A DNA stretch of 59,336 bases from a virus (Duplodnaviria; Caudoviricetes), in the IMG/VR virus record IMGVR_UViG_3300023106_000003, positions 1 to 59,336 of that record; one strand, written 5' to 3'. Shown piece by piece: positions 1 through 59,336 of this stretch (its first letter is position 1; the number at the start of each line of letters is the position of its first letter). The position numbers and the translations under genes were made by a program. Below the pieces are notes generated by a model. The model saw only the letters and a program-made list of their open reading frames with translations. It was not told the origin of the DNA and searched no databases.

Positions 1-127
1 ATCCTGCACCAATCCCGCACGAGCCTGAAATACCCGTTCATGCTGGTGCGTGACGCAAGCCCGAACTCGCAAGCCTGGTTCAAGTTCACCTCTGCACTGC
101 GCGGCTAACCGGGGCGTCTCATGCAAA
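1..127. repeat. Terminal direct repeat (identical to 59210-59336); most likely the circular-assembly overlap
   Basis: atcctgcaccaatcccgcac...gtctcatgcaaa is present at both ends. 127 nt equals a common assembler k-mer, and the repeat falls inside a gene. Confidence 0.95.
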
Positions 128-1938
128 AGTACCGCGAAACGGCGACGGACAGGAGCGGCAACGCGCTTGTGGGCATATCAGTGACGGTGAAGAACTACCC
201 GGCGATGACCACGGCTGTGATTTATTCCGACAACGGCGTGACGACTACACCCAATCCGCTGACGACGGACGCCTACGGGGCATTCTCGTTCTACGCCGCC
301 GATGGCCGGTACTCGCTGACGTTCAGCGGGCCGCGCGTGACGACGTTCACGGTGGATGATGTGCCGCTGCTGGAGGATCTGGCTGACGGCTTCCCAGCGC
401 TTGCGGCCCCTGGTGGCGCCCTGCTGGTCGGTACAACACCAGCCGGAAACTTGGCGAGCACAACGGTGCAGGCGTCATTGACTGAACTAGACACTGAGAA
501 GGTTGGCCTCCACGGCAACACTTCGAAAACCATTCAGGCGTCCGACCCGGACCTCTCTACCTACGGCGAGCGTATCCAAGTTGACAACCCCACCAGCAAG
601 GCCGGCTATGGCGTGCGGTTTGCCTTCTACAACCACACTGGCGATATTTCCACCGGTCGCAATGACATCGGCGATGCGCTGCTGTCGCGCTGGTCCTCGA
701 TTTCGATGGGGAGCGCGTGGAGCCGCTGGGACGTAGCGCAAGGCCCGCTCCCGGTAGGCTCTGGCTTGGCTGGCGCCCCAACGCTGGCTCAAAGTTTCTT
801 TATCGTCACGTCCGAGACGAACCCGCAGAACAGGTTCGCCGCTCCGAGTTGGCAACCTGAAAACCGTCTGTGGGGCAATGTAGTCGGCGGCGGTGTGGTT
901 GTTCCTGAGACGCAGGACTTCAATGGCGTGCTGGGCAATACCCGCATCGGCTATGACATCGTGTTCGGCGCCGCCTATGCGAGAAGCCCATACACCGCCA
1001 ACTACGGCGGTGGCAGCGAGCATGCGAAGTTCCTGAACATTGGCCTAGCCAATCCCAATTCCATCGCTGGCGGTGGCTTCGGCTGGTACGCCACTGGGCA
1101 TCGGGATTACCCAACCGCGATCGCTATTGGCGTGGGCGGCTCCGGCTACACGGCCGGCGACATGCTGGCCTTCAACACCGGGTTGAGCCAGTCGCTCAAC
1201 GAAAACACGCAGGTGAAAGTTCTGGCAGTTGATGGCAGCGGCGCGGTCACGTCTGCGGAAATCTACATCGCCGGCGGCTACAGCCAAACCTTCGCGTCAC
1301 CTGTGGGCGTGACTGGCGGCACCGGCACAGGAGCGACCTTCACCTACACGTTGTCGACGTCTACAAAAACGCCGCAAGCCGCATTTGGCATGGGCGGCAA
1401 GTGGGTGACTGGCATCGATGGCTGCGCCGGCCCTTCAGCGTTGCTGTTCGCGCAGTTCAGCAAGGCGATGATGCGTGCACCGAACAACCAAACCATCATC
1501 AGTGCCAGGAACGCCGCCAACAGCGCCGATGTGACTATCTTGAAGCTGAACGCTTCAGACCAAGTTGAGCTGGCCGGAAAGGCTTTGCTGGCGCGTGCCG
1601 CCTGGACTCCGACGATTACCGCTGACGCCGGCACATTCACCACAGTTACGGTTTCCTTCGCGCGCTGGTCGCAGATAAATGGCATTGTCCAGTTCCAAAT
1701 CACGTTGCAGATCGTGACGGTAGGAACGGCAACCGGCGCATTCCTGTTCACGCTGCCGACTGTGCCAGTTGCGAACTACCAATCCAGCTTCGCTGGCAAC
1801 AACATTTCGGACGGCATCGCACTGTCGTGCAGCTACAACTCAGCCGGCGCTGCAACGGTGCGCTGCCTGAAATACGACGCCACCACCGCAATCGCCGCCG
1901 GGAAGTTCTACACGATCACCGGAACCTACGAGGCTTAA
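121..1938 (+). CDS. Tail fibre / tailspike (receptor-binding) protein, 605 aa
   Basis: N-terminal head-binding-like module (NPLTTDAYGAFSFYAADGRY), Gly/Thr-rich beta body, and a fibre-type C-terminus (WTPTIT...FTLPTVP...ITGTYEA). Sits between capsid and tail genes. Confidence 0.75.
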   Translation: MQKYRETATDRSGNALVGISVTVKNYPAMTTAVIYSDNGVTTTPNPLTTDAYGAFSFYAADGRYSLTFSGPRVTTFTVDDVPLLEDLADGFPALAAPGGALLVGTTPAGNLASTTVQASLTELDTEKVGLHGNTSKTIQASDPDLSTYGERIQVDNPTSKAGYGVRFAFYNHTGDISTGRNDIGDALLSRWSSISMGSAWSRWDVAQGPLPVGSGLAGAPTLAQSFFIVTSETNPQNRFAAPSWQPENRLWGNVVGGGVVVPETQDFNGVLGNTRIGYDIVFGAAYARSPYTANYGGGSEHAKFLNIGLANPNSIAGGGFGWYATGHRDYPTAIAIGVGGSGYTAGDMLAFNTGLSQSLNENTQVKVLAVDGSGAVTSAEIYIAGGYSQTFASPVGVTGGTGTGATFTYTLSTSTKTPQAAFGMGGKWVTGIDGCAGPSALLFAQFSKAMMRAPNNQTIISARNAANSADVTILKLNASDQVELAGKALLARAAWTPTITADAGTFTTVTVSFARWSQINGIVQFQITLQIVTVGTATGAFLFTLPTVPVANYQSSFAGNNISDGIALSCSYNSAGAATVRCLKYDATTAIAAGKFYTITGTYEA

Positions 1939-1940
1939 CT

Positions 1941-2654
1941 ATGACCATTATCGTTCCCCTCGCCGCGCAGAACGGCAAGACGTTCCTTCAACTGTGCCAG
2001 CGCTTGCGCCAGGAGGTTGCCGGCAGCGGCGCAGGTCCGACAACCGTCGTCGGTCAGAGCGGCGAATACAAGCGCATTGTCGACTGGGTGGCAGAGGCCG
2101 ATCAGGAGATTCAGCGCGAGCATGACGAATGGCGCTTCATGGTGGACGACTTCGCGATCAATACGGTGGTCGGCGTGGACACCTACGCAGCCAGCCAGTG
2201 CACGCCGCCTATCGTGGACTTGCGCAAGTGGAAAGAGCGTCGCATCAAGTGCTACCTGCTGGCCGCCGGCGTGACGGATGAACAGTTGATCCCGTACATC
2301 GACTACGACGAGTGGTATCGGCGCTTCGCCACCGGGCCGCAATCGAACAGCCGTCCGATCTACTGGACCTACGGCAACGACATGGAACTGCTGATTGGTC
2401 CGCCGCCGGCCGACGTCTACCGCATCTCGGGCGAGTATCAGAAATCGTGCTCGCTGCTTATCAACGATGACGACATGCCTAACTACCCAGCCGAGTTCCA
2501 CATGCTGCCGGTGTATCTGGCGATGACGCGCTACGGGTATTACACCGGCGCTCCAGAGGTGATACAGAACGGCCAGCGCCTGTACAACAAGATGCTCTCC
2601 GATATGCGCCGCACGCAGATGCCGCGCATGAACCGCCTTCGCCCAATGGCCTGA
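1941..2654 (+). CDS. Head-tail adaptor (tail tubular protein A-like)
   Basis: Start taken at ATG 1941 just after the upstream stop. TFLQLCQRLRQE N-terminal helix and LLIGPPPADVYRISGEY motif are typical of podovirus adaptors; precedes the nozzle gene. Confidence 0.65.
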   Translation: MTIIVPLAAQNGKTFLQLCQRLRQEVAGSGAGPTTVVGQSGEYKRIVDWVAEADQEIQREHDEWRFMVDDFAINTVVGVDTYAASQCTPPIVDLRKWKERRIKCYLLAAGVTDEQLIPYIDYDEWYRRFATGPQSNSRPIYWTYGNDMELLIGPPPADVYRISGEYQKSCSLLINDDDMPNYPAEFHMLPVYLAMTRYGYYTGAPEVIQNGQRLYNKMLSDMRRTQMPRMNRLRPMA

Positions 2655-2657
2655 TCG

Positions 2658-4958
2658 ATGAACAATCAACCACCAATCCCGCCGGTACTGACCCAATACT
2701 TCCCATTCATGGGCGGGTTGGACGAGGTGACGCCGCCGATTTCGCGCAGCGATGGCGATCTGCGTTACGGTGTCAATCTGGAAATCGGCGTGCGCGGCGG
2801 CTATGCGACGTGCGCCGGCTACGAACGTTACGACGGGCGCAAGCGGCCGTCGACGGCGTACTACGCGGTGCTGAGCGTGTCATTGACGCTGCCTGTGAAT
2901 GTGGGCGACATCGTGACAAACAACGCCGGCACCGTGTCTGGAACTGTCATTGCTGTTCCAAGCGCTTCGTTCCTCGTCATCACAAAGACGGATGGCCTGT
3001 TCACGGCTGGCCCGATCAAAGTTGGCGCGACCGTTGTGGGAACCGCTGCTGGCGTTCAGGCTGTTGGTGCCGCGCCGACGCCACAATTGAACGTTGCCTA
3101 TACCGCGCTGGCCGCTAACGTGTACCGCGCGCTGATCCAGAAAGTTCCAGGTTCCGGCCGCGTGCTGGGCGTGCACCAGTACAAGGGAAGCGTCTACGCC
3201 TTCCGCAACAATGCAGTCGGCACCGCTGCTGTGATGTTCAAGGATTCACCGACTGGCTGGACCGCTGTTCCTACTGGTCGCAGCGTGAAGTTTAAGCAGA
3301 GCTTGACCCGAGTGAGGGCAACTCCTGGCACTCCCATTTCGTTCGAACAGGTTGGATCAGGGTTCACCGATGGTCAGCAGCTAAAGTTTTCGAACAATAT
3401 CGGCGGCGGGCCAAGCATCATTGTTCCCGGAACGACTTATTTCGTCATAAATTCTGACCCTACCACATTCAATATCGCAGCAACCCTTGGCGGCGCAGCG
3501 ATAAATTCCACTGATGGAAGCATATCCCTCTACACAGCTACGCTGAAGGCCGTCGAGTTCAACGACGGCGATACTGTGGTCGGAGTTACTTCGGGCGCGT
3601 CGGGCGTCGCCGTTCGTGTCATCCTGAACGGTGGGACATGGGACAACTCCCCATCTGGGATAATCGTTTTCAGTTCCATTACCGGTACCTTTTTGTTGGA
3701 CGAGGGTCTTAGCGTCAACGGCACTAGGCGCGTTTCGGCGGATGGGCAAGAAGGCCCAAATACGTTCCGCCCCAATGGTCGGTTCGAATTCGAAAACTGG
3801 AACTTTGGCGGACAATCTGGGACGCTGCGCATGTACGGTGTCGATGGCGTGAGTACTGGCTTTGAGTTCGACGGCACTACATTGGTTCCGATTGTCAGCG
3901 GCGTTACGCCTGATGCGCCGAAGTACATGCAGATCCACAAGAATGCGCTGTTCTACGCGTTCGGTTCAAGCGTGCAATACACTGGCCCCGGCAATCCTTA
4001 CGCGTTCTCGGCCATCTACGGCGCTGGGGAGATTACTTGCGGCGATGATGTCACCGGCATGCTGTCGCTGCCTGGCTCGGAGACTTCGGGTGCGATGGCG
4101 ATCAAGACCAAGGATCGTACGTTCGTCCTGTACGGCAACAGCGAGGACGATTTCAATCTGGTGCCGTACAGCTACGAGGTCGGGTGCGAGCCGCACACCA
4201 TGCAGTTGATCGCCGGCATGCTGTCGTTCGACACGCAGGGTATCTCGGCCTTGAGTACGACGCAGCGCTTCGGCAACTTCCTGAGCGGCATCATCTCGGA
4301 CAAGATCACGCCATTCCTCAATGGTAAGGTCGGCACCGCGCGCGCAAGCTGCATCGTGCGAAAGAAGAACCAGTACCGCATCTTCTTCGCGGATGGTGAC
4401 GCGGCCTTCGTTACATACGCTGGCGAGAAGCTGCTAGGCATGACCACGATCAACTACCCACACAAGGTTTCTTGCATCAGTTCCTTGGAAGGCGCAAGCG
4501 GTCGGGAGGAAATCTATTTCGGCACTGATGACGGCTACGTGATGCAAGCCGAGAGCGGTACGTCGTTTGACGGCCAGGCGATCAACTGGCTGGGCTACCT
4601 GACGTACAACCACTTCAAGGGACCGCGCCAGCTCAAGACATACCGCAAGGCCGCGATGGAGGTGTCCGGTGTCGGCTACTCGGAATTCAGCATGTCGTCC
4701 TCGATCGGCTACGGCAGCACGGAGTTCGCCCAGTCTGGCGACCAGACGCTTGCCGCGATCCTGACATCCAGCGCATGGGATTCATTCCAGTGGGATTCTT
4801 TCCAGTGGGACGGGCGCTCGCTGTTGCCGTCTGAGGGCGACCTGTACGGAACCGCTGAGAACATGTCGCTGATATTCCGTGGCAACTCGGACGCCTATGA
4901 GCCGATCACGCTCAACAGCGCCATCATCCATTACACCAACCGTCGCCTACTGAGGTAA
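2658..4958 (+). CDS. Tail nozzle / DNA stabilisation protein (tail tubular B / P22 gp10-like), 766 aa
   Basis: FMGGLDEVTP N-terminus, beta-rich body, WDSFQWDSFQWD near the C-terminus, and size and position typical of nozzles. Confidence 0.7.
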   Translation: MNNQPPIPPVLTQYFPFMGGLDEVTPPISRSDGDLRYGVNLEIGVRGGYATCAGYERYDGRKRPSTAYYAVLSVSLTLPVNVGDIVTNNAGTVSGTVIAVPSASFLVITKTDGLFTAGPIKVGATVVGTAAGVQAVGAAPTPQLNVAYTALAANVYRALIQKVPGSGRVLGVHQYKGSVYAFRNNAVGTAAVMFKDSPTGWTAVPTGRSVKFKQSLTRVRATPGTPISFEQVGSGFTDGQQLKFSNNIGGGPSIIVPGTTYFVINSDPTTFNIAATLGGAAINSTDGSISLYTATLKAVEFNDGDTVVGVTSGASGVAVRVILNGGTWDNSPSGIIVFSSITGTFLLDEGLSVNGTRRVSADGQEGPNTFRPNGRFEFENWNFGGQSGTLRMYGVDGVSTGFEFDGTTLVPIVSGVTPDAPKYMQIHKNALFYAFGSSVQYTGPGNPYAFSAIYGAGEITCGDDVTGMLSLPGSETSGAMAIKTKDRTFVLYGNSEDDFNLVPYSYEVGCEPHTMQLIAGMLSFDTQGISALSTTQRFGNFLSGIISDKITPFLNGKVGTARASCIVRKKNQYRIFFADGDAAFVTYAGEKLLGMTTINYPHKVSCISSLEGASGREEIYFGTDDGYVMQAESGTSFDGQAINWLGYLTYNHFKGPRQLKTYRKAAMEVSGVGYSEFSMSSSIGYGSTEFAQSGDQTLAAILTSSAWDSFQWDSFQWDGRSLLPSEGDLYGTAENMSLIFRGNSDAYEPITLNSAIIHYTNRRLLR

Positions 4959-4960
4959 AA

Positions 4961-5590
4961 ATGACCAATCCATACTACAACCACGACGACGGCTATCCAT
5001 CGCCAGGCGCTCAAGGCGCGTCGGCATCGATGCGTTCCGAGTTGGATAAAGTTGCGGCAGGCTTTGAATTGTTGCCGGCTGCTCTAACTGCCGCTACTGG
5101 GGCTAAGGTTCTGTTAGCCCAGTTGCAAGCGGCTACGCTGACCACTGTCAACGCGCTGACGGCATTCAGTGCGACCTATGATGACTACGAGATTCATCTC
5201 GATGGCGTCTTGCCGGTGACTACCTCATCAAACTTGCAGCTACAGATCGCCGTGGCTGGCGCTGCCGTCACTACGTCAACTTACCTCAATGCGGCCAATA
5301 CGTCGGTTAGCGCCACCGCAGCGCAAGTAAATCTGACGAATGCCGTGGTTTTGCGTACAGGAACCGGTCTGAACGGTAAAATGCTGGTTAGCAACGTGAA
5401 TGCATCGCCGGGCCTGAAAACGATCATTGGCACTACGGCTTGGCAGGAATCGAACAGCAACTACGATGGCTTCACCTTTCAAGGCTTCAACACGGCATCG
5501 GCAGTAGTCACCGGCTTCCTGTTGAAGTGGGATACTGGCGTGGCCTTTACCTCTGGATTTATCCGCATCTACGGCATCCGCAAGAACTAA
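4961..5590 (+). CDS. Tail-associated structural protein (minor fibre/needle-like)
   Basis: MTNPYYNH...MRSELDKVAAGF anchor plus FSATYDDYEI...GFIRIYG beta domain seen in phage tail proteins. Confidence 0.55.
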   Translation: MTNPYYNHDDGYPSPGAQGASASMRSELDKVAAGFELLPAALTAATGAKVLLAQLQAATLTTVNALTAFSATYDDYEIHLDGVLPVTTSSNLQLQIAVAGAAVTTSTYLNAANTSVSATAAQVNLTNAVVLRTGTGLNGKMLVSNVNASPGLKTIIGTTAWQESNSNYDGFTFQGFNTASAVVTGFLLKWDTGVAFTSGFIRIYGIRKN

Positions 5591-5602
5591 AAGGAAAATG
5601 AA

Positions 5603-6802
5603 ATGGCTGACCTAAAATACGCGGATTACAACGGCCAGAGTGTGGTGGTCGATGACTCCTTCAAAAAAGGATTGAACGACTCCGTAGCTAATATAAATTC
5701 CACCACCGGATTCCAAGGGCGGAAGGATTGGACTGCCAAGGAATACGACTACGCCATCAACCCTACCTCGGCCGGCGCGCGCTGGGGTGAAGCGTCGACC
5801 ACATCCGCGCCAGCTCCAGCGGCCCCAGCGGCCAGTGGCGGCCTGTTGAACCCGGCGCCAATGCAGACGATCAAGGCATCGACCTACAAGCCGACGCAGC
5901 AGACCGTTAACCCTAACTCTTTGGTGCAGAACCAGATCGCAGGTATCACCGCGCAGGATTCGGCGCTGAACCAGTTGGCGAAAACGGAGGCGCTGAAGGG
6001 CGCCAACGGTCGCGGGCTGCTCAATTCCAGCCTGGCGGTCGGCGCTGGTCAGAAGGCTGTATTGCAAAGCGCCCTTCCGATTGCGCAGCAGGATGCAAGC
6101 ACGTACGGCGCCGCCGACTCGGCCAACGCGCAGTATTCTAACTCCGCATCGCAGTTCAACGCTAACGCCGAGAATGCGGCCAGCACTGCGAATGCTGCCA
6201 ATGCGCTGCAAGACCGCCTCGCTGCGATCCAGGCGAATACTACCCTGACCGTCACCGAGAAGAACAACCTCTCGCAACAAGCCATTGCAGCGGCAGGGAA
6301 CAAGTCGGCTGAAACCATCGCGGCCGGCAACAACCAAACGCAACAGAATATCTCCACTGGCAATAACCAAGCGGCGTTGAATTTGGCCGACAAAAACAAT
6401 CAGTCTCAGCAAGCTATCGCTGCGGCAGACGCGGCCAACAAGATCATTCTGCAAAACATCGATGCCGATACGCGCGTGAAGCTGGCAAATCTGGACAACG
6501 CCAGCAAGACGAGCTTGCAGAACTTGGTCAGCGCGAACCAGCAGCTTTTGCAGACCAACGTCAACGCGTCGAACATTTTTACCCAGTACATGACCAACTT
6601 GGCGAACATCTCGACCAACGACAAGATGGACGGGCCGGCCAAGCAGCAAGCGGCGGACAACCAGCTCAATGCGCTGAAGGAGCAACTGAGCCTAATGGGT
6701 AATCTTACTGGACTGGATCTGTCGAAGAATTTCAACAAGGCCAATTCGTATAATACCTCGGCACCGACTACGCCGACGCAAGACTTCACCGACCGCAGCT
6801 AA
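5603..6802 (+). CDS. Putative internal virion / DNA ejection protein, Asn/Gln/Ala-rich
   Basis: RBS aaggaaa. Low-complexity helical sequence with a RGLLNSSLAVGAGQ motif, located in the ejection-protein block. Confidence 0.55.
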   Translation: MADLKYADYNGQSVVVDDSFKKGLNDSVANINSTTGFQGRKDWTAKEYDYAINPTSAGARWGEASTTSAPAPAAPAASGGLLNPAPMQTIKASTYKPTQQTVNPNSLVQNQIAGITAQDSALNQLAKTEALKGANGRGLLNSSLAVGAGQKAVLQSALPIAQQDASTYGAADSANAQYSNSASQFNANAENAASTANAANALQDRLAAIQANTTLTVTEKNNLSQQAIAAAGNKSAETIAAGNNQTQQNISTGNNQAALNLADKNNQSQQAIAAADAANKIILQNIDADTRVKLANLDNASKTSLQNLVSANQQLLQTNVNASNIFTQYMTNLANISTNDKMDGPAKQQAADNQLNALKEQLSLMGNLTGLDLSKNFNKANSYNTSAPTTPTQDFTDRS

Positions 6803-6811
6803 GGGAATGCC

Positions 6812-7186
6812 GTGGATCGCGACCACTACATCGATATGCTCTACGACGAGGTGAAGTCGCAAGTCATCATCTCGCGCGCGGCGTATGCGGCTGAACTTGA
6901 TGGCTGGGAATTCCATCCTGTCGTGATCGATGGGCAAGAGGCCGGCGTGGTGATGACGAAGGGCCACGAGATGCATACGCATGTCATCGCACCGTATGGT
7001 ATCAAGTGCGCGCGTCGCGTGCTGCGTCAGAGCGTGCAGGGCCAGGTCGACCGCATGGGCTACGCGACGACTCGCACGCTGAACGATCCCAAGGTGGTGC
7101 GGCTGCTGGAGCGCATGGGCTTTTACAAGACCGGCGAACGTGATGGTGTACTCGACTATCGCCTTGACGAATTGAAAATTAAATAA
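6812..7186 (+). CDS. Small GNAT-like tail assembly protein
   Basis: C-terminal RLLERMGFYKTGE resembles a GNAT motif B. A similar gene occupies this position in P22/T7-like podoviruses. Confidence 0.5.
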   Translation: MDRDHYIDMLYDEVKSQVIISRAAYAAELDGWEFHPVVIDGQEAGVVMTKGHEMHTHVIAPYGIKCARRVLRQSVQGQVDRMGYATTRTLNDPKVVRLLERMGFYKTGERDGVLDYRLDELKIK

Positions 7187-7196
7187 GGGGTACATC

Positions 7197-8006
7197 ATGC
7201 CTTTAGTTGTAGTCGCGGCCATTGCCGCCGGTGGGGCCGTAGCGGCTGGAGTGGTGGCAGCGTCCACGGTGCTGTATGCCGGCATCGCCGTCAGCGTTGT
7301 GGGCAAGGTAACCAAGAGCAAGGAGCTGACGCAGATCGGTTCCGGCATGTCGCTGGGCGCTGGTATCGCGTCGGCGGCGTCGAGCATCTTCGGTGCTGCG
7401 GAAGGTGCCGGCGCTGGAGCGGGTATTGGTGCCGGGGCTGGCGCGGAGAACATCGTGCCGGTGCCAACCGGGATTGATACCGCTGCTGGCTCGCTGGGAG
7501 AGGCCGCTGCGGGCGGCGTAGCTGACGCAGCTACTACCGCTGGCGTCGGCGAAGCAGCGACTACAGGGGCCGATGCGTTGGCGTCCAGCACCGGAGGCAG
7601 CGGTGGCTTGCTCAATCCTACCGCTACTGCCGATTCCTTGGTGGCGACTCCCGGCGCAGCGCCAGCCGCAGCCAATGGCATGAGCGCCGAGAATTTGGCG
7701 CTTGGTGGTGCTGATGGGCTTGGCGGAACTGGCGTCCTTGCGCCGCCTCCACCTGGCGGCATTCAAGGCTGGTGGTCCAAGCTGACCGACACGACCAAGG
7801 CCAAGCTGCTGAGCGGTGCCGCTGATGGCCTGATGAAGGGCTGGGACGCGAACCAGCGCAATGAGTTCGAACGCGAAAAACTGAACCTCGACAAGCAGCG
7901 CTACGACACGTCGATGGCGAACGCCTCTGCGCAGCCTGTTGTCGCGTTCAAGCAGTACACGCCCGCCAAGACCGGCGGTCTGCTCAATCCAACCGCGAAG
8001 GGCTAA
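7197..8006 (+). CDS. DNA ejection (pilot) protein, Gly/Ala-rich with hydrophobic N-terminus
   Basis: Hydrophobic Gly/Ala N-terminal segments and position after the GNAT-like gene. Confidence 0.55.
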   Translation: MPLVVVAAIAAGGAVAAGVVAASTVLYAGIAVSVVGKVTKSKELTQIGSGMSLGAGIASAASSIFGAAEGAGAGAGIGAGAGAENIVPVPTGIDTAAGSLGEAAAGGVADAATTAGVGEAATTGADALASSTGGSGGLLNPTATADSLVATPGAAPAAANGMSAENLALGGADGLGGTGVLAPPPPGGIQGWWSKLTDTTKAKLLSGAADGLMKGWDANQRNEFEREKLNLDKQRYDTSMANASAQPVVAFKQYTPAKTGGLLNPTAKG

Positions 8007-8008
8007 TC

Positions 8009-8599
8009 ATGGCCGGCTTACTCAACCCAACAGCAGAACAACCACAAGCCGCGCCAGCAGCGCCTCAACAGGCCGGCGCGGACACGCTCAACGATCCGGT
8101 ACTTAAGCAGATTGAGCAAGGCATCGAGGACAAGATCCCAGCCGAAAAGAAGGATGCCTATCTGGCGATCGTGGTTTCGGGCATGCAGGTCATGTTCTCG
8201 AAAGAGACGTCGAAGCTGATGGACGAATCGCTGGACATGCCCGGTGACATGGTGACTAACGTCGCGCAAGGCATTTCGAAGTTGATGATCCTGATCTACA
8301 ACGAGAGCAAGAACGGCGGCGGCGAGGGCATGGACGTTACGATGGGCGTTCCTGCTGCGATTACGCTGATGTGCCAAGCGCTCGACTACGCAGAAGCGAG
8401 CCGGGGCGTCGAGGTCACGCCAGAGATGGCGGCGGAATGCACCAAGCAGACGATGAAGGCCACGCTCAAGGCGTTCGGCATCAACGAAGACCAGATCAAC
8501 CAGACGATCCAAGCCGGCCAGCAGGGCGCTCCAGCAGGGCAAGACGCAGCCGCCGCGCAACCTGCCGCTGCGCCGGTGCAACCAATGATGGGAGCATGA
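8009..8599 (+). CDS. Putative internal virion protein
   Basis: Tightly packed in the ejection operon; shares the GLLNP motif with its neighbours. Confidence 0.5.
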   Translation: MAGLLNPTAEQPQAAPAAPQQAGADTLNDPVLKQIEQGIEDKIPAEKKDAYLAIVVSGMQVMFSKETSKLMDESLDMPGDMVTNVAQGISKLMILIYNESKNGGGEGMDVTMGVPAAITLMCQALDYAEASRGVEVTPEMAAECTKQTMKATLKAFGINEDQINQTIQAGQQGAPAGQDAAAAQPAAAPVQPMMGA

Positions 8600-8600
8600 T

Positions 8601-9740
8601 ATGGCTGGCGGATTAGGGTTGCTGTTTAGCGGCTTGGCCGGTGCCAGCAAGGGCTTGGCTACGGGCATGGAAGACGAGCGGCAGACGGCCGAGCGCGCCA
8701 ATCTGGAAACGCTGCGCTCCAAGCTGGAGGAAGAGAAGGCGCTGCGCATCGCCGAGGCTGGCCGTGTAGCCACGCGTCAGGCCGGCATCCAGCAGGGCAA
8801 GGACATCGACAGCGCGACCGTGCAGTTGCAGAACGAGCGCGATGCTTCCGCGATCAATGCCGCCAATTCTGGCGTCGAGGGTGGTTCGAACATGACCGCT
8901 GCCGATGCCGCCGTGCTGCGCGACAAGCCGGAAGCGCGCAAAGCATATGGGCTGCTGAACCCGAATCGTCAAAGCGATCTGGAAGACCGCGCCACCGCTG
9001 CCGAGAAGCTGGGCTATCTGGATGCTGCACGCGAAACGCGCGGCGCGCTGCAAACTGAGATTACCAACCAGCGCAACCAGAATATTGACGAGAACACTAA
9101 GCAAGCACAAAAGGATGAAAAGGAGTATCGCCAGCAACAAGCCGATCGTGCTGATAAACGTGAGCGCCGAGAAGCGGGATACCAGAGCAGCATGCTTGAG
9201 TTCAACAAGTCACGCGCAAAGAGTTTGGATGCTAAAGAAGAGCGCGCTGTTGAGGCAAATGAGCGTGCTGCAACAACTTCATCCATGAAGGGATGGGAAA
9301 CTGAAGCGAAGGATATCCAGAGGCAAATGGCATCCAGCGATTTCCAGATGCAACCCCCGGAGCTACAGGCGGCAGTAAAGGCCGAGCTAGCCAATGCAAG
9401 GGAAAAAGCAAGAGAACTTCGCACGCGCCTGAGCGGTGTTGGAATTGAAGCTGGTCCGGGTCCGGACAAGCCATTCAACCCTGCCGACTTCCGCATTGGC
9501 AAGCCGAGCGGTAGCGCTGCGCCGAAGGCCGGCGGCGTCACCGTGCCGAACCCGGTGCAGCAAGACGCCGCGCCAGCTAGCCAGGCATCGACGAAGGATA
9601 TGGCTCTGCGCGGCATCGACACAGCGATCAACGATACGGTGCGCGCACTAGCGGCGGCCGGCAACCGTGGCGACAAGGACGAGGCGGCGCGACTGAATAG
9701 CCTGTTGCAAGAGCAGCAAGCAGCCAAAGCGAAGATGTAA
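8601..9740 (+). CDS. Putative DNA transfer/ejection protein, coiled-coil
   Basis: MAGGLGLLFSGLAGASKGLATG amphipathic N-terminus followed by a long charged helical region. Confidence 0.55.
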   Translation: MAGGLGLLFSGLAGASKGLATGMEDERQTAERANLETLRSKLEEEKALRIAEAGRVATRQAGIQQGKDIDSATVQLQNERDASAINAANSGVEGGSNMTAADAAVLRDKPEARKAYGLLNPNRQSDLEDRATAAEKLGYLDAARETRGALQTEITNQRNQNIDENTKQAQKDEKEYRQQQADRADKRERREAGYQSSMLEFNKSRAKSLDAKEERAVEANERAATTSSMKGWETEAKDIQRQMASSDFQMQPPELQAAVKAELANAREKARELRTRLSGVGIEAGPGPDKPFNPADFRIGKPSGSAAPKAGGVTVPNPVQQDAAPASQASTKDMALRGIDTAINDTVRALAAAGNRGDKDEAARLNSLLQEQQAAKAKM

Positions 9741-9790
9741 AATAGCAAGGCGCACGAAGTGGTGCGGTGGAACAACTACATAGGAATATC

Positions 9791-12700
9791 ATGGCGCTCG
9801 ACTTCGACTACAACGCAGCACGCAAGGCCGGTTACAGCGATGACCAGATCCTAGATGGTCTGAGGGCAAGCGGTGATTTGGACTTCGATGTCGACGCGGC
9901 GCGCAAGAAGTACAGCGCCACGGATATTATTCAGGGCATCCTGCCGCAACCGAAGGCGCCAGAGCCAGCGCCGGAACCGTCCGGCATCATGGGCCGCGTC
10001 AAGGACATCGGCATTTCCGCGCTCAAGGGCGCAATCTCCGTTCCTGAGTCGGCGATTGGTCTGGCTGATATCGTGACCGGCGGCGCTGCTGGTCGTGGCG
10101 CTGAGGCTATCGGCTTCCGTCCTGCTGAGGCAAAAGCTATCCTTAACGATTACTACTCGCCCGAGCAAAAAGCGGCCAACCGCGAAGTTGAAGAAACCAA
10201 GGGGTTCGTGCCGACCATTGGCGCAATGCTGGCGAACCCGAGCACGCTGGTGCAGGGTGGCGTCGAGTCGCTGCCGCTGATGGGCGCTGGTGGCGTGGTA
10301 GGCCGTGGCGTCTTGGCTGCTGCGCCGCGCATCAGTGCGCTGGCCGGCGCTGCCATTGGCGAGGGTGCTGTAGGTGCTGGATCCGCTGCCGAGCAAACCC
10401 GCCAGCAAACCGCTGATGGCTCCCTGTCGCTGGGCCAGGCTGGCGCGGCGCTAGCCTCCGGTATCGGCACTGGTGCATTTGCACTGGTTGGTGGACGGTT
10501 GGCGAAGAAGCTGGGCATCGAGGACATCGACACGGCACTCGTGCAAGCTGGTGCGCCGGCTGGTTCGACGCGCGGCGTGGTGCGGCGCATGCTGGAGGGC
10601 GGCGTGTCCGAAGGCGTCTTCGAAGAACTGCCGCAGTCGATTCAGGAACAGATGTGGCAAAACGCCGCAATGGACAAGCCGCTGATGGAAGGCGTACCTG
10701 AGAACGCGGCCAAGGGTCTGTTGCTTGGTGGCCTGTTCGGTGGCGTGGCTGGTATGCGCAGCAAAGCGCCGGCGGCTGTGGTGAATCCCGATCAACCGGA
10801 AGCCGCACCGCTCCTGCTGGGTAACACGCCCGACCCGTTCCTGTCGTTCCCCGATGGCTCGGTAGGCCGCAAGTCTGATGCCGAAGCATTCATCAACGGG
10901 CTTCCCGAAGCTGACCGCTTGGAAGCACGCGCCCGCCTGTTTGGCATGCAAGAGCAGACGGTGACGCCGGAAGACGTGTTAGGTGCCGAGTCGGTGGACG
11001 CTGCAATCGATATCGCCAATCGCGCCGTCGAGCAGGGTACTCCGGAGTTCCGCGCGCAACGCGATGCCGAAATCGATGCAGCATGGAGTCAGCACGTCAC
11101 CGACCTTATCGACCAGATGAACTCCAACTATGACGCCGCCGAGCAGCAACGCCTGGAAGCGGAGTTGCAGGGGATGATGGACCAGCGCGTCAATCAGAAC
11201 GTCGAGCAGGCTGAGGCGCTGACCGAGGCGCAAGGTTTCGACAATCCAGGCCCGACCGCGATGCAGCTTGCGATGCAGGAAGCTCAATCGCGTCGCGTGG
11301 CAGCAACCGATGCGGCGCGGCAAGATGCTACCATTGCGACTCCACAACAAGGAGTAAGCGATGGAACCGAACAGATTGGTAACGCAGGATTACGTCAAGA
11401 CAGCGGCCTTGGTGGTGCCGAGAGTTTGGCTCCCACTGTCAGTTCTCAAGATGCTGTTCAAAAAGAACCGGGGGCGCGGGCGGATATTGAACAGGGAAAC
11501 GAGGGAAATCAGCAAGACGCGCCACCAGCGCAGCAGCAGCGCCCGCAAGCGCAAGCTGATGCTGAGGTAGCGCAAGCCAAGGCCGTCCTGACCGCAGCCG
11601 GCGTGACCGGCAACGAGCGCATGGCGGCTTTGCGCAGCATCCGCACTGGCGAGAACACGATTGAAGACTTGATCGACGCCCACCCACCGAAGGCACAGGA
11701 GGCCGCAAATGCTGATCGAAACGCAGTCGATGTTGGTGGAAATGGCGATGTCGGAGGACGAGGCGCTGGAATCGCTGCTGGAGATGGACCAGTTGACGGA
11801 CGTGGAGATGTTCCTGTTGGAGGCGATGGGCGAGGACGACAGTCTGTTGCCGGACTCGATGATACTGTCGCTGAACAACGCGGTGCAGCGGTTGATGACA
11901 ATGCAAGCCCAGCCGCCGACACCCAGCCTGCACTAGCCCCGACCAATTCCCTGTCGCGCGATTCTAGCTGGGTCATCCGCAACAAGGCGACCGGCGAGGT
12001 GATGTTGGAAACCTTCGACAAGAAGAAGGTCGACGCGCTCAACACCGAGAAGTACGAAGCCGTGCCAGTGCAGCAGCACCTTGGCGAAATCAACACGCCG
12101 GGAACTTTGGCGAATCAGGTTGCAACTGGCGAGCAAGCTAGCGCCGCCGAAGATACCGCCGAACCGCAGACCCCGATGCAATCTGAGGTTGACCGCCTAC
12201 GCGCCGGCCGTGACGCGCGCATCGAGGCGCAGCGCAACAAGCCGAAATCGGAATCGCAGTTGGCGACCGAGGCCAAGTACGCGCGCCAGGAAGCAGAGAT
12301 TGCCCGCGCCAAGGAGAACGCCGAGGCCCGCAAGCAAGCGAAGGAACCGGCGCCAGCAGCGGAGCCGAGTAAGCCGGACGGCACCGTGACCGAACGCTAC
12401 CTTGGCCGCTACGGTAAAGGCATGTCCGAAAACAACGCCAAGACCGAAGCCGCCGATCGCAACAAGAAGGGCGACGGCACAAACTGGCGCGTCGAGGCGA
12501 ACGAGGAATTAGGCTATGACCGCTACGAGGTGGTCGGCTACAAGGATACCAAGCCGCGCAAATCAGAATCCCCGAACGCCGGCGGCATGACCGCTGCTGC
12601 CGTCAACAAAGCAATCGTCACGCTCAAGGCGAAGTGGCTGGGCTTCACCCGTGTGAATGTTGTTCAGTCGGTCGAGGACATCCCGGCCGAGGTGCAAGAG

Positions 12701-15700
12701 CGCGCGCAAGCCGACGCCGGAACCGAGGGTATCTACGATCCGCAGACCAAGGCCGTCTACCTGATCGCCGACAACATCGCATCGCCTGAGCGGGCCGCGT
12801 GGGTTGCCGCTCATGAAGTCCAAGGACATGCTGGGCTGCGAATGCTGCACGACAAGAGCGTCAACGAAGCACTGAACATCGCCGGCGCCAACCGCTTCGT
12901 CAAGAATCTAGCCACCGCCATCCAGCAGGACCGGGGCGACGTGTCGTCCAGCGTGGCGACTGAAGAGGCACTTGCTGAGCTTTCCGCCGCCACCGAGTCC
13001 GACGATTTCGCCGCGCTGGAGGACCGCTACCGCGTCAAAGTTCCCACTGCTTCGCGCAATGGCGTCATCGGTGCCGTCGCTCGCGTCTACGAGGCCGTCA
13101 AGCGCTTCCTGGCATCAGTCATGGGCAAGCCGGTATCCGCCGTGTCGGATGCTGATGTGCGCGCGCTGATCGGTGAGCAGCAGGCGGCTGTCGAAGGGCG
13201 CGATGCACCTGACCGCCAATCGTCTGAGCAGGGAGTATTTGCATCGGTCAAGGAGGCGGTCACCAACACGCCGGCGTTCAAGCGCTGGTTTGGTAAGAGT
13301 AAAGTAGTGGACGAGAGCGGCAATCCATTGGTGATGTATCACGGTAGCAAGAAGGACTTCACCGCATTTGATAAGCGCTTCTTGAATGGCGAGAATGGTC
13401 GCAGCGAGGGTGCTGGGTTTTACTTCACCAGTGATCGCGATATTGCTTCTAGCTATTCGACCGGCGGCAAGCTGTTTGAAGCCTACCTAGCCATAGAAAA
13501 ACCACTCCCATACGACGCAAAACCTTTCACTGTAGCGCAAATGCAAAAGGTGATTCTGCGCGCAGCTGAGTTGGAATCTGAGAATGAGGGCGGCGATATC
13601 CGGGATGGGTTTTTGGCTAACTGGGGAGATACATACTCAAGCCCACCAACACGTGTAGCCAATGAGGCAGCTCGGGCAATGGTTGGCGAGGAACGCGCTA
13701 TTGACCAGCTTGGCGGCCTCATGGGGGCTGGTCTGGCGCCGGATATTGTGAATCAGGCTTTGCGCGAAACACTAGGTTACGATGGCTTCAGTGCTAAAGG
13801 TTTTAGCAACGAAGGCGGAGCTGACAAGATGATCTTCATTGCTATGGAGCCATCGCAGATCAAGTCCGCGACCGACAACAACGGCAACTTCGACCCCAAC
13901 GAGGATTCAATCCTCAAGAGCCGCGCACCGACGCCGGCACAGGAAGTTATCCCTAAGTGGGCAGAGAACGAATCGGACGCGGTGAAGGCTGCGCTGCGCA
14001 AGGCCGGCATCATCTACACCGAGGAAACCTTCAAGCAGAAGGTCGCCAAGCTGAAAGAGGGAGCGCTGAAGAAGCTGCAGTACGGCATCCTCGACCAGTT
14101 CGCCCCGATCAAAGACCAGCTTGGCCGCATCCCGTACGTGATGGCGCGCATGGCGAAGAACGCGGACGGCACGCTGGAGGCGCTGATGCTGTACGGGCGC
14201 CCGCATCTGGACGCGGACGGCGGCATGCTGGTGGATACCACGAAGAAGGGCTTCATCGAAACGATGCAGATCCTGAACGGCGAGCATGACCGGTTCTTCT
14301 CGTGGATGGCCGGCCGGCGCGCGGAGCAGTTGAAGAAGGAAGGCCGTGAGAACCTGTTCACTGATGCTGATATCTCCAACCTGTCGACGCTGAACCAAGG
14401 CCGCATGAAGGACGGCAGCAGCCGTGAAGCGACCTACCTGCGCGCGCAGAAGGACGTCGCCGAGCTAAACAAGTCGGTGCTGGACATCGCCGAGGCGTCG
14501 GGCCTGATTGATCCTGAGTCGCGCAAGATTTGGGCGTCTGAAATATATGTACCTTTTTACCGCCTAATGGAAGAAGGAGTAACTGGACCGTCGATCAAGT
14601 CGGGCTTGGTCAATCAGAAGTCCATCAAGAAGCTTAAGGGCGGAACCAACAACCTCGGCGACCTGACGCAGAACATGCTGATGAACTGGTCTACGCTGCT
14701 TACGGCATCGGCCAAGAATCGCGCGGCCAAGGCGTCGCTTGAAGCGGCCAAGCAGATCGGCGCTGCAACCGAGGCCGACGAGGCCACCATCCGCGCCATG
14801 GGCAAGTCGGCCAGCACCAAGGCCGTATCCTATATGGACAACGGCGTCAACCGCTGGCATGTCGTGGAGGACGATGCGCTGCTGGCAGCCATCTCGGCGC
14901 TGGAGTTCAACGGCTACAACAACAACGCCATGCGAGCCATGTCGTGGTTCAAGACGACCTTGACGAAACTCGTGACCATCTCGCCGTACTTCAAGGTGCG
15001 CAACTTGATCCGGGATTCGCTATCCGTTCTAGCGGTGTCCGACATCAACCGCAATCCGCTGGTGAACATCAAGAACGGCTACTCGCTCATGCGCAACAAT
15101 GACGCACGCGCGCAGATGGTCGCTGGCGGTGGTATCTACCGGTTCGGCATGACGATGGAGGGGAATCGGGCCGAGCACATCAAAAAGCTCATCGACTCCG
15201 GCGTGCCTGACGATACGATTTTGAATACCGCCGAGAAGATGCAGAAGTTCTTCGGCAAACTTTGGAGCGCGTACGAGGAAGTCGGCGACTTGTCGGAGAA
15301 CGTCAACCGTGCAGCGCTTTATCAAAAACTGCGCAACGAAGGGGTATCCCACCTTGAGGCATCCTTTGAAGCCAGGGACTTGATGGACTTCGGGCTTTCA
15401 GGAGCGTGGGCTGGCGTGCGGGCGTTGAATCAAATTTTGCCGTTCATGAACGCGCGCCTCCAGGGCCTCCGAAAGCTAGGTGTCGGATACAACGACGATC
15501 CAAAGCGAATGATGTATGTCGTTGGCGCTTTAACTTTAGCTACCATCGCTCTGTCGCTGGCGTTTAAGGATGATGATGACTTCAAAAAACGTAGCGATTC
15601 AGACCGTAATAATTATTGGTGGTTCAAGGTTGGCGGGATAGCTTATCGAATCCCTCGCCCGTTTGAAATTGGCGCGGCAGCTACTGCCATCGATAATTTC

Positions 15701-16474
15701 TCGGCGCTGTTTTACGATTCGAAGAACACCAACATCGATCGCTTTACAACGCAGATGTCGGAGTTAATCAACGGCCAGCTTGCCATGAACCCAATCCCGC
15801 AAGTATTCCGGCCGCTGATCGACGTGTACGCCAACAAGGACGCGTTCTCTGGCCGTCCGATTGAATCCATGGCAATGCAACGTTTGCGCCCCGAGGACCG
15901 ATACACGAACAACACGTCTGAGCTGGCCCGTCTCTTGTCTAAGTCAGGTGTATTCGTTGATCCGGTTAGTTTGGTGGCCGGGACTGGAGTACGTCAGCTT
16001 TCGCCTGTTCAGATTGATTCTCTGATTAAAGGATACTTCGCTGGCGCCGGCGTGTTTGCGGTAGCTGGTGCTGATGGTCTGCTGCATCACACGTTGATCG
16101 ACCGTGGCGCTGCGCTGCCTGTCCCTCTCAAAACGCTCACTGGGTCGTTCGCCGAGGATCTGCCATCGAATAGTAGCCGGTACGTTGACATGCTCTACAA
16201 GACGGCCCAGGACGTCGAGCAAACCTATGCCAGCTATCAGAATGCAGTGAAGCAGGGCGACATCGAGAAAGCGCGCGGCATCATGAAGGATGAAGGCGCG
16301 ACCATCGCGAAGTATCACATGATCGAGTCGCTGAAGAAAAACGAAAGCCGTATCGGTCAGGTGATCCAGCGCACTATGAACGATAAGACTTTGACTGGTG
16401 AGCAGAAGGCGGAAACAATCCGGAGGCTGAAGGCTGTGCAAGATAAGATCGCACGGCAACTTGTTGCTCGGTGA
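9791..16474 (+). CDS. Large polyvalent ejected virion protein (zincin-like MPTase, ART-PolyVal-like, LPD38-like C-terminus), ~2227 aa
   Basis: Start at ATG 9791 after aggaat. Motifs: AHEVQGHAGLR (HExxxH zincin-like); TPAFKRWFGKSKVVDESGNPLVMYHGS..GFYFT (polyvalent ADP-ribosyltransferase-like); WWFKVGGIAYRIPRPFEIG (LPD38-like). Confidence 0.8.
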   Translation: MALDFDYNAARKAGYSDDQILDGLRASGDLDFDVDAARKKYSATDIIQGILPQPKAPEPAPEPSGIMGRVKDIGISALKGAISVPESAIGLADIVTGGAAGRGAEAIGFRPAEAKAILNDYYSPEQKAANREVEETKGFVPTIGAMLANPSTLVQGGVESLPLMGAGGVVGRGVLAAAPRISALAGAAIGEGAVGAGSAAEQTRQQTADGSLSLGQAGAALASGIGTGAFALVGGRLAKKLGIEDIDTALVQAGAPAGSTRGVVRRMLEGGVSEGVFEELPQSIQEQMWQNAAMDKPLMEGVPENAAKGLLLGGLFGGVAGMRSKAPAAVVNPDQPEAAPLLLGNTPDPFLSFPDGSVGRKSDAEAFINGLPEADRLEARARLFGMQEQTVTPEDVLGAESVDAAIDIANRAVEQGTPEFRAQRDAEIDAAWSQHVTDLIDQMNSNYDAAEQQRLEAELQGMMDQRVNQNVEQAEALTEAQGFDNPGPTAMQLAMQEAQSRRVAATDAARQDATIATPQQGVSDGTEQIGNAGLRQDSGLGGAESLAPTVSSQDAVQKEPGARADIEQGNEGNQQDAPPAQQQRPQAQADAEVAQAKAVLTAAGVTGNERMAALRSIRTGENTIEDLIDAHPPKAQEAANADRNAVDVGGNGDVGGRGAGIAAGDGPVDGRGDVPVGGDGRGRQSVAGLDDTVAEQRGAAVDDNASPAADTQPALAPTNSLSRDSSWVIRNKATGEVMLETFDKKKVDALNTEKYEAVPVQQHLGEINTPGTLANQVATGEQASAAEDTAEPQTPMQSEVDRLRAGRDARIEAQRNKPKSESQLATEAKYARQEAEIARAKENAEARKQAKEPAPAAEPSKPDGTVTERYLGRYGKGMSENNAKTEAADRNKKGDGTNWRVEANEELGYDRYEVVGYKDTKPRKSESPNAGGMTAAAVNKAIVTLKAKWLGFTRVNVVQSVEDIPAEVQERAQADAGTEGIYDPQTKAVYLIADNIASPERAAWVAAHEVQGHAGLRMLHDKSVNEALNIAGANRFVKNLATAIQQDRGDVSSSVATEEALAELSAATESDDFAALEDRYRVKVPTASRNGVIGAVARVYEAVKRFLASVMGKPVSAVSDADVRALIGEQQAAVEGRDAPDRQSSEQGVFASVKEAVTNTPAFKRWFGKSKVVDESGNPLVMYHGSKKDFTAFDKRFLNGENGRSEGAGFYFTSDRDIASSYSTGGKLFEAYLAIEKPLPYDAKPFTVAQMQKVILRAAELESENEGGDIRDGFLANWGDTYSSPPTRVANEAARAMVGEERAIDQLGGLMGAGLAPDIVNQALRETLGYDGFSAKGFSNEGGADKMIFIAMEPSQIKSATDNNGNFDPNEDSILKSRAPTPAQEVIPKWAENESDAVKAALRKAGIIYTEETFKQKVAKLKEGALKKLQYGILDQFAPIKDQLGRIPYVMARMAKNADGTLEALMLYGRPHLDADGGMLVDTTKKGFIETMQILNGEHDRFFSWMAGRRAEQLKKEGRENLFTDADISNLSTLNQGRMKDGSSREATYLRAQKDVAELNKSVLDIAEASGLIDPESRKIWASEIYVPFYRLMEEGVTGPSIKSGLVNQKSIKKLKGGTNNLGDLTQNMLMNWSTLLTASAKNRAAKASLEAAKQIGAATEADEATIRAMGKSASTKAVSYMDNGVNRWHVVEDDALLAAISALEFNGYNNNAMRAMSWFKTTLTKLVTISPYFKVRNLIRDSLSVLAVSDINRNPLVNIKNGYSLMRNNDARAQMVAGGGIYRFGMTMEGNRAEHIKKLIDSGVPDDTILNTAEKMQKFFGKLWSAYEEVGDLSENVNRAALYQKLRNEGVSHLEASFEARDLMDFGLSGAWAGVRALNQILPFMNARLQGLRKLGVGYNDDPKRMMYVVGALTLATIALSLAFKDDDDFKKRSDSDRNNYWWFKVGGIAYRIPRPFEIGAAATAIDNFSALFYDSKNTNIDRFTTQMSELINGQLAMNPIPQVFRPLIDVYANKDAFSGRPIESMAMQRLRPEDRYTNNTSELARLLSKSGVFVDPVSLVAGTGVRQLSPVQIDSLIKGYFAGAGVFAVAGADGLLHHTLIDRGAALPVPLKTLTGSFAEDLPSNSSRYVDMLYKTAQDVEQTYASYQNAVKQGDIEKARGIMKDEGATIAKYHMIESLKKNESRIGQVIQRTMNDKTLTGEQKAETIRRLKAVQDKIARQLVAR

Positions 16475-16548
16475 TAAAATGACGCATCACCGGTGCGCTT
16501 CGAACGCACCGGCGACACTTCCCATCAATCAACTATACGGAGTTGATC
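16472..16548 (+). promoter_or_regulatory. Extended -10 element plus two hairpins, the second sequestering the HNH gene RBS
   Basis: TGATAAAAT at 16472-16480; hairpin ccggtgcg-cttcgaa-cgcaccgg; hairpin atcaact-atacgg-agttgat containing GGAG just before the ATG. Confidence 0.55.
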
Positions 16549-17394
16549 ATGAGCGATCACGATTCTACCACTGGAAAAGTCTGCCGAGACTGCAAGCAGT
16601 ACAAGCAATTCTCTGAATTCGGTATCCACAAGTACAGTAAGGACAAGCTTAACTACCACTGCAAATCATGTGCATGTATCAGAAGTAAGGCATATGTAGC
16701 TTCCAATAAGGAAGCCGTTGCAGCCAGGAAGAAGGAATATCGAGCAAAGCCCGAGACGAAAGCAAAAGATGCGGCATCGTTCAAGGCATACAAGGAAAAA
16801 CACAAAGACGAATTACGTACGAAACGCATAGAAAAGTACCAAACTATGACGCCGGAACAACGAGAACGAAAGCGCCAGTTGAACCGGGAATATTGGGATC
16901 GCCATAATAAGGCCATCAATGCACGCCGCAATTCCAGAGAGTGGACGCCGGAAGCTATCGAGAATAATCGTGTATGGCATTCCGAATGGTACAAGTTGAA
17001 TAGGGATAAAATCCTTCAACAAAGAGCTCAGTACTATCAAGAGAACCGTGATCGCGTAATCGCCAATGTGCGCAGTTACGAGCAAGCCAATCCTGACAAG
17101 GTGCGAATGCTTGGCAGGGTCAAGGCCCATCGCCGACGCATTCGCCTGGAAGCGGCCGGTGGCGAGAACTACACGCGCCAGGACATTGAGCGGATCTATG
17201 AGTTGCAGCGTGGATGCTGCGCGGCGTGCACGAAGAATTTGAACGGGAAGTATCACATTGACCACCGGATACCTGTGGCGAAGGGTGGCAACAACACGAA
17301 GGAGAACATCGACTTGCTTTGTCCGCCATGTAATCACAGGAAGTCGGCCAAATTGCCTCATGTGTTCGCGCAGGAGAACGGAAGGTTGATCTAG
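16549..17394 (+). CDS. HNH homing endonuclease with N-terminal zinc finger
   Basis: CRDC...CKSC N-terminus, basic helical repeats, and C-terminal CAAC..HIDHRIPVAKGGNNTKENIDLLCPPCNHRK. More AT-rich than its flanks. Confidence 0.9.
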   Translation: MSDHDSTTGKVCRDCKQYKQFSEFGIHKYSKDKLNYHCKSCACIRSKAYVASNKEAVAARKKEYRAKPETKAKDAASFKAYKEKHKDELRTKRIEKYQTMTPEQRERKRQLNREYWDRHNKAINARRNSREWTPEAIENNRVWHSEWYKLNRDKILQQRAQYYQENRDRVIANVRSYEQANPDKVRMLGRVKAHRRRIRLEAAGGENYTRQDIERIYELQRGCCAACTKNLNGKYHIDHRIPVAKGGNNTKENIDLLCPPCNHRKSAKLPHVFAQENGRLI

Positions 17395-17586
17395 CTAAAC
17401 AAGGGTGAGGTATCCCTGCTCTAGGAAGTTGAGCACTTCGGCGGTCACGATGAAGACGCCGGCCCAAATCCAGAGCAGCGATTCCCACAGCTTGCGCTGC
17501 TTGCGAGTGGTGAGGGTGTAGAAGGCGACAACCGCCAGCCATGCGCCCCAAAAGATAAGTGTTCCCATGTCATAAATTATAGGCAT
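17395..17586 (-). CDS. Small two-TM membrane protein (possible exclusion/immunity moron)
   Basis: Two hydrophobic segments separated by TRKQRK; it is the only minus-strand gene in the late region. Confidence 0.45.
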   Translation of the reverse strand: MPIIYDMGTLIFWGAWLAVVAFYTLTTRKQRKLWESLLWIWAGVFIVTAEVLNFLEQGYLTLV

Positions 17587-17668
17587 GAAATATGTACTGT
17601 AGGTAATTTACAGACGGTACGCTGGTAAAATGGCGATACTCAACAACACTTCACAAAAAGGAATTGAC

Positions 17669-17761
17669 ATGAACAAGAATCCACTGATGGCGACCGGCGG
17701 AAACGGCCCGACCAAGCCACCTCCGAAGCCGAAAGAAACTACGAAGCCGCAGAAAAAATGA
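17669..17761 (+). CDS. 30-aa Pro/Lys-rich peptide MNKNPLMATGGNGPTKPPPKPKETTKPQKK (not in ORF track)
   Basis: RBS aaaggaa, ATGA overlap with the next gene, and extended -10 TGGTAAAAT at 17623-17631. Confidence 0.55.
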   Translation: MNKNPLMATGGNGPTKPPPKPKETTKPQKK

Positions 17762-18180
17762 ACACGCTGCGCGACCGATTGTCGCTGTGGTGCCTGTCCA
17801 TGAGTACGAGTTACGCCTTCGCGTCTGTCATTGGCGGGCGGCCGGCTGGCGAGTATTGGGACATGGCCTACTTCGGGAGCGCGGCTACGGTTGACTGGGC
17901 GATGTACTACTTTTGCTCAGTGTATTTAGCTGGAAAATTATGCCGTGACATGGAAGCCCTATGCATCGCCTCTATCGTCACAAATGCGCTTGGTTTTGCG
18001 CTGTACATGGCCGAGTACCCGCCAACTATCTACAACTTTATGATAGCGGGACTCAATTATGTGTTTGCCATTAGATTACTCATGGGCAGAGGCGATGTTT
18101 TTAACTATTCTCACTGGCGGGATTTGGTTCGCGGCGCTGTTGGTCGACGTCCTCACTTCGCGAAGGAAAAAACGAAATGA
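17758..18180 (+). CDS. Multi-pass membrane protein upstream of the lysis genes
   Basis: About 4 hydrophobic segments and a basic C-terminal tail; translationally coupled on both sides. Confidence 0.6.
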   Translation: MNTLRDRLSLWCLSMSTSYAFASVIGGRPAGEYWDMAYFGSAATVDWAMYYFCSVYLAGKLCRDMEALCIASIVTNALGFALYMAEYPPTIYNFMIAGLNYVFAIRLLMGRGDVFNYSHWRDLVRGAVGRRPHFAKEKTK

Positions 18181-18455
18181 TGAACTGGCAAAGCGAATTG
18201 CAAAGCGCCGCTGAGCGGGTGATGGAAAGTCCGAAAACAACTGCACTTGTGTCGGCATATAGCACGGCGGCCGGTCTCGCCGCACTTCAGCAGTGGATCA
18301 CCGGTCTTGGGTCAACATTGGCGGTTTTTGCCGGCTTGATTGGTGTATTGGTACTGGCTAGGCTGAACTGGATCAAGAGCGAGAATGAGAAGATCCGGGG
18401 GAGACTGCTCCGTGAAAAGGCCCATGAAATGGGCGTCGACTTACTGGACGAATGA
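18177..18455 (+). CDS. Holin/antiholin candidate
   Basis: 92 aa with 1-2 TM helices and a charged C-terminus, directly before the endolysin; tandem ATG ATG start. Confidence 0.55.
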   Translation: MMNWQSELQSAAERVMESPKTTALVSAYSTAAGLAALQQWITGLGSTLAVFAGLIGVLVLARLNWIKSENEKIRGRLLREKAHEMGVDLLDE

Positions 18456-18955
18456 TGACCCCTATCCGCCTTCTGCAAAAAGCCATTCTTCCAGCGCTCG
18501 ATGAACTGGCAACGCTTGGCGTACGCACCGAACTAGGCGCCGCGCGTTTCATGCTGGCGATCGCTCTGCAGGAATCTGGGCTAGCGCACCGCCGGCAAGT
18601 GACGGCTGGAGGTGACGAACTTGGCCCCGCTGCGTCGTTTTGGCAGTTCGAACAGGGCGGCGGTTGCAAGGGCGTTCTGTCCCACCCAGCGGCGGCAAAG
18701 CACATGAATGCGATCTGTGACGCCTACAACATTAGCGCTACGACCGCCGGCCTGTGGGAGGCGATGCGCTATCAGGACATCGTGGCGGCGTGCGCCGCGC
18801 GCCTTCTGGTGCGCACTCTGCCATCCGCGCTGCCGATTGACGGTGCTTCTAGCTGGAGCCAATACGTCGCCGCATGGAGGCCAGGCAAGCCTCACCCCGA
18901 AACCTGGTCGGCCAACTGGGCTCTCGCTTCTGCGGTCGTTGGAGTAAAGCCATGA
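18452..18955 (+). CDS. Endolysin, lysozyme/transglycosylase-like fold
   Basis: LAIALQES catalytic Glu motif, GPAASFWQFE and WRPGKPH; lies between membrane genes and spanins. Confidence 0.7.
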   Translation: MMTPIRLLQKAILPALDELATLGVRTELGAARFMLAIALQESGLAHRRQVTAGGDELGPAASFWQFEQGGGCKGVLSHPAAAKHMNAICDAYNISATTAGLWEAMRYQDIVAACAARLLVRTLPSALPIDGASSWSQYVAAWRPGKPHPETWSANWALASAVVGVKP

Positions 18956-19308
18956 CCCCGCGCGAATGGATGCTGGCGGTACTGGCTGGCTTCGGTCTGC
19001 TTATCATCCTGACATTTTGGCGCGCGCACCGTAATGCTCTGCAGCAGTTCAATGCATTCGACTTGGTCATGGAGAACGGGCGAGTGAGCAAGATCGCCTT
19101 CTCCTACATGCTGGTGCTGCTGGTATCGACTTGGGTGATCGTGCTTATGGCGTGGCGCGACAAGCTGACGGACGCCATGTTCGGCCTATGGCTGGCGGCT
19201 TGGGTTGGCCCGCTTGTGGCTAAAATTGTGTTCAACAAAGCGGACATGCCGGGCATCATTTCCACCAGCACATTGACGCAGCAAACCACGGAGGTAACGA
19301 AGCCATGA
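18952..19308 (+). CDS. Holin-like membrane protein (3 TM)
   Basis: Start at ATG 18952 (ATGA overlap, RBS ggag). Three hydrophobic helices and a DLVMENGRVS motif. Confidence 0.6.
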   Translation: MTPREWMLAVLAGFGLLIILTFWRAHRNALQQFNAFDLVMENGRVSKIAFSYMLVLLVSTWVIVLMAWRDKLTDAMFGLWLAAWVGPLVAKIVFNKADMPGIISTSTLTQQTTEVTKP

Positions 19309-19709
19309 GCCTAATCCCAACTTGGCCGATTGCCGCCGGAGCGCTGGTCGTCGGTCTGTCCGCTGGAGGCTTCGGCGCCAAGCTGTGGTACGCCGATACT
19401 ATCGCGGATCTGAAAATCTCAGCAGCCGAGACGAAGCGAGACGAGGCGAACGCGATATCGCAAGCATCGCAAGTAGCGCTGTCTGACTACAAGACCGCTG
19501 CCGAAGTGATCGCTGCTGCCGCTCTCGGTGCGCAGACCGATATGACATCCGCCCTAGCCCAGCTTGCTGCCATCCGAAAAGGACAGAAAAATGCGCCACC
19601 TCCTAAGCTGCCTGACGATTGCCGTCCTGGTCCTATCCGGCTGCGAAACCTTGCCGAAAGCGCCGCCGAAGCTGACCGCGCCATCTCTGGATCAGTTCCT
19701 CGCAAATGA
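19305..19709 (+). CDS. i-spanin (Rz-like)
   Basis: N-terminal TM anchor, helical periplasmic domain, LPDDC motif; overlaps a lipoprotein gene. Confidence 0.75.
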   Translation: MSLIPTWPIAAGALVVGLSAGGFGAKLWYADTIADLKISAAETKRDEANAISQASQVALSDYKTAAEVIAAAALGAQTDMTSALAQLAAIRKGQKNAPPPKLPDDCRPGPIRLRNLAESAAEADRAISGSVPRK

Positions 19710-19845
19710 CTGCTCACTGATCGGCGAGACGCCGACGACCGACGATTACGATGTATTGCAAGACTGGGTGCAGGACATCCTGATACCTCGTTATATTGAC
19801 TGTGCCATCCGTCACCGCAAGACAGTGGACGCGTGGCCGAAGTAG
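19591..19845 (+). CDS. o-spanin (Rz1-like lipoprotein), overlapping the i-spanin 3' end
   Basis: MRHLLSCLTIAVLVLSGC lipobox, Pro-rich linker, DCAIRH motif. Confidence 0.8.
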   Translation: MRHLLSCLTIAVLVLSGCETLPKAPPKLTAPSLDQFLANDCSLIGETPTTDDYDVLQDWVQDILIPRYIDCAIRHRKTVDAWPK

Positions 19846-19858
19846 GCTATACTGCCTA

Positions 19859-19958
19859 GGCAAGAAGGTCACCAGCGCCATCATGGCTGACATTGTCAGT
19901 ACGGTGCAAGCTCCGCGAGGTTGAAACCCTCAATCGAAAGATAGCCTGATATCTTGCC
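19859..19958 (+). ncRNA. Candidate structured small RNA
   Basis: -10 TATACT at 19848-19853; closing stem ggcaaga/tcttgcc; internal hairpins gcca-tca-tggc, ctgac-att-gtcag, gagg..cctc and atc-GAAA-gat; terminator follows immediately. Confidence 0.45.
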
Positions 19959-19963
19959 CAACT

Positions 19964-19996
19964 AAAATCCCTGGCTTAGGCCGGGGATTTTTCTTT
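19964..19996. terminator. Bidirectional intrinsic terminator between convergent late and early arms
   Basis: aaaatccctggc-ttag-gccggggatttttcttt. Confidence 0.75.
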
Positions 19997-20500
19997 GGCG
20001 CGACGCTCCAGAAGTTCGGCGACCGCCTTTTCTGCACTTTCGCTGCAGTTACAAGACACAACGCCATTAGCGCGATAACGCTGGTTTTTCTTAGCGTGAT
20101 ACATCTCGACATCACGCCAGTATTCCATCTCGTCGCCCGGGTCGCCGACCAGTGCATACATCTCGGTCGCGACTTCAACAGGCGGACGCCCGAAGCCGGT
20201 GAAGCACATTGCGTTGTGGTACCAGTCGGACGGTATGCGATCATCCCAAATAAGGCCGGAACGAAGTTTTCCATAATCGCTATCCCATGACCAGACGTAG
20301 ACCTTGACCTTACCGTCATCCAGAAAACGACGGCATGCCATCTGAAGATTCTCCGACCAGAAATTGAGGATACGCGTACCGTCGCTCAGTGCGAAGTAAT
20401 TGCCGAACGGTAGCGGGAATGGGCTATCGGTATTGATGCCTACACATGATTGCATTCCCACTCGCGCAGGCAGCATTAAGATTTCAGGATTATTCATCAC
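19976..20500 (-). CDS. Hypothetical protein
   Basis: 174-aa ORF, last gene of a coupled leftward operon. Confidence 0.6.
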   Translation of the reverse strand: MMNNPEILMLPARVGMQSCVGINTDSPFPLPFGNYFALSDGTRILNFWSENLQMACRRFLDDGKVKVYVWSWDSDYGKLRSGLIWDDRIPSDWYHNAMCFTGFGRPPVEVATEMYALVGDPGDEMEYWRDVEMYHAKKNQRYRANGVVSCNCSESAEKAVAELLERRAKEKSPA

Positions 20501-20736
20501 GCTTCCTCTTCTTCGAAATTATTAGTGCTACTTTGGTTACAGCACCCAGCGCAAGACGCATCCTCTGCCGCCTTGTCGTACTTGCAGCCCAGCTCAAAGC
20601 GGCTCGTCACCTCAACGTAGACCGGCACGCGAACAGGTACGCCGCGATCCTCGTATGTTGGCGACCATCCGGCTTGTGCTGTGTACTTGCCGGTGAAGTC
20701 GCGAGGCGTGTTATAGCAGCCTGGGCGCGGCGTCAT
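20497..20736 (-). CDS. Hypothetical Cys-containing protein
   Basis: ATGA-coupled ORF with C..CAGC. Confidence 0.55.
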   Translation of the reverse strand: MTPRPGCYNTPRDFTGKYTAQAGWSPTYEDRGVPVRVPVYVEVTSRFELGCKYDKAAEDASCAGCCNQSSTNNFEEEEA

Positions 20737-21122
20737 TTTCTCTCCAAGAATTCGCGGATACGATGTTTTTCAGAATCAAATATACCGCCGCCGTCGCATT
20801 CCTGAAGGATCTTAGCTATCTCTTGGAGCAACAATCGGGCGGCATCAAGTTCAACCTCTTTCTTTTTTGCGTAAGCGCTTAATTCCTTGGCTTTCCATCC
20901 TCCGTCAAAGTGATCTTGCGTCAATCCTTCGCATGCGTTCCAGCAAGCAGCGAGGCGGTGCGCATTTTTCAGTGCATCCTCTGCACTGACCTGATGCGAT
21001 ATTAAGCTACCATCCTTGCTTGTAAATATCTGCAGAGGACGGCACAAGGCCACTGCCTTATTCCCGTCCATAATGGTGGCACCCATGCTGTTTGCATCTG
21101 TTCCTATAACGGTAAGCATCAC
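20733..21122 (-). CDS. Hypothetical phage protein
   Basis: NAHRLAACWNACEGL motif common in phage accessory proteins; RBS aggagga. Confidence 0.65.
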   Translation of the reverse strand: MMLTVIGTDANSMGATIMDGNKAVALCRPLQIFTSKDGSLISHQVSAEDALKNAHRLAACWNACEGLTQDHFDGGWKAKELSAYAKKKEVELDAARLLLQEIAKILQECDGGGIFDSEKHRIREFLERK

Positions 21123-21442
21123 TCCTCCTTTTTGCCGGCAGCGGCAAGCAATTCAGCTAAGTGCTCACGCGCGCCGTCTTCGTTGACCTCGGCGCACCAA
21201 GCACGATGCTCTGCAACTGTGAGCGCGGAACGAAGATCATCGATTTCAGCCTGAGCTAGTTCAACAGCTAAGTCGGCACATTCCCGCTTGCCACTCTTAC
21301 CCATGCGCTCCTGCCACGTTTCAATTGGGACGCAACCAGGAATAGCCTCCACCTTCACCGCCCACTCCACCAGCTCGCGCCAAGTAGCAGAGCAGACCAT
21401 CACGCCGGCGTCGAGGTCTCTTTTGATTTGGGCGATGTTCAT
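21119..21442 (-). CDS. Hypothetical protein
   Basis: Coupled ORF in the leftward operon. Confidence 0.6.
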   Translation of the reverse strand: MNIAQIKRDLDAGVMVCSATWRELVEWAVKVEAIPGCVPIETWQERMGKSGKRECADLAVELAQAEIDDLRSALTVAEHRAWCAEVNEDGAREHLAELLAAAGKKEE

Positions 21443-21780
21443 GGCCGCACTCCCGCGCCAGCCAGCGCAGCGTCGATCTGGTCGGTGAGCTTGCGGAAAT
21501 CGTTGCCGTTCATCGAGATATCCAGGTTGGAGCTGGCGAGTTTCAGCGCGGCGATTAAATCCTCATTAGGGCTAATGCCAGGAAATAAGCGCTGAAACTC
21601 TGCATCTTGAGTAGTGCGGTTATTAAGTGGATGTTCGTCATCCCACTCGCCAATGTCGGCAACTTGGATATCATGCACATTGCACATCAAGCCGCGCACG
21701 TTACCAAGCATCAGTTCAATCTGCTCCTTGCCGTAGTTCTCGAAATCCAGAACTAGAACCTCTACTTTGAATGCCTTCAT
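21439..21780 (-). CDS. Hypothetical phage protein
   Basis: DIGEWDDEHPLN motif; RBS aagga. Confidence 0.65.
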   Translation of the reverse strand: MKAFKVEVLVLDFENYGKEQIELMLGNVRGLMCNVHDIQVADIGEWDDEHPLNNRTTQDAEFQRLFPGISPNEDLIAALKLASSNLDISMNGNDFRKLTDQIDAALAGAGVRP

Positions 21781-21783
21781 GAT

Positions 21784-22164
21784 TTATTCCTTGGTTGCAG
21801 CGATAGCGGCGTCGATGATCTTGTAATCGAAGCCCCACCATTTATCGACCCGACGCGCTTTGTCGCACTCGGCCTGAACTTCTCGCGCGACCTTCTCGAG
21901 CATGGCGCGCAGATCCTTTTCACGCTCCGCATCTGTATCAGGTGTGATGGCTGGGGCAGCGGCAAGTTGCGCGGCTTGTTCATTCGTGAGCACAACGGTT
22001 TTATGTGTTTTTGCACAGTCAGAGCAGATCACTGCCCAGTCACCAAGATAGTCTAGCGCCATGTGGCCGCTCGGCAGAACCTCGCTGTACTCGTAGTTCA
22101 AGTTTGAGTCGTAAAAAACTTTTCCATTGCAGCAATCGCAAAGGCGGTAGTCAGCAGCAGCCAT
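21784..22164 (-). CDS. Zinc-finger-like hypothetical protein
   Basis: CDCC...CSDC; RBS aggag. Confidence 0.65.
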   Translation of the reverse strand: MAAADYRLCDCCNGKVFYDSNLNYEYSEVLPSGHMALDYLGDWAVICSDCAKTHKTVVLTNEQAAQLAAAPAITPDTDAEREKDLRAMLEKVAREVQAECDKARRVDKWWGFDYKIIDAAIAATKE

Positions 22165-22652
22165 TATTTTTCTCCTTGAGGGTTAAGGTACAGCGGGATA
22201 TCACCCGGGTCTCGTTGCTCAGCTTGTACTTCAACCGAAGAGTTGCTTGGCATATTCTGCGCCGAGCGAGCGATTTCCAGCGAGGTAAGGAGGCGAGGCC
22301 TAACCCAGGCAACAGGGCTTTTCCCCATTGCCCTCTTAGCTGCAAGATTATCTTTGACTTCTGCAAAGTCATCAAGGCTGGCCGCTACTACGGCTGGCTG
22401 CACCGCCTGATAATTGCGCCGCTCTACAGCGCTCCAGAATCGTGCGACAACTTCTGACTGCACCCCATCGCGCAGCACGCCCTCTGCTTGCTCATTCGCC
22501 TCGCCCACCGCAGCCAGGATAAACCGCAGCGACTCGCCGCTCAGGCGCTCCGACGTCAGCGCCGATTCCGACTGCGTGGCCGACCACTGTTCGATGTGCT
22601 GGGCCATCAGCGTAAAGAGTTCGGCGGCCTGTTGGTCTGTGAAGGCGGTCAC
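22164..22652 (-). CDS. Hypothetical mosaic accessory protein
   Basis: Coupled ORF; PVAW...IPLY motif typical of lambdoid accessory proteins. Confidence 0.55.
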   Translation of the reverse strand: MTAFTDQQAAELFTLMAQHIEQWSATQSESALTSERLSGESLRFILAAVGEANEQAEGVLRDGVQSEVVARFWSAVERRNYQAVQPAVVAASLDDFAEVKDNLAAKRAMGKSPVAWVRPRLLTSLEIARSAQNMPSNSSVEVQAEQRDPGDIPLYLNPQGEK

Positions 22653-22960
22653 GGCTTCTCCATTGGTACGTTTAAGCGCAGCATCTCGACGGCCTCATCC
22701 GGCCGCGCGCGAGTTTTTTGTACATTCCAGTTGATGTTCTGCCCCGGTTTATAGTCAGCATGTGCCAGTTCGATCATCTTGGCAAACGCCTCCTGGTGCT
22801 GGTCTTCGGCGAACCAGAAGCGATTGCACCAGTCATCCGATACAACCCATAGCGTTACCCAGCCGCTTTCCTTGATGGCCTTGGCGCGCGCCTTGGCGAG
22901 ATCAATCAAGCTCTCCAACTGGTCTTCGTCGCACTCTGCGATATAGTCTTGGTGGCTCAT
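22649..22960 (-). CDS. Hypothetical protein
   Basis: Coupled 103-aa ORF. Confidence 0.6.
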   Translation of the reverse strand: MSHQDYIAECDEDQLESLIDLAKARAKAIKESGWVTLWVVSDDWCNRFWFAEDQHQEAFAKMIELAHADYKPGQNINWNVQKTRARPDEAVEMLRLNVPMEKP

Positions 22961-23208
22961 TTCTCAAACCCTTTCGCCCAACTTGCAACCGATCCGCCTG
23001 ACTTCATCACATCATCGCCACGCGTTCTCGATATATCAGATTCGAAAACAAGGCAATTATCATAGACGATTTGTGCGATGCTAATCTGCCGGCAGTACTC
23101 GTTCTTCGGACGGCTTTTTTTAAAAGCCATCATTTCCACTGTTGCCAGACAGCAGTCTAGCAAGTAGGCCAATGCGTCTGGCGCTGTGCGGACATTTTCT
23201 TTTCTCAT
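22957..23208 (-). CDS. Hypothetical protein
   Basis: Coupled to rha by a TAATG overlap. Confidence 0.6.
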   Translation of the reverse strand: MRKENVRTAPDALAYLLDCCLATVEMMAFKKSRPKNEYCRQISIAQIVYDNCLVFESDISRTRGDDVMKSGGSVASWAKGFEK

Positions 23209-23870
23209 TACATGCCTCCGTGCAGTTTAGTGAGCGCCGCTTCCAGCATCGACTCGTGATAACTGTTGACCGAGCCGAAGCGCGGATCGCGTACCTTGTC
23301 GACGGCGATGCCTTTCTCCTTGCTCAGCTTAGCAGCGGCACGGCCCAGCACCGCAGCGTCGGTCAGGCCGAACGAGATACCGCGATGGACGCCAAAGCCG
23401 ATCACGGTGAAGTATGAGGCGCCGTCCTCGAATGCTGACTGCTTCGACTCGATGCGCTTGATGGCTTCTGCCTGGCTGGCGATTTGCGCAGCTTGGGCCG
23501 CTTGCTCCTTCTTGATAGCCTCGTTCTCGATCATGACGCCGATCAAAGCGCGCTTGTCCGCTGGAAGCCCTGCCAATGGGTCGGCTACTGCCGCCTCCAG
23601 TTCCTGCCAGCGGTCAACCAGACGCGCCGTAAATTCCGGCGACAGTTGCGCAACCACGACATAGCTGTCGCGCTTACCGATAAGGTAAAGAACTTCCACC
23701 GTGTTGTTCCCTGCTTTTTCTCCGTCCACACGGTGTGGTTGGCCGATTACGCCTTTACCAGCAAGGATATCGATGGTGCGCTTGACGCTATCGTGGCGCT
23801 TCTCGGTGAGGTCAGCCATTTCGCGGCTGGTCATGGTTTGGGGCGCGGCCCCGGTGGTGATGATGTTCAT
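23208..23870 (-). CDS. rha: Rha-family regulatory/antirepressor protein
   Basis: TMTSREMADLTEKRHDSVKRTI...RDSYVVVAQLSPEFTARLVDRWQELE (Rha domain) and C-terminal DPRFGSVNSY. Confidence 0.85.
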   Translation of the reverse strand: MNIITTGAAPQTMTSREMADLTEKRHDSVKRTIDILAGKGVIGQPHRVDGEKAGNNTVEVLYLIGKRDSYVVVAQLSPEFTARLVDRWQELEAAVADPLAGLPADKRALIGVMIENEAIKKEQAAQAAQIASQAEAIKRIESKQSAFEDGASYFTVIGFGVHRGISFGLTDAAVLGRAAAKLSKEKGIAVDKVRDPRFGSVNSYHESMLEAALTKLHGGM

Positions 23871-23888
23871 GCTGTCCTTAAACGAAAA

Positions 23889-23992
23889 AAGACATTTAAG
23901 CGCGATCCCGTATTTCTACGGGTTGCAGGAACTGGTATCAGCTACCAGCCATCGCGCTTAAATGTCTTCACTGAATTTTCTGCACCCTGCAA
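23889..23992 (-). ncRNA. C4-type antisense RNA element with upstream target site, preceding rha
   Basis: Perfect 18-bp stem (23889-23906/23951-23968) enclosing two hairpins, with a U-tract after it on the minus strand. Junction CCTGCAA is complementary to upstream TTGCAGG. -10 TAGAAT at 24004-24009. Confidence 0.65.
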
Positions 23993-24023
23993 GGCACATT
24001 GCCATTCTACATCAACTTCAAAT

Positions 24024-24044
24024 AAAAGAACCAGCGAGCGCTGG
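24024..24044 (-). terminator. Intrinsic terminator ending the ncRNA cluster
   Basis: Minus strand ccagc-gctc-gctgg-ttctttt. Confidence 0.5.
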
Positions 24045-24175
24045 CGAAAAAAGGATTGGGCTTTCACCAAATGCCGCTTGTTAGGGCAAGCGTCTTGCGC
24101 TGACGATGGGAGGATAGCGCAATCTCCCGGGAGGCTCCTGCTGTTTAGCCCCAGCAGGCACGGCATCATCTTCCG

Positions 24176-24342
24176 TGGTAGACGGGCTTCGAACTGGGTG
24201 GTGCCGCTCTGCCGCTGAGCGTACCTCCTAAGACTGCAAGGAGGACGGGATTCGAACCCGCGCCTGCACCATTGATGATAGGCGGCCAGTGATGAACCTC
24301 TGGCTTTGCTGAATTCATTGTCATGTCTTGGTACGTCTACCA
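24176..24342 (-). ncRNA. Y-RNA/YrlA-like RNA containing a circularly permuted tRNA mimic (core 24199-24271)
   Basis: Minus strand: tggtgc-aggc-gcggg TTCGAAT cccgt-cctcct[tgcagtctt]aggagg-tac-gctc AGCGGCA gagc-g-gcacca. This is T arm, loop-closed acceptor stem, then D arm, all inside the outer stem tggtagacg/cgtctacca. Confidence 0.65.
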
Positions 24343-24417
24343 ATAAACTCCGGTGTCATGGTGGCGCGCACCAAATATACCCCGCAGCACAAGATTTTGC
24401 GGATCATCACTCCGCAA

Positions 24418-24528
24418 CGCCTAACAGATAAACTATGGAACTGACTTGAACAGTCAATCGAGGCCACCGAGCCAAGACATCCACCTGGAACCGCATGTAT
24501 GTCTGCGGCATAGTCTATCTGTTAGGCG
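24418..24528 (-). ncRNA. Structured element closed by a 20-bp inverted repeat
   Basis: cgcctaacagataaactatg / catagtctatctgttaggcg match at 19/20, and the mismatch is a G-U pair on the minus strand. Contains internal hairpins. Confidence 0.5.
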
Positions 24529-24785
24529 ACTGGGCTTCCACCAGTCCCGAGCTTTCGCTCTGGTATTCTAACGCTTCAGTATCTCGGCTTAGATTCCAGC
24601 GGATTGACCCACCTAAGGAATCGCGAAGCATCAAGAGGCGGCACATTGAATCGTGCAAGAGACCTCTAGCCGCTTTAGTCCGGCTAGTCTGCCGCCCATA
24701 TCCCTGAGCGCTACTGCGGTTTGGCTAAGCTGCACTGGTTGATCTAGGGCCGGTTCCCCAGCCCATCCAGCATTTGCTCTGCCCA

Positions 24786-24918
24786 TGGTGGCCGGTCGCT
24801 ACCCCGGCATAGCACTGTCTGACGTGCTCCACAAACCAAGCGCACGAACCTGGAAGCGCTTGGCTACACAACCTGATTTCCAGTCTTGGGCACCGATTTC
24901 AACTTTGCCCATTCACCA
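24786..24918 (-). ncRNA. tRNA-like (acceptor + T-arm-like) multi-hairpin RNA ending in ACCA
   Basis: Minus strand tggtg...[gggca/tgccc, agccaagcgc/gcgcttggtt, agcac/gtgct hairpins]...gccgg-ggtagcga-ccggc-cacca; begins just after the promoter. Confidence 0.55.
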
Positions 24919-24928
24919 CAGAAACTTC

Positions 24929-24957
24929 ATACTATCCAATCCACACCATGCCGTCAA
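24929..24957 (-). promoter_or_regulatory. Sigma70-type promoter driving the ncRNA cluster
   Basis: Minus strand TTGACG-17 nt-TAGTAT. Confidence 0.65.
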
Positions 24958-24982
24958 ACAATAGATGCGCGGTGTGGCGCGG

Positions 24983-25330
24983 TTACGACGCCTTGGCTTT
25001 CGACTTGGCGGTGACGACGACTGGTTCGGCAACCTTGTCCGCTTCAGCCGTCTTCTCGACGCCGAGCTGATACGGCATCCAGACGGCGTAGCCGCCACCT
25101 TCGGCCGGTGTGACGTCGCCGTACAGCGCGATCTTGGCTTTCGGGAAGTGCTGCCCGAAGATGTCGACCACCAGCACGTTGATGGTGTGCTCGTCGTGGA
25201 CGGCGATGATGGTGGCGTCCAGCGGGTCGGCGACGCCATCCTTCACCAGCACTTGCATGGCGACTGGATTGGTCAGGTCGCTATCGCTGGGGATGTAGTA
25301 CAGCTTGCGGCCTACGGTTGGTACTGGCAT
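24983..25330 (-). CDS. Conserved hypothetical phage protein
   Basis: PTVGRKLYY...A.I..V....INVLV.D...W.P pattern; RBS aaggag. Confidence 0.7.
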   Translation of the reverse strand: MPVPTVGRKLYYIPSDSDLTNPVAMQVLVKDGVADPLDATIIAVHDEHTINVLVVDIFGQHFPKAKIALYGDVTPAEGGGYAVWMPYQLGVEKTAEADKVAEPVVVTAKSKAKAS

Positions 25331-25376
25331 ATTGGCTCCTTGAGTTGCCTCCCTTGGCGCGGGGAGGCTGCGCGTT

Positions 25377-26270
25377 TTACTTGTCCATCTTCAGGAACGG
25401 CATCGGTGCGCCTGAGTACATATTGGTCGGCAGCGCACCATTCCAGCGCTTAGCCTTGATTTCCTCAACCTCGATGCGGCGCAGTTCCAGCACGTCTTTA
25501 TTCTGCGCCAGCGCAGCGTTTTGGATCTTCAGTGCTTCAGCCTGGGCCTTGGCGATGGTCAGGTCAGCATAGGCTTGGCCGTCAGCTTTGGCCGATAGTG
25601 CGCGCGCCTCAGCTTCGGCAACAGCGACTTTCTGCTTCTGCTCTGACTCAACCGTCTTGAGTTTGTTTTCGGCACCAAGGCGCAACTGCTCTTGCGTTAC
25701 CTTCTCGTTGATGGCCTTCATATACTCCGGTCCGAACGAGAAGTTGCGCATGTCGATGTTGATAACCTGTGCTCCGTACTGCGCCAGCTTCTGACGCAAT
25801 GCCGTGCTGATGTCGGAAGATACTTGCGACCGCTTGCTAATCAAGTCCGGCGCCGTGTAGCGAGCCGTCACAGCCTTGAACACTTCAGCAGCCGCCGTCT
25901 GCACGTAGCTCGAAAGATTACCATCATGGCTGTACTTCTCGTAGACCTCAGAGACTCGATCAATGGCAATCGAGTAACGCACCGTCATACTGACCTTCAC
26001 AGGCTGAGTGTCTGCCGTGCTGCCGTCTGCATTTTCGATAGTCGCTTCCTCGGCGCGAATACTGAAGACAGAAAGCTTCTGCCACGGCGGAACGAATACC
26101 AGACCTTCCTGCTCGACGCCCTTGATAGCGCCAAACTGCGTGATGACGCCACGATTCCCGGTAGGCACGCTACTGAAAGGCCACAGCCACAGAACCATGA
26201 TAAACCCGACTACTCCGATGATGCTATTGCGAATGGTCTTACCGTTCAAACTAATCCCTTGGGTATTCAT
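25377..26270 (-). CDS. SPFH/band-7/prohibitin family membrane protein
   Basis: Start at ATG 26270 (RBS aaaggag). TM anchor, VPTGNRGVITQFG, SPFH core, coiled coil and KRWNGALP. Confidence 0.9.
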   Translation of the reverse strand: MNTQGISLNGKTIRNSIIGVVGFIMVLWLWPFSSVPTGNRGVITQFGAIKGVEQEGLVFVPPWQKLSVFSIRAEEATIENADGSTADTQPVKVSMTVRYSIAIDRVSEVYEKYSHDGNLSSYVQTAAAEVFKAVTARYTAPDLISKRSQVSSDISTALRQKLAQYGAQVINIDMRNFSFGPEYMKAINEKVTQEQLRLGAENKLKTVESEQKQKVAVAEAEARALSAKADGQAYADLTIAKAQAEALKIQNAALAQNKDVLELRRIEVEEIKAKRWNGALPTNMYSGAPMPFLKMDK

Positions 26271-26314
26271 TATTTCTCCTTTGGTGCCGCACTGATCGTG
26301 GCGCGGCTTCACGT

Positions 26315-26785
26315 TTAATCGTGGACGCTTGCAACGTTGACGCGGTGCGACAGCCGGCGACACACTTCCTCAGCAGCACGCGCAACGTCGATGTAGCGGC
26401 AGCACGTCACCTGTGCATCATGGCTGGACATAGCCGCGTTCATGGTCTGCAACTCGTCGCCGGTGAACAGGTAGCGCTGCGTTTTCTTGGCGCGCAGCAC
26501 ACAGGCCAGCATGACGTCACGTGCTGCTTTGAATTCCTCCACGTACTCGTTTCCTATGCCTTGTTCACACATGACGAGAGCCATGTTTATTGCTCCGTTC
26601 ACGCGATTCCAAAAATCGGGATTGCCTCGACCCTGCGCTATTGCTGCCATCGCCTGGTGGTTCTTGATGAGCGTTGACTGCAGGCTTTCCACATGCTGGT
26701 CGCTCATGCCGCCGAAAAAGGTCACGGCTGGGTTGCGCGCGACGTACTTCGGGCCTTGGTATTTTTTGTTACGCGGCTTCTTCAT
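26315..26785 (-). CDS. Conserved hypothetical phage protein
   Basis: MKKPRNKKY...FTGDELQTM...HDAQ pattern. Confidence 0.65.
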   Translation of the reverse strand: MKKPRNKKYQGPKYVARNPAVTFFGGMSDQHVESLQSTLIKNHQAMAAIAQGRGNPDFWNRVNGAINMALVMCEQGIGNEYVEEFKAARDVMLACVLRAKKTQRYLFTGDELQTMNAAMSSHDAQVTCCRYIDVARAAEEVCRRLSHRVNVASVHD

Positions 26786-26788
26786 CGC

Positions 26789-27121
26789 CTATCCTATCGA
26801 CTTGATTTTGCCACGCGCCGCATCCAGCTCAGCGTAGCGCTCCAGCTTTGCCCGGTCGAGCTTGAGCGGCTTGAACTCGCGGACGTTGCGCAGTTCTTCC
26901 TCGGCCTGTAGCCTGGCAGCAGTCGGAACCCAGTAGCGAACATTGCGCACGCCCTGAGTGCTGCGTATCGCCATGCTGCCGCCGAGTTCTGACAGCACCG
27001 GGCGAAGGCTCGCTTGCCCGAACTTCGTCGCGGTGGAGAGTGCAGCCAGCGTAAGCCCGTCCTCGCCGGCGGCTGCCAGTAGTTCAAGGATGTCGCGGCG
27101 GATGTCGGATGTGGTGGTCAT
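26789..27121 (-). CDS. Winged-HTH DNA-binding protein
   Basis: ILELLAAAGEDGLTLAALS...SLRPVLSEL. Confidence 0.55.
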   Translation of the reverse strand: MTTTSDIRRDILELLAAAGEDGLTLAALSTATKFGQASLRPVLSELGGSMAIRSTQGVRNVRYWVPTAARLQAEEELRNVREFKPLKLDRAKLERYAELDAARGKIKSIG

Positions 27122-27396
27122 TGTGCGCCTCCGCGAAGATCAGCCCATATCGAGTCGCCAGCCATATCAAGCACGCCCTCGGTCAATCCGGCAATGTAGC
27201 GTACGCGCTCTACAACCTCGGCAATCTCGAACTCTCGGCTATTGATGCCTACTGCGAAGCGGATTGACTGGATACCGTTTATCCAGCGGTCCTTACGGAC
27301 GATCTTTCCGTCGCCACGGAATTCGTATTCATCTACATTTGAGTCGCGGAACTCAGGCATGCGCAGGTCACGCTCTGTAACTTCACGGTTCATCAC
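27118..27396 (-). CDS. Hypothetical phage protein
   Basis: VTERDLRMPEFR...YEFRGDGKIVRKDRW; coupled ORF. Confidence 0.65.
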   Translation of the reverse strand: MMNREVTERDLRMPEFRDSNVDEYEFRGDGKIVRKDRWINGIQSIRFAVGINSREFEIAEVVERVRYIAGLTEGVLDMAGDSIWADLRGGAQ

Positions 27397-27605
27397 ACCA
27401 CCCTATCAAGGTATTGGCTGGAGAGTTTATCAATTTCCTCCAGCGACTTATCGGAAAGCGCCGATACGTCGAACTTCTTGCCGGTCAGCGAGTGGTAGCG
27501 CTCAACGATGCGCTGGTCCGCTGGCTTGAGCGACTGTATGTTGACGCACAGGGCGGCTAGCTGCTGGCTGCGTAGGCTGTGCAGCAGGGTATTGGCGGTG
27601 GTCAT
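27393..27605 (-). CDS. Hypothetical protein
   Basis: Coupled ORF. Confidence 0.5.
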   Translation of the reverse strand: MTTANTLLHSLRSQQLAALCVNIQSLKPADQRIVERYHSLTGKKFDVSALSDKSLEEIDKLSSQYLDRVV

Positions 27606-27865
27606 GGCTTATACCCACGGCGGCGCTTACAACGCCGAGAGCAGCCACGCGTGAGATAATCCAGGCATTCGACTACTGTCGCCATGCCACCTCTATCGCC
27701 ACGCAAGTAAAATTCCCAACCAGCGTCAAAAAGCTTCTTCCTCTTATCTGGATTAACGCGCCGCGTCCTCGCCCTTGAATCTGCATCAAACACGCCACGA
27801 AATACAGCAAAGTTATCAGCCTTCTTTTTTGGCATAAAGCCAATAAGCCATTTAATTATATTCAT
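27602..27865 (-). CDS. Hypothetical protein
   Basis: Start taken at MNIIKW (ATGA overlap); AT-rich. Confidence 0.5.
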   Translation of the reverse strand: MNIIKWLIGFMPKKKADNFAVFRGVFDADSRARTRRVNPDKRKKLFDAGWEFYLRGDRGGMATVVECLDYLTRGCSRRCKRRRGYKP

Positions 27866-28086
27866 GGCATCACCCGTTTCCACCATTCCATAAGTTCCTT
27901 CTGGTCATAGTAGACCTTTATGCCGATTCGCCCATTTCCTCCGCTAACGCATGGCTTAGGCGGGTTGAGCGCTTCGTTTTTTGTTAAACCGATCATCTTA
28001 TTCACACTCAACCCCTTCATTGCCGCAAACTCTGTCATCGTCATTTTAGGGCCACCTCCAGTCCTTTCCCAAGTCGGCCATTTCAT
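27862..28086 (-). CDS. Small excisionase/AlpA-like DNA-binding protein
   Basis: MTMTEFAAMKGLS...PPKP...YYDQKELMEWW resembles the Xis/AlpA wHTH pattern. Confidence 0.5.
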   Translation of the reverse strand: MKWPTWERTGGGPKMTMTEFAAMKGLSVNKMIGLTKNEALNPPKPCVSGGNGRIGIKVYYDQKELMEWWKRVMP

Positions 28087-28430
28087 GGCATCTGCTCCCC
28101 TATGGCTGCGGCAGCACGAACGATGGCACGGCGATAGTCACACTCATTTTCCGAAGCGCAAAAACTAGGACCGTCAACATCGCTTCGATATGCCTCTACC
28201 GTTGGGTCCGCGCCCAGCTGCGTAACCTGCCATTCAATGTCTATTTTCAAAGCCGCAGCAAGCCGCAACGCATCACCATCGTCATTAAATGGATACCATA
28301 TGGCATCGCGTCCGCCTCGCCCAACGATCCACATTGCGCGGCTACCAGGGATATACGAATCCACTTCATCGGCCAACTTGATGCCTGCCGCTTTGGCCGC
28401 AAGCGTCAGCAATTCCTTATCGGTCTTCAT
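28083..28430 (-). CDS. Conserved phage protein (paralog of 38913-39332)
   Basis: MKTDKELLTLAAKAAG...W.P..DDGDALRLAAAL...RRAIVRAAAAIG. Confidence 0.7.
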   Translation of the reverse strand: MKTDKELLTLAAKAAGIKLADEVDSYIPGSRAMWIVGRGGRDAIWYPFNDDGDALRLAAALKIDIEWQVTQLGADPTVEAYRSDVDGPSFCASENECDYRRAIVRAAAAIGEQMP

Positions 28431-28593
28431 GCCGACCCTTTCCTGTTCCACCGCATGCGCCACACTTTGGCGAGCCGTTGGTGTCATAGTGGCCGCTGCC
28501 GTTGCAAGCGTAGCACTTCCGCTCCTTCGGCTTCGATTCCGCAAGCTGCTTGCCCAGCGCAATAGCGGCGCGCATTTTCTTGTTGGGTTTCAT
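28417..28593 (-). CDS. 58-aa protein with DnaJ-type zinc finger (not in ORF track)
   Basis: MKPNKKMRAAIALGKQLAESKPKERKCYACNGSGHYDTNGSPKCGACGGTGKGRHEDR, with two CxxCxGxG repeats. Confidence 0.65.
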   Translation of the reverse strand: MKPNKKMRAAIALGKQLAESKPKERKCYACNGSGHYDTNGSPKCGACGGTGKGRHEDR

Positions 28594-28952
28594 GGCCGAC
28601 TCTTCAGTGCTGCGCGGTCATCTGCTGCAAGCTTCGCGAAATACTCGTCCATGCTTTCGCCGGGAGGCGTCGGGTTGCGATAATCTTTGAGCGGCCGAGT
28701 CAGGCTGTCCATGCTGGCAAATACGCTTGGCTCGCGCATGCCTTCGACCAGGTTCGCGGCGTTGCTCGGATCAACGTCGAAGCGCGGCGGCACCGGGCCG
28801 GCCAGGTTTTCATCGTGGTAGTCCAGCGTGTCGACGCGCCGGCAGTACGACACAAACCAGCATGCCAACAGGATCAGCGCAACGCAGACGAGGAACAGCG
28901 TCCACAGGTCGCGCAAGCCTTCGGGTGTGAGGAAGCGTTCAGCGAAGCTCAT
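28590..28952 (-). CDS. Single-TM membrane protein
   Basis: LWTLFLVCVALILLACWFVSYC; RBS aggag. Confidence 0.6.
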   Translation of the reverse strand: MSFAERFLTPEGLRDLWTLFLVCVALILLACWFVSYCRRVDTLDYHDENLAGPVPPRFDVDPSNAANLVEGMREPSVFASMDSLTRPLKDYRNPTPPGESMDEYFAKLAADDRAALKSRP

Positions 28953-28971
28953 GTGATTCTCCTAGTAGCGG

Positions 28972-29193
28972 TCAAGCGCCAGAACGACGGCGCGCTTTCT
29001 TGGTTAATTTCAGGAACTTTTCCCATGCCTCTGGTGACATCGTCCCATCTTTTTCCCACGTATTCCAAGTCTTCGGCGTCTTGCTATCGGGCCGAAGCAC
29101 GCGGATAGCCTGGAGCTGCGTGAGGCCGGCTGACTGGCGCGCGGCTTTGATCTGCGCGGCGAATATCTGCTTGTCGTCAATTCGTTCAGGCAT
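28972..29193 (-). CDS. XRE/Cro-like HTH regulator
   Basis: QIKAARQSAGLTQLQA...TWNTWEKDG. Confidence 0.7.
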   Translation of the reverse strand: MPERIDDKQIFAAQIKAARQSAGLTQLQAIRVLRPDSKTPKTWNTWEKDGTMSPEAWEKFLKLTKKARRRSGA

Positions 29194-29380
29194 GGCCGAA
29201 CTCCGTAAAGTCGCCATTTAAAACCTTGACGACTTCATATTGATTCCGCTGCGCTTTTGCATTCAATTGTTTGCACTCACATTCAGCATCCTTTTTATTT
29301 GAAAAGACTTGATGTGGAACCCAAGGATTAATACCCCAAGCGCTTGCGCAACTTTTTTGTATCAAATACAGATATTTCAT
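29186..29380 (-). CDS. Hypothetical protein
   Basis: MKYLYLIQKS start with RBS ggagggg; AT-rich. Confidence 0.5.
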   Translation of the reverse strand: MKYLYLIQKSCASAWGINPWVPHQVFSNKKDAECECKQLNAKAQRNQYEVVKVLNGDFTEFGHA

Positions 29381-29563
29381 TTCCCCTCCACCCAATTATT
29401 TGTCGTATTCGCATCGCAATCCCGCGCTGCCAATAAACAACATAGTACGCCACATCAGCGCATCACACAAGCAATATCGCACGCTATTTCAGCGTGTTGC
29501 ATCCCCGTCACGCCAGCCGCTTCACCTCCGTGCGACCGCTGGCGATCTGCTTGGCATTCTCGA

Positions 29564-30928
29564 CTACGAAAAGCCGCGTCGTTGCTTTTGCGGCGCCGGG
29601 TCGCGCTCCGATGCCTTTCGTTCCCATCGATGAGGCCAATCCTCAAACGAAGTGTATGCACCGTTGTATTTCATGCCGACAGTTCCCGGCGTTCCCTGAC
29701 GTTGCTTCGCTGCGATCACCTCGGCAAGCTCTTTCTCTTGGGTATCCGCGTTGTACAGCACGTCTCGGTACAGAAAGATGATGTTCGCCGCGTCCTGCTC
29801 AATCGACCCCGAAGCCGCTAGGTCCGACATAATCGGCCGCTTGTCCGCGCGCTCGTCGCACTTGCGATTGAGCTGGGCCAGCAGCACGATGGCGATGTCT
29901 AGGTTCTTTGCCACCTCGATCATGCCGCGCGTGTACTTGCCGATGTTCTGCCATTCCTGCTCGCTGTCGCCGCCTGTGATGAAGCTCAGTTGGTCGACAA
30001 CAAGTAAGTCCAGCCCGCTTTTGCGCTTGATCTTACGGGCCTTGGCGCGCAGTTCAAGCATGTTCATGCCAGCCTGTTCATCGATCCACATTTGCATGGT
30101 GGCCGCCTTCTGTGTGGCGTAGCTCAGTTGATTCCAGTAGGGGCTATCACGATCGTCCTCGCTAGGAGCGCGAAGCCATGCCAGCGGGATCTTTCCGATC
30201 GCCGCCATGTTCCGGTCGTTCAACTGGGCCGCAGCCATTTCCATGGAAAAGATAGCGGAGAAGCCGCCAGCAATTGCCACGTTGCGAGCGATGCCCAGCC
30301 CGAACGCCGTCTTACCAGTTCCCGGCCGGCCAGCTATCACGGTCAAAGTTCCTCGCTCAAGCCCACCACCCATCAACTCATCCAAATGGACGAACCCGGT
30401 AGCGATCGGTTTATGAAGTCCAGCCATGCGGTTTTGGATCATAGTCAAGTAATCGACCATCGTGTCACCAATCAGCTTGGGTTCAAACTGCGTCTTGCGT
30501 TGCGCCAGCGCTTCCAGCTTGGAAGCCACCAGATCGACGCAGGACGAAGAATCCGAGTGCGATGCTGCCAGTTCCTGTGCTTCCAGTCCAATCGCCAGGA
30601 GCGCGCGTTTAGACGCCTTGTCGATGACAATCTCGGCGTGGTGTTTGATGTTCGCTGAACTGGCCGCCGACATGCGCAAGGTAGCCATGTATTTCAGACC
30701 ATCTTCGATCTTGTCGTTCAGCACGGCAAACAGGGTCATGGGATCGGCACGGCGGCCAGCCGCAACCTGGCGCTGAAGTTCAGCAAAGATCAGCCGGTGG
30801 TCCTGCCGGAAGAAGTGCGTAGTCTCCAAGTCGGCGCAGCGGTCGAGTGCGTCGTTGTCCACCAGTAGGGCGCCAAGAACGGCTTGCTCTGCACGGATTG
30901 ATACGGTGTGGTCTTCATGCTCCATCAT
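29564..30928 (-). CDS. dnaB: Replicative DnaB-like helicase
   Basis: AEQAVLGALL, Walker A AGRPGTGKT, FSMEM, LLVVDQL, LAQLNR, SDLAASGSIEQDA. Confidence 0.95.
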   Translation of the reverse strand: MMEHEDHTVSIRAEQAVLGALLVDNDALDRCADLETTHFFRQDHRLIFAELQRQVAAGRRADPMTLFAVLNDKIEDGLKYMATLRMSAASSANIKHHAEIVIDKASKRALLAIGLEAQELAASHSDSSSCVDLVASKLEALAQRKTQFEPKLIGDTMVDYLTMIQNRMAGLHKPIATGFVHLDELMGGGLERGTLTVIAGRPGTGKTAFGLGIARNVAIAGGFSAIFSMEMAAAQLNDRNMAAIGKIPLAWLRAPSEDDRDSPYWNQLSYATQKAATMQMWIDEQAGMNMLELRAKARKIKRKSGLDLLVVDQLSFITGGDSEQEWQNIGKYTRGMIEVAKNLDIAIVLLAQLNRKCDERADKRPIMSDLAASGSIEQDAANIIFLYRDVLYNADTQEKELAEVIAAKQRQGTPGTVGMKYNGAYTSFEDWPHRWERKASERDPAPQKQRRGFS

Positions 30929-31718
30929 TTTTCCTGTTCAATTCAATTTCCAGCATCTTCCCGGAGGTGGTCAACAAAAACTCGCCACCCTTGGAATACC
31001 AAATACCCGCCCAATTTTTACGCACCGCGTTAGCAAAATGCTGGGGCCAAGACTTGTACTTTTTGCCGCCATACTCGATTGAAGAATATTTTCGCTTGAA
31101 CTCGACCCAAGCAAACCTGACAAACTCCAACGGCAACCCGACATCCTCGGCGTAAGCAAAAACAGGATCGTCTTCAGGAATAGGATCGGCACCAGCCGCC
31201 TTGCATCCTTCAAGCCAATTTTTAAAATTCGTTTGCTCGCGAGGGGCTTTCTTTTGGATGTCTTTTGTAGGGTTGTCTTTTGTGGTTACCGATTCAGTAA
31301 CCCCAGCTTTACCAATTCGGTAACCCTCTTTTACCGATTCGGTAACGGTTACCGATTCAGTAACCGTTACCAGTTCAGTAACCCTTGGAACCGCCCTTCT
31401 TTCCACTCCAGTCCATTGCGCATGGTCTTTGTTAATGCCCATAATATGGCCGAACTTACCTTGCTTGCGGCTGATAATTTTCCGTTCCTCCAACTCGCGA
31501 ACAGTCACACTTACGTGAGACTTAGCAAGCCCTGTCAGGTCGGATAATTGGGACAGTCCAATGTCGTCTGTCTTTTTGTTGTAGCCGTATGTTTTGCGCG
31601 CAAGGGCCATTACCACGCACCACTGGCGACTTGATAGCCGAGCCAATAGCAGTTCCTCTATTAGCTCGTTAGCAAGGCGCGTGAAGCCATCTTCCAATTG
31701 TGGCGAGGCGGCTATCAT
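30915..31718 (-). CDS. Lambda O-like replication initiator
   Basis: LEDGFTRLANELIE...RKTYGYNKKTDDIGLSQLSDLTG (Phage_rep_O-like N-terminus), internal iterons, upstream of dnaB. Confidence 0.9.
   Translation of the reverse strand: MIAASPQLEDGFTRLANELIEELLLARLSSRQWCVVMALARKTYGYNKKTDDIGLSQLSDLTGLAKSHVSVTVRELEERKIISRKQGKFGHIMGINKDHAQWTGVERRAVPRVTELVTVTESVTVTESVKEGYRIGKAGVTESVTTKDNPTKDIQKKAPREQTNFKNWLEGCKAAGADPIPEDDPVFAYAEDVGLPLEFVRFAWVEFKRKYSSIEYGGKKYKSWPQHFANAVRKNWAGIWYSKGGEFLLTTSGKMLEIELNRKNDGA
31285..31382. repeat. Replication origin: five quasi-palindromic iterons (G)TTACCrrTTCrGTAAC
   Basis: Copies at 31285, 31309, 31331, 31348 and 31366 inside the initiator gene, next to T-rich DNA, as in the lambda ori. 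Confidence 0.85.
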
Positions 31719-31855
31719 TACTTAGGCTGCTTGAGGTATTCTTTGAGGTTTGCCAGGATAAGGCGGGCATACCAGTTCTTCATGACGGGGTCGTCTTGCT
31801 TGATGAGACTTTCCGATAATGCCAAGGCTTCTTTGATGTGGTCTTCTGGAGACAT
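31718..31855 (-). CDS. 45-aa protein coupled to the initiator (not in ORF track)
   Basis: MSPEDHIKEALALSESLIKQDDPVMKNWYARLILANLKEYLKQPK; RBS aaagga; TAATG overlap. Confidence 0.55.
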   Translation of the reverse strand: MSPEDHIKEALALSESLIKQDDPVMKNWYARLILANLKEYLKQPK

Positions 31856-31859
31856 TGCT

Positions 31860-31989
31860 AATCCTTTAGGCTGCACGTTGAATCGGGTCGCATTCCCTAG
31901 ACAAGACGGCGAGCGCCATTGATTGGGTCCGAAAAAACGTGCAGTCTGAAAGATTCATTTTTGAAATACTTGTCTAAATAGGCCGCGAC
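31860..31989 (-). ncRNA. C4-like regulatory RNA element upstream of the replication genes
   Basis: ~20-bp stem 31860-31879/31936-31955. Internal TAGACAAG and GTCGC are complementary to CTTGTCTA (31969-31976) and GCGAC (31985-31989). -10 TACAAT at 32003-32008. Confidence 0.5.
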
Positions 31990-32080
31990 AGCCTGAGCAG
32001 TAATTGTAAATCAGAACGCCGTTGCTGGGAATATATTTTTCCAAATTCCAATGACTCGCGGAAAAACGACATTCCCCGAG

Positions 32081-32422
32081 TCAGTAGTATTGCTTGCTCG
32101 CCTGAATCAGCAGAGGCGCAAACAGCGTCTTGATGCGCGCTTTCCTCGCTACCTTGCGCTCTTGCCGCAAGTCGTCGCGCTCCTTCTGCGTGAGCGGTTG
32201 CAGCTTACAAGCGCGATCCTTACCTGCCCCAGCAGAGAGGCGCTGCACGAATGCCCCCGTGTTGTTGCGCTTCTCCCGCCGCCAGCCTGAGACATGGCAC
32301 CAGCGGGCCGCATGCAGCTTCTCGACGGCGTTCTGCACGGAACCCTTGGTTAGCCCTGTCCTGGCGATTATCTCGGCTCTGGTGGCTGGCATAGCGGATA
32401 GAACTGCGTCTATGCGGTCCAT
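32081..32422 (-). CDS. HTH DNA-binding protein
   Basis: PATRAEIIARTGLTKGSVQNAVEKLH; RBS aaggag. Confidence 0.6.
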   Translation of the reverse strand: MDRIDAVLSAMPATRAEIIARTGLTKGSVQNAVEKLHAARWCHVSGWRREKRNNTGAFVQRLSAGAGKDRACKLQPLTQKERDDLRQERKVARKARIKTLFAPLLIQASKQYY

Positions 32423-32475
32423 GTGATATTCTCCTTTTCGACTAGCGCAATTTCGCCACAAAGCGGGGATTCGCG

Positions 32476-32706
32476 CTAGGACAGAAACTTGTCGGTGGCG
32501 CGACGCAGCAACAGAGTGGACAGTACGACGGACTCAGAGTGGCTAGACGGGAAGTGCAGCTCATACTCCCCATCACGCACTACGATGACGGCGGCAGAGC
32601 CGATCTGACCAGCGTCAGCCGCGTCTGCTAACTCGCGCAGGATCGCACCAAAGCCTGGCGCGAGGTCGATGCTTGGCTTGCCGAATTCAGCGTGTACAAT
32701 TTTCAT
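32476..32706 (-). CDS. Hypothetical protein
   Basis: RBS aaaggg; LRELADAADAG motif. Confidence 0.55.
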   Translation of the reverse strand: MKIVHAEFGKPSIDLAPGFGAILRELADAADAGQIGSAAVIVVRDGEYELHFPSSHSESVVLSTLLLRRATDKFLS

Positions 32707-32733
32707 ATTTCCCTTTCGGTGGTTGATGGTGCA

Positions 32734-33204
32734 CTAGAGCAGCGAGGCCGCAGCAAGTTCGGCAGCTTGCCGCTTCTCAGCTTCTGCCAAGATGATCTTC
32801 CATTGCGGGACCGTCATGCGCTCTTTGACAACATCGGCAATGAATCTGCTGAGGTCTGTGTTCCTTGGTATATCAGTGCGGATTGAGCCGACAATCACCT
32901 CCTGCTCCTTGATTATTTCCTTTAACTTCTCTTTCAGTGCGCGGCGCTCAGAACCCAGTTGCATTTTCTGTGAATGTGATAGAGTTTCATCACGCAGAGT
33001 CACATTAAAAGCTCTGATACGTTCTTCCATGGCCAAGCGTGCAGCCAACAGACTTCCGCGAGACTGCTCTGGCGAAAGCAACGCATTAGGGTTGATGCTG
33101 CCTTCGCCAAGCAGCCCAAAACCCTTTGCCGATGGCTTAGTCGAGTGGTTGCCGGTGCGAGTCATGAACTGCTCGCTGCTTTGCGTGCCTTTGGAGCCAA
33201 TCAT
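32734..33204 (-). CDS. Hypothetical coiled-coil protein
   Basis: Coupled ORF. Confidence 0.55.
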   Translation of the reverse strand: MIGSKGTQSSEQFMTRTGNHSTKPSAKGFGLLGEGSINPNALLSPEQSRGSLLAARLAMEERIRAFNVTLRDETLSHSQKMQLGSERRALKEKLKEIIKEQEVIVGSIRTDIPRNTDLSRFIADVVKERMTVPQWKIILAEAEKRQAAELAAASLL

Positions 33205-33389
33205 GATTCATCATCCGGCATAGCCGCTAAAGCCGCCCGCTGAGAGCTAATCTTTAGCGCTGTCATAGCCTGAACATGGCGGCACTCAGTAAGCGCAGCT
33301 TCGGCCTTGTCTATGTTCTCGTTGATCTGGTTCAGCGCGTTCTCAAGCTCGTTTAGGCGCTTGGCGGCTAGGTATTTGGCGGGGTTCAT
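33201..33389 (-). CDS. Small coiled-coil protein
   Basis: MNPAKYL start with ATGA overlap to ninG. Confidence 0.5.
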   Translation of the reverse strand: MNPAKYLAAKRLNELENALNQINENIDKAEAALTECRHVQAMTALKISSQRAALAAMPDDES

Positions 33390-34048
33390 TTTTTCAATTC
33401 CTTTAGCTTCGTTTTGTAGTAGGCTTCGATTTCCTCGCATGCCGCCCTGGTCATCTTCACCGTGTCATGCCAGCCTTCCAGCCACTCAACCTTTTCAAGG
33501 CCGATCTTTTCGATCAGACCTATGCGGTAATTAGTGGCGTTGGACGCTTCGAACATGTTGCATTGGATGCATTGTTTATTTATGTTAAATTCATTAAATC
33601 TCAAAGTTGCGTTTGCCCCGACTGCGATGTAGTGACCCGCTTGCCATGCGCTTGAGTAGGTCACGCCGCACGATATGCAGATATCAGGATCGCGAGCACG
33701 GATATAGGCGTTGCAGGCCCGCTCCGTCTTCTTGAGCCAATAAGGCAGCGGCTTGTACTGCTCGGCTTTTTCTTTGTCAGCCTTGCGCTCGGCGCTTTTC
33801 TTTGCCCTGTCATCCTTGGCGATGGCTGCTTTCTGCTTAGCCAACTTCTCCATCGCAAGGGAGTGCGCGCAATCATCGCTGCACCAGCGGATAAAAGGAC
33901 GGTCCGGGAAGAACGGATTGCGGCATGTTCGAACAGCGCATTTGCGCTGGCGCGGCCCCTTCGGCGGCTTCGGTTCTGGCGCCGGCTTGACGCTGGCCGG
34001 CTTACGGGCGATCGGTGCGGTACGGGGTAGGAAACCTGATCGTTTCAT
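33386..34048 (-). CDS. ninG: NinG/Rap recombination endonuclease
   Basis: C..C...WCS..CA, NAYIRARD..CISCG, AGHY, LRFNEFNINKQCIQCN, YRIGLIEKIG. Confidence 0.9.
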   Translation of the reverse strand: MKRSGFLPRTAPIARKPASVKPAPEPKPPKGPRQRKCAVRTCRNPFFPDRPFIRWCSDDCAHSLAMEKLAKQKAAIAKDDRAKKSAERKADKEKAEQYKPLPYWLKKTERACNAYIRARDPDICISCGVTYSSAWQAGHYIAVGANATLRFNEFNINKQCIQCNMFEASNATNYRIGLIEKIGLEKVEWLEGWHDTVKMTRAACEEIEAYYKTKLKELKK

Positions 34049-34785
34049 TTGCTTAGAATTCTCCATGCTGCTTCCGCCACTCGTGGAACCTGGCCGTTGC
34101 CAAGGGCTTTAATTCTGTCCACCCCTCGGGCCACCCCATAAGCCACTCTAGGTATTGGGGGTTCAGCGGGCCATGCTCGCCGTAAGATCGCGGCTCCCTC
34201 TGCTTCCCCTTGTCCGAACCCCGCATATGGTGGGCCTTGGTATTTGACGCGGTTGGAGTCGGCACGAATCCATATTCTTTCGCGCTCATGCGGTGCACCT
34301 GCGTGACAAGCTCCGACGACACCCCATTTCGCATCAAACCCCATTTCGGCCAAGTTCCCGAGTACTCGGCCGAGTCCTCGACTAGTAAGTTTTGGACTGT
34401 TTTCCACATAGACGTGACATGGTTGTACGTCGCAAATGATCCTAGCCATCTCATTCCATAGCCCGCTGCAGCTTCCATCAAGCCCACGTCCAGATCCTGC
34501 GATGCTGATATCCTGGCAGGGAAACCCGCCAGAAACCACGTCAACAAGTCCTCGCCAAGGCTTTCCGTCAAAAGTACACACGTCATCCCAAATCGGGAAA
34601 GGCGCGAGTGTTCCGTCGTTTTGTCGGGCCAATAGTACTGATCGGGCGTAGGCGTTGTACTCGACGGCACAGACTGTTCGCCATCCAAGCAAGTGACCAC
34701 CAAGGATTCCGCCACCAGCTCCTGCGAACAGCGCGAGTTCTCGTAGTCCTTCATCATTGCGTTGCTGATTGACCAAGCCATTCAT
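34045..34785 (-). CDS. DNA cytosine-C5 methyltransferase, alpha polypeptide (motifs I-VIII and X)
   Basis: LFAGAGG, GGFPCQDIS, VENS, PHERERIW, RIKALGNGQVP. Short, with no in-frame TRD or motif IX. Confidence 0.9.
   Translation of the reverse strand: MNGLVNQQRNDEGLRELALFAGAGGGILGGHLLGWRTVCAVEYNAYARSVLLARQNDGTLAPFPIWDDVCTFDGKPWRGLVDVVSGGFPCQDISIAGSGRGLDGSCSGLWNEMARIICDVQPCHVYVENSPKLTSRGLGRVLGNLAEMGFDAKWGVVGACHAGAPHERERIWIRADSNRVKYQGPPYAGFGQGEAEGAAILRRAWPAEPPIPRVAYGVARGVDRIKALGNGQVPRVAEAAWRILSK
34053..34781 (-). CDS. Alternative-frame beta polypeptide of the methyltransferase (TRD/motif IX-like); true start uncertain
   Basis: Fully nested 242-codon open frame with PTPTAS and LNPQYLEWLMGWPEGWT. 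Confidence 0.65.
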   Translation of the reverse strand: MAWSISNAMMKDYENSRCSQELVAESLVVTCLDGEQSVPSSTTPTPDQYYWPDKTTEHSRLSRFGMTCVLLTESLGEDLLTWFLAGFPARISASQDLDVGLMEAAAGYGMRWLGSFATYNHVTSMWKTVQNLLVEDSAEYSGTWPKWGLMRNGVSSELVTQVHRMSAKEYGFVPTPTASNTKAHHMRGSDKGKQREPRSYGEHGPLNPQYLEWLMGWPEGWTELKPLATARFHEWRKQHGEF

Positions 34786-35198
34786 GCCTCCACCTGGCGA
34801 GTAAAGAACGCCATCGGCAGATCCGCATACGGCGCCATGCCGAGCTGCTTGGCCTTGACGATCTTGCGCTTGATGACCGGATCTTTGCGCATGAAGTCTG
34901 CGCAGTCGCGCTTGAATTCGGCCAGCGGCTCCTTGTTCGGGCCGACGCGCCAGATGTTGGTTTTGTGTCCGACGCTGATTTGCTCCATTTCGACATGGCC
35001 TGTCGCCTGCATGCTGCGCAGCCAGTGGAACATAACGGCGCGCTGGTAGCCGAGCGCCGCGATGATGGCATCGGTAGCGGCTGGACCTTGGCGGCCCAGG
35101 TAAGCGAGGATCGTCTGCCGTCTTGCCAAGCTGTCGGCCTTGATCTGCGCGCGAGTCTTGCCGGCGGTGGTGCTGAATTTCTTTGGCTGAGCTTTCAT
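34782..35198 (-). CDS. Winged-HTH protein
   Basis: RRQTILAYLGRQGPAATDAIIAALG...WLRSM. Confidence 0.6.
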   Translation of the reverse strand: MKAQPKKFSTTAGKTRAQIKADSLARRQTILAYLGRQGPAATDAIIAALGYQRAVMFHWLRSMQATGHVEMEQISVGHKTNIWRVGPNKEPLAEFKRDCADFMRKDPVIKRKIVKAKQLGMAPYADLPMAFFTRQVEA

Positions 35199-35200
35199 GA

Positions 35201-35437
35201 TTAATCCTTAGGGTAGCGAAGATGAAAAGTCAGGCAATGCACGGCAGCGTCAAGTCCGCGCTCGTCTACCTGTACCGCCAGCGACATCAGAAGCTGGATC
35301 TTCTTGTTAGCCATCACGGCTTGGCCCGCAGCGTGCCGCGCTTCGGCTGCATAGACCGCTTGACGCTCGTCGTACTCGCGCTGGTTCTGCTCGCTGACGG
35401 CGCGCACGCTGTCAATGGTGGACTGACTGATTTTCAT
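35201..35437 (-). CDS. Hypothetical protein
   Basis: Coupled ORF. Confidence 0.55.
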   Translation of the reverse strand: MKISQSTIDSVRAVSEQNQREYDERQAVYAAEARHAAGQAVMANKKIQLLMSLAVQVDERGLDAAVHCLTFHLRYPKD

Positions 35438-35895
35438 GATCTTCCTTCGTTTGGTGATGCACTAAATTGGACGCCAAGATTCGCGCCGAATGCCTCGATT
35501 GCTGTCATGTACTCCGCGAACCCTTTGACCGTCAACTGAGTGCTGCTGCCGACTAGTACGCGCTCGCCGCCGGGGTCGTATTCGTACTTGACGTAGCCTT
35601 CCTTGCAAAGCGCTTCATCGAATTCTTCAGGCAGAAACTCGCGCTTGAAAAAATAATGCCAGACCTCGGCGCTGTGTTGCTTGCCTTCAATCCACGCTTG
35701 TGACGAAATATCTTTGAGCGGGCCAGCCCACATGCGGGCGTTAGCATCTAGGCCACGTACTTTAACGGCTTCCCGTATCAGCACTTGCAGCGGCTTCTCG
35801 GCGTCGATCGGCAAATTCCTGATGGCGTTTAGCAGCGTCTCGCGGACTTGCTCGGAGCTAACCAGAAACGGGCGAGTGGCGTACTTGGCGCGCAT
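35434..35895 (-). CDS. ninB: NinB/Orf recombination protein
   Basis: R...ANARMWA..LKDISSQ...WH..FK...GSSTQLTVKGFAEYMTAIEAFGA.LGVQF. Confidence 0.85.
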   Translation of the reverse strand: MRAKYATRPFLVSSEQVRETLLNAIRNLPIDAEKPLQVLIREAVKVRGLDANARMWAGPLKDISSQAWIEGKQHSAEVWHYFFKREFLPEEFDEALCKEGYVKYEYDPGGERVLVGSSTQLTVKGFAEYMTAIEAFGANLGVQFSASPNEGRS

Positions 35896-35897
35896 AC

Positions 35898-36125
35898 CTA
35901 CTCCGCAACCGGGTCCAGTTTGTCGATGCGGGCAATCGTCCAGCCTGTGACGCGCATGATGCGAATTTTGGTCGAGTCGCTGACTGGCATATTGGCGCGG
36001 TACTTGCAGACGGCAGCAGGCTGCACGCCGATGAAGCGTGCTACCTGCGCATCGTTTTTCAAGTTGAACTCTTCGGCCAATGTATCCAGCAACGTATGCT
36101 TACGTGGCGATGGTTTATTACTCAT
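35898..36125 (-). CDS. Cro-like HTH regulator
   Basis: LKNDAQVARFIGVQPAAVCKYRAN; first gene of the leftward arm; RBS aaggag. Confidence 0.75.
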   Translation of the reverse strand: MSNKPSPRKHTLLDTLAEEFNLKNDAQVARFIGVQPAAVCKYRANMPVSDSTKIRIMRVTGWTIARIDKLDPVAE

Positions 36126-36170
36126 GTGGTAACTCCTTATTTGAACGAAGCCAAGCGGCTACTGATGCTC

Positions 36171-36199
36171 ATCCTACACAGCAATGCGGTACCTTGCAA
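36171..36199 (-). promoter_or_regulatory. Leftward early promoter within the AT-rich divergent control region (36126-36321)
   Basis: Minus strand TTGCAA-17 nt-TAGGAT; a plus-strand TTGACT at 36246 is a candidate rightward -35. Confidence 0.55.
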
Positions 36200-36321
36200 G
36201 TATTATTGTTGAGTGTATATTTCTCGCTACGATATAAATACTTGTTGACTTGGATTCATTGTGCATGCGATTATTTGTCCGTGGCACCGCATCCGCGATG
36301 CTGAATAAATAGGAGCAAGGA

Positions 36322-36726
36322 ATGAGCCATTACTATCTGTACGACAAGCAAAAGGAATTCGCCGCGCTGCTTGGCGAAACACTCGTTTCCGTTACTGGTG
36401 AGGCTGGAAGCGATGAAATGCGCTTCGTTACCGAGTCCGGAAAGACGTACGTCCTGTACCACTCGCAAGACTGCTGTGAGTCGGTCAGCATCGATTCTAT
36501 CGTCGGTGATCTGCAAGACCTGATCGGCAACCCCTTGCTGATGGCGGAGGAAGTCAGTAGCGGTGACCGCCCTGCCGATGTGCCTGTTCCTCAGTACGTC
36601 GAGTCCGAAACTTGGACGTTCTACAAGCTGGCTACGGTCAAGGGTTACGTGGATATCCGCTGGCATGGCGAAAGCAACGGCTACTACAGCGAGTCAGTCT
36701 ATTTCGCGTTGGAAAGCGAAGCATGA
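36322..36726 (+). CDS. Conserved hypothetical phage protein
   Basis: YHSQDCCESV..I..GDL..LIG.P...AEE...TWTFYKLATVKGYVDIRWHGESNGYYSE, a family widespread in phages. Confidence 0.8.
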   Translation: MSHYYLYDKQKEFAALLGETLVSVTGEAGSDEMRFVTESGKTYVLYHSQDCCESVSIDSIVGDLQDLIGNPLLMAEEVSSGDRPADVPVPQYVESETWTFYKLATVKGYVDIRWHGESNGYYSESVYFALESEA

Positions 36727-36983
36727 CCACCCCGCGCCAATACCGCTTGCGGACCGCGAGCAACTTCAGCCGCTGGGCTTGGTTCATCCTGCTTGCTGTC
36801 ATCGTGGCGTTTAGCGCGACGATGCTGACCGGCTGCAATAGCCCCGCCGCTACCAGCACCGGAGCCACTTGGGAGCCAAGTGTATGGCGGGATACGGAGA
36901 CAGGCTGCGAATACCTGTCTCCGCGTGACGCCAGAGCGATCACCCCGCGCATGGACCGCGCCGGAAAACAAATTTGCAAATAA
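36723..36983 (+). CDS. Small lipoprotein
   Basis: Hydrophobic stretch plus LTGC lipobox; DTETGCEYL...ITPRMD.GKQIC. Confidence 0.7.
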   Translation: MTTPRQYRLRTASNFSRWAWFILLAVIVAFSATMLTGCNSPAATSTGATWEPSVWRDTETGCEYLSPRDARAITPRMDRAGKQICK

Positions 36984-37015
36984 CGCTGGACTCTCTCCAG
37001 CACAAAGGAAATGAC

Positions 37016-37477
37016 ATGAGCAGATCAGGATATAACGAAGATGGCGACAACGACAACTGGGCATTCATTTGCTACCGTGGCGCTGTCACTTCAGCCATCA
37101 AGGGAAAGCGCGGCCAAGCATTCTTGCGCGAGGCTCTGGCGACTATGGACGCCATGCCAGTCAAGGAGCTTATCGCAAGCGAGCTAGAGCAATCCGGCAA
37201 GTTCTGTACGCTTGGAGCGGTCGGCCATGCTCGGGGAATCGATATGTCGGAGATGGACACGACGAACTGGTTGGAGCTTTCCAGAACCTTCAATATCGCT
37301 GAAGTTTTGGCCCGCGAAATCATGTACATGAACGACGAAGGCGTAGGGGGGTTCCAATGGGACTTGGTAAATGGGCGTCATGCGCGATCCAGCGTCACAA
37401 ATGTTCCAGCACGGCGCTGGGAGTATGTACGGAAATGGATAGCAGCTCAGATCATTGGTGACGAGGTGCCATCGTGA
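37016..37477 (+). CDS. Conserved hypothetical phage protein
   Basis: MSRSGY.ED...RGAV.SAIKGKRGQAFLRE...CTLGAVG. Confidence 0.75.
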   Translation: MSRSGYNEDGDNDNWAFICYRGAVTSAIKGKRGQAFLREALATMDAMPVKELIASELEQSGKFCTLGAVGHARGIDMSEMDTTNWLELSRTFNIAEVLAREIMYMNDEGVGGFQWDLVNGRHARSSVTNVPARRWEYVRKWIAAQIIGDEVPS

Positions 37478-38280
37478 CCGCCTCGACCGTAACGCCGTGG
37501 GAGGATCGCTTGGCCGAGCTGATGGCCGAGTTTGAAAAAGACCCAGGCAAGCGCACGCTGCTGGAATACGGCGGCCTGAAGGCTAGGGCTGTAGCCGCTG
37601 AAATCGCCGAGTGGCGCGCTCTGGCTGCGCAGCATGTGGCAGAGGGCGTGCTGCGCGATGGGGCCGTGAAATACGGTTGCCACATCGACTTACCTGAAGG
37701 CGAGTACGACGCTTGCGTGCTGGATGAGGGCGACCCTGAAAACTGCGTGTACGCCAGCCGATACGGCGAAGAAGGCCGGAAGAAATGCGGAGAATGGAAG
37801 CCTGTAAAAGTTGTCGCTGCCCCAGTAGCTGCACAGCCAGTAGGCGCAGTGAGTGATGCGCTGTTTCGCAGCCGCACCGCCGATCTGCTGCACCTTACGC
37901 AGCATTACCCGAACATCAGCGAAGGCGACGAGCGCGAGGCGCAGAAAGCAATCGCCGACTTGAATCTCTATCTCGCTGCTTCCGTTGCGGTCAGCGCTGC
38001 GCCTTCTGGCGAGGTGGAGCGCGATGCAGCACAGTCCCTTGACTCACTTCGTATTCAGGTTTATGCGCAAGGTATGCGTCTAGAGGACGATGTACTTGAC
38101 CCTGAAGAAATCGCATCCATCGGGGCGCAATTGCGTAAGCTGACGCAGATATGCGATTACTGCCACGGCAGCGGCGAAGATGGCGACGATGCGGACGCCA
38201 ATGGCGAGGGCGGTTGGTCTGGCCGCTGCTACAAATGCGGCGGTTCGGGTCTCGCCGCCATTACCGCAACCAAGGAATAA
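37474..38280 (+). CDS. Mosaic accessory protein with C-terminal DnaJ-type zinc finger
   Basis: Cys-rich internal module; CDYCHGSG...CYKCGGSG. Confidence 0.65.
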   Translation: MTASTVTPWEDRLAELMAEFEKDPGKRTLLEYGGLKARAVAAEIAEWRALAAQHVAEGVLRDGAVKYGCHIDLPEGEYDACVLDEGDPENCVYASRYGEEGRKKCGEWKPVKVVAAPVAAQPVGAVSDALFRSRTADLLHLTQHYPNISEGDEREAQKAIADLNLYLAASVAVSAAPSGEVERDAAQSLDSLRIQVYAQGMRLEDDVLDPEEIASIGAQLRKLTQICDYCHGSGEDGDDADANGEGGWSGRCYKCGGSGLAAITATKE

Positions 38281-38283
38281 ACC

Positions 38284-38916
38284 ATGACCAACAAAGCAAT
38301 CGAAGCGCTGAAGCTGGCGCAAAACCAACTCGGAGCTGACCGGTTCGGATGCGAGCCTGAATTTGACCGCCCTCTGTGGGACAAGTATCAGACCGCAATC
38401 GAATCCCTCGCCGCTCCCTCAGTCGCCAACAGTGCGGCAGCCGGGGAACGGGAGAAGTTTGAGGCTTATTACCGGGCGCGCAACTTTATCCCGGAATATG
38501 TGAGCTTCAGCAGCTTGCACGAATCGTTGGTCGGCGAAGCTTGGGAAAGCTGGCAAGCCGCCATCGCTGCCCTGCCTAAGTCAGTAGTGGCGATGACGAA
38601 TAAAGTTGGTGTGTGGCGCGGCAGCATTGCGCAGATTGTTGTGGATACGCCGCTGCCTACTGGGAAAGAATCATTCCAGCATGGTTTTGTATCGGCTAAG
38701 GAGCAGATCATGGGCCGCCTGCGCGAAGCTGGACTACTCGCCGCTTCCGGGCCTGATGCTAAGCTGGTGGAGGCGCTGCAACAGGTGATGCGTCCATACG
38801 GCGTCTACGACGTGGCAGTGTCCAATGCTGGCGGGCTGCAAGACGACTTCATGGCGGTCGGTAAGCAAATCCGCGCCGCTCTGGCAGCTCATGCTGGGCA
38901 AGGAGCGAAGACATGA
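38284..38916 (+). CDS. Mosaic accessory protein
   Basis: EREKFEA...AWESWQAA module; RBS aagga. Confidence 0.65.
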   Translation: MTNKAIEALKLAQNQLGADRFGCEPEFDRPLWDKYQTAIESLAAPSVANSAAAGEREKFEAYYRARNFIPEYVSFSSLHESLVGEAWESWQAAIAALPKSVVAMTNKVGVWRGSIAQIVVDTPLPTGKESFQHGFVSAKEQIMGRLREAGLLAASGPDAKLVEALQQVMRPYGVYDVAVSNAGGLQDDFMAVGKQIRAALAAHAGQGAKT

Positions 38917-39332
38917 GCGCTGACCGCGAACTGTTGGAGTTGGCAATACAAGCAACCAATCGACCGTATCACTGGGATGGCGACGTAATAGTACTAGATG
39001 AGCCATATCGCGGAGAATGTAGTTCATGGAACCCGTTGACCGACGATGGCGACGCGCTGCGGCTGGCGGTAGCACTCAACATGGATATCGGCCAAGGCTA
39101 CGAGATGGCCTTCGCAAATACCACTTTGCTTGCTGCCCCCGATCAGGAGTATTGCGAAAAAACTGACAAGATCATTGATCGCGTTCGACTACCGGGTGAG
39201 CGCACCGAAAACATCCACGTTGAAGCCAGCGAGGAATACGCAGCTCACTGCGGAGATAAGATGGCGGCCACGCGCCGCGCAATCCTGTGCGCTGCTGCTG
39301 ATGTTGGAAGGGCCATGCCATGCGCATCGTAG
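38913..39332 (+). CDS. Conserved phage protein (paralog of 28083-28430)
   Basis: DRELLELA...WNPLTDDGDALRLAVAL...TRRAILCAAADVG. Confidence 0.7.
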   Translation: MSADRELLELAIQATNRPYHWDGDVIVLDEPYRGECSSWNPLTDDGDALRLAVALNMDIGQGYEMAFANTTLLAAPDQEYCEKTDKIIDRVRLPGERTENIHVEASEEYAAHCGDKMAATRRAILCAAADVGRAMPCAS

Positions 39333-39523
39333 ACGATTGCCCAACCAGCCAGGAGCCGGTGACAGCGGCAGAGCGGCGCGACCTGGCCGATGAGCGCGAG
39401 GCCGAGGAATACGCGGCGATGTACGAGACTGTTCGGCAAGAGCGCCAGGCGGCCGGCAAAGCTGACTCGCCGATTATCATCTGTGCAGAAGCGGCGAAAA
39501 GATTGCGTGCTGCCGCGAAATAG
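39320..39523 (+). CDS. Hypothetical protein
   Basis: 67-aa ORF ending before a promoter. Confidence 0.45.
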   Translation: MRIVDDCPTSQEPVTAAERRDLADEREAEEYAAMYETVRQERQAAGKADSPIIICAEAAKRLRAAAK

Positions 39524-39524
39524 C

Positions 39525-39553
39525 TTGCAAGAAATCATGCCTGTTGGTACGCT
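39525..39553 (+). promoter_or_regulatory. Promoter for the recombination operon
   Basis: TTGCAA-17 nt-TACGCT with extended TG. Confidence 0.55.
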
Positions 39554-39564
39554 ATTGATTCGGC

Positions 39565-39667
39565 TTGGTAACCGAACAAAAATCAGTGGAGCTGCAATTG
39601 CGACCTGGCGGGAACTGATTCCCGTTTTACCAACCCGGAAACGGGAGGTCGCAATTGCAGCTTTTTT
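39565..39667 (+). ncRNA. C4-type antisense RNA/terminator element with a1/b1-like sites, preceding erf
   Basis: Perfect 17-bp stem 39590-39606/39646-39662 plus T-tract; hairpin cccg-GAAA-cggg. ACTGATT and TTACCAA are complementary to upstream AATCAGT (39581-39587) and TTGGTAA (39565-39571). Confidence 0.7.
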
Positions 39668-39681
39668 ATTGGGGAATCGAA

Positions 39682-40491
39682 ATGAACGATATTGTAGAAA
39701 TGCCGCAAGACAAGCCGCGCGCTCTGGTTGCCGCGACTCCTGCCACGCCGGCAGACATGGTGATCTACGCCATGCAGAACGGTGGGACCATCGAGCAAGT
39801 GCGCGAAATGATGCAACTACAGCGCGAGTGGGAAGCCGACCAAGCGCGCAAGGCGTATGTGTCCGACATGGCCGATTTCAAGAAGAACCCGCCTGAAATC
39901 ATCAAGGACAAGCAGGTAGCGTTCAGCGGCACGCAGTACATGCATGCGACGCTGGGCGCGGTCACGGAAGCTATCGTGGTAGGGCTGGCGCGTCACGGCT
40001 TCAGCCACCGCTGGGACACCGCGCAGAACGGCGGCGTTATCGAGGTGACGTGCATCCTGACTCACAAGCTGGGCCACAGCGAGCGAACCACGTTGACCGG
40101 CGCTAAGGACGAGAGCGGCAAGAAGAACCAGATTCAACAGGTCGCGTCGACTATCACCTACCTCCAGCGCTATACCCTGCTGGCGGCTACCGGTGTGGCT
40201 ACCAAGGACCAAGCGGACGACGATGGGCGCGGCGCAGAATTGGACACGCGCCTTGCCGATCATTGGATCGCCACGGCTAACGCTGCGCCGAACCTGAAAG
40301 ACTTGGAGCGCGTCTGGTCGCTTGGTGTGGCAGCGATTCAATCGGCCGGCGATCAGCACGCCTACAAGGAATTCAAGGCGGCGGTATCAGCGTGCAAAGC
40401 CAAATTTCCAGCGCCTGAGCCGGAACCTAATCCAGCCAAGGAACTGGCCGACGAAGAAAAAGACTTGCAACGCACTGGCGGTGCAGCATGA
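39682..40491 (+). CDS. erf: ERF-family ssDNA annealing protein
   Basis: Y.HATL..V...I...LARHGFS..W...VTCILTHKLGHSE...Q..ASTITYLQRYTL.A.TG.A...DDDG. Confidence 0.85.
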   Translation: MNDIVEMPQDKPRALVAATPATPADMVIYAMQNGGTIEQVREMMQLQREWEADQARKAYVSDMADFKKNPPEIIKDKQVAFSGTQYMHATLGAVTEAIVVGLARHGFSHRWDTAQNGGVIEVTCILTHKLGHSERTTLTGAKDESGKKNQIQQVASTITYLQRYTLLAATGVATKDQADDDGRGAELDTRLADHWIATANAAPNLKDLERVWSLGVAAIQSAGDQHAYKEFKAAVSACKAKFPAPEPEPNPAKELADEEKDLQRTGGAA

Positions 40492-41138
40492 TCCGGAACT
40501 TTACCGTGGTTGATGCCCCTCAGCGATCGCCGGAATGGTTTTCTTCCAGGCTTGGCCGGGTTACTGGAAGCAAGGCGAAGTGCGTCATGATGGGCGCTAT
40601 TACGGCCGGCCGAAATGATTACATTTTGCAGCTTGCACTGGAGCGCTTGACTGGCGTCCCTGAAGAATTGGGCTTCGTAAGCAAGGAAATGCAGCGCGGC
40701 GTAGATCTTGAGCCATTTGCGCGGATGAAAGCCGAGAGCTTCGGCCCGATGATCCGCGAGACTGGTTTCTGCCGGCATGACCGGCTTATGATCGGCGCAT
40801 CGTTGGATGGCGACTCAGAAGACTTTCGCCGTATATGGGAATTCAAGGCTCCGAAGTCCACCACGCATGTGAAGTACCTGCGTAGCGGCGGAGATGATCT
40901 GGTGGAAGAATACCGCTGCCAGTTGATGCACAACGCTTATGTAACTGGTGCTGAATTCGTGGTGGCCGGCAGCTTTGATGATCGCCTCCCATCGCCGCTT
41001 GATTGGGTGCAAAAAGAAGTTGCTGTAAAAGACCTTCCAATGGGCGAATATGAAACCGCCCTTATCTGCTTCCTAGTTGAAGTGGACCGCCTGGAACTGG
41101 AACTCAAAGAAATGATGACCGAAGCTAAGGGGAAATAA
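40488..41138 (+). CDS. YqaJ/lambda-Exo-like exonuclease
   Basis: QRSPEWFSSRLGRVTGS, MQRGVDLEPFAR, GASLDG, EFKAP, YRCQ. Confidence 0.9.
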   Translation: MIRNFTVVDAPQRSPEWFSSRLGRVTGSKAKCVMMGAITAGRNDYILQLALERLTGVPEELGFVSKEMQRGVDLEPFARMKAESFGPMIRETGFCRHDRLMIGASLDGDSEDFRRIWEFKAPKSTTHVKYLRSGGDDLVEEYRCQLMHNAYVTGAEFVVAGSFDDRLPSPLDWVQKEVAVKDLPMGEYETALICFLVEVDRLELELKEMMTEAKGK

Positions 41139-41139
41139 C

Positions 41140-42255
41140 ATGGAACTGATCGACAAACAAGAATCAGCAGTTGCCGCATACGAGCCATTCTATGCTGAAC
41201 TGGCTAAGCTGGAATCCGACAACGCCGCGCTGGTGTTCAACTACGAAACGCCCAAGGGCAACAAGGAAGCGCGCAGCCACGTTTTCAGCTTGCGCAAGAC
41301 CAAGGGTGCCCTTGAGCGAGTCCGCAAGGAGGCCAAGGCTGAGGCGCTGCGCATCGGCCGCGCTGTGGACTCGGAAGCGAACGCCATCGAATCGCGCATC
41401 GAAGCCATGATCACCGTCCACCAAACGGAAATCGACAAGATCGAGCAGCGCGAGAAAGATCGCGTTGCGGCACTGAATGCGCGCATGGCGGCTTTCCCTG
41501 GCGCTGTCTGTAATACCGTCGAAGAAGTGAAAGCCGAAATCGAGCGTGTTACCGCAATCGAAGTTGGTCCGGACTGGCAAGAATTCATGGCTGATGCCAC
41601 TCAAGAAAAGGCGCATACGCTTGAAGGCTTATCCTTGCGCCTAGCCGATCTGGTCAAGCGCGACGAAGAAGCTGCCGAACTGGCCCGCCTACGCGCCGAA
41701 ACCATCGCCCGAGAACAGGCTGATCGCGACGCGGCGATTGCACGGGCCGCTGCCGAGAAGGCGCAGCAAGAAGCCGAAGCCAAGGCGGCAGCAGAGAAGG
41801 CCAAGGCACAGGCTGAGCTGGATGCGGCGAAGGCAGAAGCAGAACGCAAAGAAGCTGCCGCCGCGCTGGCTCTGAAGCAAGAGCGTGAGCGCGCTTTGGC
41901 TGAACAGGAGGCAGCAGCGCGCCGCGAAATGCAACTTAAGCTTGACGCGGAACAGGCCGACCAACGCCGGATCGCTGCCGAACAGCGCGCCGAGCAGGAT
42001 CGTAAAGACGCCATCGCTCGCGCCGAGAAGCAAGCCGCCGATGCCGTCCAGGCTGAGCAGGAGCGCGTTGCAGCCGCTGCGCGTGCCGAAGCTGCGGAGA
42101 CGGCCAAGCGCGAGCGCAATCGTGCCCACAAGGCCGCTATCAACCGTGCAGCGATGGATTCGCTTATCGCTGCCGGCGTGCCGGAAGAATGCGCGAAGCA
42201 GGTTGTAACGCTGATCGCCCAAGGTAAGGTAGAGAACGTCAGCATCGCTTACTGA
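41140..42255 (+). CDS. Long coiled-coil phage protein
   Basis: TPKGNKEARS..LRKTK..LERVRKE N-terminus, Ala/Glu/Arg helix, HKAAINRAA...IAQGKV.NVSIAY C-terminus. Confidence 0.75.
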   Translation: MELIDKQESAVAAYEPFYAELAKLESDNAALVFNYETPKGNKEARSHVFSLRKTKGALERVRKEAKAEALRIGRAVDSEANAIESRIEAMITVHQTEIDKIEQREKDRVAALNARMAAFPGAVCNTVEEVKAEIERVTAIEVGPDWQEFMADATQEKAHTLEGLSLRLADLVKRDEEAAELARLRAETIAREQADRDAAIARAAAEKAQQEAEAKAAAEKAKAQAELDAAKAEAERKEAAAALALKQERERALAEQEAAARREMQLKLDAEQADQRRIAAEQRAEQDRKDAIARAEKQAADAVQAEQERVAAAARAEAAETAKRERNRAHKAAINRAAMDSLIAAGVPEECAKQVVTLIAQGKVENVSIAY

Positions 42256-42256
42256 C

Positions 42257-42469
42257 ATGAAGCCAGCCGACACACAAGTGACCACAGCACCGGGCAAGTC
42301 TTGCCGGGGTTGTATCTGGGAGTACGAACACTCCAGCGTCTGCCACGAGGTTGCGCGTGTTGCTCGGCTCGCCAATTTACCGGATTGCGAGTATTCCAAT
42401 CTGATCTACGTACTCAAGCCTGTCGACGATCGGCAGCTTGAATTAATCGAACAAGGGGAAATGAAATGA
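42257..42469 (+). CDS. Small Cys-rich protein
   Basis: SCRGCIW..C..C. Confidence 0.55.
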   Translation: MKPADTQVTTAPGKSCRGCIWEYEHSSVCHEVARVARLANLPDCEYSNLIYVLKPVDDRQLELIEQGEMK

Positions 42470-42792
42470 ATACTCAACATACACCGGGGCCATGGAAAGT
42501 AAATTCGGCCGGCAGTGCAAAGGCAGGTCAGCCATTTGCGATTACGGAGATTTACGTATATGCGCCTCACGTTCAGGACGATACCGCTATCTGCGCCGAC
42601 ATCATCGACCCGGTTACGCAAGCACCTAGCGAGGCCAATGCTCGCCTGATAGCTGCTGCGCCTGAGATGCTGGACGCATTGCAAATGATCGAAAAATATG
42701 CGGCTGAAGGTGGATCTGCAAGTACTGGGCCCGCTGGATGGATGGGTACTGTCGCACGAGTTGCAATCGCTAAAGCCATGGGTGCAGTATGA
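42466..42792 (+). CDS. Conserved phage protein
   Basis: HTPGPW...ANARLIAAAPEMLDAL...AIAKA family. Confidence 0.75.
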   Translation: MNTQHTPGPWKVNSAGSAKAGQPFAITEIYVYAPHVQDDTAICADIIDPVTQAPSEANARLIAAAPEMLDALQMIEKYAAEGGSASTGPAGWMGTVARVAIAKAMGAV

Positions 42793-42956
42793 CCAATTCC
42801 ACCAAAATCGCCGACGCGCTTATCGCGCACTCACGCGGCATCTTAACCCGCCCGCAGAAGGAAGCATCCGACACGCTGACGTTCGCCGTGCCGCATGTGA
42901 TGACGCAGGAAAAATACCGCGCGCTGGCCGGCGCTAAACCACAGGGAGCGAAGTGA
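42789..42956 (+). CDS. 55-aa hypothetical protein (not in ORF track)
   Basis: MTNSTKIADALIAHSRG...PQGAK fills the gap with 4-nt overlaps at both ends. Confidence 0.5.
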   Translation: MTNSTKIADALIAHSRGILTRPQKEASDTLTFAVPHVMTQEKYRALAGAKPQGAK

Positions 42957-44032
42957 TGGATCTTGATAAATTGGAAGCACTGGCGCGTGCGGCTGGAAGT
43001 GACAAGTGGCATGTCTATTCGAATGGATCTGGCACAGGGAAACTGCATGATACCCATGTATGGGGCGGTGACGGCGATGCTGTTGCTCGTTGCTTCGGGA
43101 ACATCGGGCACATGCCTGAAGCGATCGAGGGGACCGATGTTTCTGCGTTCGTCGCCACCGCCAACCCAGCCGCGATACTGGAAATGTGCGCCCTGATCCG
43201 CAAGCAGGAAGCGGAGATAGTCGCACTCGGCAACCTGCATGTGGTGCAAGCTGCGGCCTCTGCGGTGATTCCCGCGCAAACGGGAACGGTGGATAGCATC
43301 GACCGACCAGAGCGCAGCGAAGATAGTTTCTACCATGCTGCATTGGACTATCGGGGTGCTGCCACTCCCTATGCCAGCGCAGCATTTAAGGCGCTAGTAA
43401 TGGTTGTTGATGCGCACGCCGCGCGGGCCGTGGCGGCAGCGGACAAGGCCGCGCGCCAGAACGTCGCCCGAGCGCTTGACTTGGGAGTGAGTCAGTCGAG
43501 CAGCTTTGCATGGGGCTACCTGCTTGGCCTCGTAAAGGAATGCGTTGCTGAAGATTCCGCCCCGCAGCAGCAAGCGCCAGCCCGCGACCTCGGCATCGAA
43601 GCGGCGATCATGGGCGAGGTGCTGGGGGGGAGTGAGGCGCAATGCACGATGGAGGCGCTGGCGAAGATGCTGGTCGAGCACATCGCGAAGGGCGACCCTG
43701 TGGACATCGCCAACTTCGCCATGATGCTGCACCAGCGGGAAGCGGCGAGCATGGAGCATCACCCATGTTATGGCGGCGACGCTGCGCGAGCGTTGAAAGC
43801 TGCCGCTGGCGTGCCGCACATCGAGCGCGATGCTGCGCGGCTGGATTTCGTCCTCGATAATTGTGCCTTCATCTGCACTATTGATGAAGGCATGTATCAG
43901 CTCATGACTCAGGATGATGACGAGGACTATCACGTCATGTCTGGCGAGGGCGAGGCATTCAAGAGCAAGCGCGATGCCGTTGACACTGCGATGGAAGCTC
44001 AACAGGGCCAGAAAGCGCCGGGTGCAGCATGA
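42953..44032 (+). CDS. Ead/Ea22-like mosaic protein
   Basis: MDLDKLEALARAA...FVATANPAAILEM (Ead/Ea22-like), KGDPVDIANFAMMLHQR module, RDAARLDF module. Confidence 0.7.
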   Translation: MMDLDKLEALARAAGSDKWHVYSNGSGTGKLHDTHVWGGDGDAVARCFGNIGHMPEAIEGTDVSAFVATANPAAILEMCALIRKQEAEIVALGNLHVVQAAASAVIPAQTGTVDSIDRPERSEDSFYHAALDYRGAATPYASAAFKALVMVVDAHAARAVAAADKAARQNVARALDLGVSQSSSFAWGYLLGLVKECVAEDSAPQQQAPARDLGIEAAIMGEVLGGSEAQCTMEALAKMLVEHIAKGDPVDIANFAMMLHQREAASMEHHPCYGGDAARALKAAAGVPHIERDAARLDFVLDNCAFICTIDEGMYQLMTQDDDEDYHVMSGEGEAFKSKRDAVDTAMEAQQGQKAPGAA

Positions 44033-44223
44033 AATTATTCCTCAAACGGGTAATCAGGAGAATCGGAGTGGAGCTTCTCTGGTGTGCATGCTACGTTATT
44101 GCATATAACAAATGCAAAACTGACACTGAGAAAGCCAAGGCGATGACGGATTATCTGGTGGAGCGCCAGCGGATAATCAGCCTGATGGCGAAATACTACG
44201 AGACAGGCGGCGACCATGTTTAA
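44029..44223 (+). CDS. Hypothetical protein
   Basis: Coupled ORF. Confidence 0.5.
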   Translation: MKLFLKRVIRRIGVELLWCACYVIAYNKCKTDTEKAKAMTDYLVERQRIISLMAKYYETGGDHV

Positions 44224-44560
44224 GCCCATCCTCATAGCGGCGCTGTTTGCCCTCGCAGCGCCAGCCGACGCGCAGACCTTCACCGACAGCAACGGGGCAG
44301 CGTTCAGCACCAGCGATGCGCTGATGATCGAGGCGTTGCCGCAGTACGTCCACATCATCTATGCAGATGGCCGCGACGCCTATTACGAGGACGTCGGCGG
44401 GAAGCTACTGCCGGTGATCGTTGTGCTAGACCGAGGGTTTGCCAAGGTCGGAAAGCGCTGGGTGAAACAGGCCGGTTTGCGGGGCGTCCAGGCTTGCGCC
44501 GCGTACTGTGAGACTTGCTGCACGCCGCCGAAACTGGACCGCCAGAAAGGGGCGCCATGA
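44216..44560 (+). CDS. Putative exported protein
   Basis: MFKPILIAALFALAAPADA signal peptide. Confidence 0.55.
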   Translation: MFKPILIAALFALAAPADAQTFTDSNGAAFSTSDALMIEALPQYVHIIYADGRDAYYEDVGGKLLPVIVVLDRGFAKVGKRWVKQAGLRGVQACAAYCETCCTPPKLDRQKGAP

Positions 44561-44721
44561 AGTCATTGAAAAAGAAGCCCAAGCCCAGCACCCTCGGCCA
44601 GCAGATCCGCGACGCCAAGAAGGAATGGGCCAAGCTATCGCCAGAGCAGCGTGCCAGCGTGAAACTGGAGGGTTCCAGCGAGCCGACGCGTGGCTCTGCT
44701 GGTAGGAAAAATCCTCTGTAA
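44557..44721 (+). CDS. Small basic protein
   Basis: MKSLKKKPK start with ATGA overlap; ends before the terminator. Confidence 0.45.
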   Translation: MKSLKKKPKPSTLGQQIRDAKKEWAKLSPEQRASVKLEGSSEPTRGSAGRKNPL

Positions 44722-44737
44722 TCCCGCGCCACCAAAG

Positions 44738-44768
44738 AAAAAGCCCCGACCTGTGCCGGGGCTTTTTT
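44738..44768. terminator. Bidirectional intrinsic terminator
   Basis: aaaaagccccg-acctgtgc-cggggcttttt. Confidence 0.85.
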
Positions 44769-44934
44769 ACGTCTAGAGGTGGCACTCTCTGGCAGCCGAA
44801 TCGCTGCGCCTTCTTGCTGGCCCGGTCAAACCGGGTATTGGATGGGCTTGCTGACTGGCGGCGGGGACTGCACTACGCGGACTTTGAATTCGTCCAGCGG
44901 AGGCAATACATTGGGGCCGACAATTGGCAAATCG

Positions 44935-45099
44935 CTACGCATGGCGCTTACCGATGGATGCGGCGATTGCCATTGCCAGCTCGGAAGCCTTGGCCGGCAG
45001 CAGCTTCCCGCGCGCGTTCATTGCGGCTACGCCCTCGCGAACAGGTACTCCCCGGTTCTTTGCGATCGTTGCCTGTTTGGCCTTGGACAGTGGTTTCAT
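44935..45099 (-). CDS. 54-aa basic protein (not in ORF track)
   Basis: MKPLSKAKQATIAKNRG...GKRHA, starting 3 nt after the upstream stop. Confidence 0.45.
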   Translation of the reverse strand: MKPLSKAKQATIAKNRGVPVREGVAAMNARGKLLPAKASELAMAIAASIGKRHA

Positions 45100-45102
45100 A
45101 GC

Positions 45103-45270
45103 TCAGTACCCCAGCCAGTCGCGCGCGGCTTGCAGCGTCGCCGGGAAGGTCTCGGCCACAGTGAAGACGGCGCCGTCCTTCGTGTAGTCGCACTCGGCGG
45201 TGATTTCCGTCTCGGTATGCGAAATCACCTTGTTGCCGTGCGCCTCGATGAATCGTATCAGGTTGTCCAT
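45103..45270 (-). CDS. 55-aa protein (not in ORF track)
   Basis: MDNLIRFIEAHG...AARDWLGY; perfect RBS taaggagg and its own promoter. Confidence 0.7.
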   Translation of the reverse strand: MDNLIRFIEAHGNKVISHTETEITAECDYTKDGAVFTVAETFPATLQAARDWLGY

Positions 45271-45307
45271 ATAGCCTCCTTATCACAGCGCCCATGCGCC
45301 TGAACTC

Positions 45308-45336
45308 ACTATAGGGCAAGAAACCAGCGGGTTCAA
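45308..45336 (-). promoter_or_regulatory. Sigma70-type promoter for the small leftward operon
   Basis: Minus strand TTGAAC-17 nt-TATAGT. Confidence 0.6.
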
Positions 45337-45465
45337 CCTAGCTCTACAGTAAAGCAACACTTTCACAGGATTATCTGCGTTATAGGCAAAAGAAGATGAC
45401 TCACGGATAATTTTCTGATAGGAACTAGCGGTATAATCCTAGGCAACCTAATAGGAGATTGCACG

Positions 45466-46926
45466 ATGAGCGACCTGATGAGCTTTAAGAAGAACATGGA
45501 GCAGTTGGGGATGCCGTTCCCGTCCGATCCTTCGCTGATCGGCATTCAGCCGGGCAAAGCGACATCGCGCATGTTGGCCGAGGGAGATGCTATCACCATT
45601 AAGGGGGCCGCTGCGCTGAGTACCGGGACCGTAAATAGTCCAGCTGGCTTGCAAAGCTATAGCTTGGCGCAGAACGATACGCTGATTATCGGCCCATTCG
45701 CTGGACGTCGAAAGATTGCAATCACACCTGCAACAGGTGTGATTAATGCTGCGGTTGGGAGGGCGGTACTGGGTTCGGCCTTGGTCGGAACTATTGGTGG
45801 TCTGTCGGCGGCGGATGGATCGCCGATTCAGTCTCTTAGCCCAGCCTCTGTAAAAATGTACACCGCACTGGTGAAAGTTTTATCCAAAACCGGGCGTGAG
45901 GATATAGCCCTTACGGACGATTCTACCGGGGTTGGCACGGTTGAAGGCGGCGGTGCAAAGTTCTTGATAGGCGCGCGTGCGGCTAATCCTGTGGCGCAAC
46001 TAGTAGCACAACTGAACGCTGCTGGCATCCCAGCAGCTAATGATAGCTTCTTTGGTGAAATGCTGATTCAGGCATTCAATAGCACTAACTACACTGATTA
46101 CGAGTCTCGGTTTACGCTGTCGGGTGGCGCATCGTACATCGCCAGTGGGGGCTTCCAATCGCTGGGGGGCATCCCCTGGCAACTCAACAGTGCTGGCAAG
46201 GCGCTGAACTTCACGCCATCCAACCCGGTGGACACGGTGGATATTTACGTGCTGAACCGCAACGTCGGTACGATCGACGTCACCTTCGCCGGCGGCGCAA
46301 GTGCGGGCACGATCACCACCAACGGTACGCAGACCGTATCCAAAGTCACCCGCACCTTCACGCGGGGCAGCGGCGTCGCTTCTATCTCGTGGGTGTCGGG
46401 TAACGTGATTGTGCTGGGTGCGGTCTTCACCGACTCCACAACCCCTCGTGTCAATATTCTGAATCTGAGCAGCTACGGCGATCGGTGGAATTCTCCGAAT
46501 GGAAACGTCTATAACACCACGGTGCCTGAGTCGCGTGGTGGCGCTGTTCTGCCTTTGATGGGTCTGACGGCGGTTATCGCGTCGATGACGATTAATTCGC
46601 AGACCATCGACGGCATCAACGGTATTCCTGTTTTCGAAACCGCCCTGCGTGCTTATTGTGATTACGTCATCGCCGCTAACGCCCAGCTATTGCTGCTTGC
46701 ACCTCACCGAATTTCCACCGCCAGCGCGCCAGAGGCGACTCAAGCGGCTTACGTTGCGACTCAGTATCGCGTCGCTCAAGATTACAAAGCCCCAGTAATT
46801 GATTTTTCCAAACGGGTAAATTCGTACACTGCGTTCTCTACGCTGTTTGTCGATGATAAACACTTGGCTTCGGCAGGTTCAGCCGCGAAGGCGCGCGCCA
46901 TTCTCCCATACATTGCGCAAACTTAG
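45466..46926 (+). CDS. SGNH/GDSL-hydrolase-domain protein (putative virion-associated esterase)
   Basis: Block I-like TDDSTGVG, block II NLSSYG, block III-like TINS, and DDKHL (DxxH). TATAAT at 45432; RBS aggag. Confidence 0.65.
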   Translation: MSDLMSFKKNMEQLGMPFPSDPSLIGIQPGKATSRMLAEGDAITIKGAAALSTGTVNSPAGLQSYSLAQNDTLIIGPFAGRRKIAITPATGVINAAVGRAVLGSALVGTIGGLSAADGSPIQSLSPASVKMYTALVKVLSKTGREDIALTDDSTGVGTVEGGGAKFLIGARAANPVAQLVAQLNAAGIPAANDSFFGEMLIQAFNSTNYTDYESRFTLSGGASYIASGGFQSLGGIPWQLNSAGKALNFTPSNPVDTVDIYVLNRNVGTIDVTFAGGASAGTITTNGTQTVSKVTRTFTRGSGVASISWVSGNVIVLGAVFTDSTTPRVNILNLSSYGDRWNSPNGNVYNTTVPESRGGAVLPLMGLTAVIASMTINSQTIDGINGIPVFETALRAYCDYVIAANAQLLLLAPHRISTASAPEATQAAYVATQYRVAQDYKAPVIDFSKRVNSYTAFSTLFVDDKHLASAGSAAKARAILPYIAQT

Positions 46927-46990
46927 CATGGTCATTGCTCCCTAAGCGGTGTCAGCCAAATCCCAATAAACCCAACCATGGAGTACAACC

Positions 46991-47254
46991 ATGACATTTA
47001 ACAACACACGATACGGCAACCTGCCGGTAGGCGGAGTCAAAGTCCTATCGGGCAATGAGCTGCAGTTGCCAGCCACGCTGACCCTGACGAGCGCCGCCGG
47101 TGGCCGCGCCATCGAACTGAGCAACGATGGCGTCAACTTCTTCACGCCAACCTATGACGCAACGGTAGGGAGCATGATCAGCGTGAGCGTCAAGTCCCCG
47201 ATCAAGGTGTACCGCATCACCGGCCTCGTCGGTGAGCAGTACAGCGCACTATGA
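46991..47254 (+). CDS. Small beta-rich protein
   Basis: RBS ggag; RAIELSNDGVNFF. Confidence 0.6.
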   Translation: MTFNNTRYGNLPVGGVKVLSGNELQLPATLTLTSAAGGRAIELSNDGVNFFTPTYDATVGSMISVSVKSPIKVYRITGLVGEQYSAL

Positions 47255-47604
47255 CGTGGCCTAACGAGGGGTCGACGTATAACCCGAACGACTCGGCGAA
47301 TCGCGCGGACCAGTCGGCCGCGCCTACTAACGGGCAAAACGTGGCGATGACGGACAACGACAAGGACGGCATCCTGTACTTGAACGCGGCTGGCACGCTC
47401 GCGACGCTGACCGTTACGCTGCCATCGAACGCCAACAGCAAGATCGGCCAAGAGCGGTTGATTGCCAGCAGCAAGGCGATTACCCTGTTGACGGTCACAA
47501 ACCCCAACGGCGGTACTGTTATCGCGCCGGTCGCACTCAACCTTGGCGCGAACATCGCTATGCGGAAAGTCGCCGACAACACTTGGATGCAGGTGACGAC
47601 ATGA
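47251..47604 (+). CDS. Small beta-rich putative structural protein
   Basis: AGTLATLTVTLPSN..GQ motif; coupled ORF. Confidence 0.6.
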   Translation: MTWPNEGSTYNPNDSANRADQSAAPTNGQNVAMTDNDKDGILYLNAAGTLATLTVTLPSNANSKIGQERLIASSKAITLLTVTNPNGGTVIAPVALNLGANIAMRKVADNTWMQVTT

Positions 47605-48509
47605 AAAAATTGATCGGCTCGTTGTTTATCTTGTTGGCCTCTCTGTCGGCATTCGCGCAGGAAGCGTTCGACACCGGTATCCTGTACCGTCGCACTGATA
47701 ACTTGGCGACGAACACGCGCTGGCTGACGCCGGCCAGTCCGGATGCGGTCAAGCTCATCATCTCCAATGGCTACATCAGCCCGAACCCGTTGCCTGACAT
47801 GGCGAGCCTCGGCACAGGGCTGTCGTATAGCGCTGGCGTGATTGCGCTGGCAAACCCGCCGGTCAATGCGGATTGGAACGCCACTTCAGGCCTTGCGCAA
47901 GTGCTCAACAAGCCGAGCATCCCAGCATCACAGGTAAATGCCGACTGGGCCGCTGGGAGTGGCGTATCGCAGATTCTGAATAAGCCCACGATCCCGGCCG
48001 CGCAACAGCAAAGCGACTGGCTGGCGGCATCTGGCGTGACGTCGATTGCAAACAAGCCGAACATTCCGCCAGCGACCACGCTGACCACGACTGGTAGCGG
48101 CGCGGCGACGTACAACAGTGGCACCGGCGCGCTAAATATCCCCACGCCAGCCGGTTCCGCGTTCGGCTTCAGCCAGCCGACCGCGCGCACTCTGGCTGTC
48201 AGCACCAGCTACCAGGCGCTCGACAATACCAAGGCCGCCGTCATCGTTCCCAGCTACGCCTGCCAGAACGCCACGCAAGTGCTGGCATCGAGCGCATGCA
48301 CGATTCAGGTGCGCATGGGTACTGGCACGCTGACCTGCTCGACCGGCACCGTGTACTACACGCAATCGCTGACCGTGGCTTTGGGAGTGCTGCTGACACA
48401 GAACAGCACCAACCCTGTGCCGATCAGCTTGCCGGCCGGCGCCAGCTTTATCCTGTGCGCCACGGCCGGAACCTTCACCATCACCACTGTGGAGCAGAGC
48501 GCCGGGTAG
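47601..48509 (+). CDS. Signal-peptide protein with three fibre-like DW..SG...I.NKP.IP repeats
   Basis: MKKLIGSLFILLASLSAFAQ; ADWNATSGLAQVLNKPSIP / ADWAAGSGVSQILNKPTIP / SDWLAASGVTSIANKPNIP. Confidence 0.7.
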   Translation: MKKLIGSLFILLASLSAFAQEAFDTGILYRRTDNLATNTRWLTPASPDAVKLIISNGYISPNPLPDMASLGTGLSYSAGVIALANPPVNADWNATSGLAQVLNKPSIPASQVNADWAAGSGVSQILNKPTIPAAQQQSDWLAASGVTSIANKPNIPPATTLTTTGSGAATYNSGTGALNIPTPAGSAFGFSQPTARTLAVSTSYQALDNTKAAVIVPSYACQNATQVLASSACTIQVRMGTGTLTCSTGTVYYTQSLTVALGVLLTQNSTNPVPISLPAGASFILCATAGTFTITTVEQSAG

Positions 48510-48529
48510 ATGCAAAATACTCCCCGTAG

Positions 48530-48560
48530 AGCCGCCATTCTCAATGACTGGCGGCTTTTT
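48530..48560 (+). terminator. Intrinsic terminator followed by an extended -10 (TGGTACAAT, 48564-48572)
   Basis: agccgcca-11 nt-tggcggct-tttt. Confidence 0.6.
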
Positions 48561-48613
48561 ACTTGGTACAATGATTTAGCTCAGGAAATACCAAATCACA
48601 CAAGGGAATAATT

Positions 48614-49015
48614 ATGGACGGCATGGAACCGAACGACGGCGCGATGGATCAAGGACCGCAAGGCGGCTACTGCATCGAAATCTACGTCGGCGCGGACGGT
48701 AAGCCCATGTCCGTCAACGTCGAAGCGATGGACGAGGAAATGGGCGAAGAACAGCACGGCGGCCCCGCTGGCATGCCCGACATGACGAAGACTGAAGACA
48801 AGGGCGTCCCGGTCAAGTCGATGGAGGAGGCGCTGGCGATGGTCCAGCAGATCGTCCAGAACCAAGGCGGCAAGCCTGGCGGTGGCAAACCTCCGCCACC
48901 GCCACACGACCCCGAGCAGGAGCACGCCGAGTTGATGGAGGGCTACGGCAAAGGCTCCTACGCAGCCCAGCAGCAGGGCATGCCGATCGATCGCGTGTTC
49001 AAGGGGCGCATGTAA
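48614..49015 (+). CDS. Acidic Gly/Pro/Met-rich protein
   Basis: RBS aaggga; phage-like codon usage. Confidence 0.65.
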   Translation: MDGMEPNDGAMDQGPQGGYCIEIYVGADGKPMSVNVEAMDEEMGEEQHGGPAGMPDMTKTEDKGVPVKSMEEALAMVQQIVQNQGGKPGGGKPPPPPHDPEQEHAELMEGYGKGSYAAQQQGMPIDRVFKGRM

Positions 49016-49245
49016 TGGATCAGGTAGCCCTGCAAGCGCACTTGCGCCGGCTTGAGCAGACGATGGCCGGCGCCCCGCAGCACGTCCTCGACCAACTACG
49101 CCACGCCCAGCAGATCGACGCCCACAACAAGGCGGTGGACGAAGCCAAGGCCAAGCGCAAGCACTTCAAGGCCATGGCTAAGCAGGCGCGCATCCCGGTC
49201 GACGTGCTCAAGCGCATGGTTAGTTCAGTGAAAAGGGTGAAGTGA
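49015..49245 (+). CDS. Hypothetical protein
   Basis: TAATG coupling. Confidence 0.6.
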   Translation: MDQVALQAHLRRLEQTMAGAPQHVLDQLRHAQQIDAHNKAVDEAKAKRKHFKAMAKQARIPVDVLKRMVSSVKRVK

Positions 49246-49688
49246 TGGGGATCAAGATCAATTATATCGGCGCTGGAGAAATACCGGAATGGTATGGGCG
49301 CAAAGAATTCAAGACCATTTACCACTATGCAAACAGGATCGCAGAAGAGTTTGAGGTAGGCGTTTTGCTGGATGATAGCGGCAATGTAGTGGAGAAGGTA
49401 TTTAACGCTGACGATATCCTCGCATCGCTTGCCGGCAAAGTTTCCATCAAAGATTACGGTCCGCTTGGGAAAATTGCGCGACTCGGCTGCTTCATCAAAT
49501 ACGAGGCCACAAGCATCGGGGCTAAGGTAGATGGTATAGACCATGATCTTTCTCGGCAATGCATGCATTCAGCTTTAAGAATTTTTGATGTGGATAACGA
49601 TTGTGGCGTCATGGTAGACGGGAAGGAAGTCCCGGCTCTTGCTGTGAAGTTGGATCTGCAAGAAGTCGCCGCTAGCCAGGTGATCTAG
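49242..49688 (+). CDS. Hypothetical protein
   Basis: Coupled, lower-GC ORF. Confidence 0.55.
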   Translation: MMGIKINYIGAGEIPEWYGRKEFKTIYHYANRIAEEFEVGVLLDDSGNVVEKVFNADDILASLAGKVSIKDYGPLGKIARLGCFIKYEATSIGAKVDGIDHDLSRQCMHSALRIFDVDNDCGVMVDGKEVPALAVKLDLQEVAASQVI

Positions 49689-49697
49689 GAGAGAGCC

Positions 49698-50066
49698 ATG
49701 AAGCCATTCCACGCGACCAGGACAGCCGGCTATTTTGGCGATCCGCTCCCGATTTGGATTGCCAAGCACCGCTATTCGCCCGAGTCTGCAGAAGGGCGCA
49801 CCCCAAGCCAGGCATGCGAGAATCTTCGGCAACAGCTTCGTGCCAAGCGCCCGCGTAGTGAGAGAGTCGAGCTTATGGCTGGGTATACCAGTCGGAAGCA
49901 GCAAGAAGAAAGTCAGCGCCTAGCGCTTGAGGATGCGAAACGCCAGCATAGAGAAAGTATGGCGCGATTGGATCGGATCATCCTTGAGGGGAAAGCCAGA
50001 AACCGCGAAGTCTTGACTCAGCTGGGCTACATCGGGCGGGAATTACACCCTGGCGCCGGTTTCTAG
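49698..50066 (+). CDS. Hypothetical protein
   Basis: RBS aggagag. Confidence 0.5.
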   Translation: MKPFHATRTAGYFGDPLPIWIAKHRYSPESAEGRTPSQACENLRQQLRAKRPRSERVELMAGYTSRKQQEESQRLALEDAKRQHRESMARLDRIILEGKARNREVLTQLGYIGRELHPGAGF

Positions 50067-50068
50067 CC

Positions 50069-50338
50069 ATGTACGCCTACCTCCACCCAGCCTGTGGCCG
50101 CCCTGCCTGGCTGACGATCGACAAGCCACAGGTAGGCATCAGCTTCCTCAGCGCCAAGCCTATGCGTCTGGACTACACCACCAAGGACATGACACAGGGC
50201 TGCACATGCGAATCCTGCGGGGAGAACATGTTCGGGCAGGCTGGGAGCATCGGGAACGTGGTGAACTACATCCAGTGGGCTATCCAGAATCCGAAAGTTC
50301 GGGAGATGGACGCAAAGAGCAAAACAAAGTTACTGTAG
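50069..50338 (+). CDS. Zinc-ribbon-like protein
   Basis: HPACG...CESCG. Confidence 0.55.
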   Translation: MYAYLHPACGRPAWLTIDKPQVGISFLSAKPMRLDYTTKDMTQGCTCESCGENMFGQAGSIGNVVNYIQWAIQNPKVREMDAKSKTKLL

Positions 50339-50436
50339 AATCCATAATCGTCGTTAGATATTTGCAAAGTGATCGCGCCACGATTAACAATGTTCAAAAT
50401 GGCCGCATTAAAACCCCGCCAAAGAGGTAAAGCATC

Positions 50437-50667
50437 ATGGAAGTAAAGCAAACGTATGTCACGCTCGACCAATACGCCAACCAGGCGGAGAGGGATGGAT
50501 TCCTCTTCATGGCTGCCGGCTTGCGCGACACTGAAGAACAGTTCGGCGCCATAGTCAAAGCAGAGAAGTGGCACGAGAACGGTGAGCAGTTCGGACGTGT
50601 CACGCTGCTGGAGCGGATCACCGCTGTTGCCGACGTCAAGATCCCGAGTGGGGTGTGCTGTGGCTAA
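50437..50667 (+). CDS. Hypothetical protein
   Basis: RBS gagg; overlaps the terS start. Confidence 0.5.
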   Translation: MEVKQTYVTLDQYANQAERDGFLFMAAGLRDTEEQFGAIVKAEKWHENGEQFGRVTLLERITAVADVKIPSGVCCG

Positions 50668-51268
50668 ACCAGTGACCAAGCCGCGCGCCAAGGCCGGCAC
50701 ATCAGCTCAAGCCGCAGCCGAGCGCAAGGCAAACTTCATCGAGGCGTACATAGCCAACGGCGGCAACGCTACTCAAGCCGCTATCAGTGCTGGGTACAGC
50801 GCGAAGACTGCGCGTTCCCAAGCTGCAAGACTGTTGGCAGATGACAACATTTCAACGGAATTGAGGAAGCGACAGAAGGTATTGGGCGCCAAGTACAAGC
50901 TGGACACCGAGAGCGTGCTCCAGCAGCTTGCCAGTCTGGTCTACGCTGACCCGCGCAAGGCGTTCGGCGCTGACGGCTGTCTGCTGCCTGTGAGCGAATG
51001 GCCTGACGAGGTGGCCGCGATGGTTGCCTCTGTCGAGGTTGATGCGCTCTACGAGGGAAGTGGGCGGGATCGCGTTCAGGTCGGCGTCACTCAGAAGGTT
51101 AAGTTTTGGGACAAGAACAGCGCCATCGAGAAGGCCATGAAGCACCTCGGCCAGTTTGAGAAGGACAACAAGCAGAAGAACCCGTTCCAAGAGATGTCGA
51201 AGGAGCAGCTTCATCGCTTCATCGCGCGCAAGCAGGAAGAAGTCGCGCTGGCTAACACGGTGCACTGA
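50660..51268 (+). CDS. terS: Terminase small subunit
   Basis: FIEAYIANGGNATQAAISAGYSAKTARSQAARLL...KVKFWDKNSAIEKAMKHLG; GTG start assumed. Confidence 0.9.
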   Translation: MAKPVTKPRAKAGTSAQAAAERKANFIEAYIANGGNATQAAISAGYSAKTARSQAARLLADDNISTELRKRQKVLGAKYKLDTESVLQQLASLVYADPRKAFGADGCLLPVSEWPDEVAAMVASVEVDALYEGSGRDRVQVGVTQKVKFWDKNSAIEKAMKHLGQFEKDNKQKNPFQEMSKEQLHRFIARKQEEVALANTVH

Positions 51269-52758
51269 TGGACATCGAAGCACTAGACGCCGACGTCGCC
51301 CTGGCTATGGCCCTGGACGCTCTGGCGAAGATCAACGCCGAAAGCAAGCTATTCACCTACTATCCGGAGACTGGCCCGCTACGCCGCGAACTGTACGCGA
51401 AGCACATGGCGTTCTTCCGGCTGGGCGCTACTAGCCCGATCCGCTGCTTCATGGCTGCGAACAGGGTCGGTAAAACCGAGGGCGGCGGCGGCTACGAGAT
51501 GGTGCTGCACCTGACTGGTCGCTATCCGGCGTGGTGGGAGGGTTCATGGTTCGATTCCCCTGTTCGCTCATGGGCGGCCGGCGATACCGGCAAGAGCGTG
51601 CGCGACATTCTGCAGGACAAGCTGCTTGGCCCGTATGGGAAGTTCGGTACCGGCCTGATCCCCGCCGAGGACATCATAAGCTGGACGCCGAAGTCTGGCG
51701 TTCCTCAGGCTGTCGATACGCTGATCGTCAAGCACTATGACCGTGATGGGCTGTATGACGGCGATAGCGTGCTGTCGTTCAAGTCGTATGACCAGGGCCG
51801 CGAGGCGTTCCAGGGGACCGAGCAGGACGTCATCTGGCTGGACGAAGAGTCGAACGAGTCTATCCGCAGCGAGTGCATCCTGCGCCTGATGACGACGGAC
51901 GGGCTGCTGATCGAGACATTCACGCCGTTGCGCGGACTCACGCCGCTGGTCATGCAGTACATGCCTAAGAGCGGCGACAACGACTCGGCAGACATCGGCG
52001 AGTTGGACGGCGGCATCTACGTGTCAGACGGCAAGGCGATGGTCATGGCAGGGTGGGACGACGTGCCGCACCTGAGCGAGAAGCAGAAGAAGCTGATGCT
52101 GGCGAACACGCCGCCCTACCTGCGCGACGCACGGTCGAAGGGTATCCCGAGCCTTGGCGCCGGCGCAATCTACCCAATCGAGGAATCCGAGGTCACTGTT
52201 GCCGACTTCCCGATCCCCGAGCACTGGACACGGCTGTATGGGCTGGACGTCGGCTGGAACCGGACGGCGGCTGTATGGGGCGCTTGGGATCGCGACTCCG
52301 ATGTCATCTACCTGTACGCAGAGCACTATCGCGGCCAGGCTGAGCCATCCATCCATGCCGATGCGATCAAGGCGCGCGGCAAGATCCCCGGCGAGATTGA
52401 TCCTGCATCGCGTGGGCGCAGTCAGATCGACGGCGAACAACTCATGAAGAACTACAAGGATTTGGGGCTGACGCTGGCGCCGGCCAACAATGGCGTCGAA
52501 TCCGGTTTGCTGGAGGTTTGGCAGCGGCTGTCAACTGGTCGCCTCAAAGTGTTCAAGTCGCTGTCGAATTGGCGCGCGGAGTACCGCATCTACCGCCGAG
52601 ACGAGAAGGGCCGCATCGTCAAAGAGAATGACCACATCATGGATGCGACGCGCTACCTCATCAACGCAGATAACACGCATTGGAAGATCAAGGGAGGCGA
52701 TGTACGTCGCCCGCAATCAGTACCACGCAGAATAATGGATAGTGGTATGGGCTACTAA
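51268..52758 (+). CDS. terL: Terminase large subunit (P22 gp2-like; probably headful packaging)
   Basis: MAANRVGKT (Walker A), FKSYDQGREAFQG, IWLDEE (Walker B), TFTPLRG, GLDVGW, DHIMDATRY. Confidence 0.95.
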   Translation: MDIEALDADVALAMALDALAKINAESKLFTYYPETGPLRRELYAKHMAFFRLGATSPIRCFMAANRVGKTEGGGGYEMVLHLTGRYPAWWEGSWFDSPVRSWAAGDTGKSVRDILQDKLLGPYGKFGTGLIPAEDIISWTPKSGVPQAVDTLIVKHYDRDGLYDGDSVLSFKSYDQGREAFQGTEQDVIWLDEESNESIRSECILRLMTTDGLLIETFTPLRGLTPLVMQYMPKSGDNDSADIGELDGGIYVSDGKAMVMAGWDDVPHLSEKQKKLMLANTPPYLRDARSKGIPSLGAGAIYPIEESEVTVADFPIPEHWTRLYGLDVGWNRTAAVWGAWDRDSDVIYLYAEHYRGQAEPSIHADAIKARGKIPGEIDPASRGRSQIDGEQLMKNYKDLGLTLAPANNGVESGLLEVWQRLSTGRLKVFKSLSNWRAEYRIYRRDEKGRIVKENDHIMDATRYLINADNTHWKIKGGDVRRPQSVPRRIMDSGMGY

Positions 52759-52916
52759 CCAGAAAAATAAGTTGACACAGCGAATGCTTTGCACTCAGTA
52801 AATACTTTACCGAGTATAATCCGACGTGTTGAGAAGTAATTCATTTTGCAGCGTCCAATAGGATTCCCTCAAGGGAAGCGGGTCTACTCCCGCCGCTGCG
52901 CCTAAATGAGGGTGGC

Positions 52917-55319
52917 ATGAATCGAAGCGAACACGCTGACGTCTATGATGGCGGGCAGACGGATGAAGAACGAGCAGAAGCCGAAGAGGCGACGCGCCAG
53001 GCGATCTTAGGTTCGCTGGCGAGTACCATCGTCCGTAAGCGCCGTGAGTTTGTGCAGGGCCGTGCGTCATTACTTATCGAAATGTCATGGCTTTCCGACG
53101 AGCAATTTTACGTCGGGTACGACGAAGCCAATGCCCACGAGTTCGCCAACTACGTCAACAAGCCAGTAGCGGGCGGCGGCTCCACCGAAGAAGACCGCGT
53201 TGCACCTGTACGCGGCTCCACCGTATTCCCCAACATCACACAGCCGTATGTCGACGCAGCCGCCGCGCGCGTGGGCGACATGCTGCTGCCGACCGATGAT
53301 CGCAACTTCGCGGTCGAGGCCACTCCGATCCCCGACATGTTCGGCGGTCTGGAAAAGTTCATGAAGAAGTCGGCACCGCAGCCGGCCGCCGCGCCTGTCG
53401 CACCGCCGGGTAGTATGCCTCAATCTGCCGACATGGGCGCTGCTGCTGTTCCCGGTGCTCCGATGCCTGTTGCTCCGCAAGCCGCGCCGGCTGAGCCTGA
53501 GCCGCAAGTGAACATCGGCGGCCAAGTGCTGCCTCTGTCGCAAGCTAAGGCCCAGTTCGACGCCATGAAGGAAGAGGCGGACCGCAAGGCCGAGAAGGCG
53601 CAGCTTCAGATTGACGACTGGCTGACCGAGTGCCAGTACAACGGCGAGCTGCGCAAGGTAATCGATGACTGCGCCCGCATTGGCTCGGGCGTGGTGAAGG
53701 GGCCGTTCCCGACCAAGCGCGTATCGCAGGAATGGCGCCGCAACGATGACGGCGTGTTCCAGATGATTATCACCGAGGAAATCAAGCCGTGCTCCGTGCG
53801 CGTCGATCCTTGGGACTTCTTCCCTGACCCAGCGTGCGGCGAGAACATCCACAACGGTTCCGGCACGTTTGAGCGTGACCGCATCTCTCCCAAGCAGCTT
53901 GAGGACTTGATCGGCACGCCAGGTTACAACGAGAAGGCGATATGGAATTGCCTGAACGAAGGCCCGATGCGCATGCAGGAGCCGGACCAGCGCAACATGC
54001 TGTCGACCGCGTTCCAGCAAAAGGAGCAGTTCGAAATCTGGTACTTCTACGGCAGCGTGCGCGTAGAGGAACTGATGGCCGCTGGTTGTGATTGCGAGGG
54101 CATGCAGCCTGAGAAGTCGTTCCCCGCCATCATCACACTGGTCAACAACCACATCATCAAGGCGTCGCTCAACCCGCTGGACAATGGCGAGTTCCCGTAC
54201 GACGTCATCCCTTGGAAGCGCCGTCCTGGCATTCCTTGGGGCTTGGGCGTGGCGCGTCAGATGCGCTACCCGCAGCGCATTGTCACGGCTGCCGCGCGCA
54301 ACCTGATGGACAACGCTGGCCTTGCCGCTGGTCCGCAGATCGTGTTCCGCTACGGCTTCGAACCTGAGAACGGATCGTGGGAAATCACGCCGCTCAAGGT
54401 GTGGATCGAGGGCGAAGGCGGCTCGGGCGCTCCCGCTGGTGGCTCGCCTGTTACGCCTGTTGTGATCCCGATGCTCCAGAAGGAGCTGATGGAAATCATC
54501 CAGTGGGGAACCAAGCTGGCCGAGGACGTGACTGGATTGCCGATGCTGCTGCAAGGTCAAGGCACTGGCGCACCTGATACGGTTGGCGGGCTTGTCCTGC
54601 TGGACAACAACGCAACCGCCGTGCTGCGCCGCTTCGCGCGGCAGTTCGACTCGCAACTGACCACGCCGCATATCTCCCGCTATTACGCATGGCTGATGTG
54701 CTACGGCGACGATAACGACGCCAAGGGTGACTTCCAAGTCAATGCGCGCGGCTCATCGGCGCTGGTTGAACGCAGCGTGCAGTCGCAAGAGTTGATAGGC
54801 GTTGTGCAACTCGCGCTCAATCCTGCTTACGGCAAGAGTCCGAAGAAGGCGATGGACGAGTATCTGCGCTCGCGCCGCTTCGACCCAGCCTCGTTCGACT
54901 TCTCCGAGGAAGAGAAGACGCAGATGGCGCAGCAGCAAGCACCGGAAGACCCGCGCATCGCAGCAGCGAAGATCATGGCCGAGTCGCGCCTCAAGGATAT
55001 CCAAGTACGCCAGCAAGGCGATCAAGGCATGTTGCAGTCGAAGCAGCAATTCGACGCAGCCGAAGCCGAGAAGGATCGTCAGTTGGAATTGATGATCGCG
55101 AAGATCGATACCGACGTCACGCAGTTCGAAACCGCAAATGGCCGCGAGATGAACAGCGAGGAAATCAAGGCGATGCTGGCGACGAGCGTGATGAAGATCC
55201 GCTCGCAAGAGAAGCTTTCCATGCTGACGACCGCGCAAGGAATCGCGACGAAGTACGCCACCAATCCTCCAACCGAACCAGCCGGCCGCGCAGCACCTGG
55301 CGCTGGCTACCAACAGTGA
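52917..55319 (+). CDS. Portal protein (podovirus type, with C-terminal helical barrel), 800 aa
   Basis: Follows terL; GSGVVKGPF, RVDPWDFFPDP, PWGLGV and a Gln-rich coiled-coil tail. Confidence 0.85.
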   Translation: MNRSEHADVYDGGQTDEERAEAEEATRQAILGSLASTIVRKRREFVQGRASLLIEMSWLSDEQFYVGYDEANAHEFANYVNKPVAGGGSTEEDRVAPVRGSTVFPNITQPYVDAAAARVGDMLLPTDDRNFAVEATPIPDMFGGLEKFMKKSAPQPAAAPVAPPGSMPQSADMGAAAVPGAPMPVAPQAAPAEPEPQVNIGGQVLPLSQAKAQFDAMKEEADRKAEKAQLQIDDWLTECQYNGELRKVIDDCARIGSGVVKGPFPTKRVSQEWRRNDDGVFQMIITEEIKPCSVRVDPWDFFPDPACGENIHNGSGTFERDRISPKQLEDLIGTPGYNEKAIWNCLNEGPMRMQEPDQRNMLSTAFQQKEQFEIWYFYGSVRVEELMAAGCDCEGMQPEKSFPAIITLVNNHIIKASLNPLDNGEFPYDVIPWKRRPGIPWGLGVARQMRYPQRIVTAAARNLMDNAGLAAGPQIVFRYGFEPENGSWEITPLKVWIEGEGGSGAPAGGSPVTPVVIPMLQKELMEIIQWGTKLAEDVTGLPMLLQGQGTGAPDTVGGLVLLDNNATAVLRRFARQFDSQLTTPHISRYYAWLMCYGDDNDAKGDFQVNARGSSALVERSVQSQELIGVVQLALNPAYGKSPKKAMDEYLRSRRFDPASFDFSEEEKTQMAQQQAPEDPRIAAAKIMAESRLKDIQVRQQGDQGMLQSKQQFDAAEAEKDRQLELMIAKIDTDVTQFETANGREMNSEEIKAMLATSVMKIRSQEKLSMLTTAQGIATKYATNPPTEPAGRAAPGAGYQQ

Positions 55320-55326
55320 GGGCGAC

Positions 55327-55554
55327 ATGGCGCGCAGCACGAGGATTCTGAGCAACATGGACATCGATACGGCGTGCTGGCGCAAGATCAAGCTGCACTG
55401 CAACGAGTCGCTGACCGAGATGCGCGCAAGGCTGGAGAACCCCCGAATTGAAGAGAGCGAGCGTGTCGCTCTGTGCTGGAAGATCGATACGGTCAAGGGG
55501 TTCCTTGCCCTCGGCGATCCAACACAAAAGGACGTGACAGGCGCAGGCGAATAG
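55327..55554 (+). CDS. Small conserved protein between portal and scaffold
   Basis: W..IK......L..MR..LEN pattern and position; start may be 55357. Confidence 0.65.
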   Translation: MARSTRILSNMDIDTACWRKIKLHCNESLTEMRARLENPRIEESERVALCWKIDTVKGFLALGDPTQKDVTGAGE

Positions 55555-55610
55555 CTTCCCCCTGTCGTTTTGGCCGGCCGATGGCTGGTGATTTTTAGGA
55601 GTAGGACGCA

Positions 55611-56519
55611 ATGAGCGAAGTAACTGAACCAGGTGTTGAAACGGCGCAGAACGATCATGCAGAGATGGATGATCTGATGGCCGGGTATAACGCACGCAGC
55701 GGTAATCCGCTCCCTGCTGACGTACCGCAAACCCAATCGGCTCAGCCGGAAAGCATCCCGGCCAACGAAGCGCCGAATGAAGCGCCGGGCGGTGAGCAAG
55801 TGCCACAGGAAGAACAGCCGAAGACCGCTGCTCAACTGATGGCCGAACAACTCGCCGCCTTCAAGGAAGAAGTTCGCGCCATGACGTCCAGTGGTGATTC
55901 CGATGCCGTTCGAAGGTTGCACGGCGAAATCGGAAACATCAACCGCACGCTGAAACAGTTGGAACCGAAGCCAGCCCCCGCTGTCGCGCCCGTTGACGAA
56001 GAGTTGACCGCCGCTATGCAAGGTGCCGAGAAGGTTACCGAAGACTTTCCAGAGTTTGGCGGCCCGCTGGTAGCGGCATTGAAAGCCGTGGAGAAAGCAG
56101 GGCGTCGACCGCAAGAGCAGCAAGGCATGACGCAGGAACAGATCGAAGCACAGATCGAAGCCCGCGCCAACCAGCTACTCGCGGCCGAGCAAGAGCGCCA
56201 GCGCAACGACTCGGTGAAGGTGTTGAAGATTGACCACCCTGACTATGACACCGTGATGCGCTCGAAAGAGTTCGACACGTGGGTCAATGCCAAGCCGGCC
56301 GATCTGCGGGAAACGATCATCCACACGGAAAACCCGTTGCTGGCGGCTCGCTTCCTGACCGAGTTCAAGGAATCACAGCGCGCGGTACAGCAAAAACAGA
56401 ACCGCCTGGCGTCAGCCGTCACCCCGAAAGGCGTGGCTGCACCGCCGGCACAATCGAAATTAACCGACGATGAACAACTGTGGGCTGGCTATAAAAGCCG
56501 CGCAGGACGTCGCATTTAA
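55611..56519 (+). CDS. Capsid scaffolding protein
   Basis: Acidic, helical, HPDYDTVM.S.EF..W motif; directly upstream of the major capsid gene. Confidence 0.75.
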   Translation: MSEVTEPGVETAQNDHAEMDDLMAGYNARSGNPLPADVPQTQSAQPESIPANEAPNEAPGGEQVPQEEQPKTAAQLMAEQLAAFKEEVRAMTSSGDSDAVRRLHGEIGNINRTLKQLEPKPAPAVAPVDEELTAAMQGAEKVTEDFPEFGGPLVAALKAVEKAGRRPQEQQGMTQEQIEAQIEARANQLLAAEQERQRNDSVKVLKIDHPDYDTVMRSKEFDTWVNAKPADLRETIIHTENPLLAARFLTEFKESQRAVQQKQNRLASAVTPKGVAAPPAQSKLTDDEQLWAGYKSRAGRRI

Positions 56520-56530
56520 AGAGGTCCATC

Positions 56531-57568
56531 ATGACTATCCAAACCTATGGCTTGCCAGCCGGCCGGATCAACAAGATCAAAGGCGAAATGCTGGCGATCG
56601 CGGAACCAGTTGAAGTCCTGTCGATCGGCTGCTCCATGAAGCCGTTCCCGAAGAACAAGGGCGACACGATGATCTATCGTGCGCGCATCCCGACTGGCGG
56701 TTCGACTGCCAACGCGAACAGCATCAACCGCTGGAACGTGAACGCCGCCGCGCACCAAGTGCAGGAAGGCGTCACCCCGCCAGCCGAGGCGCTGAACTAC
56801 CGTGACGTTACCGTCGTCATCCAGCAATACGCCTGCCTGTACAGCTACACCGACAAGGCCGCCGACATCAGCGAGGACGACATCCCGAAAGATCAGATGG
56901 AGCAGACCGCCGAGCGTATGGGCCTGGTCCGCGAAATGATCCGCTACGGCGTCATGAAGGCATCGAGCACCGTGCAGTACGCTGGCGGCCTGACCCGCGC
57001 CACCGTATCGAGCACCATCTCGTACAACATGCTGTCGCTGATGTCGCGCACGCTGAAGGGCAACCACGGCAAGATGAAGACGCAGATCCTGGCCGCCGGC
57101 CCTGCGTACGATACCTCGGCAATCGAGGCGTCGTACATCGTCTTCGTCCACACCGACGCCGAACACGACATCCGCCGCCTGGAAGACTTCGTGCCGCTGG
57201 CGAAGTATGCCGGCCGCAAGCCGATCAGCCCGTTCGAATTCGGCTCGATGAACAACTACCGCTTCATCACGTCGCCTGAGCTGGGTGCGTACCTGGATGC
57301 GGGCGCCACCGTGGCCGCCGCCGGTCTGTACTCGACCACCGGCACCAACATCGATGTCTACCCGTTCATCGTCTGCGCGGAAGAGTGCGTCAACGATGTG
57401 GCACTGAACGCCAACTTCAAGGTCATGCACATCCCGGCCGCGCAGGAAAGCAAGGAAGATCCGCTGGCTCAGCGTGGCTACGTCGGCGCCAAGTTCTGGA
57501 GCGCTGCCGTCGTGACCAACCCAGGCTGGATCGGTGTGATCGAGGCTGGTGTCACCAACCTGACGTAA
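56531..57568 (+). CDS. Major capsid protein (N4 gp56-like family)
   Basis: P.NKGDTMIYR, EGVTP, QYACL, EFG....RFI.SP, DPLAQRGYVGAKFW; strongly biased codons. Confidence 0.9.
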   Translation: MTIQTYGLPAGRINKIKGEMLAIAEPVEVLSIGCSMKPFPKNKGDTMIYRARIPTGGSTANANSINRWNVNAAAHQVQEGVTPPAEALNYRDVTVVIQQYACLYSYTDKAADISEDDIPKDQMEQTAERMGLVREMIRYGVMKASSTVQYAGGLTRATVSSTISYNMLSLMSRTLKGNHGKMKTQILAAGPAYDTSAIEASYIVFVHTDAEHDIRRLEDFVPLAKYAGRKPISPFEFGSMNNYRFITSPELGAYLDAGATVAAAGLYSTTGTNIDVYPFIVCAEECVNDVALNANFKVMHIPAAQESKEDPLAQRGYVGAKFWSAAVVTNPGWIGVIEAGVTNLT

Positions 57569-57574
57569 TGACGC

Positions 57575-57597
57575 GCCCCGCTTCGGCGGGGTTCTTC
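57575..57597 (+). terminator. Hairpin/terminator after the capsid gene
   Basis: gccccgc-ttcg-gcggggt-tctt. Confidence 0.65.
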
Positions 57598-57619
57598 ACA
57601 AACAATCGAAGGAATCATC

Positions 57620-58117
57620 ATGCATAACCAAATCAACTTCCGTGGCGTGACGAAGAACAATGTCAACGCTGGCCTGACTGCTGGCACCACCAGCACCTAC
57701 ACCACCACCGCGACGACTGTCACCGAGAACCGTGGCTACTTCGGCACCGGCCTGACGGCGCAGACCAACACCGCAAGCCCGACTCTGGACGCGGCTACCG
57801 GTCTGGCATTCGTTCCGCTGTCGCCGAACAAAGCAACGGTTCTGGTGTGGGGCGTCAACGCCGCCGGCGCGATCCAAGTCGCACAAGGCACCATCGTTGA
57901 CACCGCACCGGGCGTGACGACCACTGTCGGCGCTTTCAACCTGGCGCCGCTGTTCCCGACCATCCCCGACGACTTCGTGCCGATCGCCTACAGCCTGCAC
58001 CGCACCGCCCCATCGGCTGCGCTGTGGACTCCAGGCACCGGCGCATGGGCCGCGTCGGGCGTGTCGAGCACGTTCCGTAACGTGTCCACGCTGCCGGAAC
58101 GTCCGCAAGTATCGTAA
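57620..58117 (+). CDS. Putative capsid decoration protein
   Basis: Thr/Ala/Gly-rich beta protein after the MCP; followed by hairpin cctcccca-ttcg-tggggagg. Confidence 0.6.
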   Translation: MHNQINFRGVTKNNVNAGLTAGTTSTYTTTATTVTENRGYFGTGLTAQTNTASPTLDAATGLAFVPLSPNKATVLVWGVNAAGAIQVAQGTIVDTAPGVTTTVGAFNLAPLFPTIPDDFVPIAYSLHRTAPSAALWTPGTGAWAASGVSSTFRNVSTLPERPQVS

Positions 58118-58189
58118 CAACCGCAGTTCTTCCGAAAAGCACTATGACCTCCCCATTCGTGGGGAGGCTAAAAATTAAGGAGTAACAAC

Positions 58190-58756
58190 ATGTTGTGGAA
58201 ACACTTTAAAGGCTTGCGCCTGGAAGCTGAAATTCTGACGCTGCGCGGCTCCATCCTGAGTCACATCTTCCCTAACGGCGTGAAGCAAAGCGCATTCATG
58301 TCGTCCATCGTGCGCTTGGCTTCGGCCGCGACGCGCAATGTTGCGCTGACGGCTACCACCACCATCGACGCGACCTACTCGGCCGATCGCAACCTCATCA
58401 TGAATGCTGCGGTTGCGGCTACCTTCACGCTGCCAAACGCAACCGGCAGCGGGAACCGGTTCCGTTTCGTCGTGGGTGCTGTGAACACGAGCAGCTACAT
58501 CATCAAGTCCAGTCGTGGCGCCGATCTGATGAAGGGCATCGTCTTCAACTCCAACAGCGCATCGGCCGGTGCCACGCGCGGCTGGAACCCAGCAGCGACG
58601 GACGACACTTTCACGCTGAACGGCACTACCACCGGCGGCTCCGCTGTTGGTGACTGGGCCATCTTCGAAGACGCTGGCGTCAACCTGTGGATCGTCCACG
58701 GCATGACCACCGCCAACGCCGCGCCGGCCACTCCGTTCAGCGACACTGTAGCTTAA
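58190..58756 (+). CDS. Putative virion decoration/fibre protein
   Basis: RBS taaggag; TFTLPNATGSG.RFRF...TLNGTTTGG...ATPFS; followed by hairpin gccgcc-ttcg-ggcggc. Confidence 0.65.
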   Translation: MLWKHFKGLRLEAEILTLRGSILSHIFPNGVKQSAFMSSIVRLASAATRNVALTATTTIDATYSADRNLIMNAAVAATFTLPNATGSGNRFRFVVGAVNTSSYIIKSSRGADLMKGIVFNSNSASAGATRGWNPAATDDTFTLNGTTTGGSAVGDWAIFEDAGVNLWIVHGMTTANAAPATPFSDTVA

Positions 58757-58801
58757 TCGTAACAGCCGCCTTCGGGCGGCGCCTCTTTCAGGAGAACCGC
58801 A

Positions 58802-59317
58802 ATGACCCGTCAATACGCCAAGAACACTATCGCCGCACCATCCGGCGCCCAGCACACCGACGACACGGAAATCGGAGCGCAGCCTGATCGCGTGATGAAA
58901 AGCACCGGCGATGCTGCTGAATCACTGACCCCTGGCGCCGCCGACTTCGCCAAGATCGCCGAAACCCCGATGGACGACGACTACCGCGCGAACATGGCGT
59001 TCATGCAGGAAAACGTCGACATTATGGTCCCGGAAACCGATGATCCGCAAGCCGAACATATCTTCGAAATCAACATCAATGGCCGCGCCTTCTTCTTCCG
59101 TCGCGGCGAGAACAAGACCGTTCCGCGCTATGTCGCCGACCACATGCTACGCATGAAGCGCACGATCTACGTGCAGAAGGATGCGGTCAACGCAGATGGC
59201 GTCAAGGACATCCTGCACCAATCCCGCACGAGCCTGAAATACCCGTTCATGCTGGTGCGTGACGCAAGCCCGAACTCGCAAGCCTGGTTCAAGTTCACCT
59301 CTGCACTGCGCGGCTAA
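58802..59317 (+). CDS. Conserved phage morphogenesis-region protein
   Basis: RBS aggag; INGRAFFFRRGENKTVPRYVA...YPF motif. Confidence 0.7.
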   Translation: MTRQYAKNTIAAPSGAQHTDDTEIGAQPDRVMKSTGDAAESLTPGAADFAKIAETPMDDDYRANMAFMQENVDIMVPETDDPQAEHIFEININGRAFFFRRGENKTVPRYVADHMLRMKRTIYVQKDAVNADGVKDILHQSRTSLKYPFMLVRDASPNSQAWFKFTSALRG

Positions 59318-59336
59318 CCGGGGCGTCTCATGCAAA
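59210..59336. repeat. Terminal direct repeat (identical to 1-127)
   Basis: Exact match to the start of the window. Confidence 0.95.

What the first reader, a model, noticed from the sequence alone, without database searches (positions are those of the whole stretch)
24024..24957. ~900-nt non-coding transcription unit built as an array of tRNA-like modules
Seen: in an otherwise gap-free genome, ~900 nt on the minus strand has no convincing gene and lies between a good promoter (TTGACG-17-TAGTAT) and a terminator. It resolves into back-to-back folded modules. A (24786-24918) is tggtg...cacca with a terminal hairpin gccgg-GGTAGCGA-ccggc. B (~24523-24785) ends gagc-GAAA-gctc then gactgg-TGGAAGC-ccagtc. 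C (24418-24528) has a 20-bp closing stem. Y (24176-24342) is a permuted tRNA mimic ending ACCA. D (24053-24174) ends ttgg-TGAAAGC-ccaa-tcc. Modules A, B and D end in a T-arm-like hairpin next to a short acceptor-like stem, and A and Y end in ACCA. Known: this top-half geometry is what RNase P recognises, and P1 C4 and P4 CI RNAs are matured by RNase P. Inference: a polycistronic precursor cut by host tRNA-processing enzymes into several stable sRNAs with different payload domains, possibly decoys for anticodon nucleases, RNA-binding toxins or other anti-phage sensors. This is my best candidate for an undescribed system.
Basis: partly seen in the sequence, partly recalled or inferred. Interest (0 to 1): 0.88.

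Follow-up and report, generated by a model that had tools for sequence, protein, structure and literature searches.

The report
Phage tRNA-array locus without tRNAs
A 900-base noncoding stretch of a phage genome sits where related phages keep transfer-RNA gene clusters, but here the transfer RNAs are replaced by other folded RNA modules, one a rearranged transfer-RNA look-alike, whose jobs are unknown.

Summary
Window 24024-24957 (minus strand) of a complete 59-kb phage has a promoter-like site, a terminator-like site and no ORF with a family hit. It folds better than shuffles and matches no Rfam family or tRNA.

The context comes from relatives. L150 is 98% identical over the 3' module and the start of the next gene, and it carries four canonical tRNA genes in the same frame. 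Phage G001 has a comparable promoter-to-terminator unit that combines the window's module-C frame with a tRNA. A metagenome contig keeps the promoter region and module C but replaces modules A+B and the three-way junction with other sequence.

So this is a mosaic stable-RNA operon of the phage tRNA-cluster type, and this allele holds no canonical tRNA. Module Y is a complete, circularly permuted tRNA body: ARAGORN calls it a tRNA in 4 of 4 in-silico re-permutations and in 0 native. It has the architecture of the YrlA tRNA-like domain but fails YrlA membership. An 83-nt three-way junction shows 5 compensatory pair changes against one homologue, with near-invariant junction strands.

Processing by host tRNA enzymes and any decoy role are inferred, not shown. 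I rate it a new variant of a known kind, with several undescribed RNA motifs.

The parts
24929..24957 (-). Sigma-70-type promoter-like site TTGACG-17-TAGTAT; predicted start near 24922
   Evidence: 9 of 12 matches; the only promoter-like site in 23500-25500. A metagenome contig keeps 24938-25100 while replacing what follows (X4 record 13).
24786..24918 (-). Module A: 5-bp closing stem UGGUG/CACCA enclosing five hairpins
   Evidence: MFE equals centroid, z -2.06, 5 of 200 shuffles as good. Contigs of runs X2 and X24 break at 24783/24784, the A|B border. No homologue outside near-identical metagenome contigs.
24710..24785 (-). Module B, 5' part (GNRA-capped hairpins); no divergent homologue found
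   Evidence: 24640-24785 z -1.33, not significant; searches found no relatives.
24636..24709 (-). B-sub module: closing stem with two hairpins, shared with L150 and with contigs of runs X2 and X5
   Evidence: 24707-24661 = L150, 87% over 47 nt, 6 differences. Reading, the 3 differences in hairpin 1 turn C-G, U-A and A-U into U.G, U.G and G.U, so pairing survives only on this strand. Hairpin 2 is replaced by another hairpin; 24661-24735 present in X2 and X5; 24696 G.U to A-U.
24547..24635 (-). Module B, 3' part, ending in the GAAA-capped hairpin
   Evidence: z -1.65, 16 of 200. The X4 contig breakpoint lies at 24553/24554.
24418..24546 (-). Module C frame: hairpin GACUGG..CCAGUC followed directly by a 19-bp stem (GCCUAACAG.../...CUGUUAGGC) that encloses a four-hairpin interior
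   Evidence: z -6.60, 0 of 200. G001 has the same hairpin stem and the same first 9 bp of the long stem, a different stem extension that still pairs, and an unrelated interior. 24400-24553 is kept in contigs of X2 and X4.
24307..24389 (-). Three-way-junction motif: P1 24389-24385/24311-24307, P2 hairpin, P3 hairpin, near-invariant junction strands
   Evidence: G003, 79% identity, E 3.7e-13. P1+P3 = 11 pairs, 5 with both sides changed, 0 broken. The junction strands GACACCGGAGUUUA and GACAUGACAAUGA are identical in both. The X4 contig replaces exactly 24308-24399 with 50 other letters (joint side is only 30 letters). Model R1 finds only these two copies.
24199..24271 (-). Module Y core: circularly permuted tRNA body. 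Order: anticodon-stem 3' strand, variable loop, T-arm, acceptor 3' strand, 7-nt cap loop GCAGUCU, acceptor 5' strand, U8-A9, D-arm, anticodon-stem 5' strand. There is no anticodon loop.
   Evidence: YrlA model positions 26-82, 22.3 bits. (MFE is the permuted cloverleaf). (ARAGORN at default settings calls a 73-74-nt tRNA in 4 of 4 re-permuted joins, 0 in native order). X2 and X4 carry a diverged allele with the same cap loop.
24046..24198 (-). Conserved 3' trailer and module D: tRNA 3'-fragment-like start (UUCGAAGCCCGUCUACCA), two CCUCCC motifs (24134, 24113) flanking GGGAG, and a hairpin with loop UGAAAGC
   Evidence: 24198-23812 = L150 at 98.2% over 387 nt, starting right after the CCA of L150 tRNA-Cys. 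Present in contigs of X2, X4 and X5. (motif positions). Not more stable than shuffles (z 0.00).
24024..24045 (-). Intrinsic terminator-like hairpin GCCAGC/GCUGGU with a U run
   Evidence: The identical site is found in L150.

Best explanation
The region is a phage stable-RNA operon of the tRNA-gene-cluster type. One promoter drives a ~900-nt noncoding transcript to one terminator, and that transcript is a string of independently folding RNA cassettes. In related phages the same frame (promoter at the front, conserved trailer, module D and terminator at the end) holds canonical tRNA genes interleaved with some of the same non-tRNA cassettes. In this phage every canonical tRNA slot is occupied by something else. 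The slot of the last tRNA holds a circularly permuted tRNA body with a capped acceptor stem and an open anticodon stem, which is the architecture of the tRNA-like domain of bacterial YrlA Y RNAs. Cassettes are exchanged among relatives by recombination at cassette borders.

Inferred, not shown: the precursor is cut by host enzymes that mature tRNA operons. These would be RNase P at the acceptor of the permuted tRNA-like domain (as shown for M. smegmatis YrlA), RNase III at the 19-bp stem of module C, and RNase E-type cuts in spacers. The products would be several stable small RNAs. The tRNA-like piece would act as a tRNA-shape mimic. The strongly conserved 3' module, with two CCUCCC motifs, would act as a terminator-proximal regulatory sRNA.
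For: Noncoding unit:
- Promoter-like and terminator-like sites lie at the two ends.
- The ORFs inside have no family hit and are not conserved.
- z -3.66 on the minus strand; the plus strand is 33 kcal/mol weaker.

tRNA-cluster homology:
- L150 matches 24198-23812 at 98.2% and 24707-24661 at 87%. Between those matches it carries tRNA-His, Phe, Gly and Cys plus one sub-threshold tRNA.
- G001 has a unit with a promoter-like site (10 of 12) and a terminator. It holds the module-C frame, tRNA-Gly and an odd tRNA-like element.
- tRNA genes were found in 3 of the 5 related records searched.

Cassette exchange:
- One 1063-nt contig (X4 record 13) is collinear with 24938-25100, 24400-24553 and 24278-24307. 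It has 229 and 50 other letters in place of A+B and of the three-way junction.
- Contigs break at 24783/24784 and at 24661.

RNA-level constraint:
- Three-way junction: 5 of 11 P1+P3 pairs changed on both sides and none is broken.
- B-sub: 3 of 3 stem changes are wobble-compatible on this strand only.
- Of 4 substitutions seen in metagenome contigs, 3 fall on predicted pairs and keep them (A-U to G.U twice, G.U to A-U once) and 1 is unpaired.

Permuted tRNA. A second allele with the same cap loop but a different acceptor stem and D-loop exists in X2 and X4.

Precedents:
- The T4 transcript gives eight tRNAs plus species I and II RNAs (PMC2330249, one passage).
Against:
- Covariation rests on single homologues: two sequences per module.
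- Modules D, B, Y and the three-way junction are not more stable than shuffles on their own.
- The acceptor stem of Y has 6 pairs plus a U-U mismatch, not 7. The YrlA paper attributes RNase P cleavage to a 7-bp stem.
- No canonical tRNA is present here, so the unit could be a decaying array.
- The G003 unit lies at a different genome position, and its promoter fails the scan criteria.
- One X4 joint has only 30 letters on its short side. The tool warns such joints can come from other organisms.
Confidence: 0.6

Rival explanations
1. This is a decaying remnant of a tRNA array. The phage lost its tRNAs through recombination and deletion between tRNA-like sequences. What remains (tRNA halves, spacers, hitch-hiking hairpins) is transcribed junk or is not used at all.
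For: - 0 canonical tRNAs.
- tRNA fragments: UUCGAA followed by CCCGUC occurs twice (24256 and 24193), and the trailer begins like a truncated tRNA 3' end.
- The cap loop of Y resembles 'discriminator + CCA + spacer' of the tandem tRNAs in L150 and G001, which is what fusion of two tandem copies would leave (by eye).
- D, B, Y and the three-way junction are not unusually stable.
- Extreme mosaicism.
Against: - The promoter-like and terminator-like sites are intact.
- The non-tRNA cassettes (C frame, B-sub, D) also occur inside arrays that still have working tRNAs.
- Stems change with compensation while junction strands stay invariant.
- Y keeps every arm and passes ARAGORN when re-permuted, and it exists as two diverged alleles with the same design.
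- Pieces at 95-99% identity occur in contigs of runs from different studies: X2, X4, X5.
Confidence: 0.17
2. Module Y is a true Y RNA (YrlA family). It binds the host Ro60 orthologue (Rsr) and redirects the Rsr/PNPase RNA-degradation machine. The rest of the unit consists of companion Y-like RNAs.
For: The best Rfam match of the whole unit is YrlA, aligned over T-arm, closed acceptor hairpin and D-arm (22.3 bits, E 0.066). The paper reports 22 bacteriophages with YrlA-related sequences and several Y RNAs per locus (PMC4201824, passages).
Against: - The score is far below the gathering score of 69 and covers model positions 26-82 only; the Ro60-binding ends do not align.
- The GNCGAAN0-1G motif that the paper ties to Rsr binding occurs 0 times in the unit.
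- The phage has no TROVE/Ro60 gene, whereas the paper found YrlA within 4 kb of Ro60 on the same strand.
- The host is unknown.
Confidence: 0.07
3. The cassettes are counter-defence decoys. Stable tRNA-shaped or other RNAs would titrate host tRNA-targeting nucleases, RNA-binding toxins or sensors.
For: Only circumstantial. The locus is accessory and hypervariable in a phage early region, with rapid cassette turnover. It contains a tRNA mimic. Phage tRNAs that escape tRNA-targeting defence are discussed in the literature (search listing only).
Against: Y has no anticodon loop, so it cannot mimic the substrate site of anticodon nucleases. No defence or anti-defence protein is linked to the unit.
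Confidence: 0.12
4. The unit is one large single functional RNA, of the kind of the big phage-associated ncRNAs, and not an array of separate RNAs.
For: The global MFE pairs the 5' end with a region ~700 nt downstream. Size and phage context resemble the large ncRNAs found near phage tRNAs (recalled, not tested beyond Rfam).
Against: Relatives keep single cassettes and replace others, which a single co-folded RNA would not tolerate. There is no Rfam match, even sub-threshold, to any large ncRNA family.
Confidence: 0.04

Closest known systems
Phage T4 tRNA gene cluster with species I and II stable RNAs
   Same: One transcription unit in a phage that yields tRNAs plus non-tRNA stable RNAs of unknown function (PMC2330249, Discussion passage). 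The relatives L150 and G001 have exactly this mix.
   Different: The window's allele holds no canonical tRNA. No sequence similarity to cultured phages was found. The cassettes are exchanged between relatives. No homing-endonuclease ORF lies inside the unit.
YrlA (Y RNA-like, Rfam RF02553) tRNA-like domain
   Same: The same permuted order: T-arm, acceptor-like hairpin closed by a loop, D-arm, with an open 'anticodon' stem running into the rest of the RNA. The T-loop and D-loop nucleotides are conserved (PMC4201824 passages).
   Different: 22.3 bits against a gathering score of 69. There is no GNCGAAN0-1G motif and no Ro60 gene in the phage. The element sits in a tRNA-array slot and not next to rsr.
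Canonical tRNA (RF00005) and permuted tRNA or two-piece tmRNA genes
   Same: All four arms and the conserved loop nucleotides of a tRNA are present. The 3'-half-before-5'-half gene order is that of permuted tRNA genes and of two-piece tmRNA genes (the latter recalled, not tested beyond ARAGORN).
   Different: There is no anticodon loop, no encoded CCA after the acceptor 3' strand, and no tag reading frame. ARAGORN at default settings finds neither tRNA nor tmRNA. I found no bacterial pathway in print that would re-join such a gene (search listing).
Twister-sister ribozyme (RF02681)
   Same: Module D aligns over the full model. It matches the GCAAG strand of loop L1 and the hairpin loop GUG.AAGCC, which the structure paper names as conserved.
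   Different: 15.5 bits against 34; E 0.73 even for the 191-nt stretch alone. The two nucleotides aligned to A63-U64 are missing, and A63 is essential. Two P2 pairs are non-standard. The 3' strand of the match is the terminator hairpin.
P1/P7 C4 and P4 CI RNAs
   Different: Those are single antisense immunity RNAs in immunity regions of temperate phages. Here there is an array in a tRNA-cluster frame, and no integrase or resolvase in the phage.

Membership tests
YrlA (RF02553) | Covariance-model score at or above the Rfam gathering score (69 bits) | tested here: not met
   22.3 bits, E 0.066, model positions 26-82 of 114 only. No hit at gathering threshold in the whole window.
YrlA (RF02553) | tRNA-like domain in the order T-arm, closed acceptor-like stem-loop, D-arm | tested here: met
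   Alignment; the MFE of 24196-24304 gives this fold; re-permutation gives an ARAGORN tRNA in 4 of 4 joins.
YrlA (RF02553) | GNCGAAN0-1G motif near the 5' end (proposed Ro60/Rsr contact; PMC4201824) | tested here: not met
   0 matches to the motif in the 941-nt unit.
YrlA (RF02553) | Encoded within about 4 kb of a Ro60 (TROVE) gene on the same strand (PMC4201824) | tested here: not met
   No TROVE match at E <= 1 in the complete 59,336-bp phage; the control search rang in 2 of 14 genomes. Host genome unknown.
tRNA (RF00005) | Contiguous cloverleaf with an anticodon loop, recognised by tRNA finders | tested here: not met
   ARAGORN finds 0 genes in the window; there is no tRNA hit even at E <= 10 in 23800-25100. 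Only the in-silico permuted form is called.
Phage tRNA gene cluster with accompanying stable RNAs (T4 type) | Single promoter-to-terminator unit without protein genes | tested here: met
   Pattern scan only plus absence of supported ORFs. Transcription itself is not testable with these tools.
Phage tRNA gene cluster with accompanying stable RNAs (T4 type) | Contains functional tRNA genes | tested here: not met
   None in the window. Present in the homologous units of L150 (4 above the cut-off) and G001 (1 inside the unit, 1 just after it).
Phage tRNA gene cluster with accompanying stable RNAs (T4 type) | Precursor processed by host RNase P and other RNases into stable RNAs | not testable with these tools
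   Needs end-mapped RNA data or in vitro cleavage assays.
Twister-sister ribozyme (RF02681) | Score at or above 34 bits, and the conserved L1 3' strand including the cleavage-site A63 | tested here: not met
   15.5 bits. The two positions after GCUC are deleted in the alignment. A63U abolishes activity (PMC5660989 passages).
Large phage-associated ncRNA families held in Rfam (GOLLD, ROOL; names recalled) | Any covariance-model match | tested here: not met
   Only 5 sub-threshold matches to 4227 families at E <= 10, none to a large ncRNA.

The most novel reading that the evidence does not exclude
Phage tRNA arrays of this group are general 'RNA cassette arrays'. They would be recombination-driven carriers in which tRNAs, tRNA mimics and unrelated structured RNAs are swapped like integron cassettes and released by the host's tRNA-processing machinery. 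At least one cassette would be a new functional RNA class: the 83-nt three-way junction, with ~38 near-invariant junction nucleotides and freely covarying stems, would be a ribozyme, a ligand- or protein-binding aptamer, or a counter-defence decoy. The Ro60-independent permuted tRNA domain would show that the YrlA-type tRNA mimic is a free-standing module used outside Y RNAs.
Probability: 0.2. Interest if true: 0.85.

Novelty: new variant of a known kind. Interest (0 to 1): 0.55.

Why it matters
Phage tRNA clusters are usually read as codon-supply or anti-defence tRNA sets. Here a cluster frame persists with a promoter and terminator but no tRNA, and its non-tRNA cassettes are shared with tRNA-bearing arrays and show RNA-level constraint. 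If those cassettes are functional, tRNA arrays are also delivery vehicles for other structured RNAs.

The finding yields concrete new RNA motifs to test: the three-way junction, the module-C frame, B-sub and the CCUCCC-bearing 3' module. It also gives the first case I could find of a YrlA-type permuted tRNA domain with none of the Ro60 hallmarks. My searches for a description of such a domain in phage tRNA arrays (listings only) returned nothing that describes one. That makes the function of the tRNA-like module of Y RNAs testable apart from Ro60.

Tried and rejected
**Homologue searches that found nothing**
- blastn 'distant' of 23900-25000 against 50,697 phage records: no match.
- blastn and nhmmer of the unit against 3 loci next to relatives of the 115-aa neighbour, 80 Rha loci and 45 SPFH loci: nothing.
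- Exact word from the T-arm region in viral contigs: 0.
- Words from the promoter region: 0. A word from the downstream leader: only L150 again.
- Three-way-junction patterns: viral contigs gave 2 stretches, 1 true (G003) and 1 inside a coding gene of an AT-rich phage. Metagenome contigs gave 7 and genome contigs 4 (three Castellaniella species, one Roseobacter MAG). I judged 0 of these 11 homologous on reading them.
- Unit against 401 Burkholderiales genomes: 4 weak hits. The best two were read and lie in what looks like a conserved protein gene. No tRNA in any of the 4 loci.
- Model R1 (three-way junction): only the window and G003 in 57 sources (588,638 bases) and 0 of 5 related records.
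- G001 unit against cultured phages: all 12 listed of 55 matching records fall on its tRNA-Gly segment (query ~468-546).
- C-frame and permuted-tRNA patterns in 162 loci: only the window and G001 for the first, only the window for the second.

**Expression**
- No RNA holder listed. X24, labelled RNA, is probably DNA and covers only small parts.
- Stretches without contig cover in the laid runs (for example 24228-24391 in X2) are not used as evidence.

**Explanations considered and rejected**
- Twister-sister reading of module D.
- attP-type tRNA fragment: no integrase or resolvase.
- Retron-type ncRNA: no reverse transcriptase.
- Small-ORF reading of the conserved AUGACAAUGA: the frame is 52 codons here and 8 in G003.
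- ARAGORN at 75% thresholds gives many mutually overlapping calls that I did not trust.
- A shared 11-mer (GGGCUGGGGAA) between the window and G001 is about what chance gives.
- tRNAs lie near the SPFH gene in only 6 of 45 loci, so there is no general link.

**Tools and sources not available**
- Supplementary tables of PMC4201824, which list phage YrlA loci, could not be seen. They may bear on whether Ro60-less phage YrlA-like RNAs were already noted.
Full report

The window is a complete virus record of 59,336 bp with direct terminal repeats. Its minus strand between ~31.7 kb and ~20 kb is a run of early-type genes. These include a replication-initiator O-like protein and a DnaB-like helicase, an SPFH/Band-7 protein at 25377-26363, an unknown 115-aa protein at 24983-25330 and a Rha/Ant-like regulator at 23208-23870.

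Between the 115-aa gene and rha lies the reported stretch. The pattern scan finds TTGACG-17-TAGTAT at 24957..24929 and a terminator-like hairpin with a U run at 24045..24030, both on the minus strand. The ORFs inside are short. The longest is 133 aa with a TTG start, and it has no Pfam or PHROG hit.

The 902-nt minus-strand RNA folds at -365.3 kcal/mol against -329.0 +/- 9.9 for 20 shuffles (z -3.66). The opposite strand reaches only -332.5. Rfam at gathering thresholds finds nothing in the whole window, and ARAGORN finds no tRNA or tmRNA. So the unit is real, noncoding by every test available, and not a member of a curated RNA family.

**The relatives give the context**

Similarity searches with the unit itself mostly failed. 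Three relatives were found in other ways.

1. L150 is a 6,162-nt viral contig that begins inside its own copy of the unit. It matches window 24198-23812 at 98.2% over 387 nt, covering the 3' trailer, module D, the terminator, the spacer and the start of rha. It also matches 24707-24661 at 87%. Between these two matches it carries tRNA-His(gtg), tRNA-Phe(gaa), tRNA-Gly(tcc) and tRNA-Cys(gca), all by ARAGORN and by Rfam tRNA at 36.6-69.2 bits, plus a fifth sub-threshold tRNA at 23.3 bits. Similarity to the window resumes at the CCA of tRNA-Cys.

2. G001 is a complete 59,224-bp phage whose SPFH protein is 89% identical to the window's. Just upstream of its SPFH gene it has a comparable unit, with TTGACT-16-TAGAAT (10 of 12) and a strong terminator. 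That unit contains the window's module-C frame, about 300 nt of other RNA, tRNA-Gly at 61.9 bits, an odd tRNA-like element and a CU-rich trailer.

3. G003 is a complete 62,657-bp phage. It has a ~430-nt ORF-poor unit with a terminator that holds a copy of the window's three-way junction.

tRNA genes were found in 3 of the 5 related records searched. The window's unit therefore occupies the frame of a phage tRNA gene cluster, and its non-tRNA modules are normal companions of tRNAs in such clusters.

**The unit is a mosaic of exchangeable cassettes**

Parts of the stretch occur in contigs of 24 public DNA runs from 22 studies, one of which is probably the source. I laid four runs on it. All are contigs, so they show presence and joints only.

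One 1,063-nt contig (X4 record 13) is collinear with three window segments:
- 24938-25100: the end of the 115-aa gene and the -35 side of the promoter.
- 24400-24553: the hairpin plus module C.
- 24278-24307.

In that contig, 229 other letters replace 24554-24937 (modules A and B), and 50 other letters replace 24308-24399. The second replacement is exactly the three-way junction plus its short 5' linker. This second joint has only 30 letters on its short side, which the tool flags as weak.

Contigs of X2 and X5 carry 24661-24735 with different flanks, matching L150. Contigs of X2 and X4 diverge at 24209 into a sequence that reads as a second allele of module Y. Cassette borders thus coincide with recombination breakpoints.

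**Module Y is a circularly permuted tRNA body**

The only Rfam match of note is YrlA (RF02553), aligned over T-arm, a closed hairpin and D-arm at 22.3 bits, E 0.066, model positions 26-82.

Read on tRNA numbering, 24271-24199 runs in this order:
- anticodon-stem 3' strand
- five-nucleotide variable loop
- T-arm with the canonical UUCGAAU loop
- acceptor 3' strand CCUCCU
- cap loop GCAGUCU
- acceptor 5' strand AGGAGG
- U8-A9
- D-arm whose loop keeps the GG
- anticodon-stem 5' strand

Folded alone, the MFE is this permuted cloverleaf. As a direct test, a script cut the element in the cap loop and joined it across the open anticodon end in four ways. ARAGORN at default thresholds called a 73-74-nt tRNA in 4 of 4 joins, and 0 in the native order.

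The allele seen in X2 and X4 keeps the cap loop but has a different acceptor 5' strand and D-loop. Only 30 letters are visible, so I could not check that its acceptor partner strand is compensated.

Its limits are not. The 'ACCA' at 24179 lies in the trailer shared with L150.

**The three-way junction (24307-24389)**

Against the G003 copy (79% identity over 90 nt, E 3.7e-13):
- P1 has 5 pairs, 1 changed on both sides.
- P3 has 6 pairs, 4 changed on both sides, with an identical GACG loop.
- None of these 11 pairs is broken.
- P2 is a hairpin in both, with different length and loop.
- The junction strands are almost invariant. GACACCGGAGUUUA and GACAUGACAAUGA are identical, and there is one change in each of the other two stretches.

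This pattern of free stems and frozen junctions is what functional tertiary-structured RNAs show, but it rests on two sequences. Thermodynamics alone does not find this fold (z -0.30). No further copy was found with patterns or with a covariance model.

**Module C, B-sub, module D and module A**

Module C is a hairpin (stem GACUGG/CCAGUC) abutting a 19-bp stem that encloses four small hairpins (z -6.60). G001 has the same hairpin stem and the same first 9 bp of the long stem. Its stem extension differs but still pairs, and its interior is unrelated. So the frame is conserved and the payload is swapped. A perfect duplex of this length is the kind of substrate RNase III cuts in rRNA and phage precursors. 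That is established knowledge, and its application here is inference.

B-sub (24636-24709) differs from L150 at 6 of 47 positions. The 3 differences in hairpin 1 all convert Watson-Crick pairs to G.U, which preserves pairing on this strand only. The second hairpin is replaced by a different hairpin.

Of the 4 substitutions that metagenome contigs show inside the unit, 3 fall on predicted pairs and keep them, and 1 is unpaired.

Module D and the trailer are the most conserved part: 98% in L150, and present in X2, X4 and X5. They are not unusually stable (z 0.00). They carry two CCUCCC motifs around a GGGAG. G001's analogous trailer is also CU-rich and weakly resembles a betaproteobacterial toxic sRNA (30.6 bits against a gathering score of 50). 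An anti-Shine-Dalgarno-type regulatory sRNA next to the terminator is a reasonable but untested reading.

**Mechanism: shown versus inferred**

Shown by computation:
- A noncoding unit bounded by promoter-like and terminator-like sites.
- Homology of its frame to tRNA arrays.
- Cassette mosaicism.
- A complete permuted tRNA body.
- Strand-specific, pair-preserving variation in three cassettes.

Inferred:
- That the unit is transcribed as one precursor.
- That host RNase P, RNase III and RNase E-type enzymes cut it into stable RNAs.

Two precedents bear on this. The T4 ~1.75-kb precursor yields eight tRNAs plus species I and II RNAs (PMC2330249, one Discussion passage). M. smegmatis YrlA is cut by RNase P in its acceptor loop and receives CCA in vivo. 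The authors attribute that to its 7-bp acceptor stem (PMC4201824, passages). Y has 6 pairs plus a U-U mismatch, so cleavage is uncertain.

What the RNAs do is unknown. Y cannot imitate an anticodon-nuclease substrate because it has no anticodon loop. It could imitate the tRNA elbow and acceptor.

**Rivals**

- Decaying-array reading (0.17). Favoured by the absence of tRNAs and by tRNA fragments: UUCGAA followed by CCCGUC occurs twice, and the trailer looks like a truncated tRNA 3' end. Weakened by the intact signals, the covariation, the two alleles of Y and the presence of the same cassettes in arrays with working tRNAs.
- True Y RNA acting with host Ro60 (0.07). Fails three of four family features.
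- Counter-defence decoys (0.12). Compatible with the best explanation but without evidence.
- One single large RNA (0.04). Contradicted by the cassette exchange.
- Coding. Unsupported.

**Comparison, novelty and score**

This works like a T4-type tRNA/stable-RNA cluster, and Y works like the YrlA tRNA-like domain. It is a member of neither in the strict sense, because it has no tRNA, no Ro60 features and a sub-threshold score.

The twister-sister resemblance of module D is below any threshold and lacks the essential A63.

My literature searches (listings only) turned up no description of permuted tRNA-like domains or of these cassettes in phage tRNA arrays. The library is limited to open-access papers, and the supplements of the YrlA paper were closed.

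I rate it a new variant of a known kind with undescribed RNA motifs, interest 0.55. The most novel reading still open is that these are general RNA cassette arrays and that the three-way junction is a new functional RNA class. I give that about 0.2.

**Limits**

- Each covariation statement rests on one homologue.
- The host is unknown. The nearest cultured capsids are 32-35% identical, from Stenotrophomonas, Xanthomonas and Pseudomonas phages.

Noticed in passing
window 23871-24023 (minus strand), mainly 23891-23966: Between the unit's terminator and the rha start codon (23870) a 14-bp stem (GACAUUUAAGCGCG / CGCGCUUAAAUGUC) encloses ~48 nt with inner hairpins. A U6 run follows, then the ribosome-binding site. 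This looks like an attenuator or leader. It is 98% conserved in L150 and present in contigs of four runs. X4 shows 10 substitutions at 23952-23984, but their partner strand lies outside the aligned piece.
   Followed up: partly
L085 3208-3289 (G001): Right after tRNA-Gly lies an odd tRNA-like element. It has a 6-bp acceptor stem (GCAGUG/CACUGC), a good T-arm (loop UUCAAGU) next to the 3' strand, an ACCA end, and ~49 nt in place of the D and anticodon arms. ARAGORN at default settings and Rfam do not call it. ARAGORN at 75% thresholds calls 'tRNA-???'.
   Followed up: partly
L150 6011-6063 (minus strand): A minihelix-like tRNA 'top half': a 7-bp acceptor stem (CCAACGA/UCGUUGG), a T-arm with loop UUCGACU and a 20-nt linker replacing the D and anticodon arms, followed by CA. 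Seen by eye.
   Followed up: no
L085 3299-3344 (G001): The 3' trailer of G001's array (a CU-rich stretch plus terminator) matches Rfam Betaproteobacteria_toxic_sRNA at 30.6 bits (gathering score 50, E 6.7e-4) and more weakly anti-hemB and mmgR. This hints at an anti-Shine-Dalgarno sRNA at the end of these arrays and at a betaproteobacterial host.
   Followed up: no
L150 and L085, spacers after each tRNA: Every tRNA in these arrays encodes its CCA and is followed by a similar short spacer (AGUUUCAG, AGUUUUAU, GUUUCAAA, GAUUCAAG, AGUUCGAAG). The window's module Y is followed by the last of these. This may be a shared processing signal.
   Followed up: no
window 24027-24105 (minus strand): A sub-threshold full-length alignment to the twister-sister ribozyme model. 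It matches the conserved GCAAG strand and the GUG.AAGCC hairpin loop but lacks the A63-U64 positions and uses the terminator as its 3' strand. The single variant in relatives (24101 A to G) would keep the proposed P1 pair as G.U.
   Followed up: partly
window 25377-26363 and loci L085-L129: The SPFH/Band-7 gene is shared at 57-89% identity with 45 viral contigs (57.3% is the lowest, L125), while almost none of its neighbours are. It behaves as a mobile accessory gene. In G001 the region between SPFH and a p107-like gene lacks the window's 115-aa gene, the RNA unit, rha and four further genes.
   Followed up: partly
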